A DNA stretch of 36,369 nt, taken from assembly GCA_030630005.1 (NCBI GenBank), contig DAOVNY010000001.1, positions 1 through 36,369 on the forward strand. The letters are read 5' to 3'. The stretch comes from Bacteroidales bacterium (GTDB lineage: Bacteria; Bacteroidota; Bacteroidia; Bacteroidales; JAIORY01). Every line of letters begins with the position of its first letter. Positions within the stretch are counted from its first letter, which is position 1. The translations under genes and the position numbers were made by a program. The notes under the pieces are model-generated. The model searched no databases. It was not told the DNA's origin and worked only from the letters and a program-made list of their open reading frames with translations. This document shows, one piece after another, positions 1 to 36,369 of this stretch.

Positions 1-1
1 T

Positions 2-1237
2 GAACAATACAGCATTGCCGAAGGAATAAAAACCAGTATTTCTAAACTGGGATACAAAAAACCCACCGACATTCAATATAAGTCTATTCCTCCAATCTTG
101 AGAGGAGAGGACGTTCTCGCCATTGCACAAACAGGCACAGGCAAAACAGCAGCTTTTGCCATACCTATTTTGCACATTTTGCAGGAACGTAAAATAAGCA
201 GTCGCCCGGATGGAGTAAAATGCCTGGTTATGGCACCTACGCATGAGTTGGCTTTGCAAATAGATTCTGTTTTTAAAACATTAGGAAAACATACAAGAAT
301 TACTTCTTTTTGCATTCATGGAGGTGTAGATCAGGAACCGCAAATTAAACAACTTAACAAAGGTGTGGATATATTAATTGCCACCCCCGGTAGAATGTTT
401 GATTTGGTAAGTCAGGGTGTGCTCATTTTGAGGCGGGTAGAAATTTTAGTTCTTGATGAAGCCGACCATATGCTCGACTTAGGTTTTATTAAAGACATAC
501 GCGATTTAATGCGTCATCTTCCCAGAAAACGCCAAACTCTTTTCTTTTCTGCAACCATCAACGATAAGATAAAGAAGCTCGCATATTCTTTAGTTACAGA
601 TGCTATACGTATTCAAATCTCACCAAAAGACCCCGTAGCAAAAAATATTGAACATGCTGTTGCTTTTATCGAAATGGACGACAAACGTTTCTTTTTAGAA
701 GACATGATAAAAAATAATCCGGAAAAGAAAATGTTAGTGTTTGTAAGGACCAAAGTACGAGCTGAGCGTGTAAAAAAAGCAATGGAAAGAGTTGATATCA
801 TAACAGATACAATTCATAGCGATAAAGAGCAGGAAGAACGCGAACGATGTATGAGAGGTTTTAGAAACGGAGAACTGAAAATTTTAATTGCCACCGATGT
901 TAGTGCCAGAGGAATTGACATACAGAATGTTGAATATGTAGTGAATTATGATTTGCCCGAATCTTTAGAAAATTATGTTCATAGAGTTGGTAGGACAGGG
1001 CGTGGAAGTCAAAAAGGACAAGCCGTTTCGTTTTGTAGTCCTGAAGAAAAAGAACTTTTGGCAGATATTGAAAAGAACCTTGGTAAAGCAATTAAAAGAA
1101 TAGAGATTTCAAAAAATGATTATAAATACACTTTGGACTTTACTGAAGATAAATCTCATGACTGGCAAAAGCTGATGAAAGAAATTGAATTAGAAGAAAA
1201 TACCCGGAAAAAGAGGAAGAAGAAATCTAAGAAATGA
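2..1237 (+). CDS. DEAD-box ATP-dependent RNA helicase (RhlE-like); 5' end cut by the window edge
   Basis: The frame is open from nt 2 (..GYKKPTDIQYKSIPPIL lies upstream of the TTG used by the ORF track). Motifs seen: Q motif PTDIQ, motif I AQTGTGKT, Ia PTHELA, II DEAD (LDEADHM), III SAT, V ARGID, VI HRVGRTGR. The C-terminal tail is Lys-rich. Confidence 0.93.
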   Translation, partial: EQYSIAEGIKTSISKLGYKKPTDIQYKSIPPILRGEDVLAIAQTGTGKTAAFAIPILHILQERKISSRPDGVKCLVMAPTHELALQIDSVFKTLGKHTRITSFCIHGGVDQEPQIKQLNKGVDILIATPGRMFDLVSQGVLILRRVEILVLDEADHMLDLGFIKDIRDLMRHLPRKRQTLFFSATINDKIKKLAYSLVTDAIRIQISPKDPVAKNIEHAVAFIEMDDKRFFLEDMIKNNPEKKMLVFVRTKVRAERVKKAMERVDIITDTIHSDKEQEERERCMRGFRNGELKILIATDVSARGIDIQNVEYVVNYDLPESLENYVHRVGRTGRGSQKGQAVSFCSPEEKELLADIEKNLGKAIKRIEISKNDYKYTLDFTEDKSHDWQKLMKEIELEENTRKKRKKKSKK

Positions 1238-1453
1238 ATTGTTAATAATTCTCAAAAAAACATTCAATAATATCTTATAATTAATGATATTAAACTTATT
1301 TTGCAATTACTCAGCCAATATAAAATATTAAAAAACAAATACTTGCCACAGATTCACCCTGTTGAATAATTTGTAATTTAGTGTTTATATTCATAAAAAT
1401 TATTATTCCACAGGGTGAACAGATTAAAATTAATAAATTTTAATAAATTTCAC

Positions 1454-1477
1454 AAAAAAAACTACCTTTGGTAGTTT
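1454..1477 (-). terminator. Intrinsic-terminator-like hairpin, strongest in minus orientation
   Basis: AAACTACC (1459-1466) pairs with GGTAGTTT (1470-1477) around a TTT loop. On the minus strand the stem is followed by a T8 run; on the plus strand only TTT follows. There is no minus-strand gene to its right, so its function is unclear. It may act bidirectionally for the helicase gene. Confidence 0.4.
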
Positions 1478-1554
1478 AAAATCTGTAAATCTGTGGCTAT
1501 TAAGGTTAATATAGTGGCTGAATAGTTACCAATTCAAAAGCAAAAATAAAGTAA

Positions 1555-4500
1555 ATGGCATTTTTCCAAAACTCAGTAATTAATAAACATCTCAAAGCAT
1601 TAGATAATGAAGTTGTAAAAGCTGCTTATGCTAAGTTTAAAGACTATTTTCACAATCCTGAAATACAAAAAAATATACGTGAAGCCAAAGAAGAGCAATT
1701 TCAGGAAGGTTTTTTAAGAGAACTTTTTGTAAAAATCTTGGGATACACACTAAACCCACAACCAAACTACAACCTTACTACCGAGCTTAAAAACGAAAAG
1801 GGAGCAAAAAAAACAGACGGAGCTATTTTACATGATGGCAAAGCTTTAGCAGTTATAGAATTGAAAGGAACCGATACAAAAGACCTGGATAAAATAAATG
1901 CTCAGGCTTTTAACTATAAAAACAACCAAACGGGCTGTATTTATGTTATCACTTCCAATTTTGAAAAGCTGCGTTTTTTTATTCACAACTCCGTTGACCA
2001 TGTAGAATTTAATCTGTTTACACTTACCGAACAGGAATTTGAATTGCTTTGGTTGTGCTTGAGTGCTGACAGTTTGTTAGGTGGTATTCCGCTAAAAGTT
2101 AAAGAAGAAAGTTTATTAGCAGAAGAAAACATTACCAAGCAACTGTATAAAGATTATTCTACCTTTAAAACTGACTTATGGCAAAACATGGTAAAAAACA
2201 GTCCTGAGGCTGACCAATTGTTGCTATTTAAGAAAACCCAAAAACTCTTAGACCGTTTTCTGTTCATCTTTTTTGCCGAAGATAGCGGTTTGTTGCCTCC
2301 AAATTCAATTTCACGAATTGTAAAGCGATGGAATGTTTTGCAAGAAGAAGATGCATATAAACCTTTATACAATATCTTTAAACAGTATTTTGGCTACATC
2401 AATACCGGAAGAAAAGGCAAAAGCTTTCAAGACGATATTTTTGCCTACAACGGTGGATTGTTTTTTCCAGATGAAGTTTTGGACAATATCTTAATTGATG
2501 ATGATGTTTTGCACTTGCATGTAATGAAACTAACGGCTTACGATTTTCAAAGTGATATAGATGTAAATATTCTGGGACATATATTTGAAAATTCTCTAAA
2601 CGAAATTGAAAATGTAATTGCCAGATTAGAAGGAAAAGAAGTTGACAAAAATAAAACAAAGCGAAAAAAAGACGGAGTTTTTTATACTCCAAAATACATT
2701 ACCAAATACATAGTTGAAAATACAGTTGGTAAACTTTGTGAAGAAAAGAAAGCCAAATTAGGTGTTGTAGATGAAGAATATGCTAAAGGTCGGCAAAACC
2801 GCAAAAAAGAAACCCTTAAGAAATTGGATAAAAGTCTGCAAGCATATCGTGAGTGGTTGTTAAAAATTACCATTTGCGACCCTGCTTGCGGTAGTGGAGC
2901 TTTTTTGAATCAGGCTTTAGAGTTTTTAATTACCGAGCACGCCTATATTGATGAATTACAAGCTCAACTCATTGGGGCAAGTATTGTATTTCAGGATGTA
3001 AGTAACCATATTTTAGAGAAAAATATTTTTGGTGTTGATATTAATGAAGAAAGCGTAGATATAGCCAAACTCTCTTTATGGCTGCGAACCGCACAAAAAG
3101 GAAGAAAACTTACCACCTTGAATAATAACCTCAAATGTGGCAACTCATTAATTGATGATGCGGCTGTGGCAGGGGAGAAAGCTTTTATCTGGCAAAAGGA
3201 GTTTCCTCAGATTTTTAAAGAAAAAGATAAAAAGGCATGGCATGTGGTATTTGCTATTCATAATTCACGTTATGTGAAATTTACCGACGGGTTAACCCGT
3301 CGGTTTAATCGGTTTGAACCCGGCTTTATTGCTTATACATATCCGAAATTAAACTTACATGAGGAAGAAATACTTGCAGACTGTTTGAATGAAGTTGTAA
3401 AAGAAAAGCAATTAAATATTTTAGCTTGTAATATTTGTGAAGATCATGTGCATGCAATAATTGTATGCGACAAAGAAGAACTTGAAAAAAACATTGGGCA
3501 ATGGAAAGGTCGCACTGCCTACCTGTATAACAGACGGGTTAACCCGTCTATAGATGATCAGCAGCCTGAATATGCCGATGGCACAAAGCAAAAACTTTGG
3601 GCAAAAAGTTTTCACCCTGTGGAAATTACGAATGATACCCAAATGCAAAACACTTTGCATTATATCAAAAACAACCGAGGAAAACATGAACTGCCTGCAC
3701 CAACCGACGGGTTAACCCGTCGGTTGAAAGAGATGACCTGCACACCCGAACACGCCTTCCGAACCGAATATAAAGGCGGTTTTGATGTGGTGATTGGAAA
3801 TCCGCCGTATGTACAGGAACAAATAAAAGATATACACAAGTCCTATTATCAGAATAATTATAAGACTATTGAAGGAAAACCAGATTTATATAGGATATTT
3901 ATTGAAAAAGGATTGAATTTAATTCACAAAGAGGGTTGCTTTTCATTCATCACTCCAAATTCATTCTTGACAATACCATCAGCGAATAAACTTAGGGAAT
4001 TGATCAAACAAGAATCAACTCTTAAAAAGATAATTAATTTTGAAGGAATGGTATTTGAAACAGCAAATATCAATACCGTGATATTTGTAATTAACAAACC
4101 ACAGAAAAAAATACCAGTAATAATTACAAATGACATTTCTACTTCACCCACTCCTGACAGCTTAGCTAACTCACTTAGTAAAAGTTTTGAGTTAAATTAT
4201 GAAGATTATATGAATGAATCTTCTATAAATGTAGAATTCAATAACCCTTTAGAAAAAAGCATTATTAAAAAACTTCACAGTTGTTCATGTAAATTGGCTG
4301 ATATTGCCGAATATACTCTTGGCCTACAGGTGTATCATAACACCATGCATAACAAAGATCAGATTAAGAATAGAATTTATCATAACATATCTAAGATCGA
4401 TAATAGTTACATTCCCGAAATAGGAGGCAGAAACATAGAAAGATATGGATTAGATGATAATTTCAAAGAATTTGTTTCTTATGGTGAATGGTGCTATAAT

Positions 4501-5136
4501 AAACCAGATCCTCGTTTTATTAGCGATAAGAGAATTTTAATAAGGGAAATACCCGGTCCTAATCATTTGATATGTACAATGTTTACAAAAGAAGGAATAC
4601 CTAATAAAGCCATAATAATCGTCCGATCAGATAAAGAAAATCAATATTCAATTTTAGGTGTTTTAAATTCAAGACTTATAGGTTATTACATTCACAAAAC
4701 TACAGAGAAAGGTAAGCAGAAATTATTTCCTCGAATTTCTCTTACATCCATAAAAAATCTGCCAATGCCCACAAAATTTAATAAGCAAATTGAAATAAAG
4801 GTTAGTAATATAATGTCGAAGAAAGAAGTTTTAACTAACTTGTTAACTAATTTTTTAAAGCTCTTAATATCAAGAGCCAATCTCGATAAACCTTCTAATA
4901 AGCTGAAACGATGGAATGAATTGGATTTTAAAGAGTTTTTAAAAGAATTAAAAAAAGCCAAAGTACAACTTAGCTTACCGGAAGAAGCAGAGTGGATGCA
5001 ATACTTTAACGAACAGAAACAAAAAGCACAAGAAATTAAATCAGAAATTGAGAAAACCGACAAAGAAATAGACCAAATGGTTTATGAGTTGTATGGGTTG
5101 ACGGAGGAGGAGATTGGAATAGTGGAGAAAAATTAG
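1555..5136 (+). CDS. Type IIG restriction-modification enzyme (Eco57I/MmeI-like fused PD-(D/E)XK nuclease + gamma-class N6-adenine methyltransferase + TaqI_C-like specificity domain) carrying a nested HUH transposase-like domain
   Basis: N-terminal D88..E102-L-K104 (TDGAIL..VIELKG) nuclease motif. FYTP. SAM motif I D442-PACGSGAF. Motif IV N749-PPY preceded by GGFDVVIG. C-terminal part LNSRLIGYY..KLFPRISLTSIKNLP resembles a TaqI_C-type TRD. Tail ends YELYGLTEEEI. About 180 extra codons sit between motif III and motif IV (see the mobile_element feature). Confidence 0.85.
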   Translation: MAFFQNSVINKHLKALDNEVVKAAYAKFKDYFHNPEIQKNIREAKEEQFQEGFLRELFVKILGYTLNPQPNYNLTTELKNEKGAKKTDGAILHDGKALAVIELKGTDTKDLDKINAQAFNYKNNQTGCIYVITSNFEKLRFFIHNSVDHVEFNLFTLTEQEFELLWLCLSADSLLGGIPLKVKEESLLAEENITKQLYKDYSTFKTDLWQNMVKNSPEADQLLLFKKTQKLLDRFLFIFFAEDSGLLPPNSISRIVKRWNVLQEEDAYKPLYNIFKQYFGYINTGRKGKSFQDDIFAYNGGLFFPDEVLDNILIDDDVLHLHVMKLTAYDFQSDIDVNILGHIFENSLNEIENVIARLEGKEVDKNKTKRKKDGVFYTPKYITKYIVENTVGKLCEEKKAKLGVVDEEYAKGRQNRKKETLKKLDKSLQAYREWLLKITICDPACGSGAFLNQALEFLITEHAYIDELQAQLIGASIVFQDVSNHILEKNIFGVDINEESVDIAKLSLWLRTAQKGRKLTTLNNNLKCGNSLIDDAAVAGEKAFIWQKEFPQIFKEKDKKAWHVVFAIHNSRYVKFTDGLTRRFNRFEPGFIAYTYPKLNLHEEEILADCLNEVVKEKQLNILACNICEDHVHAIIVCDKEELEKNIGQWKGRTAYLYNRRVNPSIDDQQPEYADGTKQKLWAKSFHPVEITNDTQMQNTLHYIKNNRGKHELPAPTDGLTRRLKEMTCTPEHAFRTEYKGGFDVVIGNPPYVQEQIKDIHKSYYQNNYKTIEGKPDLYRIFIEKGLNLIHKEGCFSFITPNSFLTIPSANKLRELIKQESTLKKIINFEGMVFETANINTVIFVINKPQKKIPVIITNDISTSPTPDSLANSLSKSFELNYEDYMNESSINVEFNNPLEKSIIKKLHSCSCKLADIAEYTLGLQVYHNTMHNKDQIKNRIYHNISKIDNSYIPEIGGRNIERYGLDDNFKEFVSYGEWCYNKPDPRFISDKRILIREIPGPNHLICTMFTKEGIPNKAIIIVRSDKENQYSILGVLNSRLIGYYIHKTTEKGKQKLFPRISLTSIKNLPMPTKFNKQIEIKVSNIMSKKEVLTNLLTNFLKLLISRANLDKPSNKLKRWNELDFKEFLKELKKAKVQLSLPEEAEWMQYFNEQKQKAQEIKSEIEKTDKEIDQMVYELYGLTEEEIGIVEKN
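3283..3305. repeat. Palindrome copy 1: ACCGACGGGTTAACCCGTCGGT(T), a 22-nt perfect palindrome
   Basis: It is self-complementary by direct reading and translated as TDGLTRR. It is identical over 23 nt to the copy at 3703-3725. Confidence 0.95.
3532..3549. repeat. Palindrome copy 2: AGACGGGTTAACCCGTCT, an 18-nt perfect palindrome
   Basis: It shares the 16-nt core GACGGGTTAACCCGTC with copies 1 and 3. It is read in a different frame (RRVNPS). Confidence 0.95.
3703..3725. repeat. Palindrome copy 3: ACCGACGGGTTAACCCGTCGGT(T)
   Basis: This is a 23-nt direct repeat of 3283-3305, offset by exactly 420 nt (140 codons), and again translated as TDGLTRR. Confidence 0.95.
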
Positions 5137-5282
5137 TATTAAATTATTTCCCATCTTATTCTGGAGTGCTCATTGAACTGTATCAGTACTTTAAATAAGT
5201 TCATTCTGAAACTTCGTTATCGTAATAATTCATGCATTGCGTTAACATTTTTCAATCGACAAGAGACTAATTCTTCTAAATC

Positions 5283-5290
5283 TATTTTTG
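5283..5290 (+). promoter_or_regulatory. Candidate Bacteroidota -7 promoter box TATTTTTG upstream of the C/vsr/dcm operon
   Basis: Exact match to the TAnnTTTG consensus, 172 nt upstream of the ATG at 5462. This is a motif match only. Confidence 0.25.
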
Positions 5291-5322
5291 AATATCTTTA
5301 ACGCCCTATTATATTTTGCTTA

Positions 5323-5372
5323 TATATTATAATACAATATAGAAATATATTATATTATAATATTGTATAATA
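5323..5372. promoter_or_regulatory. AT-rich direct/inverted repeat block; candidate operator (C-box-like) for the XRE gene
   Basis: TATATTATAATA occurs at 5323-5334 and 5351-5362. ATACAATAT (5332-5340) is the reverse complement of ATATTGTAT (5360-5368). The block lies between the candidate promoter box and the HTH gene. Confidence 0.3.
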
Positions 5373-5461
5373 CGTTTTTATGTTATAATTTCACAAAAAA
5401 AATAAATCTCTATTAAAGTACGATATTTTTTTGTATTAAAAAACTATGTAATAAATTACTA

Positions 5462-5677
5462 ATGTCTGATAAGCAGCATATTAATCGAATCAAAGAAGTG
5501 TTGAAAGAGCAAGGAAGAACCCAGACTTGGTTAACTGAAAAAATTGACAAAAGCTATGTTGTTGTAACAAATTACTGTAATAATAATACACAACCGAGTG
5601 TACTTGTTTTAACGAAAATAGCAAAAATATTAGATGTGGATATTAGAGAATTATTAGTACCGACAAAATATTATTAG
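5462..5677 (+). CDS. XRE-family helix-turn-helix regulator (probable R-M controller/C-protein)
   Basis: 71 aa with an HTH_3-like pattern (RIKEVLKEQGRTQTWLTEKIDKSYVVVTNYCNN..PSVLVLTKIAKILDVDIRELL). It is the first gene of a tightly packed R-M operon, 5 nt before vsr. Confidence 0.75.
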   Translation: MSDKQHINRIKEVLKEQGRTQTWLTEKIDKSYVVVTNYCNNNTQPSVLVLTKIAKILDVDIRELLVPTKYY

Positions 5678-5682
5678 ACCAA

Positions 5683-6099
5683 ATGGTTGATGTCCACACA
5701 AAAGAAACGAGAAGTTACAATATGAGCCGGATCAAAGGTAAGGATACAAAACCAGAGATATTGGTTAGAAAGTTCTTGTTTTCTCAGGGATTTAGATATC
5801 GGTTGCATGATAAAAAATTACCGGGAAAGCCGGATTTAGTTTTTCCTAAGTACAAGAAAGTTGTATTTATACACGGTTGTTACTGGCATGGACATGAAGG
5901 ATGTAAATATTTCGTTCCACCCAAAACAAGAACAGAATGGTGGATGGATAAGATTAATGATAATAAAACAAGAGACGAAAAAAATATAGCAGAACTAAAA
6001 AAGAATATGTGGTATCCTATTATTATTTGGGAATGTGAATTAAAACCTGAAAAAAGAGAAAAAACTCTGAAAGCTTTGGTTAGAAAATTGAAAAAATAA
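5683..6099 (+). CDS. vsr: Very short patch repair endonuclease Vsr
   Basis: RSYNMSRIKGKDTKPE..GFRYRLH..LPGKPDLVFPKYKKVVFIHGCYWHGH matches the Vsr signature. Its stop codon abuts the dcm ATG. Confidence 0.92.
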   Translation: MVDVHTKETRSYNMSRIKGKDTKPEILVRKFLFSQGFRYRLHDKKLPGKPDLVFPKYKKVVFIHGCYWHGHEGCKYFVPPKTRTEWWMDKINDNKTRDEKNIAELKKNMWYPIIIWECELKPEKREKTLKALVRKLKK

Positions 6100-7332
6100 A
6101 TGAGTGATATTAAGTACATAGATTTATTTGCCGGTGCCGGTGGCTTGTCAGAAGGATTCATCAGGCAAGGATATAAACCAGTTGCTCATGTAGAATATGA
6201 TAAAGCCGCTTGCTTTACATTAAAAACCAGAGTTGCATTTCATTATCTGGTTAAATCTGGCAGAGAAGATATTTATTATTCATATCTGAAAGGTGAAATC
6301 AGCAGGGAAAAATTGTACGCTTGTGTCCCCCGCGAATTATTGGATACTGTAATCAATGCTGAAATAGGAAAAGAAAACCTGAATATCTTCAAAGCAATAG
6401 ATAATACTTTAAAAGGGGAAAAGGTAGATTTAATTATAGGAGGACCGCCTTGTCAGGCATATTCAATTGTTGGTCGTGCTCCACTTAAACACAAGAAGAA
6501 TGATGAACGTACAAAGCTTTATATTCAGTATGGTAGATTTTTGAAGAAATACCAACCCAAACTGTTTATATTTGAAAATGTTCCGGGAATCCTTTCTGCT
6601 GCTAAAGGTATGTACTTTAAAAATCTTCAGAAATATTATAAGCAATTAGGTTATCAGGTAAAGGCCAGATTACTCAATTCTTATGACTATGGAGTTATCC
6701 AGAACCGGAAGAGAATTATAATTATTGGTTGGCAAAAAGACTTTGAATTTTTATATCCTGAAATACAATCTGCAAAAAACAAGTATTTCAGAGATGAGAT
6801 ATTTTCGGATTTACCAGCAATTGAACCGGGAGAATCAAAAAGAGTACAGAAATATACAGCTAACACAAATGACTATTTAAGCCAAACATTTATTAGAAAT
6901 GGAGTTGATTTTGTTACCCAACATATAACAAGACCTCACAACAAAAAGGATTTAAGTATTTATAAATTAGCCATTGAACGACTTGAAAAAGGTAAGCAAC
7001 TAAAGAACAATCAAATTCCTGATAGTATGAGAACGCAAAAGAATACAACTGATTTTCTTGATCGTTTCAAAGTTGTTGACAAAGAACCTCACACATTAAT
7101 TGCACATATTGCAAAAGACGGACATCATTTTATTCATCCTGACAAAAAGCAGCTACGATCTATTTCTGTGAGGGAAGCTGCAAGAATTCAGTCATTTCCG
7201 GATGGCTACTATTTTGAAGGAATTAAAGAAAATCAACCAAGAACAGCAGCTTTCAGGCAAATTGGAAATGCTGTTCCTCCATTGATGGCTGAAAGAATAG
7301 CTGATAAAATAAAAGAGTTTTGGCATGAATAA
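6100..7332 (+). CDS. dcm: DNA (cytosine-5)-methyltransferase
   Basis: Motif I DLFAGAGGLSEGF; IV GGPPC118QAYS; VI ENVPG; VIII QNRKRIIIIG; IX RSISVREAARIQSFPD; X QIGNAVPPLMA. Confidence 0.95.
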   Translation: MSDIKYIDLFAGAGGLSEGFIRQGYKPVAHVEYDKAACFTLKTRVAFHYLVKSGREDIYYSYLKGEISREKLYACVPRELLDTVINAEIGKENLNIFKAIDNTLKGEKVDLIIGGPPCQAYSIVGRAPLKHKKNDERTKLYIQYGRFLKKYQPKLFIFENVPGILSAAKGMYFKNLQKYYKQLGYQVKARLLNSYDYGVIQNRKRIIIIGWQKDFEFLYPEIQSAKNKYFRDEIFSDLPAIEPGESKRVQKYTANTNDYLSQTFIRNGVDFVTQHITRPHNKKDLSIYKLAIERLEKGKQLKNNQIPDSMRTQKNTTDFLDRFKVVDKEPHTLIAHIAKDGHHFIHPDKKQLRSISVREAARIQSFPDGYYFEGIKENQPRTAAFRQIGNAVPPLMAERIADKIKEFWHE

Positions 7333-9706
7333 AAATATAGAAAGTGTAATATCATTGGAAGTAGAAAAGAATTCCAATTTAGAATTTTCTTTCCAAGAAT
7401 TATTGGACAGTTCAACTTTAAAAATACTCAGACCTCCATCTTATGGCAGTTTATCTATTTATGATAATGTAATTAGTTATGAGCCAAAACCTAATTATAC
7501 AGGAGAGGACTTTTTTACTTACACCAATGAAAAAGAGTTAAGGGGGATTATTGCTCTCACCATAAAAGATACCGTATTTAACCCAAGAGCAAGACTTCTA
7601 ATTCAGCTTGGAAATCAGTTAATTAAAAACGAAAGTATTGCACTAATTGAACTTGCTAAAAATTCTTTCGATGCGGATGCAAGTTATTGCAACGTAACTT
7701 TGAAGCATGTGGAAGATAAAAATTCGGGTATAATTATGGTGGAGGATAATGGTTTTGGAATGGATATAAAAACTGTTAAAGATGTTTGGCTTGAGCCAGG
7801 AAGCGATAATAAGCAAATCCTAGTTAAGAAAAAGGAGGTTACGCCAAAATATAAAAGACTACCAATTGGAGAAAAAGGTATTGGTCGGTTTGGAGTTCAT
7901 AAGTTAGGTAAGAAAATTGAAATGGTTTCCCGAGCGAAAGGAAGCAAAGAAGTTGTTGTTAGAATAGATTGGGAGAAATTTAAAAAATTTAAGTACTTAA
8001 ATGAAGCCCCTGTTGAAGTGTTAGAAAGAGAACCTAAAACTTTTACTGCTGATGCTACTGGAACAAAGATTACTATAAGTAAGCTCACAAAAAACTGGAC
8101 TAAAGGAATGACAAGGGATGTTTTTCGTGCGCTTAATGGAATTTCCACACCTCCTACCTATGATATAGAAGATATTATTAATCCTGACTTGTTTTCAAAA
8201 TTACAAAAAAATAAAATCGATAGTTTTGAAGCTAATCTTTTAACAGATAGATCTGATTGGATTAAAAATATTCCTTCATGGAATAAAATACTTGAATATT
8301 CTTTGTTCTTTTTTGATATAGAAATTGATAATGACAAAATTACAAGTTTTAAATACAAATTCAAACCATGGGATAGATTTAGTGGAATTGAAGGGAGAGA
8401 AATAACCCACAAAGATTTACCTATTAAAGATTTGCTTGATATTTCAGATCCAACAAAAAGAAAGTTCGTTCCGTTGACTTTTGAAGGATTGAAAATAGGT
8501 AAGTTTCAGTTTAAAGGTTGTGTTTTCATTCGTGATCGTTTCGTTTTTAAACTTTTTAACATTCAGCAAACATCACTTACTGGTTATTTGGATAATAACG
8601 GAGGTATTAGAGTATATCGAAACGGAGTGAGGGTTTATGACTACGGTGAAAGGGAAAATGACTGGTTAGCTCTTGATTATAGGAGGTTCAATGACCCTGG
8701 AGTTAGATTGAGTAATAATCTAATGCTAGCTTCTATAAATCTTAGTAGAGAGAATAGTTCTGATCTTATTGAAAAAACTAACAGGGAAGGTTTTATTGAT
8801 AATGATGCTTATAACGTATTCAAAAAACAAATTACTTATTCGTTAAAGCTAATCGAATTATTAAGGTTAGAGGATAAGCGAAAAATTGATAATAAATACA
8901 AACCCAGGAAAGACACTGAACCAGTTCTCAAATCAATTGAAGGATTAAGATCTCTGGTAAGTGAAAAAGTTAAGGATAAGAAAATTCAAAAAGAGTTAAA
9001 GGTATACGTAGATCGTATCGAGAAGAATTACCGTTTTATGAATGATACATTGATGAAGACTGCTAGTGCAGGATTAGGATGGAGTGTATATATTCACGAA
9101 ATAGAGAAGATTATTGCTGAGATAATTAAGGTTCTTGAAAGGGATAAAGCGTCTGAACGAATAATGAAATTAACGGCTCATTTATCTGAACTAATTGAAA
9201 GCTATGCACAGATTTTAAGGCGTACAACAAGGAGTAGTCAAACTTTGTCCAAGGTTGTTGATCAGGCATTGTTTAATGTTGAATATCGCTTAAATGCGCA
9301 CGGTGTTAAAATTGAACGTCCTGATCTACAAAGAAGTTCGGTTAAAGTTTCTGTAGCCAGAAACCTTTTGGTTTCAAACATTATGAACATAATTGATAAT
9401 TCGATTTATTGGCTAGATAGGTCTCAAAAGAAAAACAAAATAATTCGATTCGACATTGCAGAAATTGAAGTAGGATATATTTCTCTGGTAATCTCAGATA
9501 ATGGAACAGGTTTCTCACTATCACCGGAACAAATGAAAGAGCCATTTGTTTCTGCAAAACCTGGGGGAATGGGTTTAGGACTCCATATTGTTTCAGAAGT
9601 AATGGCAAGTCATAAAGGGAAAGTTACATTTAATGAGGATGGCAATTATGAAGTGCCGAAAGGTTTTGTTGATGGAGCAACAGTAATACTAAATTTTAAA
9701 ATTTAG
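7325..9706 (+). CDS. Dual GHKL-ATPase protein: N-terminal Hsp90/MORC-type ATPase + DHp-like H-box + C-terminal histidine-kinase-type catalytic domain
   Basis: The start overlaps the dcm stop by 8 nt. N-terminal GHKL: ELAKN113SFDADA, VED141NGFGMD, GEKGIGRFG (182-190). H-box-like GLGWSVYIH591EIEKII. C-terminal CA: NIIDN692SIYW, SD725NGTGF, G747GMGLGLHIV. aa ~35-80 resemble an Ig/cadherin-like stub (GSLSIYDNVISYEPKPNYTGEDFFTYT). Confidence 0.7.
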   Translation: MNKNIESVISLEVEKNSNLEFSFQELLDSSTLKILRPPSYGSLSIYDNVISYEPKPNYTGEDFFTYTNEKELRGIIALTIKDTVFNPRARLLIQLGNQLIKNESIALIELAKNSFDADASYCNVTLKHVEDKNSGIIMVEDNGFGMDIKTVKDVWLEPGSDNKQILVKKKEVTPKYKRLPIGEKGIGRFGVHKLGKKIEMVSRAKGSKEVVVRIDWEKFKKFKYLNEAPVEVLEREPKTFTADATGTKITISKLTKNWTKGMTRDVFRALNGISTPPTYDIEDIINPDLFSKLQKNKIDSFEANLLTDRSDWIKNIPSWNKILEYSLFFFDIEIDNDKITSFKYKFKPWDRFSGIEGREITHKDLPIKDLLDISDPTKRKFVPLTFEGLKIGKFQFKGCVFIRDRFVFKLFNIQQTSLTGYLDNNGGIRVYRNGVRVYDYGERENDWLALDYRRFNDPGVRLSNNLMLASINLSRENSSDLIEKTNREGFIDNDAYNVFKKQITYSLKLIELLRLEDKRKIDNKYKPRKDTEPVLKSIEGLRSLVSEKVKDKKIQKELKVYVDRIEKNYRFMNDTLMKTASAGLGWSVYIHEIEKIIAEIIKVLERDKASERIMKLTAHLSELIESYAQILRRTTRSSQTLSKVVDQALFNVEYRLNAHGVKIERPDLQRSSVKVSVARNLLVSNIMNIIDNSIYWLDRSQKKNKIIRFDIAEIEVGYISLVISDNGTGFSLSPEQMKEPFVSAKPGGMGLGLHIVSEVMASHKGKVTFNEDGNYEVPKGFVDGATVILNFKI

Positions 9707-9709
9707 CAT

Positions 9710-11116
9710 ATGATTATACCAAAAAATGGGCGAGTGGTAATATTAGATGACAAAAAGGAACAGGCTTTTCCATTAATTAATATTTTGTCAAAAAATAAAA
9801 TTCCTTTTACTTATCATTCTGATGACATAGAACTTTTGCCAGATGTGGATCAGCAATATGATGATATTAGACTTCTATTTTTGGATGTAAATCTTTCAGC
9901 TGATGGAACACCAAAAGAAACCATAAAATCACAATTACAGTCTACGCTACAAAGAATTATTAAACCGGGGACTCCGTATATAGCAGCAATATGGAGTTTG
10001 AAAGAAAATGAATATGAAGACCTATTAAATGATCTATTTCAAAATCGCATTCCGGAAATTCAGCCCTTACTAAGAATATCATTGACTAAAAATGATTTTT
10101 TCGATTTGGTAAAATTTGATGAAGGAAAAGAAAATGAAAGATATGAATATGTTGAATGTGATGTAATTATGGATAAGCTAAACAGTAAGATTTTCGAATC
10201 CTTAAATCAATTAGATGCTTTGGAACCATTGATTAAATGGGAAAATATTATTCAAAATTCAATTTCTTCTGTTATTAGTGACATAATTGAAATCTCAAAA
10301 AAAGACCTGAATAACAATCTTAAAAAAATTTATTACAAGTTAGCTCAAGCATACTGGGGTAAACAACTTAAATCAAAAAGTGACAGTGAAATAACTCAGA
10401 AAGCTCTGCAGAGTTTAAATAACATTTTGATAGATAAAATTGAAAGCGATCTAAGAAACAAAGGTGATTTTGCATTAATTAATTGTGTCAATTACCCTGT
10501 CGAATTTGATATTAATTTTACAGCAATATTAAATTGTAAATTGTTGCTATCAATTGATAATTCAACTGAAATAGTTCCTGGTAATTTATATCAAATTGAT
10601 AATGACGATGTAAAAAAGAAAATCATTGAAGATGCTGTAGATCGAAGTCGTTTCATAAAAGATTATTCTCATGAAAATGGATTTAATCATGAAGATGTCA
10701 TTGATAAAGAAGGAAAGATAATAGAAAAACATAAGAAGTCATTTCAGAAATTTTCATTTAGACAAATACCCAAACTTATTGAAAGGGTGAAGTATATTGA
10801 AATAGAATTAACACCTATATGCGATTTTTCACAAAATAACTGGGTGCAAAACCGAATTTTGCCTGGAGTTTTAATATGTGAAAATGATGTAAAGTATTTG
10901 AAAAGTAATACTGATTATTTCTATTTATCACCAAGTATTATGTACGATGATATAATAGTCAGAATAATGCTTGATTTTAGGTTTTTGAAAGCAGAACCTT
11001 TTGAAAAATTCAAAGGTGTACAATCTATTTTTCGTCTAAAGCACTTAATATTTTCCGATATTCAATCTCAGCTTTCAAGGCATATAAATAGGCCGGGGGT
11101 AGTTTATGTAAATTAA
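9710..11116 (+). CDS. Receiver (CheY-like REC) domain protein with an uncharacterised ~330-aa C-terminal domain
   Basis: It starts 3 nt after the upstream stop. RVVILD13D14, IRLLFLD59VNLSADG, YIAAIWS96 and LRISLTK127 reproduce the spacing of the CheY D12/D13/D57/T87/K109 residues. I recognise no motif in the rest of the protein. Confidence 0.5.
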   Translation: MIIPKNGRVVILDDKKEQAFPLINILSKNKIPFTYHSDDIELLPDVDQQYDDIRLLFLDVNLSADGTPKETIKSQLQSTLQRIIKPGTPYIAAIWSLKENEYEDLLNDLFQNRIPEIQPLLRISLTKNDFFDLVKFDEGKENERYEYVECDVIMDKLNSKIFESLNQLDALEPLIKWENIIQNSISSVISDIIEISKKDLNNNLKKIYYKLAQAYWGKQLKSKSDSEITQKALQSLNNILIDKIESDLRNKGDFALINCVNYPVEFDINFTAILNCKLLLSIDNSTEIVPGNLYQIDNDDVKKKIIEDAVDRSRFIKDYSHENGFNHEDVIDKEGKIIEKHKKSFQKFSFRQIPKLIERVKYIEIELTPICDFSQNNWVQNRILPGVLICENDVKYLKSNTDYFYLSPSIMYDDIIVRIMLDFRFLKAEPFEKFKGVQSIFRLKHLIFSDIQSQLSRHINRPGVVYVN

Positions 11117-11886
11117 TGATGGCAAAAAATAATTGGACAAAGAAAGAACATATTGTTGCATTCAATCTTTATTGTAAGATTCCATTCACTAAGATAAATG
11201 CAACTTATCCTCCTGTCAAAGAATTGGCTAAAATAATAGGCCGTTCAAACGGCTCTGTAGCCATGAAACTTGCCAATTTTGCAAGGCTTGATCCGGCTTT
11301 AAAAGCAAGAGATGTTTCTGGTTTAACACAAGGTGCAAAGGGAGAAGAAGTAGTTTGGGCTGAATTCAATGGAAACTGGGAGGAACTTGCTTGGCAAAGT
11401 GAAAAAATATTGGCTAGTTACAAAAATGAACCTATTGAGGTAACAACTGAAATTATTACAGATGATTTACCATCGGAAGGAAAAGAAAAAGAAGCAGTTG
11501 TTAAAACAAGAGTTAACCAATCATTTTTCAGAAAGACAATTCTGGCATCATATAATTACAGTTGTTGTATAACCGGTATTTCAATTCAGGAATTGCTTAT
11601 TGCAAGCCATATTATTCCATGGTCAGTGAATAAAGAAAGTAGAATGAATCCATCAAACGGTCTTTGTCTTAATTCACTCCACGACAAAGCATTTGATAAA
11701 GGATTGATAACAGTTACTCCTGACTACCGAATTAAATTATCAGAAGTTATTTTACATAATCGAAATACAGAAACTTCAGGATTCTTTTTACCATATGAAA
11801 ATAAACCTATTAGACTTCCGCAAAAGTTCTATCCGGAAAAGGAATTTCTCAAATGGCACAATAAAAATGTTTTCATTGACTCATAA
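11116..11886 (+). CDS. HNH endonuclease (HNH_2 / COG3183-type predicted restriction endonuclease)
   Basis: TAATG overlap with the upstream gene. The N-terminal region RSNGSVAMKLANFARLDP is typical of COG3183. The C-terminal region is QSFFRKTILASYNYSCCITG..LLIASH165IIPW..N181GLCLNSLH189DKAFDKGLI. Confidence 0.8.
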   Translation: MMAKNNWTKKEHIVAFNLYCKIPFTKINATYPPVKELAKIIGRSNGSVAMKLANFARLDPALKARDVSGLTQGAKGEEVVWAEFNGNWEELAWQSEKILASYKNEPIEVTTEIITDDLPSEGKEKEAVVKTRVNQSFFRKTILASYNYSCCITGISIQELLIASHIIPWSVNKESRMNPSNGLCLNSLHDKAFDKGLITVTPDYRIKLSEVILHNRNTETSGFFLPYENKPIRLPQKFYPEKEFLKWHNKNVFIDS

Positions 11887-11946
11887 ATTTTAAAATACTG
11901 TATATTAGCAATTTATTAATACATCTTAATAATCAAAGAAATTCAT

Positions 11947-11954
11947 TAATTTTG
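11947..11954 (+). promoter_or_regulatory. Candidate -7 promoter box TAATTTTG for the HAD gene
   Basis: Exact TAnnTTTG match 27 nt upstream of the ATG at 11981. This suggests the HAD gene is a separate transcription unit from the operon ending at 11886. Confidence 0.35.
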
Positions 11955-11980
11955 CTTTTTAAAAAATTAACATAAGAAAT

Positions 11981-12820
11981 ATGTCTTTAAAAATTGCCAT
12001 TGCATACGATTTTGACGGTACACTGTCGCCAGGCAATATGCAGGAACATTCATTTATTCCCAAACTAAGAATTAATAAAGATGCTTTTTGGAAGAAGGCA
12101 AATGCCAAAGCAAAGCAACAAGATATGGACGAAGTACTGGCATATATGCAACTAATGCTTCAAAAAGCCGATGAAAAAAATATTCCTATCACAAAAAAAG
12201 CTTTTTTTGATCATGGCAAAGAAATAGTTTTTTTTGAAGGTGTTTATAACTTTTTTAACAGGATAAATAAGTACGCAGCAGAAAGAAATGTCAAAATCGA
12301 ACATTATATAATTTCTTCGGGCATTAGAGATATTATTAAAGGAACATCCATAGCAAAATTTTTTACAAATATTTTTGCTTCCGGCTTTGTGTTTGATGCA
12401 AACGATGTGGCGGTATGGCCGGCTCTGGCAATCAATTATACTAATAAAACCCAATATCTTTTCAGAATAAATAAAGGAATTAATAATTCTTATGATAATA
12501 CTAAAATCAACAAATTTGTAGAGTACGACAAACGACCAATACCTTTTTCGCGTATGATTTACATCGGCGATGGAGAAACTGATGTGCCTGCTATGAAAAT
12601 GATAAAATATCGTGGCGGCACTGCAATTGCTGTTTACGATCCCAAAAAAGAAAAGAAAAATGATAAATTATCACCTAAACAAATCTGCGAAAAACTAATC
12701 GAACAACAACGGGCAGATTTTATAGCTTCTGCTGATTATACTAAAAATTCTAAGCTTGATAATATTATTAAAACTTTGATAAATAAAATTGTTGAAGAGG
12801 AAAAACTTAAGCTTTTTTAA
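11981..12820 (+). CDS. HAD-superfamily hydrolase/phosphatase
   Basis: Motif I AYDFDGTLS; motif II IISSG; motif IV YIGDGETDVPAM. Confidence 0.75.
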   Translation: MSLKIAIAYDFDGTLSPGNMQEHSFIPKLRINKDAFWKKANAKAKQQDMDEVLAYMQLMLQKADEKNIPITKKAFFDHGKEIVFFEGVYNFFNRINKYAAERNVKIEHYIISSGIRDIIKGTSIAKFFTNIFASGFVFDANDVAVWPALAINYTNKTQYLFRINKGINNSYDNTKINKFVEYDKRPIPFSRMIYIGDGETDVPAMKMIKYRGGTAIAVYDPKKEKKNDKLSPKQICEKLIEQQRADFIASADYTKNSKLDNIIKTLINKIVEEEKLKLF

Positions 12821-12852
12821 ATGGTTCTACTATAATTTTATTTTATCATTCT

Positions 12853-13018
12853 AACATTGAGTCCACTCCGAAAAGTCATTTGTTTTGGACTAAAGTCCAT
12901 AAACACCTAATAATCAATAGCCCCGACCTTAAGGTCGGGGTAAGTCAAATGGTTGATAATACGGGCTTTAGCCCAAAAGAAATTTAATTTATAGACTTTT
13001 CTGAGTGGACTCAACATT
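12853..13018. repeat. Structured palindromic element (MITE/REP-cluster-like or ncRNA): a long outer stem enclosing three short hairpins
   Basis: The outer arms TTGAGTCCACTCcGAAAAGTC (12857-12877) and GACTTTTCtGAGTGGACTCAA (12994-13014) form 21 bp with one mismatch. The inner hairpins are TGGACT-AA-AGTCCA (12886-12899), CCCCGACCTTAAGGTCGGGG (12921-12940, a perfect 20-nt palindrome) and GGGCT-TT-AGCCC (12963-12974). Confidence 0.7.
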
Positions 13019-13145
13019 TAATCATTCAATCATTTAATCATTTTAGCATTTATCAATGTTCCACTAAACTTGTAGTAGTAACAATTAATAATCATATCAA
13101 AAAGTCGTATAATATATATTATGTTAAGTCGTACTTTTAAATATA

Positions 13146-13178
13146 TAGGAGAGCATATTATTATACTCTCCTATTTTT
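13146..13178 (+). terminator. Rho-independent terminator-like hairpin
   Basis: TAGGAGAG (13146-13153) pairs with CTCTCCTA (13166-13173), followed by TTTTT on the plus strand. It sits between convergent units, 13 nt beyond the stop of the minus-strand TPR gene. Confidence 0.5.
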
Positions 13179-13190
13179 AGATATGATTTA

Positions 13191-14372
13191 TTATAAGTTC
13201 TTTAGTTTTTCTGAAACTTCATTATATTTTTCAACATTACCTCTTCTGGAGTAAATTTGTTTTAACGAGAACAAAGTGCTATAATCATCAGGCTGTAATT
13301 CGTAAGCTTTTTCAAGAATCGGAAGTGATTTATTCATAAAATCATCGCCTATATTTTTCAATTTATCGTAATTTTCATCACCAAAAGGTAATACATCAGC
13401 TTTAAGAATATTATTTACTCCTCTGTTAAAATATAATGCTCCAAGATTATAAATGGCATCAAAGAAATCAGACTGAAGTTCTATAGCTTTTTTATATGCT
13501 TTTTCCGCTTCTATAAATGCATCATCTTGTTCTTTTTCTGTTTTTATTGTATCATTAACAATTCTATCATACATAGAACCAACTGCGGAATATATTGAAG
13601 CATTTGTTGTATCGGTTTTAAGTGCTTGTTTCAAATTATCAAGGGCTTTTCCGGTTTCTCCTGCATTTAACAATAAGTTAGTTTCAGTAATTAAAATAGG
13701 AAAATCTTCAGGGTATCTCTCCCTACCTATTTGAATGTATTCCAATGCCTTAACAGAGTCACCTTCAACTTTATAATAATCAGTCAAGGTAATATACATT
13801 ACGGAATTATTGTAATTATAATCAATCAACATTGCATATCTTTTCTTTGCAAGATCATAATTTTTAGCTAATCCAGCAGAGATAGCCGAATTAAATAAGG
13901 CACCTGTATCAATATTTGTTTTTGATATGTCTTTATTTACTCCAAACGCATTGAAAAAATTAATAGAAGCATCGTTATATTCCTTTGCATTATAATATCT
14001 TACAGCTTTATTATAATATTGTTCTGCACAAGCTATTATTCTTGGTAAAATATCAGTAAGAAATCTACCTTTAGTATCAAGTTCGCGAGCTTTAATATAA
14101 GATGCAAGGGCTTTATCTATACATTCCGGATCGATATCCTTATATTTTTCGTTATCTGTCATAGCTATTTCAAGATAAATATTTCCCCTGTAATACCATG
14201 TTTTAGCATCGTTAATTGTTTTTTCATGCTTTGCAGCAGCATCTATACAATTTTTTGCTTTGTCTAATTTTCCATGACTTAAGTGGTTATATGCACTTGT
14301 TCTTTTTGAATTTTGTGCGAAAATTGAACCGGCTGTCATTAAAATGATCAATAAAATTGCAATTTTTTTCAT
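13191..14372 (-). CDS. Secreted tetratricopeptide-repeat (TPR) protein
   Basis: Signal peptide MKKIAILLIILMTAGSIFA. Repeated A/Y/N-rich TPR-like helices are present (YYRGNIYLE, AVRYYNAKEYNDA, YNLGALYFNRG). Confidence 0.7.
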   Translation of the reverse strand: MKKIAILLIILMTAGSIFAQNSKRTSAYNHLSHGKLDKAKNCIDAAAKHEKTINDAKTWYYRGNIYLEIAMTDNEKYKDIDPECIDKALASYIKARELDTKGRFLTDILPRIIACAEQYYNKAVRYYNAKEYNDASINFFNAFGVNKDISKTNIDTGALFNSAISAGLAKNYDLAKKRYAMLIDYNYNNSVMYITLTDYYKVEGDSVKALEYIQIGRERYPEDFPILITETNLLLNAGETGKALDNLKQALKTDTTNASIYSAVGSMYDRIVNDTIKTEKEQDDAFIEAEKAYKKAIELQSDFFDAIYNLGALYFNRGVNNILKADVLPFGDENYDKLKNIGDDFMNKSLPILEKAYELQPDDYSTLFSLKQIYSRRGNVEKYNEVSEKLKNL

Positions 14373-14444
14373 ATTTAATTATTTTTTTTGATTTTGTAAA
14401 TATTTTAATTATTCAATGTAAAATCTAAAAATACAGAAATTTAT

Positions 14445-17000
14445 TTACTCATCTGTATTTTCACTTTCACTATTTTCGTTATCAATATTGTTATTTTCAT
14501 TACTCTCATTTAAACTAACGGTTGAAGCATCACCATTATTTTCATCATTATCGCCATTTACTTCAACAAATACTTTTGCAACAGAAGCAATTGCATCATC
14601 ATCTTTAAGCTTAATAAGGCGAACTCCCTGAGTTGCTCTACCCATAACGCGAAGATCGGCAACGGGTAACCGGATTAAAATTCCTGCCATAGTAATAATC
14701 ATAAGATCATCATTATCCAGTACATCTTTAATAGATATGAGATTACCTGTTTTTTCTGTAATATTAATGGTTTTTACGCCTTTTCCTCCCCTGTTTGTAA
14801 TTCTGTAATCATCAAGTTTAGAACGTTTTCCGTATCCATTTTCCGAAACTACCAGTACATCCGATTCTCCATTTTGAAAGCAAACCATTCCTATTACTTC
14901 ATCTTTATCATTTGCCAGTCTAATTCCTCTCACTCCGGCAGCATTTCTTCCCATCGGTCTAACATTTTTCTCATTAAAGCGAATTGCCTTTCCTGATTTC
15001 AGAGCAATCATAATTTCGCTATTCCCGTTAGTTAATCTTGCTTCCATCAAGTGATCAGTATCCTTGATGGTAATTGCATTAATACCATTTTGTCTTGGGC
15101 GTGAATATGCTTCAAGCGAAGTTTTCTTAATTGTTCCTTTCTTAGTTCCCAGAATAATATAATTATTATTCAGGTAATCTTCATCATTAAGATTATCAAC
15201 ATTAATATATGCTCTAACAACATCTTCTTTTGCAATATTTATAAGGTTTTGAATAGCTCTGCCTTTTGTTGCTTTTGCACCTTCTGGTATCTCGAATACT
15301 CTAAGCCAGAAACATTTACCAAGTTCAGTAAAAAGCAAAAGATAATTATGTGTGCTGGCAACAAACAAATGCTCAAGAAAGTCCTCTCCCCTTTTGGCAC
15401 TACCTCTGGATCCTCTTCCGCCGCGTTTTTGCTGACGATATTCGGTTAGTTTTGTTCGTTTAACATATCCCAAATGAGAAATTGTAATAACTACTTCTTC
15501 GTTTGGAATTGTGTCTTCTATTTTAAAGTCTTCAGCTGAATATTCAATGGTGCATCTTCTCTCATCACCATATTTTTCCTTTATTTCGAGCAACTCTTCT
15601 TTAATAATATCCTTTCTCATATCTTCACTGGCGAGAATATTTTTCAAATGCTCAATAAGTTTTAATAATTCGTCATAATCAGCTTTAATTTTTTCTCTTT
15701 CAAGTCCGGTAAGCTTTTGTAATCGCATATCCAGAATTGCTTTTGCCTGAATTTCAGTAAGTTTAAATTGTTCAATTAAACCATTTTTTGCTTCTTCCGG
15801 TGTTCTTGATGCTCTTATCAAAGCAATAACTTTGTCAAGATTATCAAGTGCAATCATCAAACCTTCAAGAATATGTGCTTTCTTTTCAGCCTGATTTAAT
15901 TCGTATTGTGTCCTGCGGGTAACTACTTCAAATCTATGGTCAACAAATAGTTTGACCATATCTTTTAAATTCAATAATTTAGGTCGTCCTTTAACAAGTG
16001 CAATATTATTAACACTAAACGAACTTTGAAGTTGAGTATATTGATAAAGTTTATTGAGAACAACATTTGTAATTGCATCTCTTTTAAGTTCGTAAACAAT
16101 TCTCATTCCATCTTTATCAGATTCATCACGAATATCCGATATTCCTTCAATCTTTTTATCGATAACAAGTTCAGCAGTTCTTTTTATCATTTCTGCTTTG
16201 TTGACCTGGTATGGAATTGATGAAGCAATTATTCTTTCTCTTCCCGAAGATGTTTCTTCAATAGTAGTATTACCTCTTACTACGATTCTTCCTCTTCCTG
16301 TTTCAAAAGCGTTTTTAACTCCTTCGTACCCATATATTATACCTCCAATAGGAAAATCAGGAGCTTTAATATATTTCATCAATCCGGCAACATCAATATC
16401 ATTATCGAAAATATATGCAATTGTTCCGTCAATAATTTCATTGATATTATGAGGTGCCATATTTGTTGCCATACCAACTGCAATACCCGAAGCCCCATTA
16501 ATAAGGAGATTAGGTATTCTGGTTGGCAGAACAACAGGTTCTTTTAATGTATCATCAAAATTGAGTTGAAAATTAACAGTATCTTTATCTATATCAGAAA
16601 GTATGTCCTCAGCCATTTTTTGCATTTTAGCTTCGGTATAACGCATAGCTGCGGGGCTATCACCATCTATTGATCCAAAGTTACCCTGTCCGTTAACCAA
16701 AGGATATCTTAAAGACCAATCCTGAGACATTCTAACCATAGCATCATAAACCGAAGTATCACCGTGAGGATGATACTTACCTAACACCTCCCCTACTATT
16801 CTTGCTGATTTTTTGAACGAACGATTTGCATATACTCCAAGTTCGTGCATCCCGAATAAAACACGGCGATGAACCGGTTTCAAACCATCACGTACATCAG
16901 GTAAAGCCCGCGATACAATTACCGACATTGAATAGTCAATATACGCCGATTTCATCTGATTTTCAATGTTAACTTTTATAACTTTTCCTTCTTCCTGCAT
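14445..17000 (-). CDS. gyrA: DNA gyrase subunit A
   Basis: [17 protein letters not shown] and AAMRYTEAK (catalytic Tyr), followed by beta-pinwheel C-terminal repeats. The tail is acidic and Asn-rich. Confidence 0.97.
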
Positions 17001-17152
17001 TTTTTCTCTATTCTACTTGTTTTTAATTACTTAGCTATTTTTTAGCAAAGGATACGAAATTACAAATAATTACTGTAACATAAGCTATTTTGGAGGTTTT
17101 TATTATGAACAGATTTCTGTTAATAATTATTGCTTTCGATAAAAAAAAATTA

Positions 17153-17160
17153 TAATTTTG
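17153..17160 (+). promoter_or_regulatory. Candidate -7 promoter box TAATTTTG for clpC
   Basis: Exact TAnnTTTG match 41 nt upstream of the ATG at 17201. Confidence 0.35.
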
Positions 17161-17200
17161 TATTTACTTTTGGTCTTAATAGATTTTAGAAGAAAAACTA

Positions 17201-19735
17201 ATGGAAGCAAAATTTTCACAAAGAGTAAAAAACGTATTATCATACAGTCGCGAAGAGGCAATCAGGCTTGGAAATGATTATATCGGACTTGAACACTTGA
17301 TATTAGGAGTTATCCGTGAAGGACAGGGAATGGCTGTTCAAATAATGTCGGACTTTAATATTGATCTCAATAATTTCAAAACAGAAATTGAGACATCAAT
17401 ATCATCAAATAATAATTCTGATAAAAAACCCGAAAATATTCCACTCATTAAACAGGCAGAAAGGGCATTAAAGATAACATATCTCGAAGCTAAAATTTTT
17501 AGGAGTGACCTTATCGGAACAGAACATTTATTGCTTGCCATACTGAAAGACGAAAATAATCTGGTCACAAAATCATTTCATAAAAAAGGAATAGATTATC
17601 AGTCGGTTAAGGAAGAAGTTAAAGCTATTATTACTAATAAAGACGGGCATATAGATCCAAAAGGTGAACTTCCCGGCGGTACTGCAAGCGACGATCCGGA
17701 GGAAGGAAAAGGTATTTCTAAAGGATCGAAGAAATTTTCAGATTCGAAATCAAAAACTCCGGTACTTGATAATTTTGGTCGTAATATTACAAAAATGGCT
17801 GAAGAAGATCGCCTCGATCCTCTTGTAGGACGGGAAAAAGAACTCGAAAGAATAGCACAGATATTAAGTCGTCGTAAAAAAAATAATCCTATCCTTATCG
17901 GAGAACCCGGTGTTGGCAAATCTGCTATTGCCGAAGGATTAGCTACAAAGATTGTAGAAAGGAAAGTTTCGAGAGCATTGTTTAATAAAACAATCGTTAC
18001 ACTTGATCTTGCTTCCATGGTTGCCGGAACAAAATATCGTGGACAATTTGAAGAGAGGATGAAAGCCGTTTTAAATGAACTGGAAAAAAATCCAGATATT
18101 ATTTTATTTATTGATGAATTGCATACTATTGTTGGAGCCGGGAATGCTGCCGGTTCGCTTGACGCATCAAATATGTTTAAACCTGCTCTTGCACGTGGCG
18201 AACTTCAATGTATTGGTGCCACAACTCTTGATGAATACCGACAACACATAGAAAAAGACGGAGCTTTAGAACGCCGTTTTCAGAAAATAATTGTTGACCC
18301 GACTACTCCTGAAGAAACTATTGAAATACTTAATAATATAAAGGAAAAATACGAAGATCATCATCTGGTACATTATACTGCTGAAGCAATTAATGCTTGT
18401 GTAAATCTGACAAACAGATACATGAGCGAAAGATACCTGCCGGATAAAGCTATTGATGCACTTGATGAAGCAGGTTCAAGGGTTCACATCAAAAACATAC
18501 ATGTTCCTGTTGAAATAATTAAAATTGAAAACAGTATTGAAGAAACAAAAAAACATAAAACCAATGCAATAAGCAGTCAGAAATTTGAAGAAGCTGCTCA
18601 ATATCGTGATATAGAAAGAAAGTTACAGGATGAACTGGAAGTTGCAAAGCGTAATTGGGAAGATGAATCAAAAATTAATCGTGAAATTGTTGATGAAGAG
18701 AATGTTGCCGAGGTTGTTGCAATGATGACAGGTGTTCCTGTACAACGTATAGCACAAAACGAAGGTGAACGGCTTATAAATATGGAAAGTGAACTTGAAG
18801 AATCGGTTATCGGACAAAATAATGCCGTAAAAAAGATAACGAGTGCAATTCGTAGAAACCGTGCCGGTTTGAAAGACCCGCAAAAACCTATAGGATCATT
18901 TATCTTCCTGGGACCTACCGGTGTAGGAAAAACCTATCTTGCCAAAGTATTAGCCAAATATTTATTCGATACTGAAGAAGCTCTTGTAAGGGTTGATATG
19001 AGTGAATATATGGAAAAATTTGCCGTTTCAAGACTTATTGGAGCACCTCCAGGATATGTTGGTTATGAAGAAGGTGGACAACTTACAGAGAAAGTAAGAC
19101 GTAAACCCTACTCTATCATTCTATTAGATGAAATTGAAAAAGCTCATCCCGATGTTTTCCATATCCTTTTACAAGTTATGGATGATGGTGTACTTACTGA
19201 TAGCTATGGACGAAAAGTTGACTTTAAGAATACAATAATCATAATGACTTCAAATATTGGTTCGCGAGAGCTTAAAGATTTCGGACAAGGAGTTGGTTTT
19301 AGTACTTCTGCAAAAAAATCTACCAAAGCAAATTATGCACAGGGTGTTATCCAAAATGCTCTTAAAAAATCATTCGCTCCTGAATTTCTTAACAGAGTTG
19401 ATGATATTGTGATCTTTGATTCGTTAGAACGGGAAGACATTCATAAAATAATTGATATAGAATTACATCATCTGTACAACAGAATAAACGAGCTTGGTTA
19501 TAATATTAACATTACTAAAAAAGCCAAAGATTTTATTATTGATAAAGGCTGGGATGCACAATTTGGTGCAAGACCTCTAAAACGTGCCATTCAAAAACAT
19601 GTTGAAGATCCTCTTGCTGAAGCGATTATCAAAGCCAAACTTCATAAAGGCGATAATATCATCATTGATTTTAATAAAAAAGATAATGAAATAAAGATCA
19701 AGATAAAAACGAAAGCAAAGGAAGTTAAGAAATAA
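17201..19735 (+). CDS. clpC: ATP-dependent Clp protease ATP-binding subunit ClpC (class I AAA+)
   Basis: Clp_N repeats; Walker A GEPGVGKS and GPTGVGKT; a UVR-like linker QKFEEAAQYRDIERKL; sensor motif GARPLKR. Confidence 0.93.
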   Translation: MEAKFSQRVKNVLSYSREEAIRLGNDYIGLEHLILGVIREGQGMAVQIMSDFNIDLNNFKTEIETSISSNNNSDKKPENIPLIKQAERALKITYLEAKIFRSDLIGTEHLLLAILKDENNLVTKSFHKKGIDYQSVKEEVKAIITNKDGHIDPKGELPGGTASDDPEEGKGISKGSKKFSDSKSKTPVLDNFGRNITKMAEEDRLDPLVGREKELERIAQILSRRKKNNPILIGEPGVGKSAIAEGLATKIVERKVSRALFNKTIVTLDLASMVAGTKYRGQFEERMKAVLNELEKNPDIILFIDELHTIVGAGNAAGSLDASNMFKPALARGELQCIGATTLDEYRQHIEKDGALERRFQKIIVDPTTPEETIEILNNIKEKYEDHHLVHYTAEAINACVNLTNRYMSERYLPDKAIDALDEAGSRVHIKNIHVPVEIIKIENSIEETKKHKTNAISSQKFEEAAQYRDIERKLQDELEVAKRNWEDESKINREIVDEENVAEVVAMMTGVPVQRIAQNEGERLINMESELEESVIGQNNAVKKITSAIRRNRAGLKDPQKPIGSFIFLGPTGVGKTYLAKVLAKYLFDTEEALVRVDMSEYMEKFAVSRLIGAPPGYVGYEEGGQLTEKVRRKPYSIILLDEIEKAHPDVFHILLQVMDDGVLTDSYGRKVDFKNTIIIMTSNIGSRELKDFGQGVGFSTSAKKSTKANYAQGVIQNALKKSFAPEFLNRVDDIVIFDSLEREDIHKIIDIELHHLYNRINELGYNINITKKAKDFIIDKGWDAQFGARPLKRAIQKHVEDPLAEAIIKAKLHKGDNIIIDFNKKDNEIKIKIKTKAKEVKK

Positions 19736-19753
19736 CTTAAAATATAAAATCTA

Positions 19754-21616
19754 TTATTTTCTAAAGTCTCTGATCCTACCTGCTTTCTTTCTTGTATTTG
19801 GGAATTTTAAATCATAGAAAATATTAACATAATAAGTTAAAGTATCTTTCAAATCTTTTCTATTCACAAGTTCATGAATCTTTTTTGTTTCATAAAGTTT
19901 ATTTGTAGTAACAATATCTCTGTCAACCTCAAAACCCGCACCTGTAACCACTCTTGGTCCGGCAAATTCAACAAGTCCACCTTTTTCGCCTATAATAATG
20001 TCTCCCTGGGTTACATAACTTGCATAAGCTCCTCCTGTAGTTGGTCCGGCAATAACTGATAAATACAATATCCCTTCTTTTTTAAGGTCTAATAATGACA
20101 TATTCATTTTAGCCATCTGCGCAAGAGCCATAGGACCTTCATTCATCCTTGCACCACCCGAAGAACAAACAGAAATAAACGGATATTTATTTTTAATGGC
20201 AAAGTCAACAGCTCTTTTAAATTTTTCGCCAAACACAGCACCAAAAGAACCCCCAATAAATTGTATGTCAGTCAATACAAGAACAATGTCTCTGCCGTTT
20301 ATTTTAGCAGTACCTGTAACCAGACTCTCGTTAGAAAAGCATTTATCCTGCATTCTTTCAAGTAAGCTTTTGTACTTACCAAAATTATATCTGTCACTAC
20401 CAAATAATTGATAAATATTCAGATCATTTTCACTTTCAATATATGTATCTTTATCACATATCTTCTCAATTTGTTCATCAATACTCAGGTATTCTCCTTT
20501 TCCGCATTTTGGGCAAGCGTAATAATTGTCAACATATTTCTTATAAGAAACAAAGCCACATCCACCTGCAACTCTGAATAAATTTTGCTTTGGCTCCCAT
20601 TCTTTAATGCATTCATATAATTCGGTTTCATCAATACCCTTTTTTTCCAAATGCGCTTTTATTAATAATTGATAATAAAAATCTTCGCGTTCAATATCAA
20701 CTCTTTCTTTATCTGTATGAGGTTTTCTATTAGTTATTCTTTTAACAAGTTTTCCCAACTTATTATAAAATTCTCCATAATTCAGCACTTTCTCTCTTCT
20801 CTCTTTCAATAATTTTTTAATAATTTTCTTTTTTACAACTTTTTTCCCGCTTTTATAATGTGTTACAAATTCATTTAATTCTTTGGATACAGAATTTTTT
20901 ATAGTATTAATTGTAAATTCATAATTGGTATGAGCACCTTTTTCATTTTCAGGTAGTATTTCATCAATCATGCCAATATCTCTGATATGTTCCGCTCCCG
21001 GTTGCAATACTTCCAAAGCATCCGGTAATGTAGCATCCAGTTCTTCACCGGCAGCCAATCTTTTATGGAATATAATACGGCTACAGCTTTCAGGAGCAAT
21101 TACTGAATAAAGTGCATTTTCTAACATAAAGCCTTTGTCGGCTATTTGTATTGCTAATGCTCCACCACTGCCACCTTCGCCAATAACATAAGATAGTGTA
21201 GGAACTTTAAGTCCACAAAACTTGCTGATACAGTCGGATATCAAAAATGACTGTCCGCCCATTTCCGATTCCATTGAGCTGTTTCCGCCAAAAGTATCTA
21301 TAAATGATATTACAGGAGTGTTGTTTTCTTCCGCTTCATCCAAAATATCAAGAATAAATCCATGACCTTCCGAAGTTACCATTCCGGTTGCTTTGCTTTT
21401 TTTTCCCTGTCTTCTTTTCTCCTGTCCAAGTATTATACATTGAATTTTGTCGATAGTACCTCTCGCAACAATTAGAGAAGGATCAGGTGATTTGTAGTAT
21501 GATATTTTTTCAAAGACACCTTTAATAACATCAGAACTTCTTATTCTTTTAGGATGTCTGATTAAATCATATCGTTCAATTAACGTTTTTTTTGGTGTAA
21601 TTTCTTTTTTTCTCAT
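19754..21616 (-). CDS. Fused acetyl-CoA carboxylase carboxyltransferase, alpha (AccA-like) N-terminal half + beta (AccD-like) C-terminal half
   Basis: N-terminal half: IRHPKR.., FIDTFGG, VIGEGGSGGALAI, YSVIAPESC. C-terminal half: ACPKCGK, FIGGSFG, SSGGARMNEG, MAQMAKM, GPTTGGAYASY. A Lys-rich linker of roughly 110 aa joins them. Confidence 0.85.
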   Translation of the reverse strand: MRKKEITPKKTLIERYDLIRHPKRIRSSDVIKGVFEKISYYKSPDPSLIVARGTIDKIQCIILGQEKRRQGKKSKATGMVTSEGHGFILDILDEAEENNTPVISFIDTFGGNSSMESEMGGQSFLISDCISKFCGLKVPTLSYVIGEGGSGGALAIQIADKGFMLENALYSVIAPESCSRIIFHKRLAAGEELDATLPDALEVLQPGAEHIRDIGMIDEILPENEKGAHTNYEFTINTIKNSVSKELNEFVTHYKSGKKVVKKKIIKKLLKERREKVLNYGEFYNKLGKLVKRITNRKPHTDKERVDIEREDFYYQLLIKAHLEKKGIDETELYECIKEWEPKQNLFRVAGGCGFVSYKKYVDNYYACPKCGKGEYLSIDEQIEKICDKDTYIESENDLNIYQLFGSDRYNFGKYKSLLERMQDKCFSNESLVTGTAKINGRDIVLVLTDIQFIGGSFGAVFGEKFKRAVDFAIKNKYPFISVCSSGGARMNEGPMALAQMAKMNMSLLDLKKEGILYLSVIAGPTTGGAYASYVTQGDIIIGEKGGLVEFAGPRVVTGAGFEVDRDIVTTNKLYETKKIHELVNRKDLKDTLTYYVNIFYDLKFPNTRKKAGRIRDFRK

Positions 21617-21882
21617 TATTGACTAATAATTAGTTGTAAATCAATATTTTTTGAAGGATTTAAAGAATTTGTGATTTATTTTTCCCGTTTATAATTCTTT
21701 AATTAAGTCCCAAAATTAGAAAAGAAATGTAAAAAACAAAGAATAATGATAAAAAAATACGGTTTGGCAAATATTTTTAATACAGAGATAGCTTATAAAA
21801 TCTTGAATTTGTGTTTATAAGCAGTATTAATTCAGGAATATTTTTTTGTGATTTTTGCAAATATCATTGAGTTTGGCTTTTA

Positions 21883-21929
21883 TATCTTTGTTTTCGTTAC
21901 TTACATATTTAATTTCTTTTTTATCTTTG
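21883..21929 (+). promoter_or_regulatory. Two TATCTTTG (-7 type TAnnTTTG) boxes upstream of the acyl-CoA dehydrogenase gene
   Basis: Exact matches at 21883-21890 and 21922-21929 in the 394-nt divergent intergenic region. Confidence 0.3.
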
Positions 21930-22010
21930 CAGCCAATTTATAGTATTGTTATTAATAGAATGATACTTAGAACTGATTAATTAACAATATTTTAACCAAT
22001 ATTTCTTATT

Positions 22011-23813
22011 ATGAAAAACAATCAACTACCAAAAGGCGGTGAATTTCTGTTACAGGAAACTAAAGCAGAAAATGTATTTATTCCTGAAGAATTTGATGAA
22101 GAACAACAAATGATTGTCCAGACTTGTGAAGATTTTCTTGAAGCTGAAATATATCCAAATATGGAAAGAATTGACGAAAAAGAGCATGGTCTTATGGAAG
22201 ACCTTCTAAAAAAAGCAGGTGAACTTGGATTACTTGGAATTTCTGTTCCTGAAGAATATGAAGGTTTTGACCAAGGCTTTATTACTTCAATGAAATCGAA
22301 CGAAGCCATGGGTTCAGCAGCTTCCTATTCAGTTGCCATGATAGCTCATACAGGAATTGGCACTCTCCCGATTTTATATTATGGAAATGAAGAGCAAAAA
22401 GCAAAATATATTCCTAAATTAGCAACCGGAGAATTACTTGCATCTTATTGTCTTACAGAACCCGGTGCCGGATCTGATGCTAATTCAGGAAAAACCAAAG
22501 CAGTTCTTTCTAAAGATGGAAAGCATTATATTCTTAACGGACAAAAAATGTGGATCACTAATGGTGGTTTTGCTGATGTCCAGACTGTTTTTGCCAAGAT
22601 CGACAACGACAGAGTTTTAAGTGCTTTTATAGTTGAAAAAAATTGGGAAGGTATAACCTTAAATCCTGAAGAAAAGAAAATGGGTATAAAAGGATCTTCT
22701 ACAGTTCAGATATTTTATAATGATGTAAAAGTACCTGTCGAAAATCTACTTGGTAAAAGAGGTGAAGGATTCAGAATTGCACTGAATATTTTACATATTG
22801 GAAGAATAAAACTTGGTGCAACTGTTATCGGTGCCGCAAAACGCACTATCACACAATCAGTAAACTATGCAAATGAAAGAAAACAGTTTACTCAACTTAT
22901 TTCAAGCTTCCCGATTATAAAGCATAAATTAGCTGAGCAGGTAATTAAAACATACACAACCGAATCTGCTGTTTACAGGGCAAGCAAAGATATTGAAGAT
23001 ACAATAGAGCAATACATAAATGAGGGAATGGAAAAGGGCGAAGCTAATATTAAAGGAGCTGCTCAATTTGCTATTGAATGTGCTTTATTAAAAGTTTATG
23101 GTTCCGAAGCTCTTGATTATATTGTTGACGAAGCTGTCCAAATTTTTGGTGGAATGGGATTCTCATCCGAAACACCTATTGAGAGATCTTATCGCGATTC
23201 GAGAATAAACAGGATATTTGAAGGAACTAACGAAATTAACAGATTATTGATGGTTGACACTGTCCTGAAACGTTCAATGAAAGGCGAAATTGATCTTTTT
23301 GCAAGAGCTAAACAAGTTGTTGATGAACTGAACAAAATCAGTGAACACGAATTTGAGTTAAAAAGTTATTACGAAACCAAACACGAAAACATAGATAATT
23401 TCAAAAAGGCAATCTTGTTAGTTCTTGGTAATGGACAGGAAAAATTTAAAAGAAAGTTTATGTTTGAACAAGAAATCTGGATGAATATTGCAGATATGAT
23501 TATACCTTTATATGCTGCAGAATCTACTCTTCTAAGAGTTGAAAAATTAGAAATGTTGCATGAAGATGATGAAAATGCAGATAATAGAGAATTAAAACTC
23601 GCAAAAGATATTCTTAATGTTTATATTTACGATGCTGCTGATACTATATACAAAGCAGGTGCTGATGCAGTTAATTCATTCTGTCAGGGTAAAGAGCAGC
23701 AATTAATGCTTAAGGCATTAAATAACTTTACAAAAGTTGCAGCTGTAAACACTAAAATTGCCAGAAGAAATATTGCAGACAAACTTATTGAAGAGAATAG
23801 ATATAAGTTTTGA
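22011..23813 (+). CDS. Long-type acyl-CoA dehydrogenase (with extra C-terminal domain)
   Basis: YCLTEPGAGSDA, MWITNGG, GGMGFS and IFEGTNEINR, plus a C-terminal extension of about 180 aa. Confidence 0.9.
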   Translation: MKNNQLPKGGEFLLQETKAENVFIPEEFDEEQQMIVQTCEDFLEAEIYPNMERIDEKEHGLMEDLLKKAGELGLLGISVPEEYEGFDQGFITSMKSNEAMGSAASYSVAMIAHTGIGTLPILYYGNEEQKAKYIPKLATGELLASYCLTEPGAGSDANSGKTKAVLSKDGKHYILNGQKMWITNGGFADVQTVFAKIDNDRVLSAFIVEKNWEGITLNPEEKKMGIKGSSTVQIFYNDVKVPVENLLGKRGEGFRIALNILHIGRIKLGATVIGAAKRTITQSVNYANERKQFTQLISSFPIIKHKLAEQVIKTYTTESAVYRASKDIEDTIEQYINEGMEKGEANIKGAAQFAIECALLKVYGSEALDYIVDEAVQIFGGMGFSSETPIERSYRDSRINRIFEGTNEINRLLMVDTVLKRSMKGEIDLFARAKQVVDELNKISEHEFELKSYYETKHENIDNFKKAILLVLGNGQEKFKRKFMFEQEIWMNIADMIIPLYAAESTLLRVEKLEMLHEDDENADNRELKLAKDILNVYIYDAADTIYKAGADAVNSFCQGKEQQLMLKALNNFTKVAAVNTKIARRNIADKLIEENRYKF

Positions 23814-23846
23814 TTTCTTTTTCAGAAAAATAATACGCAACTATTA

Positions 23847-23893
23847 AGTGCCTAAAGTTTTATTACTTGCCAATTTTAAAAACTTTAGGCACT
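23847..23893. terminator. Bidirectional terminator hairpin between convergent acd genes
   Basis: AGTGCCTAAAGTTTT (23847-23861) is perfectly complementary to AAAACTTTAGGCACT (23879-23893), giving a 15-bp stem and a 17-nt loop. The arms end in T- and A-runs. Confidence 0.6.
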
Positions 23894-23921
23894 CGTAACT
23901 TTAGTTCACTTTAAGTACTTA

Positions 23922-25064
23922 TTATTTCAAAATAGCTTTAGATATCACAATACGTTGAACCTGGTTAGTTCCTTCGTATATCTGACATAATTTGGCATCT
24001 CTCATCATTTTTTCAACCATAAAATCTCGTGAATAACCATCACCACCCATAGCTTGTACAGCATCAGTAGTTACTTTCATACCCATATCAGATGCATAAA
24101 GTTTGGACATAGCAGATAATTTTGAAGCGGATCTATCGCCGTTATCATATTGATAAGCAGCATTCCATGTTAGAAGTCTTGCGGCTTCAATTTCTGTTGC
24201 CATATCAGCTAACATAAATCCAATTGCCTGATTAGCTGCAATAGGTTTTCCAAACTGAACTCTGTTTTTTGTCCAGTCTTTTGCAGTTTCATAGGCAGCT
24301 CTTGCATTTCCAATACTTAAAGCAGCTACACCGGTACGGGTTCTGTCAAAGGTTTTCATAGCATAAATAAAACCCATACCTTCTCTGCCAATTAAATTTT
24401 CTGCAGGTACTTCCACATCATGATAAATAATCTCATTTTGAACAGAAGCTTTTTGACCCATTTTTTGTAGTCTTGGTAAAATTTCTACTCCGGGTAAATC
24501 GGCAGGAACAATAAACGCTGTTAGACTTCTTGATCCTTTTTCCGGATCAGTTTGCGCAAAAACATTATGGAAAGTAGCTACTTCACCATTGGTAATAAAA
24601 CGTTTATGACCATTTAAAATGTATTTATCACCTTTTTTAATTGCAGTAGATTTGATTCCCTGAACATCGGAACCTGCATTAGGCTCAGTTAAACAATATG
24701 CAGCAACACCTTTAATCTCTTTTAGCAAGCCAAAGAATTTTTTATGTTGCTCTTCGTTTCCGCCAAGTAATAATGGTGTTAATGCAAGTGTATTTGCATC
24801 AATTCCAATTCCAATTCCAATACAACCTGCACCTAATTCTTCAGAGGAAAGTGTGCTATCGAAAATCGAATAACCGTTACCTCCATGTTTAACCGGTACA
24901 GGTCCATTCATTAATCCCTCATCATAAGCTTTTTTTACGATTGGCCAAGGGAATTCAGCCAACTCATCATACTTTAATCTGTTTGGAATAATTTCTCTTT
25001 TTGTGAAATCCCGATATTTTTCAATGATTTCTAAATGTCTTTTTTCAAGTGAAAAACCTATCAT
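23922..25064 (-). CDS. Acyl-CoA dehydrogenase (short/butyryl-CoA type)
   Basis: 380 aa with YCLTEPNAGSDV, RFITNG, GGDGYS and IYEGTNQVQR. Confidence 0.92.
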   Translation of the reverse strand: MIGFSLEKRHLEIIEKYRDFTKREIIPNRLKYDELAEFPWPIVKKAYDEGLMNGPVPVKHGGNGYSIFDSTLSSEELGAGCIGIGIGIDANTLALTPLLLGGNEEQHKKFFGLLKEIKGVAAYCLTEPNAGSDVQGIKSTAIKKGDKYILNGHKRFITNGEVATFHNVFAQTDPEKGSRSLTAFIVPADLPGVEILPRLQKMGQKASVQNEIIYHDVEVPAENLIGREGMGFIYAMKTFDRTRTGVAALSIGNARAAYETAKDWTKNRVQFGKPIAANQAIGFMLADMATEIEAARLLTWNAAYQYDNGDRSASKLSAMSKLYASDMGMKVTTDAVQAMGGDGYSRDFMVEKMMRDAKLCQIYEGTNQVQRIVISKAILK

Positions 25065-25155
25065 AATTTTTATCTCTTTATTTATTATTAATTTTTAATA
25101 TTGAATGCAAACTTAAAAAAAATATATCATAAAACACAAAATTAAAAAAAAGTTG

Positions 25156-25989
25156 TTAATCAAACTCTCCTTCAAATGCTTTATTATACATTGTCATAGC
25201 TTTAAGACTCATCCCCATATTAGAAAATCCACCATCGTGAAATAAGTTTTGCATTGTTACTTTTTTGGTAAGATCAGAAAATAAAGTAATGCAATAATTT
25301 GCACATTCCTCAGCCGTAGCATTTCCAAGTGGTGACATTCTATCAGTAAAGTCCATCAATCCGTCAATACCTTTAACTCCGCTTCCTGCAGTTGTCATTG
25401 TTGGAGATTGAGAAATTGTATTAATTCTGATTTTTTTGTCTCTTCCGTAAATATAGCCGAAACTTCTGGCAATTGATTCCAGTAATGATTTTGCATCTGC
25501 CATATCATTATACCCAAATAAAGTTCTTTGAGCGGCAACATACGACAAAGCAACTACTGAACCCCAATTATTTATTGCATCCATTTTATTGGCTACTTGT
25601 AATATTTTGTGGAAAGATATTGCAGAAATATCAATAGTCTTTTTTAGAAAATCATAATTAAGATCATTGTAAACTTTTTTCTTCCTGACATTTAACGACA
25701 TGCCAATGGAATGCAAAATAAAATCTATTTTACCATCGAATTTCTCCATGGTCTTCTTGAATAGGTTTTCAATATCTGCTACATTGGTTGCATCTGCAAG
25801 GATTATTTCGCTATTACACATCTCGGCAAGTTCATCTAATTCTCCAAAACGTAATGCAACAGGAGTATTTGTAAGTGTAAATTCGGCACCTTCTTCATAG
25901 GCTTTTTCTGCAACTTTCCATGCAATGGATTTATTGTCAAGTGCTCCGAATATAATTCCTTTTTTCCCTTTTAATAAGTTATAAGCCAT
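25156..25989 (-). CDS. fabI: Enoyl-[acyl-carrier-protein] reductase (NADH) FabI
   Basis: LLKGKKGIIFGALDNKSIAWKVA Rossmann start, HSIGMS, SYVAAQR..Y..MADAK (Tyr/Lys catalytic pair) and INTISQSP. Confidence 0.9.
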   Translation of the reverse strand: MAYNLLKGKKGIIFGALDNKSIAWKVAEKAYEEGAEFTLTNTPVALRFGELDELAEMCNSEIILADATNVADIENLFKKTMEKFDGKIDFILHSIGMSLNVRKKKVYNDLNYDFLKKTIDISAISFHKILQVANKMDAINNWGSVVALSYVAAQRTLFGYNDMADAKSLLESIARSFGYIYGRDKKIRINTISQSPTMTTAGSGVKGIDGLMDFTDRMSPLGNATAEECANYCITLFSDLTKKVTMQNLFHDGGFSNMGMSLKAMTMYNKAFEGEFD

Positions 25990-26071
25990 AGTTAATATAT
26001 TTAAATATGTTTATATTTGAATGTAACAAAAATAGTAAATTGATTAACAAACTGATCAAGCAATAATAAAT

Positions 26072-27733
26072 TTAGTTTTTTCCTATCAGAAGTTCTTTGG
26101 CATTTTGTAGTGCAATTTCCGAAACTTTAGATCCGCTAAGCATTTTAGCGATTTCGTTTATCCTTTCACTTTCGCTGATTATTTTTATCCTTGATTTAGT
26201 AATGTCTTTATCGGTTTCTTTATAAACGAGATAATGAGAATCTCCCATTCCTGCAATTTGAGGTAAATGTGTGATGACGATGACTTGCATAGAACCGGAG
26301 ATTTTTTTGAGTATCTTCCCAACTTTATTAGCGACATTTCCGGAAACACCATTATCAATTTCATCAAAAATGATAGTCGGGAGAAGATTTTTTTGTGATA
26401 TTAATGATTTAATACTCAACATAAGCCTTGATAATTCTCCACCTGAAGCTATTTTCGACATATCACTCAAAACCCCACCTTTATTTGCATTGAATAAAAA
26501 TTTCACTTTATCGAAACCATCAATAGTCAGTTTATTAAATTTCATTTGTTCAACTTTAAATCTGCCGTCAGGCATACCAAGCTGTGAAAGGAGTTCAGTA
26601 ATATTTTTTTCAATTTTCGGGATTGCCTCTCCCCTGTTTGCCGAAATACTTTTGGCTAATTTTATCAATCCGGTTTCAATTTTCGATATTTCTTTTTTCA
26701 GCTCATCAATCTCATTTTCGAGTGATGATATTTCGTTAAGCTTTTCAGTTAGATTTTCCTTAACGGATATTAATTCATCAACACTATTAACACGATGTTT
26801 TTGTTGAAGATGAAAAACAGTATCAAGTCGATTGTTCAATTCCTCGACACGAGCCGGATCATAATTTATTCCATCCCCAATATTTTCAATCTCAGCAGAA
26901 ACATCCTTCAAATCAATGAAATTGCTTTCAATCCTTTTCTTAATTTCTTCAAAATCTTTATTATACTCTGATATATTATTAATTAACGAAAGAATATTAT
27001 TTAGTTGAGACAAGATATTTAGTTCATTATTTTCGAGTATCTTAGAAATATCTGCAAGATTAGTTTTTATTTCTTCATAATGATTCAGAAGTTCAAGTTC
27101 TTTTTCGATATTCACGAATTCACCGGAATCAAGATTTGCTTTTTCCAGTTCATCATACTGAAACTGAAAATAATCCTGATCCGATTTTGATTTACTTTCT
27201 TTTTCAATAAGTTCGTCAAGTAACTTTTTCTTTTCCGAATAATTTTTAAATCCTAAGCGATAATTTCGTAAAATTTCATTTTTATCAACATAACTATCAA
27301 TTACAGCAAGTTGAAAATCAGAATTATTAAGAGTAATAGTTTTATTTTGAGAGTGAATATTTACTAATTTATCACCCAGTTCTTTTATCAGATTCAAATT
27401 AACCGGGGTATCATTGATAAAAGCTCTTGATTTTCCGTTTTTATTTATTTCACGACGCAAAAAAGTATTTTCATCATAATCAAGATCATTTTCATTAAAG
27501 AAAGTATTAAGATTATAATCCTTGATGTTAAAAGTTCCTTCTACAACACATTTTTTTGTTTTATCAAGAAGCACCTGCGAATCGGCTCTATTGCCGAGAA
27601 TTAAAGACATAGCTCCGAGAAGAATAGATTTTCCGGCACCGGTTTCACCCGTAATCACTGAAAACCCATCCAAAAAATCAATATCTAACTTTCGGATAAG
27701 TGCGTAATTTTTGATAGAAAGATGTGTTATCAT
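26072..27733 (-). CDS. recN: DNA repair protein RecN
   Basis: LSIKNYALI..FSVITGETGAGKSILLGA Walker A, a long coiled coil, signature SGGELSRLML, and Walker B IIFDEID. Confidence 0.95.
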   Translation of the reverse strand: MITHLSIKNYALIRKLDIDFLDGFSVITGETGAGKSILLGAMSLILGNRADSQVLLDKTKKCVVEGTFNIKDYNLNTFFNENDLDYDENTFLRREINKNGKSRAFINDTPVNLNLIKELGDKLVNIHSQNKTITLNNSDFQLAVIDSYVDKNEILRNYRLGFKNYSEKKKLLDELIEKESKSKSDQDYFQFQYDELEKANLDSGEFVNIEKELELLNHYEEIKTNLADISKILENNELNILSQLNNILSLINNISEYNKDFEEIKKRIESNFIDLKDVSAEIENIGDGINYDPARVEELNNRLDTVFHLQQKHRVNSVDELISVKENLTEKLNEISSLENEIDELKKEISKIETGLIKLAKSISANRGEAIPKIEKNITELLSQLGMPDGRFKVEQMKFNKLTIDGFDKVKFLFNANKGGVLSDMSKIASGGELSRLMLSIKSLISQKNLLPTIIFDEIDNGVSGNVANKVGKILKKISGSMQVIVITHLPQIAGMGDSHYLVYKETDKDITKSRIKIISESERINEIAKMLSGSKVSEIALQNAKELLIGKN

Positions 27734-27738
27734 AAAAA

Positions 27739-28689
27739 TTAATTCCTTGTTATTTCCTGATATTTAGAGGTATTAGCCGGATCTATATTTTTAAGAATTT
27801 CAACAGCTTTGGATTTTTCTTTTACTAATCCTTCTTTAAAAATATTTACAAATTCATCACGTTTGGCATCAGTTATCAGTTTCAAAAAAAACAATCCTGG
27901 ACGTTCTTCGTAAACGGTTTCAAGTAGATCAAGACTTTGAGTAATAGTTGAACGTCCTTTTTCAACATTATCATACATGGCATCAAGACCTTTCAAATGG
28001 TACATATAATAAAATCTCCTTAAAGGTTTATATGCAGCATTTTGCAAATTTTCTATCATCCAGTATCTGTTACGTGTATCTTCATGAGATTTCCATCCGC
28101 TTTGAGGTACATTTTGTGCATTACTGACAACTGCTTCTGCTTTTTCGTAAAATGGTGTGCCTCCGTATAAAGTATATGAATCGAATTCCATTCCTAAAAA
28201 GACATAGGAATAAAAAGCAAGTACTGAAGTCAGATTTGATGTAAACGAATTATCAGAATAATCCAATGGTTGGTATTCAATATATTCAAACTGAAAATCT
28301 TTATCAACATAATTCAATAAAACCGAATTGTAATTAGTATTATAAACAGGTCTTCGTAATACCAGATTAAGATTAGCGGAAAAAACATTAGAACTTCTAT
28401 TGGTGATAGTTATCACCATTGTACATTCTATTCTTTCATTTATCTCGAAAGCATAACTTGTCCATTTACGGTTATTCATAAATTCATAAATGGCATTTTG
28501 CAGAGTTTCATAAATTTGTTTATCAGTTCCTGAAACCTGTTTTGAGGTAACCTGTACGTCACAAAAAAGTTCCTGAGCATTTGAATTAAAACCAATGACC
28601 GATAACAACAGAAGTATGAATATTTTTTTCACAAATAATAATTTTAATTTTTCACTTAAATAACTCAACAATTTTATCAACAATATCAA
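27739..28689 (-). CDS. DUF4835-like secreted protein (conserved coaBC-recN neighbour in Bacteroidota)
   Basis: Signal-peptide-like KKIFILLLLSVIGFNSNAQ. The family call rests on remembered synteny and sequence character. A GTG at 28632 (V20) is a more plausible start because it removes the 38-nt overlap with coaB. Confidence 0.55.
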   Translation of the reverse strand: MILLIKLLSYLSEKLKLLFVKKIFILLLLSVIGFNSNAQELFCDVQVTSKQVSGTDKQIYETLQNAIYEFMNNRKWTSYAFEINERIECTMVITITNRSSNVFSANLNLVLRRPVYNTNYNSVLLNYVDKDFQFEYIEYQPLDYSDNSFTSNLTSVLAFYSYVFLGMEFDSYTLYGGTPFYEKAEAVVSNAQNVPQSGWKSHEDTRNRYWMIENLQNAAYKPLRRFYYMYHLKGLDAMYDNVEKGRSTITQSLDLLETVYEERPGLFFLKLITDAKRDEFVNIFKEGLVKEKSKAVEILKNIDPANTSKYQEITRN

Positions 28690-29212
28690 TTGCTACCTGC
28701 TTTTTATCTTTTAAGTCGAAATCAGAGATATTTCCATTATTGTCGATTATTGATATTTTATTTGTTTTATGTTTAAATCCGGCTCCTTTATCCTTCAAAG
28801 AATTAAGAACGATAAAATCAAGGTTTTTATTTTTCAATTTCTTTTTTGCATTATTCAGTTCGTTGTCGGTCTCGAGAGCAAAACCCACAAGTATCTGATT
28901 ATCTTTTTTTTGTTTGCCTAATTGAGCAAGAATATCTTTTGTAGCTTTTAATTTTAATGAAAGATCAGTGGTATTCTTTTTGATTTTACTGTTTTCGGTC
29001 TTTTCCGGAGTATAATCAGCAACAGCTGCAGACATAACAGCAATATCACATTTCGAAAATTTTTTGATACAGGCATCATACATGTCTTCGGCTGAAACAA
29101 CATCAGTCTTTGTAATTCGGGGAGAAAAGACTGATAAAGCGGTAGGTCCTGATATTAATTCAACATCGGCACCTCTACATGCCAATTCTTCAGCAATAGC
29201 ATAACCCATCAC
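28652..29212 (-). CDS. coaBC: Phosphopantothenate-cysteine ligase (CoaB) part of a frameshifted coaBC
   Basis: (GNHSSG)VMGYAIAEELACRGADVELISGP. CoaB homology in this frame continues upstream of the annotated start (KKIIVTAGPTHEAIDPVRFIGNHSSG), and the frame stays open to about 29320. Confidence 0.85.
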   Translation of the reverse strand: MMGYAIAEELACRGADVELISGPTALSVFSPRITKTDVVSAEDMYDACIKKFSKCDIAVMSAAVADYTPEKTENSKIKKNTTDLSLKLKATKDILAQLGKQKKDNQILVGFALETDNELNNAKKKLKNKNLDFIVLNSLKDKGAGFKHKTNKISIIDNNGNISDFDLKDKKQVAIDIVDKIVELFK

Positions 29213-29295
29213 TCCTGAGGAGTGATTTCCAATAAATCTTACAGGATCAATAGCTTCGTGAGTAGGTCCGGCAGTAACAATAATTTTTTTATTAC

Positions 29296-29850
29296 TTAGT
29301 TGAGTTTTTTTTTGAAGAAATTATTAATTATTTCAAATATTATTTCAGGCTCTTCCATTCTTCCGGCACCACAAAGTCCACTGGCAAGTTCTCCCTCATT
29401 TGGGGAGATCAGGTGGTTTTCATGCGATTGCAATATTTTTATATTCTCCTGTGTTGAAGGATGTTTAAACATATCCAAATCCATTGCCGGTGCGAAAAAA
29501 ACAGGACATTTTGCTGCGAGATATGTTGTAAGTACGAGGTTGTCAGCTATTCCGTGAGCCATCTTAGCCATCGTATTAGCCGTAAGCGGTGCAATAAGAT
29601 AAAGATCAACTTGATTGCCAAGTTCAATATGACTATTCCAGCTACCTGTTTCATAATCATAAGATTCTGATAAAACAGGATTTCCCGATAAAGCAGAAAG
29701 AGTTAATGGGGTAACAAAATCTTTGGCAATATCAGTCATTAAAATTTGTACTTCAGCACCTTCTTTTTTAAGAAGTCTGACAAGTAAAGGAATTTTGTAG
29801 GCAGCAATGCTACCTGTTATTCCAATAGCTATTTTTTTACCTTTTAACAT
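29296..29850 (-). CDS. coaBC: Phosphopantothenoylcysteine decarboxylase (CoaC flavoprotein) part of a frameshifted coaBC
   Basis: KKIAIGITGSIAAYK, PAMDLDMF and ASGLCGAGRM. The ORF ends ..FFKKKLN* just after an A9 run. Confidence 0.88.
   Translation of the reverse strand: MLKGKKIAIGITGSIAAYKIPLLVRLLKKEGAEVQILMTDIAKDFVTPLTLSALSGNPVLSESYDYETGSWNSHIELGNQVDLYLIAPLTANTMAKMAHGIADNLVLTTYLAAKCPVFFAPAMDLDMFKHPSTQENIKILQSHENHLISPNEGELASGLCGAGRMEEPEIIFEIINNFFKKKLN
29305..29313. other. T9 (A9 on the coding strand) homopolymer at the coaC/coaB frame junction
   Basis: Both reading frames are open across this run. One extra A would fuse the two ORFs into a CoaBC of about 400 aa. Confidence 0.85.
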
Positions 29851-29871
29851 GATCTTTTCCGATCGGAATTA

Positions 29872-30204
29872 TTAATCTGTTGATGGATTATTATCCGGTT
29901 TTTTGAAATAAATCTTATTATTTAAAAATTCGTCGATAGAAATTAGCGTTGGTTTTGAAAGTCTCTCATAAAACCTTGCAATCTCAATTTGTTCTCTGTT
30001 TTCGAAAATTTCTTCGAGGTTATCGGTTGGAGAAGCAAATTCCAAAAGTTTGCTATCAAGTTCTGTTTTCATTTCTACAGCAATCTGATTTGCTCTTTTC
30101 GAAATAATCGAAACAGTTTCGTAAATGTTACCAGTTTGTTGAAAAAAGTCTTCTTTGTTTCTTGTAATTGCTTCAGTTTCTGTTCTGATCTTTTTATAGT
30201 CCAT
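29872..30204 (-). CDS. rpoZ: DNA-directed RNA polymerase subunit omega
   Basis: 110 aa. NIYETVSIISKRANQI resembles the RpoZ core. It occupies the conserved position between bamD and coaBC. Confidence 0.7.
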   Translation of the reverse strand: MDYKKIRTETEAITRNKEDFFQQTGNIYETVSIISKRANQIAVEMKTELDSKLLEFASPTDNLEEIFENREQIEIARFYERLSKPTLISIDEFLNNKIYFKKPDNNPSTD

Positions 30205-30225
30205 AATAGATAAAAATAATATTTA

Positions 30226-31020
30226 CTAATTATTAATTACTTCCAATGAATTTTTATAAATTTTTTCAGCTTGTTTCAAATAGCCACTTTCAGGAAAGGA
30301 AAAACGCAGGTTTTCATACGATTCGACAGCTAAAGAATAACGTTCTTTTTGCACTTCCGTGATACTATTTCGAGCATATTCATAATATAATTTTATTATA
30401 TGATACAAAATATCTTCTCTATATTTTGTGTCAGGAAAATCCTTCAATACATTTTTAAAAGATAATATTGCTGATTTATAACGTTCCATTTTATAATATA
30501 AAAGGGCAGAATGATATGCTTTTTTTTCAAGTTTTTCTCTTAATTTATCAATTATGTTATTACAGTTTTCCACCCTGAAACTTTCAGGATACATATTGAT
30601 AAAAAGTTGCAATTCTGAAATTGCATCATAAGTACTTGTTTGATCAAGTGAGTATTCTGGTGATTTCAAATATTTGCAATACGCACTCATATATACACAT
30701 TCCTCGGCTCTTTTATTATTTGGATAATTATTTGCATATTTCTTAAAATAGTATGCAGCCATGATATAATCACGTTGTTCAAAATAGCAATATGGATAAT
30801 AATAGTTTAATTCCTCTGCCTTATCAGTACCTCTGAAAAACGGTAACAATTGATCAAATAATTGCAAAGCTCTGTAATAATCACCCGAATCGTAATATTC
30901 AATAGCTTTTTTATACTTCAATTCATTATCACTGCTTTTCAACAATTTTTGATACTTACTGCAAGATGAAAGTCCCACAAGACCAATCATTAATAAAAAA
31001 AATATACCCTTTCGAATCAT
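30226..31020 (-). CDS. bamD: Outer membrane protein assembly factor BamD (TPR lipoprotein)
   Basis: Lipobox LVGLSSC; TPR-like YKKAIEYYDSGDYYRALQLFD; synteny with rpoZ. Confidence 0.8.
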   Translation of the reverse strand: MIRKGIFFLLMIGLVGLSSCSKYQKLLKSSDNELKYKKAIEYYDSGDYYRALQLFDQLLPFFRGTDKAEELNYYYPYCYFEQRDYIMAAYYFKKYANNYPNNKRAEECVYMSAYCKYLKSPEYSLDQTSTYDAISELQLFINMYPESFRVENCNNIIDKLREKLEKKAYHSALLYYKMERYKSAILSFKNVLKDFPDTKYREDILYHIIKLYYEYARNSITEVQKERYSLAVESYENLRFSFPESGYLKQAEKIYKNSLEVINN

Positions 31021-31254
31021 GGCGGCAAAATTACATTATTATATTGAATTATAAAACAAAAACTTATAATAAATCATAAAAAATAATTCTTGTACTAACG
31101 TTGCTTTCATTCGGCTTATTTTGTTTTTAACATTTTTTAGGGTTTCCAACCTGCATGTTATTTATTATTCAGAGTTTCAAGGTTTAATGGTTTCATGGTT
31201 TTACCAATTACAACCAATTACATTATCACCTTAAAATTTTATTCCAGTCATTTA

Positions 31255-31285
31255 TTTGCAATAAAATTAATATTTGATATTTTTG
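31255..31285 (+). promoter_or_regulatory. Candidate Bacteroidota promoter (-33 TTTG, -7 TATTTTTG)
   Basis: TTTG at 31255-31258 and TATTTTTG at 31278-31285 are separated by a 19-nt spacer, about 45 nt upstream of the ATG at 31330. Confidence 0.4.
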
Positions 31286-31329
31286 CTGTTCATTTAAATA
31301 AATTTTTATAAAATTAAAACATACACAAG

Positions 31330-32580
31330 ATGGATATATTTGAAAAAGTAACAACAAACTTAGGTCCAATCGGACAATATGCTGATAAAGCATTTGGATA
31401 TTTTATGTTTCCCCGACTTGAAGGAGAAATCGCAGCAAGAATGCAGTTTCAGGGTAAAGAACAATTAGTCTGGAGTTTAAATAATTATTTAGGCTTAGCT
31501 AATCATCCCGAGGTACGAAAAGCTGATACTGAAGCAACAAAAGAATGGGGTCTTGCATATCCTATGGGAGCGAGAGCTATGTCGGGTCATACAAAATATC
31601 ATGAAAAACTTGAAAGAGAACTGGCGAATTTTGTAGGTAGAGAAGCTTCTTATCTTCTAAATTACGGGTATCAAGGTATGGTTTCTATTATAGAATCATT
31701 AGTTGACCGCCAGGATGTTATTGTTTATGATTCGGAAGCACATGCATGTATTATTGATGGAATGAGACTACATTTTGGAAAACGTTTTGTTTACCCTCAT
31801 AATAACATGGAAAACCTTGAAAAAGAGCTTGAACGTGCTACAAAAATCACCGGGAAAACCGGTGGAGGAATACTTGTTATTACCGAAGGTGTTTATGGAA
31901 TGTCAGGCGATCTTGGAAAATTAAAAGACATTGTTAAACTTAAGAAAAAATTCCAGTTCAGACTCCTCGTTGATGATGCACATGGGTTTGGTACTATGGG
32001 CAAAACCGGTGCCGGAACAGATGAACATTTTGGAGTACAAGACGAAGTTGATGTTTATTTTGGAACATTTGCAAAAGCAATGGCAGGGATAGGAGCTTTT
32101 GTTGCCAGTCGTAAAGATGTAATTAGATCTCTTACTTTTAAAATGCGTTCACAGATATTTGCAAAATCACTTCCAATGCCAATGGTTTTTGGAGCAATGA
32201 AAAGACTTGAACTATTGAGAGACCAACCTGAACATAAACAAAAGCTATGGGATGTAGTTAATGCTTTACAAAAAGGTCTGAAAGAAAGTAATATGAATAT
32301 TGGAAATACCGAATCTCCTGTAACTCCGGTTTTCCTTAGCGGTGGAGTCTCGGAAGCTACTCAGATAACTTATGATCTTAGAGAAAATTATCATGTTTTT
32401 TGTTCAATTGTTGCATATCCTGTTATTCCTAAAGGACTTATAATGCTTCGACTGATACCAACCGCTGTTCACACTCTTGAAGATGTGGAATACACCATTA
32501 AAGCTTTCGCTGAAGTGAAGAAAAAACTTGATGAAGGTAAGTATTCAAGTGGTGAGGTTATTGATGCCGCTATCGAATAA
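31330..32580 (+). CDS. PLP-dependent alpha-oxoamine synthase family acyltransferase (Kbl/BioF/serine-palmitoyltransferase-like)
   Basis: NNYLGLANHPEV, GYQGMVS, DDAHGFG, and GTFAKAM (PLP lysine). Substrate cannot be assigned from sequence alone. Confidence 0.8.
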   Translation: MDIFEKVTTNLGPIGQYADKAFGYFMFPRLEGEIAARMQFQGKEQLVWSLNNYLGLANHPEVRKADTEATKEWGLAYPMGARAMSGHTKYHEKLERELANFVGREASYLLNYGYQGMVSIIESLVDRQDVIVYDSEAHACIIDGMRLHFGKRFVYPHNNMENLEKELERATKITGKTGGGILVITEGVYGMSGDLGKLKDIVKLKKKFQFRLLVDDAHGFGTMGKTGAGTDEHFGVQDEVDVYFGTFAKAMAGIGAFVASRKDVIRSLTFKMRSQIFAKSLPMPMVFGAMKRLELLRDQPEHKQKLWDVVNALQKGLKESNMNIGNTESPVTPVFLSGGVSEATQITYDLRENYHVFCSIVAYPVIPKGLIMLRLIPTAVHTLEDVEYTIKAFAEVKKKLDEGKYSSGEVIDAAIE

Positions 32581-32602
32581 GTAAAATATTTCTGATTCTT
32601 GC

Positions 32603-32649
32603 AAAGACAATATCCAATTTAAACAATATGTTGGTTGGTTTGTCTTTTT
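32603..32649 (+). terminator. Possible terminator hairpin after the AOS gene
   Basis: AAAGACAA..CCAA pairs imperfectly with TTGG..TTGTCTTT, followed by extra T residues. The loop is long, so the call is weak. Confidence 0.3.
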
Positions 32650-32655
32650 AAGAGC

Positions 32656-34992
32656 CTAATAAACCTGTAATTTTCTATTAAATGTCTGTTTATCAGTTTT
32701 AATATTCATTAAATAAATTCCGGGTTTACAGCCGGGTAGTTCAATATTTAATAATTTGTTATTGAATTTCTTTTCAAATATTGCCTGTCCCGAAGAATTG
32801 AATATTACTATAGATTGAATTGTTTCAGGCGATTGAACAAAAATATTTCCTGAAGTGACCGGATTTGGAAAGACTTTTAAAATATCATTATTATAAGTTT
32901 CAATTATTCCTACAGAACTATCGCATGAAATATTCGCAACCCAGCCGGCTTTATTAATGTCTTGGTCGGAATGAAATTCAAAAGTAAGTGCACCTTCGTT
33001 ATTTGAAGCGATAACAGTTCCTGGAGAATTGCTTCCGCAATATTTTCCTATCAATTGCGAAGAAGTACTTTCACCATCATAAATTTTTAACCAATCGTAA
33101 TTACAATCATCTTCATATTCAATATCAAATAAAGTAAATTCTATTTTTATCAACGAATCAGTACTGCCAGGGTAAAAAACCATAGTATAATCCTCATTAT
33201 CAGAATAATTTCCATCCTGACCTCCGGAATCAGTGAATATACCCTGACAAGTTGTAACGCTTGTATTTCCCATTGAATACTCAAGAAACACCGAAATATA
33301 ATCAGATTTAGTAATAGTGCTGGTATCTGTGTCGGTAAAAATTGTAAGTGTTACATCAAAATCTCCCGTTTCGGAATATAAAATGCCGGATGGATTTTGT
33401 TCATCTGATGTTGCAGGAGTACCACCTTCGAAAGTCCACTCCCACCCTATCGGAACACCGTAGGATAGATCGGTAAAATTAACTATACTTCCAGTAGAAA
33501 TACTTGTTTGATTGGCTGTAAAATCTGGAATTAAAATTCCGGGAGCCAATTGAATATTTTTTAATGTATAAGCACGATTAAAAGTCACAACATTAGTTAG
33601 TGTTTTTGGATAATATCCAGGTGCTGAATATATTACATCATAACTTCCGGCATATAACGGGCGATGATAGTCTCCAACAGGAAGTGAAGAAAAAACCATA
33701 GAACTATCAATATCATGACCATCAATAAAGACTTGAGCTTTTATTGATTCTTCTGTAATAGAATCGGTTATTATTCCTTTAATTCCATACTGAACCTGTT
33801 CAATATAATTAATTAACGAACGATAATTATAATCCCAGTGAGCATTAAGTTGAGAAGCAGGTAATAATTTAACATTAGACAATTCAAGAGTAAATTCACG
33901 GCATTGATGAAAGTAATTCATATAATCTTGTCGTCCACCATATATTGTGTACCAATCATAACCGTTTGTAATACCATTATCGTAACCAGTCATATATCCA
34001 TAAGGAGAATATACATGGACAGTATCGGCATATTCATGGCAAACATATTGCCACCAGTTATCATCAGCATGTCTTGTGTACCAAGTATCCCAAGGATAAT
34101 TACAAACTTCGGCACCACTATGCAAATTACAAGAAGTAACAAAACTATGGTCTTCGGCAAAATCCATAAAAGCGAGTGTTTCGGGTTGCCATGCGTTGCC
34201 ATCAGGATGAGGTCCGTCTTCCGGATCAGGATAATTCCTGTTAAGGTCAATTCCATTCGCATTATAGCGAGTTGCTCCATATACACTACTATTTCCACCT
34301 GCATAAGTTCCATCAGGATTTGCGAGAGGATTTATCCAAATCTCATTATTATTGATCATATTAGTAAGCCTTGTATTAATACCATAATTCGATAAATAAT
34401 AATCAATAAGACGAAGCATAAGAATATATCCAACAGTTTCGTCTCCATGCATTGTTGCTGTATATAAAAATTCCGGTTCATTTTCGTTTACCAAAAGATT
34501 GTCTGTAATTTTTGCAATAAGTAATTTTCTGCCGCTCGGCAGTGTTCCGATATTTACAATTTTACAGATATCAGGATAATCAGCTTCAAACTGAAACATC
34601 ATTGCCTCGTAGGCTTCATAAGTTGGATAATAATCCCAATCATCAATACCTTCAGAATCTAAAAAATCCTGTAAGTTTAACATTCTTGGATTTTTGATAA
34701 GATCACCCGGTGAGGGAAGCAAAGTATAATCAATATTTAATTTCAGAAATTCCCTAAACTCATTTTTATTTGCATAAGCAAATATTTCGTTATCAACAAT
34801 ATTATCAATGGAAATAATATTTGTTAATGAATGGATTTCCTTTTTTGAATCTATGTTAAATTTAAAATACCTTTCTGTCTTTTTTATAAAAACCTTATTA
34901 AGTGTTTTTTCAATTTCATTTTCTTGTGAAAACAAATTTCCTGCAAAAGCAAAAAGTAATATTGTAATTATAAGTTTTATTGAATGGTTCAT
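32656..34992 (-). CDS. Secreted M14 zinc carboxypeptidase with PKD and CUB-like domains and a T9SS C-terminal sorting domain
   Basis: Signal peptide; zinc ligands HGDE and LHSG, plus NPDG and NRNYP. A PKD-like segment (FTANQTSISTGSIVNFTD..WTFEGG). A CUB-like segment (YDWLKIYDG..GKYCG). C-terminal VFPNPVTSG..GIYLMNIKT..KLQVY is a Por/T9SS tail. Confidence 0.88.
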   Translation of the reverse strand: MNHSIKLIITILLFAFAGNLFSQENEIEKTLNKVFIKKTERYFKFNIDSKKEIHSLTNIISIDNIVDNEIFAYANKNEFREFLKLNIDYTLLPSPGDLIKNPRMLNLQDFLDSEGIDDWDYYPTYEAYEAMMFQFEADYPDICKIVNIGTLPSGRKLLIAKITDNLLVNENEPEFLYTATMHGDETVGYILMLRLIDYYLSNYGINTRLTNMINNNEIWINPLANPDGTYAGGNSSVYGATRYNANGIDLNRNYPDPEDGPHPDGNAWQPETLAFMDFAEDHSFVTSCNLHSGAEVCNYPWDTWYTRHADDNWWQYVCHEYADTVHVYSPYGYMTGYDNGITNGYDWYTIYGGRQDYMNYFHQCREFTLELSNVKLLPASQLNAHWDYNYRSLINYIEQVQYGIKGIITDSITEESIKAQVFIDGHDIDSSMVFSSLPVGDYHRPLYAGSYDVIYSAPGYYPKTLTNVVTFNRAYTLKNIQLAPGILIPDFTANQTSISTGSIVNFTDLSYGVPIGWEWTFEGGTPATSDEQNPSGILYSETGDFDVTLTIFTDTDTSTITKSDYISVFLEYSMGNTSVTTCQGIFTDSGGQDGNYSDNEDYTMVFYPGSTDSLIKIEFTLFDIEYEDDCNYDWLKIYDGESTSSQLIGKYCGSNSPGTVIASNNEGALTFEFHSDQDINKAGWVANISCDSSVGIIETYNNDILKVFPNPVTSGNIFVQSPETIQSIVIFNSSGQAIFEKKFNNKLLNIELPGCKPGIYLMNIKTDKQTFNRKLQVY

Positions 34993-35015
34993 TATTTTGT
35001 TTCGGGTTTCGGGTT

Positions 35016-35906
35016 TTAGGTTTCTTTTTGTATTTCTGAAATAAGTTCTTGTAATTTGAGCTGCACAGATTTATCTACTTTAACAAGAGGCAATCGCAAA
35101 TTATTATCGCACAATCCAAGTATTTCAAGAGCAGCTTTAATTCCGGAAGGACTACCGTGGGCAAATATTTCATTTATAAAATCAAATAATTTATAATGTA
35201 ATTCTAATGCTTGTTTTTTGTTTTTTCTAAGGCACAGCGAAACCATTTCGGAATATTCTTTAGGAAAGGCATTGGCAGTTACAGAGATAGCACCGTCGCC
35301 ACCAATTGCCATTATCGGCAAAGTAAGCACATCATCACCTGATATTACAAGAAAATCCTTTGGTTTGTTTTTAATGATCTGCATTATCTGATTTAGATTA
35401 CCTGATGCTTCTTTTATTCCAATAATATTTTTGAAATTTCTTGCAAGTTTAAGAGTTGTTTCTGCAGATATATTTGAGTTAGTTCGACCGGGAACATTAT
35501 ATAATATTACTGGAACAGGACTTACCCCCGAGATTTCTTTATAGTGAAGAAATATTCCTTTTTGCTGAGGTTTGTTATAATAAGGCGAAACCGATAGGAT
35601 GGCATCAATACCTTCGAAATCTATTGAAAGTATAGTATCTTTTATCAATTGAGTATTATTGCCTCCGATTCCCACTACAATAGGAATACGATTATCTACT
35701 TCTTCGACAACAAAATTTATCAGGGCATATTTTTCGTCTTTTGACAGGACAACTGATTCGCCGGTAGTTCCCATCACTACAAGATAATTAACCCCATTGC
35801 TGATAAGATGTTCAATAAGTTTTTTAAGAGAATTAAAATCTATTGTTCCATGTTTGTGAAATGGCGTAACTATCGCTACTCCGGTTCCTTTGAAATTGTA
35901 ATTCAT
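35016..35906 (-). CDS. dapA: 4-hydroxy-tetrahydrodipicolinate synthase
   Basis: GTGVAIVTPF, GTTGES, YNVPGRT, and IKEASG (Schiff-base Lys). Confidence 0.95.
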   Translation of the reverse strand: MNYNFKGTGVAIVTPFHKHGTIDFNSLKKLIEHLISNGVNYLVVMGTTGESVVLSKDEKYALINFVVEEVDNRIPIVVGIGGNNTQLIKDTILSIDFEGIDAILSVSPYYNKPQQKGIFLHYKEISGVSPVPVILYNVPGRTNSNISAETTLKLARNFKNIIGIKEASGNLNQIMQIIKNKPKDFLVISGDDVLTLPIMAIGGDGAISVTANAFPKEYSEMVSLCLRKNKKQALELHYKLFDFINEIFAHGSPSGIKAALEILGLCDNNLRLPLVKVDKSVQLKLQELISEIQKET

Positions 35907-36369
35907 TAATCTTTGGTTTTAAATATGCTTAAATAATGTACTACTTCTTTAATAAAAAGATTAAGATTATAAGCTGATTTCATTTTTATCATAATATCCA
36001 GATAATCCGCACTTTCAGTATTATCAATCCCAACCTTGAGTTTTGCATGTGATAATGCTAAAAGATATTGAATTGGAAAGCAATTAGAATTATCAAGATT
36101 GATCAGAATATCAAAATCTTTTTCAATAAAATCCTCAACAAATGTTCCCGATGGTTTTTTAAACCAGTTAAGGTTTTTTGAAGTAAAAAGATCGTAAGAA
36201 AGCTTAGGCATTATCTGTTCTTTAAGGTTTTCGCTTTTGACCAGAGCAAGGGCTTTCACAATTTTTTTCTCGTTTTGGAGCATACTTACAAACTTACTGA
36301 CTTTATTATATTCAGATTTATCATTAACAACAAACAAAATCCCAATCTCAGTAGCATCGTTGAGATTAA
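35906..36369 (-). CDS. Conserved hypothetical protein upstream of dapA; the frame is open to the window edge, so it is probably N-terminally truncated here
   Basis: The ORF-track start at 36337 is a TTG. The same frame continues (..NLNDATEIGILFVVND) to nt 36369. Its stop overlaps the dapA ATG. I recognise no motif. Confidence 0.5.
   Translation of the reverse strand, partial: NLNDATEIGILFVVNDKSEYNKVSKFVSMLQNEKKIVKALALVKSENLKEQIMPKLSYDLFTSKNLNWFKKPSGTFVEDFIEKDFDILINLDNSNCFPIQYLLALSHAKLKVGIDNTESADYLDIMIKMKSAYNLNLFIKEVVHYLSIFKTKD

Follow-up and report, generated by a model that had tools for sequence, protein, structure and literature searches.

RAYTs, the Y1 HUH proteins of REPtrons, are usually single-copy and immobile and lie amid hundreds of dispersed REPs, so that cause and effect are hard to separate; their role and the copying of REP hairpins have been an open question since they were first described. 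Among the elements that reside within genes, inteins are spliced from the protein and IStrons from the RNA. Published class-2 RAYT signatures comprise NHxH or DH[LF]H, W[EQ] and YIxxNP (PMC6006769), and palindromes within coding sequence have precedents both in RAYT genes with in-frame REPs that lie after the HuH motif and before the Y motif (PMC6006769) and in intragenic REPs (PMC3733652). Unusually long 'fusion' proteins were discarded by Quentin et al. 2018 (PMC6006769).

We analysed a 36,369-nucleotide stretch of DNA from a Bacteroidales bacterium (hereafter the window; 36 kb), in which a first-pass annotation had described a Y1 transposase domain nested in frame inside a restriction-modification (R-M) enzyme. 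It knew of no described R-M enzyme with such an architecture, and the literature that we searched likewise contained no account of a Y1 domain nested in such an enzyme. The Y1-in-R-M cassette is nevertheless present in databases, though we found no paper describing it, and the JGI automatic name for such proteins reads 'methylase subunit/REP element-mobilizing transposase RayT'.

The host enzyme and its nested Y1 HUH cassette

The host gene (1555..5136, + strand) is intact and encodes a Type IIG (Eco57I/MmeI-like) R-M enzyme of 1193 aa, as the first-pass annotation had read from its Eco57I/MmeI hallmarks and as Pfam, PADLOC and fold matches agree. Pfam domains in the ORF included Eco57I (1.7e-43), N6_Mtase, MmeI_Mtase, MmeI_hel and TaqI_C, while PADLOC returned REase_MTase_IIG (1012 bits) with a match that ends at aa 576; this profile has 1066 positions, the length of the insert-less enzyme. 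One polypeptide thus carries a PD-(D/E)xK nuclease (D88 ... E102-x-K104; 1816..1866, residues invariant in 77 homologues), a gamma-class N6A methyltransferase (MTase) with motif I (DPACGSG, aa 442-448; 2878..2898) and motif IV (NPPY, aa 749-752; 3799..3810), both invariant in the alignment, and a TaqI_C-like target-recognition domain (TRD) identified by Pfam (aa 954-1070; 4414..4764), all on the + strand. Full-length fold matches of the protein were BrxX/PglX, CamA, BpuSI, MmeI and M.TaqI. The nuclease-helical-gamma-MTase-TRD layout and fold are common to MmeI, BpuSI, Eco57I, BREX PglX and the window host, but the solved or modelled references have no domain between motifs III and IV.

Alignment with 120 homologues placed an extra segment, aa 555-739, between EFPQIF and KGGFDVVIGNPPY, whereas insert-less orthologues have a two-residue linker before NPPY (e.g., EFPEIF-DK-GGFDVVIGNPPY); the empty site of the L081 type, an allele without the cassette, reads GAAATATTTGATAAAGGTGGT. 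The earlier report of about 180 extra codons in a normally short connector therefore stands, and orthologues without the insert, which the first-pass annotation had suggested looking for, place its junctions. The segment is an in-frame Y1 HUH (RAYT-like) cassette (KEKDKKAWHVVF ... EHAFRTEY; 3217..3771, + strand), recognised by Pfam, an AF2 model and fold search, with junctions taken from alignment; it lacks a start and a stop codon of its own, and NPPY follows it after 9 residues. Two further checks proposed with the original observation, a Y1_Tnp profile search and a structure prediction, gave concordant results: Pfam Y1_Tnp (PF01797) matched aa 599-707 (E=1.2e-10; 42-43.8 bits against a gathering score of 23), and the insert alone was predicted to fold as a Y1 domain (AF2 pLDDT 81.5, pTM 0.80), with the best 30 Foldseek matches in the PDB all being Y1 transposases (IS200/IS608/ISDra2/RAYT; ISDra2, 7e-7; E. 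coli RAYT 4ER8, TMq 0.51).

The Y1 signature claimed for the insert is complete. It consists of the beta1 strand W562-H563-V-V-F566 (3238..3252; H563 invariant; AF2 strand 560-567), the HUH motif D630-H631-V632-H633 (3442..3453; D and the first H invariant, the second H nearly so; AF2 strand 631-638) and the catalytic tyrosine Y703 in LHYIKNNRGKH (3661..3663; Y, N, R and H invariant in the insert alignment; AF2 helix 694-710), all on the + strand, and 21 diverged inserts show no or almost no variation at H563, D630-H631-V-H633 and Y703-x3-N707-R708. Judged from its sequence, the cassette is under purifying selection (dN/dS = 0.10). Its G+C content is higher than that of its surroundings, as had been noted, but modestly (0.38-0.445 vs 0.28-0.38). 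ATAAA(G)G strings are present at both junctions and are suggestive only, as a boundary or target motif.

The RAYT-like label fits the cassette better than an IS200 one. Its scores lie below the NCBIfam cut-offs for both REP_Tyr_transpos (NF047646; 51.4-54.7 bits, cut-off 80) and IS200 (NF033573; 31.6-35.7 bits, cut-off 55). The family motifs of the inserts are DH[VIM]H, LW[AT]QK[FY] and YIxNNRxKH, of which the Y motif is nearest RAYT subclass 2.4 (YIxNNP) and the HuH motif nearer class 1 or subclass 2.2; DHxH and YIxNNR differ from the published class-2 RAYT motifs (PMC6006769). We rejected an IS200/IS605 insertion sequence, given the score below the NF033573 cut-off, the perfect hairpins inside coding sequence and the lack of a second copy or a tnpB in the window. 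A group I/II intron or IStron was likewise rejected after an Rfam scan of 2900-4100 (no match at E<=1), as was an intein, the junctions (between F and KEK, and between TEY and K) showing no Cys/Ser/Thr nucleophile pattern.

Palindromes in the window and its relatives

The first-pass annotation recognised the Y1 domain but overlooked three perfect palindromes within the insert. These are three copies of GACGGGTTAACCCGTC, against 0.01 expected, and the palindrome occurs nowhere else in the 36 kb window. Copy 1 (ACCGACGGGTTAACCCGTCGGT, 22 nt; 3283..3304, unstranded; hairpin dG -11 kcal/mol) occupies site 1, the beta1-alpha1 loop, within the low-confidence AF2 loop 574-596, and is read as TDGLTRR. 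Copy 2 (AGACGGGTTAACCCGTCT, 18 nt; 3532..3549, unstranded; dG -6.8) occupies site 2, the loop that joins the post-HUH helix to the LWAKSF strand, where the low-confidence AF2 loop 663-686 begins, and is read in a different frame as RRVNPS. Copy 3 (CAACCGACGGGTTAACCCGTCGGTTG, 26 nt; 3701..3726, unstranded; dG -13.7, z -6.3), at site 3 past the Tyr helix, is again read as TDGLTRR and lies 420 nt (140 codons) from copy 1. All three are predicted to fold as ssDNA hairpins, and their presence identifies the module as a REP/RAYT-type unit. One palindrome DNA thus serves two reading frames (TDGLTRR/RRVNPS, and likewise NKGACSLV/TREHAPLS), so that the constraint acts on the DNA and not on the peptide. 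The first mismatch of the hairpins is enriched in G-T (0.17 vs 0.06 expected), which suits DNA and RNA hairpins alike; perfect Watson-Crick symmetry and the use of two frames argue for a DNA-level constraint rather than one on RNA.

Related inserts in at least 204 species carry perfect palindromes of 16-42 nt at the same three loop positions. Inserts totalling 43.5 kb contained 88 perfect palindromes with a length of 14 nt or more, a density of 2.0 per kb vs 0.21 per kb in the DNA outside them. These palindromes fall at three conserved offsets; inside one insert the copies are almost the same, and they differ from insert to insert. Extra in-frame copies occur in other surface loops of cassette-bearing host genes, with hot spots in the host protein at about aa 91-97, 214-220, 358-365, 535-540 and 1109-1138. 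One of these hot spots is the beta-hairpin turn between D88 and E102, where 13 relatives have palindrome-encoded insertions and the window gene is empty.

In an independent sample of genes picked by N-terminal homology only, we counted GC-rich palindromes of at least 16 nt and found them in 15 of 19 insert-bearing genes vs none of 52 insert-less genes (161 kb; nominal Fisher p = 4e-12 between phylogenetically non-independent genes). Six of the 19 also had palindromes outside the cassette (p = 2e-4, with the same non-independence), and no such palindrome was present in 77 kb of flanks. A genome-wide repeat landing in the gene by chance is ruled out by this absence from the flanks and from the 52 insert-less orthologues. 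The palindromes are confined to the host gene in relatives (sampled flanks) and to the cassette in the window (36 kb). A cognate hairpin family that is physically linked to the Y1 domain, co-varies with it and is absent from the 52 insert-less orthologues is a RAYT hallmark; a further one, a free-standing single-copy gene flanked by REPs and accompanied by a dispersed genomic REP population, does not apply to the module, which is a domain of another ORF and whose palindromes keep to the cassette in the 36 kb window and to the host gene in cassette-bearing relatives.

Stand-alone relatives of the cassette provide further evidence. In one of them (P0184) a 28-nt palindrome recurs 11 times in intergenic arrays and once more within the ORF, and another (P0199) has one palindrome in its ORF and one at its 3' end. 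That free-standing relatives are flanked by arrays of the same palindromes identifies the window module as RAYT/REP ('REPtron')-type, nested in frame. One stand-alone relative directly follows an hsdR-hsdM-hsdS operon (Type I R-M), and others adjoin housekeeping genes. At one locus (L168) the cassette persists as an ORF after the host R-M gene decayed. We ruled out that all stand-alone relatives are mis-called fragments, some being genuine small genes with REP arrays and no R-M remnants.

Distribution and exchange of the cassette

Rather than a one-off parked element, the insert proved to be a conserved cassette that always occupies this one site; at least 204 species-level genomes have it, as do about half of the homologues closest to the window gene. 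It is usually retained in intact host ORFs with intact nuclease and MTase motifs, and the genera in which it occurs include Kordia, Algibacter, Bizionia and Jejuia (L073, L067, L075 and L057). The first-pass annotation had allowed that all relatives might share a segment lacking the HUH and Tyr residues, or that the region might be an assembly chimera. Neither holds: the half that carry the segment keep HUH and Tyr, and recurrence of the architecture in more than 200 independent assemblies rules out both chance and an assembly artefact. Among the closest orthologues, whose identity over aa 1-552 is 80-89%, about half are without the cassette.

Pairwise comparison revealed a tract (3236..3806, + strand) that is 93-98% (about 95%) nt-identical to the cassette of a distantly related host gene (L082), whereas the flanks of the two genes share 50-77% nt identity upstream and 47-71% downstream. 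The left edge of the tract is sharp near 3236 and the right edge lies between about 3746 and 3806. High identity of the cassettes between dissimilar flanks points to recent exchange. In further pairs the insert is 8-18 points more similar than the upstream flank; a truly sharp identity step is seen only in the window/L082 pair, and the contrast in another pair (L093/L122) is soft, blurred by conserved flanks. A neighbour-joining N-terminal tree of 121 proteins, which carries no support values, implies at least 27 gains or losses of the cassette, and Mantel correlations of the insert were low with both the N-terminal part (r = 0.20) and the C-terminal half (r = 0.06). At the sequence level, these comparisons show that neither half of the host gene assorts together with the cassette and that the window copy was recently acquired.

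Two pairs with near-identical N-terminus and cassette (L007/L009 and L015/L017) have TRD swaps that start right after NPPY. In insert-less genes, too, a conserved N-terminus is joined in mosaic fashion to a variable C-half, with no palindromes. Near the host gene in the window we found no silent TRD cassettes, and the window held no second copy of the cassette and no tnpB. A tblastn search of the insert against plasmid and phage collections gave no match, and thus no evidence for a plasmid or phage vehicle.

Probable origin, proposed mechanism and meaning of the cassette

The nearest described systems are REPtrons of RAYT subclass 2.4 / Bertels group 4 (Cyanobacteria, Bacteroidetes; PMC6006769; Di Nocera et al. 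2013, PMC3733652). They have in common with the cassette the Y1 HUH fold, the pairing of one protein with one co-varying family of short GC-stem palindromes, and stand-alone members flanked by REP arrays; YIxNNR of the cassette resembles the YIxNNP of subclass 2.4. In contrast, the RAYT of a REPtron is a gene of its own, whereas the cassette is an in-frame domain of a restriction enzyme with DHxH in place of NHxH. The palindromes of the cassette are perfect and symmetric, without a GTAG tag, and in the sampled DNA are confined to the host gene, unlike the dispersed REPs of REPtrons; the cassette is also exchanged between alleles, unlike the REPtron RAYT. Perfect symmetry likewise separates them from the imperfect, strand-specific hairpins of IS608 and E. 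coli REPs. IS200/IS605 TnpA proteins (IS608, ISDra2; PDB 2A6M, 2XM3) are the best structural and sequence PDB matches, and their chemistry, hairpin-guided cutting and rejoining of ssDNA, is by analogy proposed for the cassette. However, the cassette lacks the subterminal imperfect LE/RE hairpins that would lie outside the ORF, is not accompanied by tnpB and does not occur as multiple identical copies.

The analogy that had been drawn with Rickettsia palindromic elements (RPEs) is apt: RPEs and intragenic REPs, like the cassette units, are short palindromic DNA in frame in surface loops of functional proteins, and such palindromes are tolerated because the encoded peptide is flexible. RPEs are however 100-150 bp long and occur in many unrelated genes with no linked transposase, whereas the cassette units measure 16-42 nt and occur only in the Y1-carrying gene. 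Similar to inteins, homing introns and IStrons (a group I intron with an IS605-like transposase), the cassette sits as a putative selfish module at a highly conserved catalytic site of a conserved gene without destroying the gene, is patchy among close orthologues and moves between alleles with flanking co-conversion. Unlike inteins and IStrons, it is not removed at the RNA or protein level and stays as an extra domain, with neither intein junction residues nor an Rfam intron.

Taken together, the window segment 3217-3771 is probably a RAYT-class Y1 HUH domain with its own REP-like hairpins (a 'REPtron'), placed in frame in the two-residue loop before motif IV as a semi-autonomous passenger. 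Of the two readings offered by the first-pass annotation, a tolerated selfish element is the better supported, and a domesticated nicking module the weaker. In the mechanism that we propose, replication or transcription would leave the gene single-stranded, its palindromes would then form hairpins of 7-11 bp with loops of 4 nt, and the Y1 domain, with a metal held by H631/H633, would bind them and cut and rejoin ssDNA via a 5'-phosphotyrosine on Y703. This action may seed new hairpin copies nearby, of which selection would keep only those in frame and in tolerant loops. Recombination across the strongly conserved codons on either side (EFPxxF and GGFDVVIGNPPY), perhaps stimulated in a homing-like manner by Y1 nicks, would carry the cassette from one allele to another, and it could be lost again. 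It would be a passenger that the enzyme does not require and presumably tolerates because such a domain folds by itself and occupies a surface loop. That the cassette transposes, cleaves hairpins or is excised is inferred, and, with a single site and a single protein family, one old insertion followed by homologous recombination and loss fits just as well as Y1-driven mobility. We consider it possible, and doubt, that the cassette is an autonomous 'in-frame transposon' that excises and inserts itself and plants hairpins via the intragenic hairpins. If true, the Y1 HUH enzyme, tethered to a restriction enzyme that tracks along DNA, would have the codons just ahead of motif IV in Eco57I-type MTases as its homing site and would be a DNA-level counterpart of inteins that is never spliced out.

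Recruitment of the Y1 module by the restriction enzyme as a domesticated accessory domain is unlikely. The added function might be, for example, to nick or covalently capture ssDNA or hairpin/cruciform structures of incoming phage, plasmid or transforming DNA, with the palindromes in its own gene as by-products or as sites of autoregulation; an HUH domain may in this way give the enzyme a second, ssDNA- or hairpin-directed defence activity. Catalytic residues invariant among inserts only 35-45% identical, the low dN/dS of 0.10, retention in at least 204 species mostly in hosts with nuclease and MTase motifs intact, and the constant position beside the catalytic NPPY loop all speak for it, as does the stand-alone relative right after hsdR-hsdM-hsdS. 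A role that benefits the host would account equally well for purifying selection, wide retention and that same relative by a Type I R-M operon. However, about half of the orthologues 80-89% identical over aa 1-552 do without the cassette, its presence flips at least 27 times, it outlives its host gene in L168, its other stand-alone relatives lie beside housekeeping genes, and the insert belongs to no PADLOC family; the seeding of palindromes in its own gene is REPtron behaviour with no obvious defence use.

The near-independent assortment of three gene segments (nuclease/helical/MTase-N, cassette, and MTase-C plus TRD), the TRD swaps beginning just past NPPY and the palindrome hot spots near domain boundaries could instead reflect a specificity-switching device, with Y1 and its hairpins providing site-specific points of strand exchange through which modules are shuffled between alleles and recognition is diversified. 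We regard this as improbable, since insert-less genes are equally mosaic without palindromes and the window has no silent TRD cassettes nearby. The single fixed site, the lack of its own start or stop codon and the scores under the NCBIfam IS200 and RAYT cut-offs would also suit an old IS200-like insertion that is now an inert, functionless family-specific linker, but invariant HUH and Tyr residues with a dN/dS of 0.10, a confidently predicted Y1 fold, palindromes kept perfect and co-varying, and recent exchange make such a relic very improbable. Nothing but the unusual architecture speaks for a chimeric assembly or a sequencing artefact that joined a transposase to a methylase; with the same in-frame junctions present in more than 200 independent genomes, and also in many metagenomes of different projects, its chance is negligible.

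In one 3.6-kb gene, one Y1 domain and a handful of cognate hairpins form a compact system, orthologues 80-89% identical over the N-terminal 552 residues with neither the domain nor any hairpin provide natural controls, and new hairpin copies show up directly as in-frame insertions in the peptide; RAYT-driven hairpin seeding is thus directly testable. Dropping 'too long' Y1 proteins as fusions or errors is a blind spot of earlier surveys. Translation as a tolerated domain would be a third means by which a mobile element resides in a gene that it does not kill. For Type IIG enzymes, which serve as tools, the cassette and its hairpins would represent an unrecognised layer in modular evolution, their loops accepting insertions of 8-30 and of 185 residues even in the PD-ExK hairpin and beside NPPY.

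A Y1 HUH domain nested in a Type IIG enzyme

The host restriction-modification (R-M) ORF (1555-5136; 1193 aa) contains the Pfam domains Eco57I, N6_Mtase, MmeI_Mtase, MmeI_hel and TaqI_C, and is a Type IIG enzyme according to PADLOC (1012 bits), whose profile has the length of the insert-less enzyme. Its nuclease motif (D88/E102/K104), motif I and NPPY were invariant among 77 homologues, and the non-insert part of the AlphaFold model (mean pLDDT 83.6 for the whole protein) resembles BrxX/PglX, CamA, BpuSI, MmeI and M.TaqI. The gene lies in a chromosomal stretch with a DEAD-box helicase on one side and gyrA/clpB on the other. Directly downstream is a second restriction-type (defence-type) system (5683-11886), composed of vsr (5683-6099), a C5 cytosine methylase (dcm, 6100-7332), a 793-aa GHKL/HATPase_c_3 protein (7325-9706; weak PADLOC REase_II), a 468-aa ORF without assignment (9710-11116) and an HNH nuclease (11116-11886; PADLOC HNH, 304 bits).

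Alignment of 120 homologues delimited an extra segment at aa 555-739 (3217-3771), hereafter the cassette. Orthologues without the insert, which the first-pass annotation had proposed to seek, were recovered and carry a two-residue DK at the same junction (EFPEIF-DK-GGFDVVIGNPPY), where the window's protein (the query) reads EFPQIF-KEKDKKAWHVVF...EHAFRTEY-KGGFDVVIGNPPY. That annotation had placed a HUH/Tyr transposase domain in-frame within the R-M enzyme, and the Pfam search it suggested bore this out: the Eco57I match is split in two by Y1_Tnp (PF01797) at aa 599-707 (E = 1.2e-10; 42 bits, gathering score 23). The top 30 PDB fold matches of the insert were all Y1 transposases (ISDra2, IS608, Sulfolobus IS200 and E. 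coli RAYT 4ER8). The catalytic residues had also been named correctly, as H563, D630, H631, H633, Y703, N707 and R708 were invariant or nearly so across 21 inserts sharing 32-66% identity, save one close relative at 92%. The insert appears to fold independently: in the whole-protein AlphaFold model it is a compact beta-alpha-beta-beta-alpha-beta-alpha unit flanked by a short strand (554-556) and beta4 (739-741), and reached a pLDDT of 81.5 and a pTM of 0.80 when modelled alone. The insert is thus a Y1 superfamily member by profile, motifs and fold, and PADLOC returned no family matching it. Comparing the window's insert with that of L082 (which encodes homologue P0017) gave dS = 0.21 and dN = 0.021 (dN/dS = 0.10), indicating that the protein is under purifying selection.

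Cassette palindromes depend on the Y1 domain in cis

Scanning 3000-4000 for repeats revealed three perfect palindromes that the first-pass account of the insert had left out, at 3283-3304 (22 nt), 3532-3549 (18 nt) and 3701-3726 (26 nt). Within the 36 kb window, their 16-nt core GACGGGTTAACCCGTC has three occurrences, all of them in the insert (0.01 expected). Copies 1 and 3 translate as TDGLTRR and copy 2, in another frame, as RRVNPS, so that the DNA, and not the peptide, is what is conserved. The predicted ssDNA hairpins have 7-11-bp stems and a TTAA loop (-11, -6.8 and -13.7 kcal/mol for copies 1, 2 and 3); copies 1 and 2 are located in the insert's two low-confidence AlphaFold loops, and copy 3 after the Tyr helix. 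Nearly every insert of the family contained one to three perfect palindromes at conserved offsets from the insert start (~65-107, 310-390 and 460-540 nt), and palindromes of at least 14 nt reached 2.0 per kb in inserts versus 0.21 per kb outside. They usually read (A)CAAGGGG-xxx|xxx-CCCCTTG(T), and their centres include ATTAAT, CTTAAG, GCATGC, ACATGT, TTGCAA and TTTAAA; copies are near-identical inside one insert, and versions differ from insert to insert. Over all loci, we counted 197 distinct GC-rich palindromes of at least 16 nt (16-42 nt, mode 20-22 nt). These data show that a RAYT-class Y1 domain, together with hairpins cognate to it, is nested in-frame in a Type IIG enzyme.

The same palindromes were also present in-frame outside the cassette in cassette-bearing host genes, recurring at positions equivalent to query residues ~91-97, 214-220, 358-365, 413, 535-540, 853, 1109-1115 and 1133-1138 and encoding insertions of roughly at least 8 residues (e.g., TRGHAPLS, NKGINPLV, TREHAPLS, TDGLTRQ). 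Site 91-97 is the beta-hairpin turn of the nuclease, between D88 and E102xK104. Its equivalent in four loci (L044, L077, L072 and L082) showed partial tandem expansions of half-palindromes (HAPLQLHAPLQLHAP; EHAPSPIDHAPSPIDHAPSPIDH), suggesting slippage or repeated nick-repair at hairpins.

We further scored GC-rich perfect palindromes of at least 16 nt in the full-length genes (52 insert-less and 19 insert-bearing) from 80 metagenomic loci picked solely by similarity to aa 1-552. None was found in the 161 kb of insert-less genes or in 77 kb of flanking DNA; 15 of the 19 insert-bearing genes had at least one, with 22 palindromes in cassettes and 10 elsewhere in the gene (nominal Fisher P = 4e-12 and 2e-4, only indicative since the genes are not phylogenetically independent). 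Nor did L081, the closest of the insert-less genes, have any such palindrome. These results show that the hairpins depend on the presence of the Y1 domain in cis.

Other palindromes were observed outside these genes. The flank of one insert-less homologue (L141) contains four copies of a GTAG-tagged palindrome GTAGAGACGTTGCATGCAACGTCTCTAC, which belong to a classical REP family and have no relation to those of the cassette. In the window, a 20-nt perfect palindrome CCCCGACCTTAAGGTCGGGG (12921-12940) lies between convergent ORFs at 11981-12820 (+, HAD-like) and 13191-14372 (-, TPR); its sequence is likewise unrelated to that of the cassette, and it may serve as a bidirectional terminator or represent another kind of REP-type element.

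Distribution of the cassette and its free-standing relatives

The cassette is a family and not a one-off. PF01797 was detected at exactly the same place in about half of the 120 best homologues, and when one genome per species was scanned, 204 proved to encode a relative, mostly Bacteroidota, with some Chlorobiota/Ignavibacteria, Gracilibacteria, Victivallales, Neomarinimicrobiota and Balneolaceae. The Y1 domain lies ~180 residues past motif I and 120-170 residues ahead of NPPY in practically all of 80 fetched loci; more distant multidomain matches, some with other N-termini, are also Eco57I/MmeI-type enzymes with the same split point. Searches of plasmids and phages found no relatives of the insert. 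One relative, in Candidatus Gracilibacteria (L006, 2721-3239), has an ORF broken under genetic code 11, likely because the lineage reads UGA as glycine (code 25). Gracilibacteria fall within the candidate phyla radiation, and, if code 25 applies, the Y1-in-R-M architecture extends to that group too.

We then compared the three parts of the query, whose closest relatives differ. Residues 1-552 are 80-89% identical to insert-less homologues (P0001, P0019, P0036) and to insert-bearing ones (P0006, P0011, P0013), the inserts of the latter being only ~40% identical to that of the query. The closest inserts (P0017 and P0005; 92-95% when realigned separately) belong to hosts that match the query's N-terminus at only 67-68% identity. 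Identity over aa 1-552 was 80-89% in many top homologues from different phyla (60-89% over all 120), and that of the C-terminal half (MTase C-half and TRD) was 25-57% everywhere; the enzyme family is a strong mosaic of conserved N-terminus and variable C-half (1555-3210 versus 3772-5136 in the window). In two locus pairs (L007/L009 and L015/L017), the swap starts immediately after NPPY. At the nucleotide level, the window and L082 share 93-98% over 3232-3769, compared with 50-77% upstream and 47-71% downstream, and the exchanged tract has a sharp left edge near 3236 and a right edge between ~3746 and the NPPY codons. The insert was 8-18 points more similar than the upstream flank in other locus pairs, the contrast being soft in L093/L122. 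On the N-terminal tree (121 proteins), the pattern of presence and absence of the insert called for 27 or more changes (random mean 40, minimum 30), and Mantel correlations of the insert were 0.20 with the N-terminal part (P about 0.004) and 0.06, not significant, with the C-terminal half. These comparisons show independent assortment of the cassette and, in the window's gene, a recent acquisition. A few insert-less homologues (P0044, P0007, P0034, P0064, P0076) have odd linkers of 7-22 residues before GGFDVVIGNPPY, including KEKALPDETLVKS in P0044, DPLSGSVS and DPSTSSGG in P0034/P0064/P0076, and SRGAASDVASANRALPDGAKAKS; resembling cassette ends or palindrome-encoded peptides, these may, speculatively, be footprints of imprecise cassette loss.

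When 1.84 billion representatives were searched exhaustively by profile, 1311 matched; of the best 149, we assigned 66 to R-M enzymes as embedded domains and another 66 to free-standing ORFs (150-250 aa). One of the latter, P0184 (L083), follows an hsdR-hsdM-hsdS operon and has a 28-nt perfect palindrome CGAACAAGGGAGCATGCTCCCTTGTTCG repeated eleven times around it in tandem arrays, located in the hsdM-hsdS interval (1893-2366, 110-nt period), between hsdS and the Y1 gene (3656-3928) and downstream of that gene (4635-4874, 94-nt period), with one further copy inside the ORF at the position equivalent to that of palindrome copy 2 in the cassette. The likeness to CRISPR is superficial: although the palindrome shows perfect conservation, the spacers also resemble one another (~75-82% alike). 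P0199, among housekeeping genes, has two copies of its own palindrome, one within the ORF and the other at the ORF's 3' end; other free-standing members have similar flanking repeats, and no R-M remnants were seen around them. The 'stand-alone' P0161 (L168, 1-760) lies between remnants of a decayed R-M gene: upstream, a piece of the N-terminal part (EEEYQDGFLK) runs almost directly into the cassette, and downstream, motif IV persists in degenerate form (SGFDVEISNPP). The module has thus outlived its host gene. A neighbour-joining tree for the domain, only indicative given its 178 columns and lack of support values, interleaves embedded and free-standing forms and requires 18 or more transitions between them (500 shuffles: mean 32, minimum 24). 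The free-standing relatives and their palindromes have the organisation of a REPtron, defined as a RAYT with its cognate REPs (PMC6006769).

A probable passenger of the host enzyme

The cassette works like a REPtron, in pairing a Y1 domain with cognate hairpins, and like in-frame REP and RPE insertions; REPs inside other genes have already been described (PMC3733652). It is a strict-sense RAYT only in part: it has the REP association, but scored 51-55 bits against the NCBIfam REP_Tyr_transpos cut-off of 80, has intermediate motifs (DHxH, YIxNNR), resides in another ORF and not in a free-standing gene, and, within the 36 kb window, has its core palindrome only in the insert. An IS200/IS605 insertion sequence was rejected (32-36 bits against the NCBIfam IS200 cut-off of 55). 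Inteins and IStrons share with the cassette a conserved catalytic site, patchy distribution and movement between alleles with the gene left intact, but the cassette is never spliced out. No description of a Y1 or RAYT domain within an R-M enzyme was found in the literature searched, in which subscription journals were covered in part, and an earlier REPtron survey excluded unexpectedly long proteins, taken as fusions or errors (PMC6006769). The architecture is already in public databases under automatic names, e.g., 'methylase subunit/REP element-mobilizing transposase RayT' for some homologues at JGI.

We consider it probable that the cassette is a semi-autonomous passenger, with a Y1 domain that seeds hairpins and with transfer of the cassette between alleles. 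The main rival, a domain recruited to give the enzyme an extra ssDNA- or hairpin-directed activity, would account equally well for the conserved residues and purifying selection; it seems rather unlikely given that the cassette is frequently absent from near-identical orthologues and survives host-gene decay, both of which favour a passenger. That the Y1 domain and hairpins serve as a module-shuffling device is improbable, since insert-less genes without hairpins have the same mosaic of conserved N-terminus and variable C-half. The possibilities of an inert relic or an artefact can in effect be dismissed.

For such a passenger, the Y1 domain would bind the hairpins while the gene is single-stranded, cut and rejoin DNA via Y703 and a HUH-bound metal, and thereby plant new hairpin copies nearby, of which selection would retain only those in-frame and in tolerant loops. 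Transfer of the cassette between alleles may proceed by recombination over the very conserved flanking codons, perhaps aided by Y1 nicks.

What the first reader, a model, noticed from the sequence alone, without database searches (positions are those of the whole stretch)
3283..3725. Three GC-rich GACGGGTTAACCCGTC palindromes inside the nested transposase domain, two of them identical 23-mers exactly 140 codons apart
Seen in sequence: ACCGACGGGTTAACCCGTCGGTT occurs at 3283-3305 and at 3703-3725, an offset of 420 nt. Both copies are translated as TDGLTRR. A third copy, AGACGGGTTAACCCGTCT at 3532-3549, is read in another frame. Each is a perfect palindrome able to form an 8-9 bp hairpin with a TTAA centre, which is very unusual in this AT-rich genome. 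Copies 1 and 3 bracket the HUH motif and the catalytic Tyr. Established knowledge: RAYT and IS200/IS605 transposases recognise hairpins flanking their own gene. Inference: these may be the cognate REP-like sites of the embedded HUH domain. The two identical copies also allow in-frame deletion of the catalytic core by replication slippage or HUH-mediated excision, which would amount to a genetic switch on the R-M enzyme.
Basis: partly seen in the sequence, partly recalled or inferred. Interest (0 to 1): 0.7.

Follow-up and report, generated by a model that had tools for sequence, protein, structure and literature searches.

The report
REP hairpins inside a nested transposase domain
Three identical GC-rich palindromes inside a restriction enzyme gene belong to a small hairpin repeat family scattered through Bacteroidota genomes, and they sit in-frame inside the transposase-like domain that most likely recognises them; this arrangement is known for free-standing transposases of this type but apparently not for one nested in a restriction-modification gene.

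Summary
GACGGGTTAACCCGTC occurs three times (3286, 3533, 3706), in two reading frames, and nowhere else in the 36 kb window.

The palindromes lie in a 552-bp in-frame cassette (3220-3771). It encodes a RAYT-like Y1 HUH domain and sits one codon upstream of the GGFDVVIGNPPY block (methyltransferase motif IV, NPPY) of a Type IIG restriction-modification gene (1555-5136).

The same core, extended to AAC[C/T/A]GACGGGTTAACCCGTC[G/A/T]GTT, is a dispersed and mostly extragenic repeat in many Bacteroidota and Chlorobiota genomes.

In 84 related cassettes, 70 carry perfect GC-rich palindromes at the same three sites. The sequence differs between Y1 lineages. Within a locus the copies usually share one sequence, often read in different frames. 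Selection therefore acts on DNA, and the repeat type tracks the Y1 domain. The REP-like, cognate-site reading is supported.

The proposed 420-bp deletion switch is not supported:
- no such allele was seen;
- the spacing is 423 nt in the closest relative;
- most cassettes carry a single palindrome.

In-frame cognate REPs inside RAYT genes are already described (TnpA_REP subclass 2.4). The new parts are the nesting in a restriction-modification gene, the cassette's separate evolutionary history and the GACG/CGTC-footed repeat family. I class it as a new variant of a known kind.

The parts
1555..5136 (+). Host gene: a 1193-aa single-polypeptide Type IIG/IIL restriction-modification enzyme. It has an N-terminal nuclease, an MmeI-like helical spacer, a gamma-class N6-adenine methyltransferase and a TaqI_C-type specificity domain.
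   Evidence: Pfam hits are Eco57I 1.7e-43, N6_Mtase, MmeI_Mtase, MmeI_hel and TaqI_C. The D88/E102/K104, DPACGSGAF and NPPY motifs are intact and invariant in alignment A1.
3220..3771 (+). In-frame 552-bp cassette (E556-Y739) encoding a RAYT-like Y1 HUH domain. It lies between ...EFPQIFK and KGGFDVVIGNPPY (motif IV).
   Evidence: Pfam Y1_Tnp scores 1.2e-10. The NCBIfam RAYT model scores 54.9 bits and the IS200 model 35.9, both below cut-off. The AF2 model has pLDDT 79, and the 30 best Foldseek PDB hits are all Y1 transposases. The empty allele L203 reads FPEIFD|KGGFD. Nucleotide identity to L001 jumps from about 65-70% to 92-100% across roughly 3200-3800.
3283..3304 (.). REP copy 1 (site A): the 22-nt perfect palindrome ACCGACGGGTTAACCCGTCGGT, read as TDGLTRR, just after strand beta-1.
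   Evidence: It falls in a low-confidence loop of the model (residues 17-41 of the cassette). The homologous site survives in L001, L085 (CTGAC...GTCAG, a compensatory change) and L024, and has decayed in L123 and L002.
3442..3453 (+). HUH motif DHVH (aa 630-633).
   Evidence: D76, H77 and H79 are invariant in cassette alignment A2.
3532..3549 (.). REP copy 2 (site B): the 18-nt perfect palindrome AGACGGGTTAACCCGTCT, read in a different frame as RRVNPS, between the HUH and Tyr motifs.
   Evidence: Site B is the commonest palindrome site in relatives, present in 56 of 84 cassettes. It lies at the end of a helix that leads into a disordered loop.
3661..3687 (+). Catalytic-tyrosine motif YIKNNRGKH (Y703).
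   Evidence: Y149, I150, N153, R154, K156 and H157 are invariant in A2.
3701..3726 (.). REP copy 3 (site C): the 26-nt perfect palindrome CAACCGACGGGTTAACCCGTCGGTTG, read as TDGLTRR, after the tyrosine helix. It matches the full consensus of the dispersed family.
   Evidence: The family consensus is AAC[C/T/A]GACGGGTTAACCCGTC[G/A/T]GTT.
3775..3810 (+). GGFDVVIGNPPY, methyltransferase motif IV, starting one codon after the cassette.
   Evidence: In the solved homologue CamA (7lni), query residue 532 aligns to chain residue 152 and query residue 736 to chain residue 153, so the cassette has no counterpart there.

Best explanation
The three palindromes are in-frame copies of a REP-type hairpin repeat with the 24-nt consensus AAC[C/T/A]GACGGGTTAACCCGTC[G/A/T]GTT. 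They are lodged in three insertion-tolerant segments of a RAYT-like Y1 HUH domain. That domain is itself a 552-bp in-frame cassette inside a Type IIG restriction-modification gene.

Most likely they are the cognate single-strand DNA hairpins that this HUH domain binds and nicks. They accumulate in and next to its own gene, as REPs cluster around RAYT genes in REPtrons. Because they lie in a coding sequence, only copies that are a multiple of three in length and fall in one of the two stop-free frames survive, giving TDGLTRR or RRVNPS.

Shown:
- the repeat is a dispersed DNA element;
- selection acts on the DNA palindrome rather than the peptide;
- the repeat type tracks the Y1 lineage;
- the cassette and the host gene have different histories.

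Inferred:
- the domain actually binds and cleaves these hairpins;
- it is the enzyme that spreads them.
For: (1) Dispersal. Most come from Bacteroidales, Bacteroidota and Chlorobiota MAGs, with 4-8 separate stretches from single MAGs such as JAHYJL01, NBLH01, CAZAZE01, CAZREZ01 and RPRQ01. Of 133 copies, 86 lie in no open frame of 100 or more codons. Only a handful of these loci are R-M genes.

(2) DNA-level selection. Positions outside the searched core extend the palindrome to 12-bp arms in most copies. Pair 9 is C:G in 59 copies, T:A in 41, A:T in 11 and G:C in 6, out of 132. In the window the same DNA is read in two frames.

(3) Generality. Of 84 related cassettes, 70 carry at least one perfect GC-rich palindrome with arms of 8 bp or more: at site B in 56, site C in 23 and site A in 7. 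Density is 1.85 per kb in cassettes against 0.14 per kb in flanks. Of 18 loci with two or more palindromes, 14 repeat the same core, 11 of them in different frames, for example TREHAPLS and NKGACSLV.

(4) Lineage specificity. All cassettes of the window's Y1 clade (DHVHAI, WAKS[FY]: window, L001, L002, L024, L085, L117, L123) carry the GACGGG...CCCGTC type, perfect or slightly decayed. The other clade (WTQKF) carries CAAGGGG-N6-CCCCTTG types, and none of its exact cores is the GACGGG type. Free-standing subclass-2.4-like RAYTs found in two of the REP-bearing MAGs (L035, L045) carry other in-frame palindromes, such as GTAGAGACGCAAAATTTTGCGTCTCTAC.

(5) The repeats do not track the enzyme's specificity domain. 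The window and L001 share identical palindromes, yet their C-terminal halves are 38% identical.

(6) The domain looks active. It has a Y1 fold and invariant HUH and Tyr motifs.

(7) In L024 two further copies lie 64 and 324 nt past the stop codon of the R-M gene.

(8) Precedent. [quoted passage not shown]
Against: - There is no biochemical evidence that this domain binds or cuts these hairpins.
- The window holds no copy outside the gene (36 kb), so dispersal in this particular genome is unproven.
- The link between REP-rich genomes and the window-type Y1 clade is incomplete. One MAG with at least 6 GACGGG copies (NBLH01) shows, in the part seen, an R-M cassette of the other clade (L030). For most REP-rich MAGs I could not see whether a window-type cassette is present.
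- The domain scores below the curated cut-offs of both the RAYT and the IS200 models.
- Perfect palindromes are also what a dimeric double-strand DNA-binding protein would recognise.
Confidence: 0.68

Rival explanations
1. Copies 1 and 3 are the left-end and right-end subterminal hairpins of an IS200/IS605-like element, namely the cassette itself, and serve for its own single-strand excision and insertion into R-M genes.
For: The cassette has a presence/absence polymorphism with clean empty sites. It forms a sharply bounded block of high identity to L001. Its history is discordant with that of the host gene (r = 0.28 over 1596 pairs). Copies 1 and 3 lie near its two ends.
Against: The hairpins sit 63 nt and 45 nt inside the cassette boundaries, within the folded domain. 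Of 84 cassettes, 52 carry only one palindrome, usually the central site B, so paired end hairpins are not a family feature. The Y motif lacks the Q at Y+4 that marks IS200 transposases, and the IS200 model scores 35.9 against a cut-off of 55. The junctions show only an ambiguous AAA. Exchange by homologous recombination in the highly conserved flanks explains the mosaic pattern equally well.
Confidence: 0.1
2. One reading: the two identical 23-mers exist to allow reversible or programmed in-frame deletion of the 420-bp catalytic core, toggling the enzyme.
For: Two perfect 23-nt direct repeats 420 nt apart and in the same frame can in principle recombine or slip. The product would stay in frame.
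Against: No such product was seen among the 84 cassette loci, although these were retrieved by similarity to the cassette. The 10 cassette-free homologues I read show no residual REP or remnant at the site. A protein search with the predicted deletion product returned only unrelated short fragments. The spacing differs in the nearest relative (423 nt). Most lineages have one palindrome. A deletion is irreversible, so it is not a switch, and it would leave about 44 foreign residues rather than restore the empty site.
Confidence: 0.05
3. The palindromes act at the duplex DNA or mRNA level, independently of the HUH domain. They could be binding sites for a dimeric regulator or nucleoid protein, or mRNA hairpins that modulate stability or translation of the R-M transcript.
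For: They are perfect dyad symmetries. REPs in enterobacteria are known from general knowledge to bind host proteins and stabilise transcripts. Di Nocera et al. argue that many REPs act as RNA elements (PMC3733652).
Against: The repeat sequence tracks the Y1 clade rather than the host gene or its specificity domain. Palindrome density is 13-fold higher in the cassette than in its flanks. Cassette-free alleles of the same gene mostly lack them.
Confidence: 0.12
4. The repeats reflect a protein-level motif (TDGLTRR) duplicated for structural reasons, or they are chance or assembly artefacts.
For: TDGLTRR-like peptides recur at sites A and C in the clade.
Against: The same 16 nt encode RRVNPS at site B. 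The same DNA occurs in non-coding DNA of many genomes. None of 100 shuffles reached three matches. An independent assembly (L001) carries the same three copies.
Confidence: 0.02

Closest known systems
TnpA_REP (RAYT) subclass 2.4 with REPs inserted in-frame inside the tnpA_REP gene (Quentin, Siguier, Chandler, Fichant 2018, PMC6006769)
   Same: [quoted passage not shown] Both have symmetric 'double foot' palindromes. The taxa include Bacteroidetes. The Y motifs are close: YIxNN(P) there and YIxNN(R) here.
   Different: Here the motifs are DH[VIM]H, W[AT] and YIxNNRxKH rather than NH[IFV]H, WQ and YIxNNP. The feet are GACG/CGTC or CAAGGGG/CCCCTTG rather than GT[AG]G/C[TC]AC. The domain has no gene of its own in these loci: it is nested in-frame in a 1200-aa R-M enzyme, and that study discarded unexpectedly long fusion proteins. 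REPs also decorate the host R-M gene outside the domain.
Classical REP/REPIN-RAYT systems (REPtrons) of Proteobacteria; E. coli TnpA_REP bound to a REP hairpin (PDB 4er8)
   Same: Both involve short GC-rich hairpin repeats that are dispersed and mostly extragenic, associated with a single Y1 HUH protein and clustered at its gene. The repeat and the protein co-vary between lineages.
   Different: There is no GTAG tag. The palindromes are perfect rather than imperfect. The repeats lie inside rather than beside the gene. The cassette shows horizontal movement between host genes, whereas classical RAYTs are described as mostly vertically inherited.
CGTC-tagged REPs (Di Nocera, De Gregorio, Rocco 2013, PMC3733652)
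   Same: Both are palindromic repeats ending in CGTC and are reported in Bacteroidetes and Chlorobi among other phyla. Some copies lie in-frame inside genes. That paper states these repeats lack a dedicated transposase.
   Different: I could not compare consensus sequences, because the figures are not held and the supplements contain no matching sequence. Here CGTC and its complement GACG form part of the stem on both sides. Membership is therefore untested.
IS200/IS605 insertion sequences (IS608, ISDra2)
   Same: They share the Y1 HUH fold (the best Foldseek hits), hairpin recognition on single-stranded DNA, and an element of about 0.5 kb bounded near its ends by similar hairpins.
   Different: The cassette has no promoter, start codon or stop codon of its own. 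The Y motif is not Y---Q. It scores below the IS200 model cut-off. Hairpins are not consistently present at both ends across the family. No multi-copy identical elements were seen.
Inteins and other homing elements in conserved motifs of essential or conserved genes
   Same: Both are in-frame insertions at one fixed position next to a highly conserved catalytic motif (NPPY). They are sporadically present among close homologues, leave clean empty alleles and have a phylogeny discordant with the host gene.
   Different: No Hint or splicing domain was detected, so the domain presumably stays in the mature protein. The nuclease is HUH type rather than LAGLIDADG or HNH. The homing mechanism is not shown.

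Membership tests
REP/REPIN-RAYT system (REPtron) | Short GC-rich palindromic repeat present in many copies per genome, mostly extragenic | tested here: met
   This is met in other genomes. The scan returned 120 or more stretches, with up to 8 stretches per MAG, and 86 of 133 copies lie outside any ORF of 100 or more codons. It is not testable for the window's own genome, where the 36 kb holds no copy outside the gene.
REP/REPIN-RAYT system (REPtron) | Associated Y1 HUH protein that scores as a RAYT | tested here: inconclusive
   The fold and the HUH and Tyr motifs are present. The RAYT model is the best NCBIfam hit, but at 54.9 bits it is below the 80-bit cut-off.
REP/REPIN-RAYT system (REPtron) | Cognate REPs flank the RAYT gene | tested here: inconclusive
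   In the window the copies are inside the domain rather than beside it. In L024 two copies lie 64 and 324 nt downstream of the gene, and in other loci they lie elsewhere in the R-M gene.
REP/REPIN-RAYT system (REPtron) | Conserved GTAG tetranucleotide at the 5' foot, the RAYT cleavage tag | tested here: not met
   The feet are GACG...CGTC and no GTAG is present.
REP/REPIN-RAYT system (REPtron) | The protein binds and cleaves its REP as single-stranded DNA | not testable with these tools
   This needs biochemistry.
TnpA_REP subclass 2.4 (Quentin et al. 2018) | Motifs NH[IFV]H, WQ and YIxNNP | tested here: not met
   The window has DHVH, WA and YIKNNR. The family has DH[VIM]H, W[AT][KQ] and YIxNNRxKH. 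The motif table comes from PMC6006769.
TnpA_REP subclass 2.4 (Quentin et al. 2018) | Cognate REPs inserted in-frame within the gene, generally between HuH and Y; 'double foot' symmetry | tested here: met
   Site B lies between HUH and Tyr in 56 of 84 cassettes. The palindromes are perfect with symmetric feet.
IS200/IS605 insertion sequence | TnpA scores as IS200 and has the Y---Q motif | tested here: not met
   NF033573 scores 35.9 bits against a cut-off of 55. The residue at Y+4 is N rather than Q.
IS200/IS605 insertion sequence | Subterminal hairpins at both ends of an autonomous element that has its own ORF | tested here: not met
   The cassette has no start or stop codon of its own. Of 84 cassettes, 52 have a single, central palindrome.
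CGTC-tagged REP superfamily (Di Nocera et al. 2013) | Terminal CGTC tag, 8-9 bp stem, 4-5 nt loop, A/T pairs at the stem base, CCA tail | tested here: inconclusive
   CGTC is present at the 3' end of the core, with GACG at the 5' end, and the extended stem ends in two A:T pairs.
Type IIG/IIL restriction-modification enzyme (Eco57I/MmeI-like) | Single polypeptide with N-terminal nuclease, gamma-class N6-adenine methyltransferase (motif I, motif IV NPPY) and C-terminal specificity domain | tested here: met
   Pfam hits are Eco57I, N6_Mtase, MmeI_Mtase, MmeI_hel and TaqI_C. The motifs are intact. Enzyme activity was not tested.
Intein | Hint or splicing domain with conserved junction residues | tested here: not met
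   There is no Hint-family hit in Pfam. The junctions read K|E...Y|K.

The most novel reading that the evidence does not exclude
The cassette is a non-splicing, in-frame homing element. In this reading, a RAYT-like HUH domain carrying its own hairpins invades one fixed codon position just upstream of motif IV in Type IIG restriction-modification genes, uses the host gene for expression, and is the missing dedicated mobilising enzyme for GACG/CGTC-footed REP families of Bacteroidota and Chlorobiota. A further possibility, which the data neither exclude nor support, is that the chimera couples hairpin or single-strand DNA recognition to restriction or modification.
Probability: 0.25. Interest if true: 0.8.

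Novelty: new variant of a known kind. Interest (0 to 1): 0.6.

Why it matters
What RAYTs do, and how REPs spread, remain open questions. Here the Y1 domain, its presumed substrate hairpins and a well-understood reporter enzyme sit in one polypeptide and one gene. That gives a compact system for testing hairpin binding, nicking and mobilisation.

The finding also links a GACG/CGTC-footed repeat family in Bacteroidota and Chlorobiota to a specific Y1 clade. An earlier survey found no dedicated transposase for CGTC-tagged repeats.

The fixed insertion point next to NPPY, the clean empty alleles and the discordant history suggest a mode of spread resembling intein homing but based on an HUH nuclease. 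If confirmed, that would be a new way for a transposase to persist.

For annotation, it explains why about half of this R-M family is 180-280 residues longer and carries odd low-complexity peptides such as TDGLTRR, TRGHAPLS and NKGLQPLV.

Tried and rejected
- Exact look-up of the window protein in public assemblies found nothing, so the source genome could not be scanned.
- A protein search with the predicted 420-bp deletion product scored only 40 candidates, and the hits I read were short R-M gene fragments. This neither finds nor rules out such alleles.
- I looked for a target-site duplication or IS-like ends at the cassette junctions. Only an ambiguous shared AAA (Lys codon) is present.
- I considered that the palindrome holds the enzyme's own recognition site. 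This is rejected because the window and L001 share the palindromes but have different specificity domains (38% identity).
- I considered a peptide repeat. This is rejected by the frame change at copy 2 and by the non-coding copies elsewhere.
- I looked for free-standing RAYTs of the same clade next to the dispersed copies, in about 0.9 Mb of REP-adjacent DNA. Only R-M-nested ones turned up, plus two distant subclass-2.4-like RAYTs with other REPs.
- I could not obtain the published CGTC-REP consensus sequences.
- Literature searches for the R-M/Y1 fusion found no description. JGI's automatic annotation does label such proteins 'methylase subunit/REP element-mobilizing transposase RayT'.
Full report
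**1. The observation**

GACGGGTTAACCCGTC occurs at 3286-3301, 3533-3548 and 3706-3721. It occurs nowhere else in the window, even allowing three mismatches, and none of 100 dinucleotide-preserving shuffles gave three matches.

- The 23-mer ACCGACGGGTTAACCCGTCGGTT is identical at 3283-3305 and 3703-3725, and the repeat does not extend further.
- The maximal perfect palindromes are 22, 18 and 26 nt.
- As single-stranded DNA they form hairpins of -11.0, -6.8 and -13.7 kcal/mol, well below shuffled controls.
- All three lie in ORF 1555-5136. Copies 1 and 3 are read as TDGLTRR and copy 2, in another frame, as RRVNPS.
- The window is 32% G+C and has only one other comparable GC-rich palindrome, of unrelated sequence, at 12921-12940.

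**2. The setting**

The ORF is a 1193-aa single-chain Type IIG/IIL restriction-modification enzyme, with Pfam hits to Eco57I, N6_Mtase, MmeI_Mtase, MmeI_hel and TaqI_C. A Y1_Tnp (PF01797) domain is nested in it.

- Alignment with homologues shows that the nested part is a discrete insert, E556-Y739 (nt 3220-3771). It lies between ...EFPQIFK and KGGFDVVIGNPPY, one codon before methyltransferase motif IV.
- In the solved homologue CamA, the residues on either side of this region are adjacent.
- By my count, 63 of the 120 best homologues carry PF01797 and are about 1150-1300 aa. The rest are about 1000-1065 aa. In the 13 of these that I read (three in alignment A1, ten fetched separately), the site is a clean empty one reading FP.xF.KGGFD.
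- The domain has the Y1 fold. The AF2 model has pLDDT 79, and the 30 best PDB matches are all IS200/IS605 or RAYT transposases.
- It has invariant HUH (DH.H) and YIxxNRxKH motifs.
- It scores best against NCBI's RAYT model (54.9 bits) and less well against IS200 (35.9 bits), below both cut-offs.

**3. The palindrome is a dispersed REP-type repeat**

- Apart from scattered single hits in unrelated phyla, which chance can explain, the stretches come from Bacteroidales, Bacteroidota and Chlorobiota MAGs. Often 4-8 separate stretches come from one MAG.
- The flanks, which were not part of the search pattern, extend the palindrome to AAC[C/T/A]GACGGGTTAACCCGTC[G/A/T]GTT.
- The ninth pair is C:G in 59 copies, T:A in 41, A:T in 11 and G:C in 6, out of 132. 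This is covariation that keeps the stem.
- Of 133 copies, 86 lie in no open frame of 100 or more codons, and one locus has six copies in a 60-bp tandem array.
- Only a few of these loci are R-M genes.

For this genome it cannot be answered: the window holds no further copy, and the source assembly could not be identified.

**4. Palindromes are a general, lineage-specific feature of the cassette**

I collected 80 further cassette loci from metagenomes. With the window and three other loci, 84 were analysed.

- Seventy carry at least one perfect GC-rich palindrome with arms of 8 bp or more.
- These sit at three recurrent places: after strand beta-1 (site A, 7 loci), between HUH and Tyr (site B, 56 loci) and after the tyrosine helix (site C, 23 loci).
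- Density is 1.85 per kb in cassettes against 0.14 per kb in the flanks. Most flank copies are of the same family and lie in the R-M gene at recurrent offsets.
- The sequence differs between Y1 lineages:
  - GACGGGTTAACCCGTC in the window's clade;
  - ACAAGGGGGCATGCCCCCTTGT, ACAAGGGAGCATGCTCCCTTGT, CAAGGGGCTTAAGCCCCTTG, ACAAGGGGTTGCAACCCCTTGT and others in the second clade.
- Within a locus the copies usually share one sequence: 14 of the 18 loci with two or more copies repeat the same core. In 11 of those 14 the copies are read in different frames, for example TREHAPLS and NKGACSLV.
- Within the window's clade, sites A, B and C are homologous across relatives that are about 60% identical. They show compensatory changes (CCGAC...GTCGG against CTGAC...GTCAG) and partial decay in some lineages.
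- The window and L001 share identical palindromes although their specificity halves are only 38% identical. The repeats therefore follow the Y1 domain rather than the enzyme's target recognition.
- Two free-standing RAYTs found in REP-bearing MAGs have the motifs of published subclass 2.4. They carry different in-frame palindromes of the GTAG double-foot kind. Each Y1 type thus has its own repeat.

**5. The cassette has its own history**

- Against L001, nucleotide identity is about 65-70% along the gene but 92-100% from about 3200 to 3800.
- At the protein level the values are 70% for the N-terminal part, 92% for the cassette and 38% for the C-terminal part.
- The closest N-terminal relative (L203, 87%) has no cassette.
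- L183 is 87% identical in the flank but carries a cassette of the other clade, at 41% identity.
- Over 1596 pairs of loci, flank identity and cassette identity correlate only weakly (r = 0.28).

The cassette therefore moves between R-M genes, or is exchanged by recombination in the very conserved flanks. The data do not distinguish the two.

**6. Mechanism**

The best-supported reading is that the palindromes are the cognate hairpins of the nested HUH domain. They would have been captured in-frame in tolerant segments of its own coding sequence.

- Copies 1 and 2 fall in low-confidence loops of the model. Copy 3 falls in a helix after the catalytic helix.
- The palindrome has two stop-free frames on either strand, which explains the two peptides.

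This much is shown: DNA-level constraint, dispersal, lineage specificity, and an intact catalytic motif set. Binding, cleavage and mobilisation by this domain are inferred.

The idea that copies 1 and 3 are the IS-like ends of the cassette is unlikely. Most cassettes have a single central palindrome, and the hairpins lie inside the fold, 63 and 45 nt from the junctions.

The deletion switch is not supported:
- No such allele was seen, although the dedicated search was weak.
- The spacing is 423 nt in L001.
- The product would not restore the empty site.

A role at the duplex DNA or mRNA level cannot be excluded, but it does not explain the tie to the Y1 clade.

**7. Comparison with what is known**

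- Quentin et al. 2018 describe exactly this kind of in-frame cognate REP inside tnpA_REP genes of subclass 2.4, mostly between HuH and Y, and also describe 'double foot' REPs. They set aside unusually long fusion proteins (PMC6006769).
- The present domain does not have the subclass 2.4 motifs (DHVH, WA and YIKNNR against NH.H, WQ and YIxNNP), and its repeats have GACG/CGTC or CAAGGGG feet rather than GTAG.
- Di Nocera et al. 2013 report CGTC-tagged REPs in Bacteroidetes and Chlorobi and state that they lack a dedicated transposase (PMC3733652). I could not test whether the present family belongs to theirs.
- I found no paper describing a Y1 domain nested in a Type IIG enzyme. Automatic annotation does already show the two domains in one protein.

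**8. Verdict**

The REP-like interpretation is supported and the switch interpretation is not. The phenomenon, cognate REPs in-frame in a RAYT-like gene, is known. The nested, apparently mobile R-M context, the distinct Y1 clade and its repeat families make this a new variant of a known kind, of moderate to good interest.

Noticed in passing
window 12921-12940: This is a different 20-nt perfect GC-rich palindrome, CCCCGACCTTAAGGTCGGGG, also with a TTAA centre. It lies in the gap between convergent genes 11981-12820 (+) and 13191-14372 (-). It is terminator-like on the minus strand and could be a plain terminator or another repeat family.
   Followed up: partly
window 5683-11886: Directly downstream of the R-M gene lie Vsr (5683-6099), a Dcm-type C5 methyltransferase (6100-7332), a 793-aa protein with two GHKL ATPase domains (7325-9706), a 468-aa protein with no Pfam hit (9710-11116) and an HNH_2 protein (11116-11886). 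Together they look like a defence island whose last three genes are uncharacterised.
   Followed up: partly
L001 407-430: The closest cassette-bearing relative has a fourth copy of the repeat (AACTGACGGGTTAACCCGTCAGTT). It is inserted in-frame (STDGLTRQL) in the N-terminal nuclease domain. Other homologues show different short inserts at the same spot (GGAEGRGKE, QDPLSIPK, LNPLA).
   Followed up: partly
L113 4647-4662: This R-M homologue has no Y1 cassette but still carries the GACGGGTTAACCCGTC repeat in-frame, about 170 codons into its N-terminal part. The repeats therefore also reach cassette-free alleles.
   Followed up: no
L002 about 5150-5400 (same as L051): Site C is expanded into a run of repeat-derived peptides, STDGVPY three times and TDGLTRQL three times, with three exact copies of the core. 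This lengthens the cassette to 258 aa.
   Followed up: partly
L040 143-548: Six copies of the repeat are arranged in a 60-bp tandem array in non-coding DNA of a Bacteroidales MAG. The arrangement resembles BIME-like REP clusters.
   Followed up: no
L003 5811-5890: This is an orphan fragment of about 90 nt, homologous (76%) to window 3260-3348, that is, copy 1 with part of its coding flanks. It sits in a short gap between convergent, unrelated genes, which suggests that pieces of the cassette around a hairpin can be moved elsewhere.
   Followed up: partly
L035 6593-7204 (+) and L045 about 197-857 (-): These are free-standing RAYT genes with the published subclass 2.4 motifs (NH.H, WQS, YIKNNP). 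They carry their own in-frame palindromes: GTAGAGACGCAAAATTTTGCGTCTCTAC and GAGACGCACGGCTGTGCGTCTC.
   Followed up: partly
L124-L202, offsets about -80, -620, -1050, -1450 and +1150 to +1320 from the cassette: Palindromes of the cassette's own type recur in-frame at a few fixed positions elsewhere in the R-M gene in many loci. This indicates recurrent hot spots or ancient shared insertions.
   Followed up: partly
window 1555-5136 and homologues P0001-P0120: The R-M family is mosaic. The first 550 residues are 80-88% identical between proteins whose specificity halves are only 35-58% identical, and the last 60 residues or so are conserved again. This suggests frequent swapping of the specificity module.
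   Followed up: no

Follow-up and report, generated by a model that had tools for sequence, protein, structure and literature searches.

A candidate phosphorelay-controlled defence operon linked to restriction-modification genes in a Bacteroidales bacterium

Why should controller, Vsr and cytosine methylase genes be continued by a histidine-kinase-like protein, a receiver-like protein and a nuclease, and is this combination a known system? The question is raised by the window, a 36,369-nt stretch of DNA from a Bacteroidales bacterium (contig DAOVNY010000001.1), in which six plus-strand ORFs fill positions 5462-11886 in the order HTH controller, Vsr, C5-methyltransferase, P4 (793 aa), P5 (468 aa) and HNH_2 nuclease P6. 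Recomputed coordinates give intergenic distances of 5, 0, -8, 3 and -1 nt, exactly matching the ORF positions and spacings of an earlier note made from the sequence alone. Stop and start codon overlaps connect the genes, and one upstream region serves all six translationally coupled genes. Two AT-rich 23-nt direct repeats, each palindromic inside (5322..5372, unstranded; repeat search; 18-nt arms, 94% complementary), sit in low-complexity sequence about 90-140 nt 5' of the controller gene, and might contain a candidate C-box (controller-protein operator) and promoter region.

The controller-like protein (5462..5677, plus strand, 71 aa) has an HTH of the XRE/Cro-C1 type (Pfam HTH_3, 9.7e-10) and reaches only 0.017 with the PADLOC Control_protein model. 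Vsr, a very-short-patch repair endonuclease of 138 aa (5683..6099, plus strand), is matched by Pfam Vsr (1.1e-36) and by TIGR00632 (4.9e-42, exceeding the cut-off), and the 410-aa C5 cytosine DNA methyltransferase (6100..7332, plus strand) by Pfam DNA_methylase (9.8e-66) and TIGR00675 (1.3e-55).

P4 (7325..9706, plus strand) is a double-GHKL protein, with HATPase_c_3 at aa 105-247 (2.9e-16) and HATPase_c at aa 684-772 (2.2e-14). An Ig-like N-terminal extension (aa 1-85) is followed by a paraMORC-type GHKL ATPase (aa ~90-260), a conserved module (aa ~420-495) presumed by analogy to be an S5-like transducer, a label taken from Iyer et al. 2008, a helical DHp-like region with H591-E592, and a C-terminal histidine-kinase-type catalytic ATP-binding domain (aa ~680-793). 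Both ATP sites are intact and invariant among 85 homologs: E109, N113, D141xGxG145, G182-R188 and K484 of the N-terminal ATPase are kept in 83-85 of them, as are N692 (85/85), D725 and G727 (83/85) and the G2 box (G748xGxG752) of the kinase half. H591 is likewise invariant (85/85), and E592 and K595 are kept in 82/85. Profiles and conservation thus uphold the earlier description of P4 as a GHKL/MORC-type protein with a second, kinase-type catalytic domain; the residues H591, N692 and D725 stand, but G747 was off by one, as G2 starts at G748.

A putative DHp hairpin (aa ~575-640; 9047..9244, plus strand), which would present His591 as the candidate phospho-acceptor, is indicated by conservation and by alignment of its helix 2 with DHp helix 2 of HK853; the H-box helix (helix 1, bearing H591) is covered by no significant alignment to known kinases. 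P4 aa 610-770 align with HK853/EnvZ/PhoR at 97.6% probability (hhalign), and many NCBIfam sensor-kinase models match the kinase half. In Pfam, neither HisKA nor HEF_HK matches P4 even at E<=10. An EcoRII-N domain is fused to three P4 homologs (P0119, P0135 and P0144), and in locus L008 an EcoRII-C gene lies between the methylase and the EcoRII-N-P4 fusion, suggesting a DNA-sensing role for P4.

The N-terminal domain of P5 (aa 1-135; 9710..10114, plus strand; AlphaFold2 pLDDT 87.9) is receiver (REC)-like. Its Foldseek matches are nearly all response-regulator receiver domains, and profile-profile alignment with REC (hhalign, 85% probability, E 6.7e-6) places D13/D14, D59 and S96 in register with CheY D12/D13, D57 and T87. 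Among 83 homologs, D59 is invariant (83/83), K127 is kept in 81/83, and D13 and S/T96 each in 80/83, with D, N or E at position 14; in the AlphaFold model the key residues lie at the C-terminal ends of strands b1, b3, b4 and b5. The proposed receiver pattern D13, D14, D59, S96, K127 thus holds in conservation and model position, with the latitude at D14. Even with E<=10 allowed, P5 is hit by neither Pfam Response_reg nor Response_reg_2, so the REC assignment draws on fold, CheY-register profile match and residue conservation, and not on those models.

The remainder of P5 (aa 150-468; 10157..11116, plus strand; pLDDT 91.6) is modelled as a four-helix bundle plus a beta-rich module. This domain of ~320 aa finds no structural match in PDB or BFVD (best MazF, E 0.27), no match in Pfam, PADLOC, NCBIfam or PHROG, no HTH or winged helix in PDB, BFVD or Pfam, and no recognisable nuclease fold in PDB or BFVD. 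E178, N275, G291, C371-D372, R382, R461 and G463 are conserved in it; position 377 is Asn at the present locus and Lys in ~90% of relatives. The polar invariants are equally kept with or without an HNH gene downstream, and where that gene is lacking no other candidate for the output exists. It is therefore presumed to be the output domain, as effector or adaptor.

P6 (11116..11886, plus strand, 256 aa) combines a conserved N-terminal domain (aa 1-113) with an HNH_2 domain (Pfam HNH_2, aa 150-200, 5.7e-14), in which the sequence itself shows H165, N181 and H189. It resembles HNH_2 restriction endonucleases over its full length in PADLOC (HNH PDLC04132, 2.4e-91; PDLC03546, 'Type II restriction enzyme', 1.7e-43) and in the catalytic core of PDB 6yex (1e-15), the closest solved relative of its HNH_2 domain, although the N-terminal domains of 6yex and P6 differ. 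We take 6yex to be the modification-dependent enzyme VcaM4I. The best NCBIfam match is a modified-DNA (phosphorothioate)-dependent endonuclease, over the C-terminal part only, and for the N-terminal 113 aa neither Pfam nor PDB gives a match to a known modified-base reader. All four sampled close homologs (65-74% identical) lie in methylase-GHKL-REC-like-HNH operons, after the GHKL-kinase and REC-like genes, and none directly adjoins the methylase; they belong to kinase-receiver operons rather than to two-gene R-M pairs.

To which genes does the arrangement extend in other genomes? A survey of P4 homologs took in 85 loci spread over archaea and many bacterial phyla, with Bacteroidota, Bacillota, Pseudomonadota, Planctomycetota, Chloroflexota, Nitrosopumilaceae and Methanoregulaceae among the sources; per-gene counts were made on 78, 71 or 58 loci. 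P5 directly follows P4 in 77/78. In 60/78 a C5-methyltransferase homolog immediately precedes P4, and in 68/78 one lies no more than 6 kb away. This arrangement is far beyond chance, recurring in dozens of unrelated genomes. A Vsr gene is found within 6 kb in 35/58 loci, and C-like genes only in some (L013, L036 and L065, with HTH_3 genes in L008 and L096). An HNH gene follows P5 in only 10/71 loci and is missing from the other 61, and 86% of related loci are without any recognisable nuclease. Thus, the core is methylase, P4 and P5, around which Vsr, controller and HNH are exchangeable accessories. The 793/468/256-aa trio of the earlier note is conserved as a neighbourhood in its P4-P5 part but not in its HNH member, and licensing of the HNH nuclease by the kinase-receiver pair, which that note proposed, cannot be the core logic.

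The gene set had also been thought to match no named system. However, its architecture was published in 2021, and Ambrosia is a named and validated analogue. By comparative genomics, Bellieny-Rabelo et al. 2021 (PMC8011034) tied HEF_HK / Response_reg_2 two-component-like pairs to R-M systems; these share a soluble HATPase_c_3 + DHp (His-Glu/Asp) + HATPase_c architecture, an adjoining divergent receiver protein in which no further known domain is present, an upstream C5-methylase, and Vsr and HNH_2 neighbours, Bacteroidetes included. HEF_HK kinases measure 930-1030 aa and have their H-box around residue 750-830, compared with 700-800 aa in the P4 family. Pfam HEF_HK matches neither P4 nor 10 relatives, and one Acinetobacter relative weakly; Response_reg_2 has no match among 68+ P5 relatives. 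P4-P5 looks like a sister lineage of the HEF_HK / Response_reg_2 pairs rather than the same family.

Ambrosia (AbrR-AbrA-AbrB-AbrC-AbrD), a five-gene system described in a 2025 preprint, blocks phage experimentally, and defence requires the GHKL Asn, receiver Asp and HNH His, being abolished by AbrB N40A, AbrC D60A or AbrD H60A (bioRxiv 10.1101/2025.09.30.679545). It shares the order XRE-type regulator, DNA methyltransferase, HATPase_c_3 + HATPase_c protein, receiver and HNH nuclease; P4 and AbrB are homologs (BLASTP 8e-28 over the first 399 aa of AbrB), and D59 of P5 corresponds to D60 of AbrC. However, the Ambrosia methylase is N6 rather than C5 with Vsr, AbrC is a canonical Response_reg protein of 209 aa with no detectable relatedness to the much larger P5 outside the receiver, AbrD, a PtuB-like protein with HNH/HNH_4, is no relative of P6, and Ambrosia is reported from Gammaproteobacteria only.

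Detocs (DtcA-DtcB-DtcC) likewise uses a two-component phosphorelay directly against phage, an enzymatic effector domain taking the place of the usual DNA-binding output. Its DtcB is a stand-alone buffer receiver, not the Hpt protein it had been taken for, and has no counterpart in the present operon; its effectors are mostly PNP ATP-nucleosidases, and it has no methylase or GHKL/MORC sensor. That GHKL ATPases are R-M partners is established: Iyer, Abhiman and Aravind 2008 linked paraMORC/MORC ATPases, which share the intact N-terminal GHKL motifs and conserved downstream module of P4, with cytosine methylases, Vsr and HNH endonucleases. Their survey mentions neither a kinase C-terminal half nor a receiver partner ('receiver' occurs 0 times).

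The preferred reading, a tentative one, is of an R-M-type defence operon in which a cytoplasmic His-Asp phosphorelay would drive the 'restriction half'; the phosphotransfer, DNA-binding and cleavage steps are inferred. P4 would act as a dimeric MORC-like DNA clamp, its N-terminal ATPase detecting DNA without the methylation mark, which the fused EcoRII-N DNA-binding domain would serve in some relatives. Detection would turn on the C-terminal kinase module, leading to autophosphorylation of His591 and transfer of the phosphate to Asp59 of P5. Phospho-P5 would then activate its own C-terminal domain and, in the HNH-bearing subtype, also recruit or activate the co-translated P6, so that invading DNA is attacked. 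Vsr would repair 5mC deamination arising from the methyltransferase. Counting against this reading are the lack of HisKA, HEF_HK and Response_reg matches, the position of H591 outside all significant kinase alignments, the P5 C-terminal domain with no nuclease fold recognised, and the Ambrosia result that phage pre-methylated by AbrA are not protected (bioRxiv 10.1101/2025.09.30.679545).

Rather unlikely, but the best placed of the rivals, is transcriptional gating, with P4 sensing infection and phosphorylating P5, which would bind DNA as a response regulator and induce the operon, methylase and HNH genes included, otherwise silenced by the HTH controller. [quoted passage not shown] The XRE-type gene and the palindromic repeats 5' of it would also suit a silenced operon. 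However, P5 shows neither an HTH or winged-helix match in PDB, BFVD or Pfam nor kinship to AbrC beyond the receiver, the six coupled genes share a single upstream region, and the 61 HNH-less loci have no HNH to induce, so that a pure regulator would leave them without an effector.

Distinctly unlikely is an ATP-dependent complex without a phosphorelay, in which methylase, P4, P5 and HNH would together make up a restriction enzyme of MORC-clamp type, akin to other R-M systems that contain paraMORC, and the kinase- and receiver-like domains would serve as structural or ATPase modules. The precedent of Iyer et al. 2008, the silence of the HisKA and Response_reg models, and the resemblance of the N-terminal GHKL of P4 to the BbrUII/HgiDII restriction enzyme family (NF050001, 3.2e-21, a partial match scoring 75 against a cut-off of 550; PADLOC REase_II, 2.8e-10) are consistent with it. 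Retention across phyla of H591-E592, D13, D59, S/T96, K127 and the kinase ATP lid would hardly be expected if no phosphoryl chemistry took place, and the receiver Asp is essential in Ambrosia (bioRxiv 10.1101/2025.09.30.679545).

Methylation-dependent suicide, where the relay unleashes P6 only on infection to cut DNA that the methylase of the operon itself has marked with 5mC, is improbable. The idea was raised by the Ambrosia authors too, and the 6yex and NCBIfam matches of P6 agree with it, but Ambrosia defends without host toxicity (bioRxiv 10.1101/2025.09.30.679545), P6 has no recognisable modified-base reader and matches a Type II restriction enzyme model in full, and most related operons have no HNH. 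Chance insertion of an unrelated two-component pair into an ordinary C-V-M + HNH type II system, which the classical C, Vsr and Dcm genes and the same PADLOC match might suggest, is highly improbable and is contradicted by the neighbourhood data, as P4-P5 follows the methylase in 60/78 loci with or without HNH, the four sampled P6 homologs all lie behind a kinase and REC-like gene, and overlapping stop/start codons join all genes.

A phosphorelay-controlled defence module guided by methylation is thus the most likely function, its mechanism being inferred. Given the predominance of nuclease-less loci, 'restriction' may be the wrong term for its core. The operon is a widespread, uncharacterised variant of an already known restriction-linked two-component module, and not a new class.

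The operon at 5462-11886 is a version of a known restriction-modification (R-M)-linked kinase/receiver module, one that carries a C5-methylase and Vsr, a long receiver-effector and an HNH_2 nuclease. Its six plus-strand ORFs lie exactly at the coordinates proposed in an earlier note made from the sequence alone. They encode an HTH_3 XRE/HipB-like regulator of 71 aa, the first gene of the cluster (5462-5677, HTH_3 9.7e-10), Vsr (5683-6099, 138 aa, profile match), a C5-methyltransferase (6100-7332, 410 aa, PF00145 9.8e-66), the kinase-like protein P4 (7325-9706, 793 aa, with HATPase_c_3 at aa 105-247 and HATPase_c at aa 684-772), the receiver-like protein P5 (9710-11116, 468 aa) and the HNH_2 nuclease P6 (11116-11886, 256 aa), with spacings in order of 5, 0, -8, 3 and -1 nt. 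Profile searches recover the methyltransferase, controller and Vsr set of a type II R-M system, and the domains previously called for these three proteins, for the two P4 ATPases and for P6 are found again; P5, however, is left unannotated by the profile libraries.

The operon is held in a small defence islet, with a type IIG R-M gene upstream and a HAD-like gene matching PADLOC PDC-S34 downstream, and the islet is flanked by a DEAD-box helicase gene and gyrA; neither a tRNA nor a compositional break is seen for it in the window. The HAD-IB-like hydrolase (279 aa, 11981-12820; PADLOC single-gene candidate PDC-S34, 1.5e-117) is separated by 94 nt from the HNH gene that precedes it, and was rejected as an operon member as other genomes do not keep it beside the operon. 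The HTH gene is preceded by two AT-rich 23-mers in tandem, both of them palindromic (5322-5372), which could be a controller-protein operator, although the sequence there is low-complexity. Terminator and promoter scans gave counts no higher than shuffle level. The type IIG ORF (1193 aa, 1555-5136) has an in-frame insert of ~440 nt at 3283-3724, with the methylase motif FPQIF on one side and the methylase motif GGFDVVIGNPPY on the other. It encodes a domain resembling Y1/HUH transposases, matched by Pfam Y1_Tnp (1.2e-10) and by the NCBIfam model for REP-associated tyrosine transposases (1e-13), with the motifs HVHAII and LHYIKNN. All three copies in the window of the 16-nt palindrome GACGGGTTAACCCGTC are at this insert (3286, 3533 and 3706; 0 expected), and the outer two extend to perfect 22-23-nt hairpins that both translate to TDGLTRR. 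The insert has the appearance of a REP/RAYT- or IS200-like element through which the host reading frame stays open.

Both nucleotide-binding sites of P4 are intact in 85 non-redundant homologs. Conserved positions are E109, N113, D141xGxG145 and G182-R188 in the N-terminal Bergerat fold, and K484 lies in a conserved middle module. Many sensor-kinase NCBIfam models match the C-terminal half (aa ~600-770), and the kinase-type catalytic domain proposed there is borne out by PF02518 (2.2e-14), by hhalign of aa 610-770 with HK853/EnvZ/PhoR (97.6% probability, spanning DHp helix 2 and the catalytic domain) and by invariant N, G1 and G2 boxes (N692, D725xG727, G748xG750xG752). His591 is invariant (85/85 homologs) and is followed by Glu592 in 82/85, the pair being ~14 residues ahead of a predicted hairpin turn. 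The H591 helix never falls within a significant alignment, as hhalign of P4 with HK853 alone or with HK853/EnvZ/PhoR starts at helix 2, and no HisKA-type Pfam model matches P4, including its DHp region at E<=10. Thus, the assignment of H591 as phospho-acceptor rests on position and conservation, not homology.

The first 85 residues of P4 (7325-7579) are an Ig-like extension (Big_9 3.8e-4, or cadherin-like), so that an Ig-like repeat begins a cytoplasmic ATPase. This N-terminus is confined to a subgroup of homologs of ~780-800 aa and is absent from most relatives. In some relatives its place is taken by EcoRII-N, an effector-DNA-binding domain found at the N-terminus of the homologs P0119, P0135 and P0144. 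EcoRII itself looks split in one related locus (L008, 6782-10601), where an EcoRII-C gene has the methylase on one side and, on the other, a P4 homolog with N-terminal EcoRII-N; on an Agrobacterium plasmid (L090) EcoRII-N is a stand-alone gene, next to an HNH gene and a further GHKL gene. Annotation of P4 goes no further than 'ATP-binding protein' or 'sensor histidine kinase'. Membership of the BbrUII/HgiDII family (NF050001) was rejected, with P4 scoring 75.5 bits, far below the curated cut-off of 550, and the N-terminal GHKL domain (aa 92-261) alone matching.

The N-terminal domain of P5 is a (beta-alpha)5 fold in an AlphaFold2 model built from a 25-sequence alignment (pLDDT 87.9), with D13/D14, D59, S96 and K127 at the ends of strands 1, 3, 4 and 5. 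Foldseek matches to this domain in the PDB are nearly all response-regulator receiver domains (FixJ, RcsB, PhoB, Spo0F and others), with probabilities mostly 0.8-0.99 and E-values of 2e-3 to 4e-2. The sole usable receiver match with hhalign is to a small REC alignment that includes AbrC, the receiver of the Ambrosia defence system (85% probability, E 6.7e-6), in which D13/D14, D59 and S96 pair with CheY D12/D13, D57 and T87; hhalign with CheY alone or AbrC alone is not significant. Across 83 homologs D59 is conserved in 83/83, D13 in 80/83, S/T96 in 80/83 and K127 in 81/83. The receiver pattern that had been read in P5 (Asp-Asp, Asp, Thr/Ser, Lys) therefore holds in fold, profile register and conservation, while PF00072 itself has no match to P5. 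Neither Pfam, NCBIfam, PADLOC-DB 2.0 nor PHROGs matches the protein, Pfam at E<=10 finds nothing relevant in the whole of P5 or its halves and nothing in 68 relatives, and the P5 profile finds no matching sequence in the PDB.

Modelled apart (pLDDT 91.6), P5 aa 150-468 appear as a four-helix bundle plus a beta-rich module. Foldseek of this C-terminal domain against PDB and BFVD found nothing under E 0.05, the best resemblance, MazF-like (E 0.27, TM 0.47), being too weak to use. Its polar invariants (E178, N275, G291, C371-D372, R382, R461, G463) are kept with or without an HNH gene. Position 377 is Asn in the window's P5 and usually Lys in relatives.

A word-indexed search found 25 relatives of P5, and an exhaustive HMMER search 1940 representative clusters at E<=0.001 and 783 at E<=1e-30. 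Relatives of P4 number in the thousands. With each GTDB species represented by a single genome, a scan seeded with the P4 alignment found P4 loci in at least 554 species, with a spread covering Bacteroidota, Bacillota, Pseudomonadota, Planctomycetota, Chloroflexota, Nitrospirota, Nitrosopumilaceae and Methanoregulaceae. For neighbourhood counts, ORFs were called in 89 loci (85 after duplicate removal) and searched with our own profiles. A P5 homolog is directly downstream of P4 in 77/78 loci, and a C5-methylase is directly upstream in 60/78 and within 6 kb in 68/78. Vsr is found within 6 kb in 35/58 loci and a full-length P6-type HNH after P5 in 10/71, and in ~86% of loci the conserved core has no recognisable nuclease. 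Methylase, P4 and P5 make up the system's core, to which controller, Vsr and HNH are accessories. Of the P4/P5/HNH trio, whose conservation as a neighbourhood had been posed as a check, the P4-P5 adjacency is thus upheld, but the HNH gene is not a constant member.

Behind the module in two loci (L001, 11179-11787; L002, 10361-11023) is a gene for an HhH-GPD DNA glycosylase, which may serve as an alternative accessory that repairs T:G mismatches left by 5mC deamination; ORF calling gave no Vsr gene in L002. A Cenarchaeum MAG (OY282369.1, ~2665-2688 kb; L049 and L054) has at least five tandem P4-like genes, several followed by P5-like ORFs, and no methylase was detected near this archaeal symbiont array of kinase/receiver pairs. 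In plasmid tblastn searches, divergent HATPase_c_3 + HATPase_c 'sensor histidine kinase' genes were found in Agrobacterium, Acinetobacter, Hymenobacter and Enterobacter (L090, L091, L092 and L097), each followed by an unannotated protein of 357-637 aa; Vsr-Dcm is upstream in some, and a methylase is absent in some. These four loci point to a much larger superfamily of kinase/partner pairs. No 970-aa HEF_HK member, of the kind in the 2021 survey discussed below, was among the tblastn matches for direct comparison.

P6 matches PADLOC PDLC03546 'Type II restriction enzyme'. Four close homologs were sampled, 65-74% identical to P6 and each from a complete genome unrelated to the others, and all are in (Vsr)-(HTH)-Dcm-GHKL/kinase-REC-like-HNH operons. 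In three of these (L093 Sinomicrobium, L094 Chryseobacterium and L095 Algoriphagus) the kinase is no more than a remote relative of P4 (profile E 1e-56 to 1e-61); its partner is a 369-382-aa protein unseen by the P5 profile, with an N-terminus that reads as a receiver. Thus, the HNH module is common to several kinase/receiver lineages, and P6-type nucleases seem to have been exchanged among them. The HNH_2 nuclease is far better conserved than its kinase/receiver partners in the same three operons.

The interpretation in the earlier note was reasonable in outline, but it was mistaken in finding no counterpart for the gene set, as such R-M-linked kinase/receiver modules have already been described in 2021 (PMC8011034) and as Ambrosia. 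Bellieny-Rabelo, Pretorius and Moleleki 2021 (PMC8011034) reported soluble HATPase_c_3 + HEF_HK + HATPase_c proteins of 930-1030 aa, 91.6% of them linked to divergent receivers (Response_reg_2), with C5-methylases upstream and Vsr and HNH_2 nearby, including in Chryseobacterium, Flavobacterium and Hymenobacter, and proposed an R-M-tied two-component-like system descended from paraMORCs. P4/P5 share with these pairs the soluble arrangement of HATPase_c_3, His-Glu/Asp helix and HATPase_c, the adjoining receiver-like gene (77/78) and a neighbourhood enriched in C5-methylase (60/78), Vsr (35/58) and HNH_2 (10/71). PF19191 HEF_HK, which is in the library, has no match at E<=10 in P4 aa 526-692 and none in 10 relatives; PF19192 Response_reg_2, the presence of which in the Pfam copy is unconfirmed, has no match in P5, 68 relatives or the other REC-like partners. 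The P4/P5 family is therefore treated as a sister lineage of the HEF_HK set with the same architecture.

Ambrosia, reported from Pseudomonas, has five genes (for an XRE regulator, an N6-methylase, the HATPase AbrB, the receiver AbrC and the HNH protein AbrD) and blocks phages; its activity is abolished by AbrB N40A, AbrC D60A or AbrD H60A (bioRxiv 10.1101/2025.09.30.679545). The window operon is likewise headed by an HTH_3 regulator, likened by domain and position to the XRE/HipB-like AbrR, and P4 is homologous to AbrB (BLASTP 8e-28, 24% identity, aa 80-492) over the first 399 aa of AbrB, the stretch given in Ambrosia Table S1. However, the methylase is C5 whereas AbrA is N6-adenine; AbrC is a 209-aa Response_reg whereas P5 has 468 aa and a different C-terminal domain (hhalign probability 0.3%); and AbrD is HNH/HNH_4 and PtuB-like whereas P6 is HNH_2, with no BLASTP similarity. 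In the survey of Iyer et al. 2008, paraMORC GHKL proteins are associated with genes for cytosine methylases, Vsr and HNH enzymes, and neither a kinase half nor a receiver partner is mentioned. Detocs consists of the DtcA kinase, the DtcB stand-alone buffer receiver and the DtcC receiver-effector (mostly PNP), and was rejected as a classification, since the operon lacks both a further receiver gene and a PNP domain. The difference from Detocs had been foreseen, although its buffer had been taken for an Hpt protein and DtcB is in fact a stand-alone receiver.

From this anatomy and co-conservation, we infer as the favoured mechanism a post-translational relay from P4 to P5 to an output. P4 would act as a MORC-like, ATP-driven DNA clamp that senses DNA without the methyl mark, and sensing would switch on its kinase half. 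Phosphate would then pass from His591 of P4 to Asp59 of P5, and P5, once phosphorylated, would turn on its C-terminal domain as well as the co-translated HNH in operons that have one. A rival is that the response is gated at transcription, as the Ambrosia authors favour (bioRxiv 10.1101/2025.09.30.679545); their data, which point to induced transcription and to phage DNA left unprotected by the methylase, count against the relay, and the modelled P5, with no HTH-like fold in PDB and BFVD searches, supports the relay. Another is an ATPase complex that works without phosphotransfer: the H-box of P4 has no homology by alignment, which weighs against the relay, and all phospho-chemistry residues are invariant in P4 and P5, which argues for it. 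A third rival is a suicide response dependent on methylation. The EcoRII-N fusions and the split EcoRII of L008, which point to P4 reading unmethylated sites, argue for the relay. P5 is the sole candidate output in 86% of loci, further support for the relay, and against it a nuclease fold is not recognisable in P5. A last rival, that the pair entered a classical R-M system by chance, is contradicted by what the gene neighbourhoods show.

A bolder and rather improbable extension of the relay is that the nuclease-free core is a new kind of epigenetic self/non-self discrimination, in which a MORC-like clamp would read methylation and His-Asp phosphotransfer would be directed to P5, aa 150-468 of which would be an effector domain with a fold not seen before. 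The P5 domain could then act as a novel nuclease, or as a non-nucleolytic silencer or toxin, with HNH, EcoRII-C and others as plug-in accessories.

The concept was already set by the 2021 survey (PMC8011034) and by Ambrosia in 2025, and the value here is in extension and mechanism, with no new class. The P4/P5 family is large, very widespread and overlooked by current annotation libraries. If the relay model is true, these operons would join methylation-based self-recognition to phosphorelay signalling, the C-terminal domain of P5 would be a new effector, and the family would be a tractable bacterial model for the reading of epigenetic marks by MORC-type ATPases.
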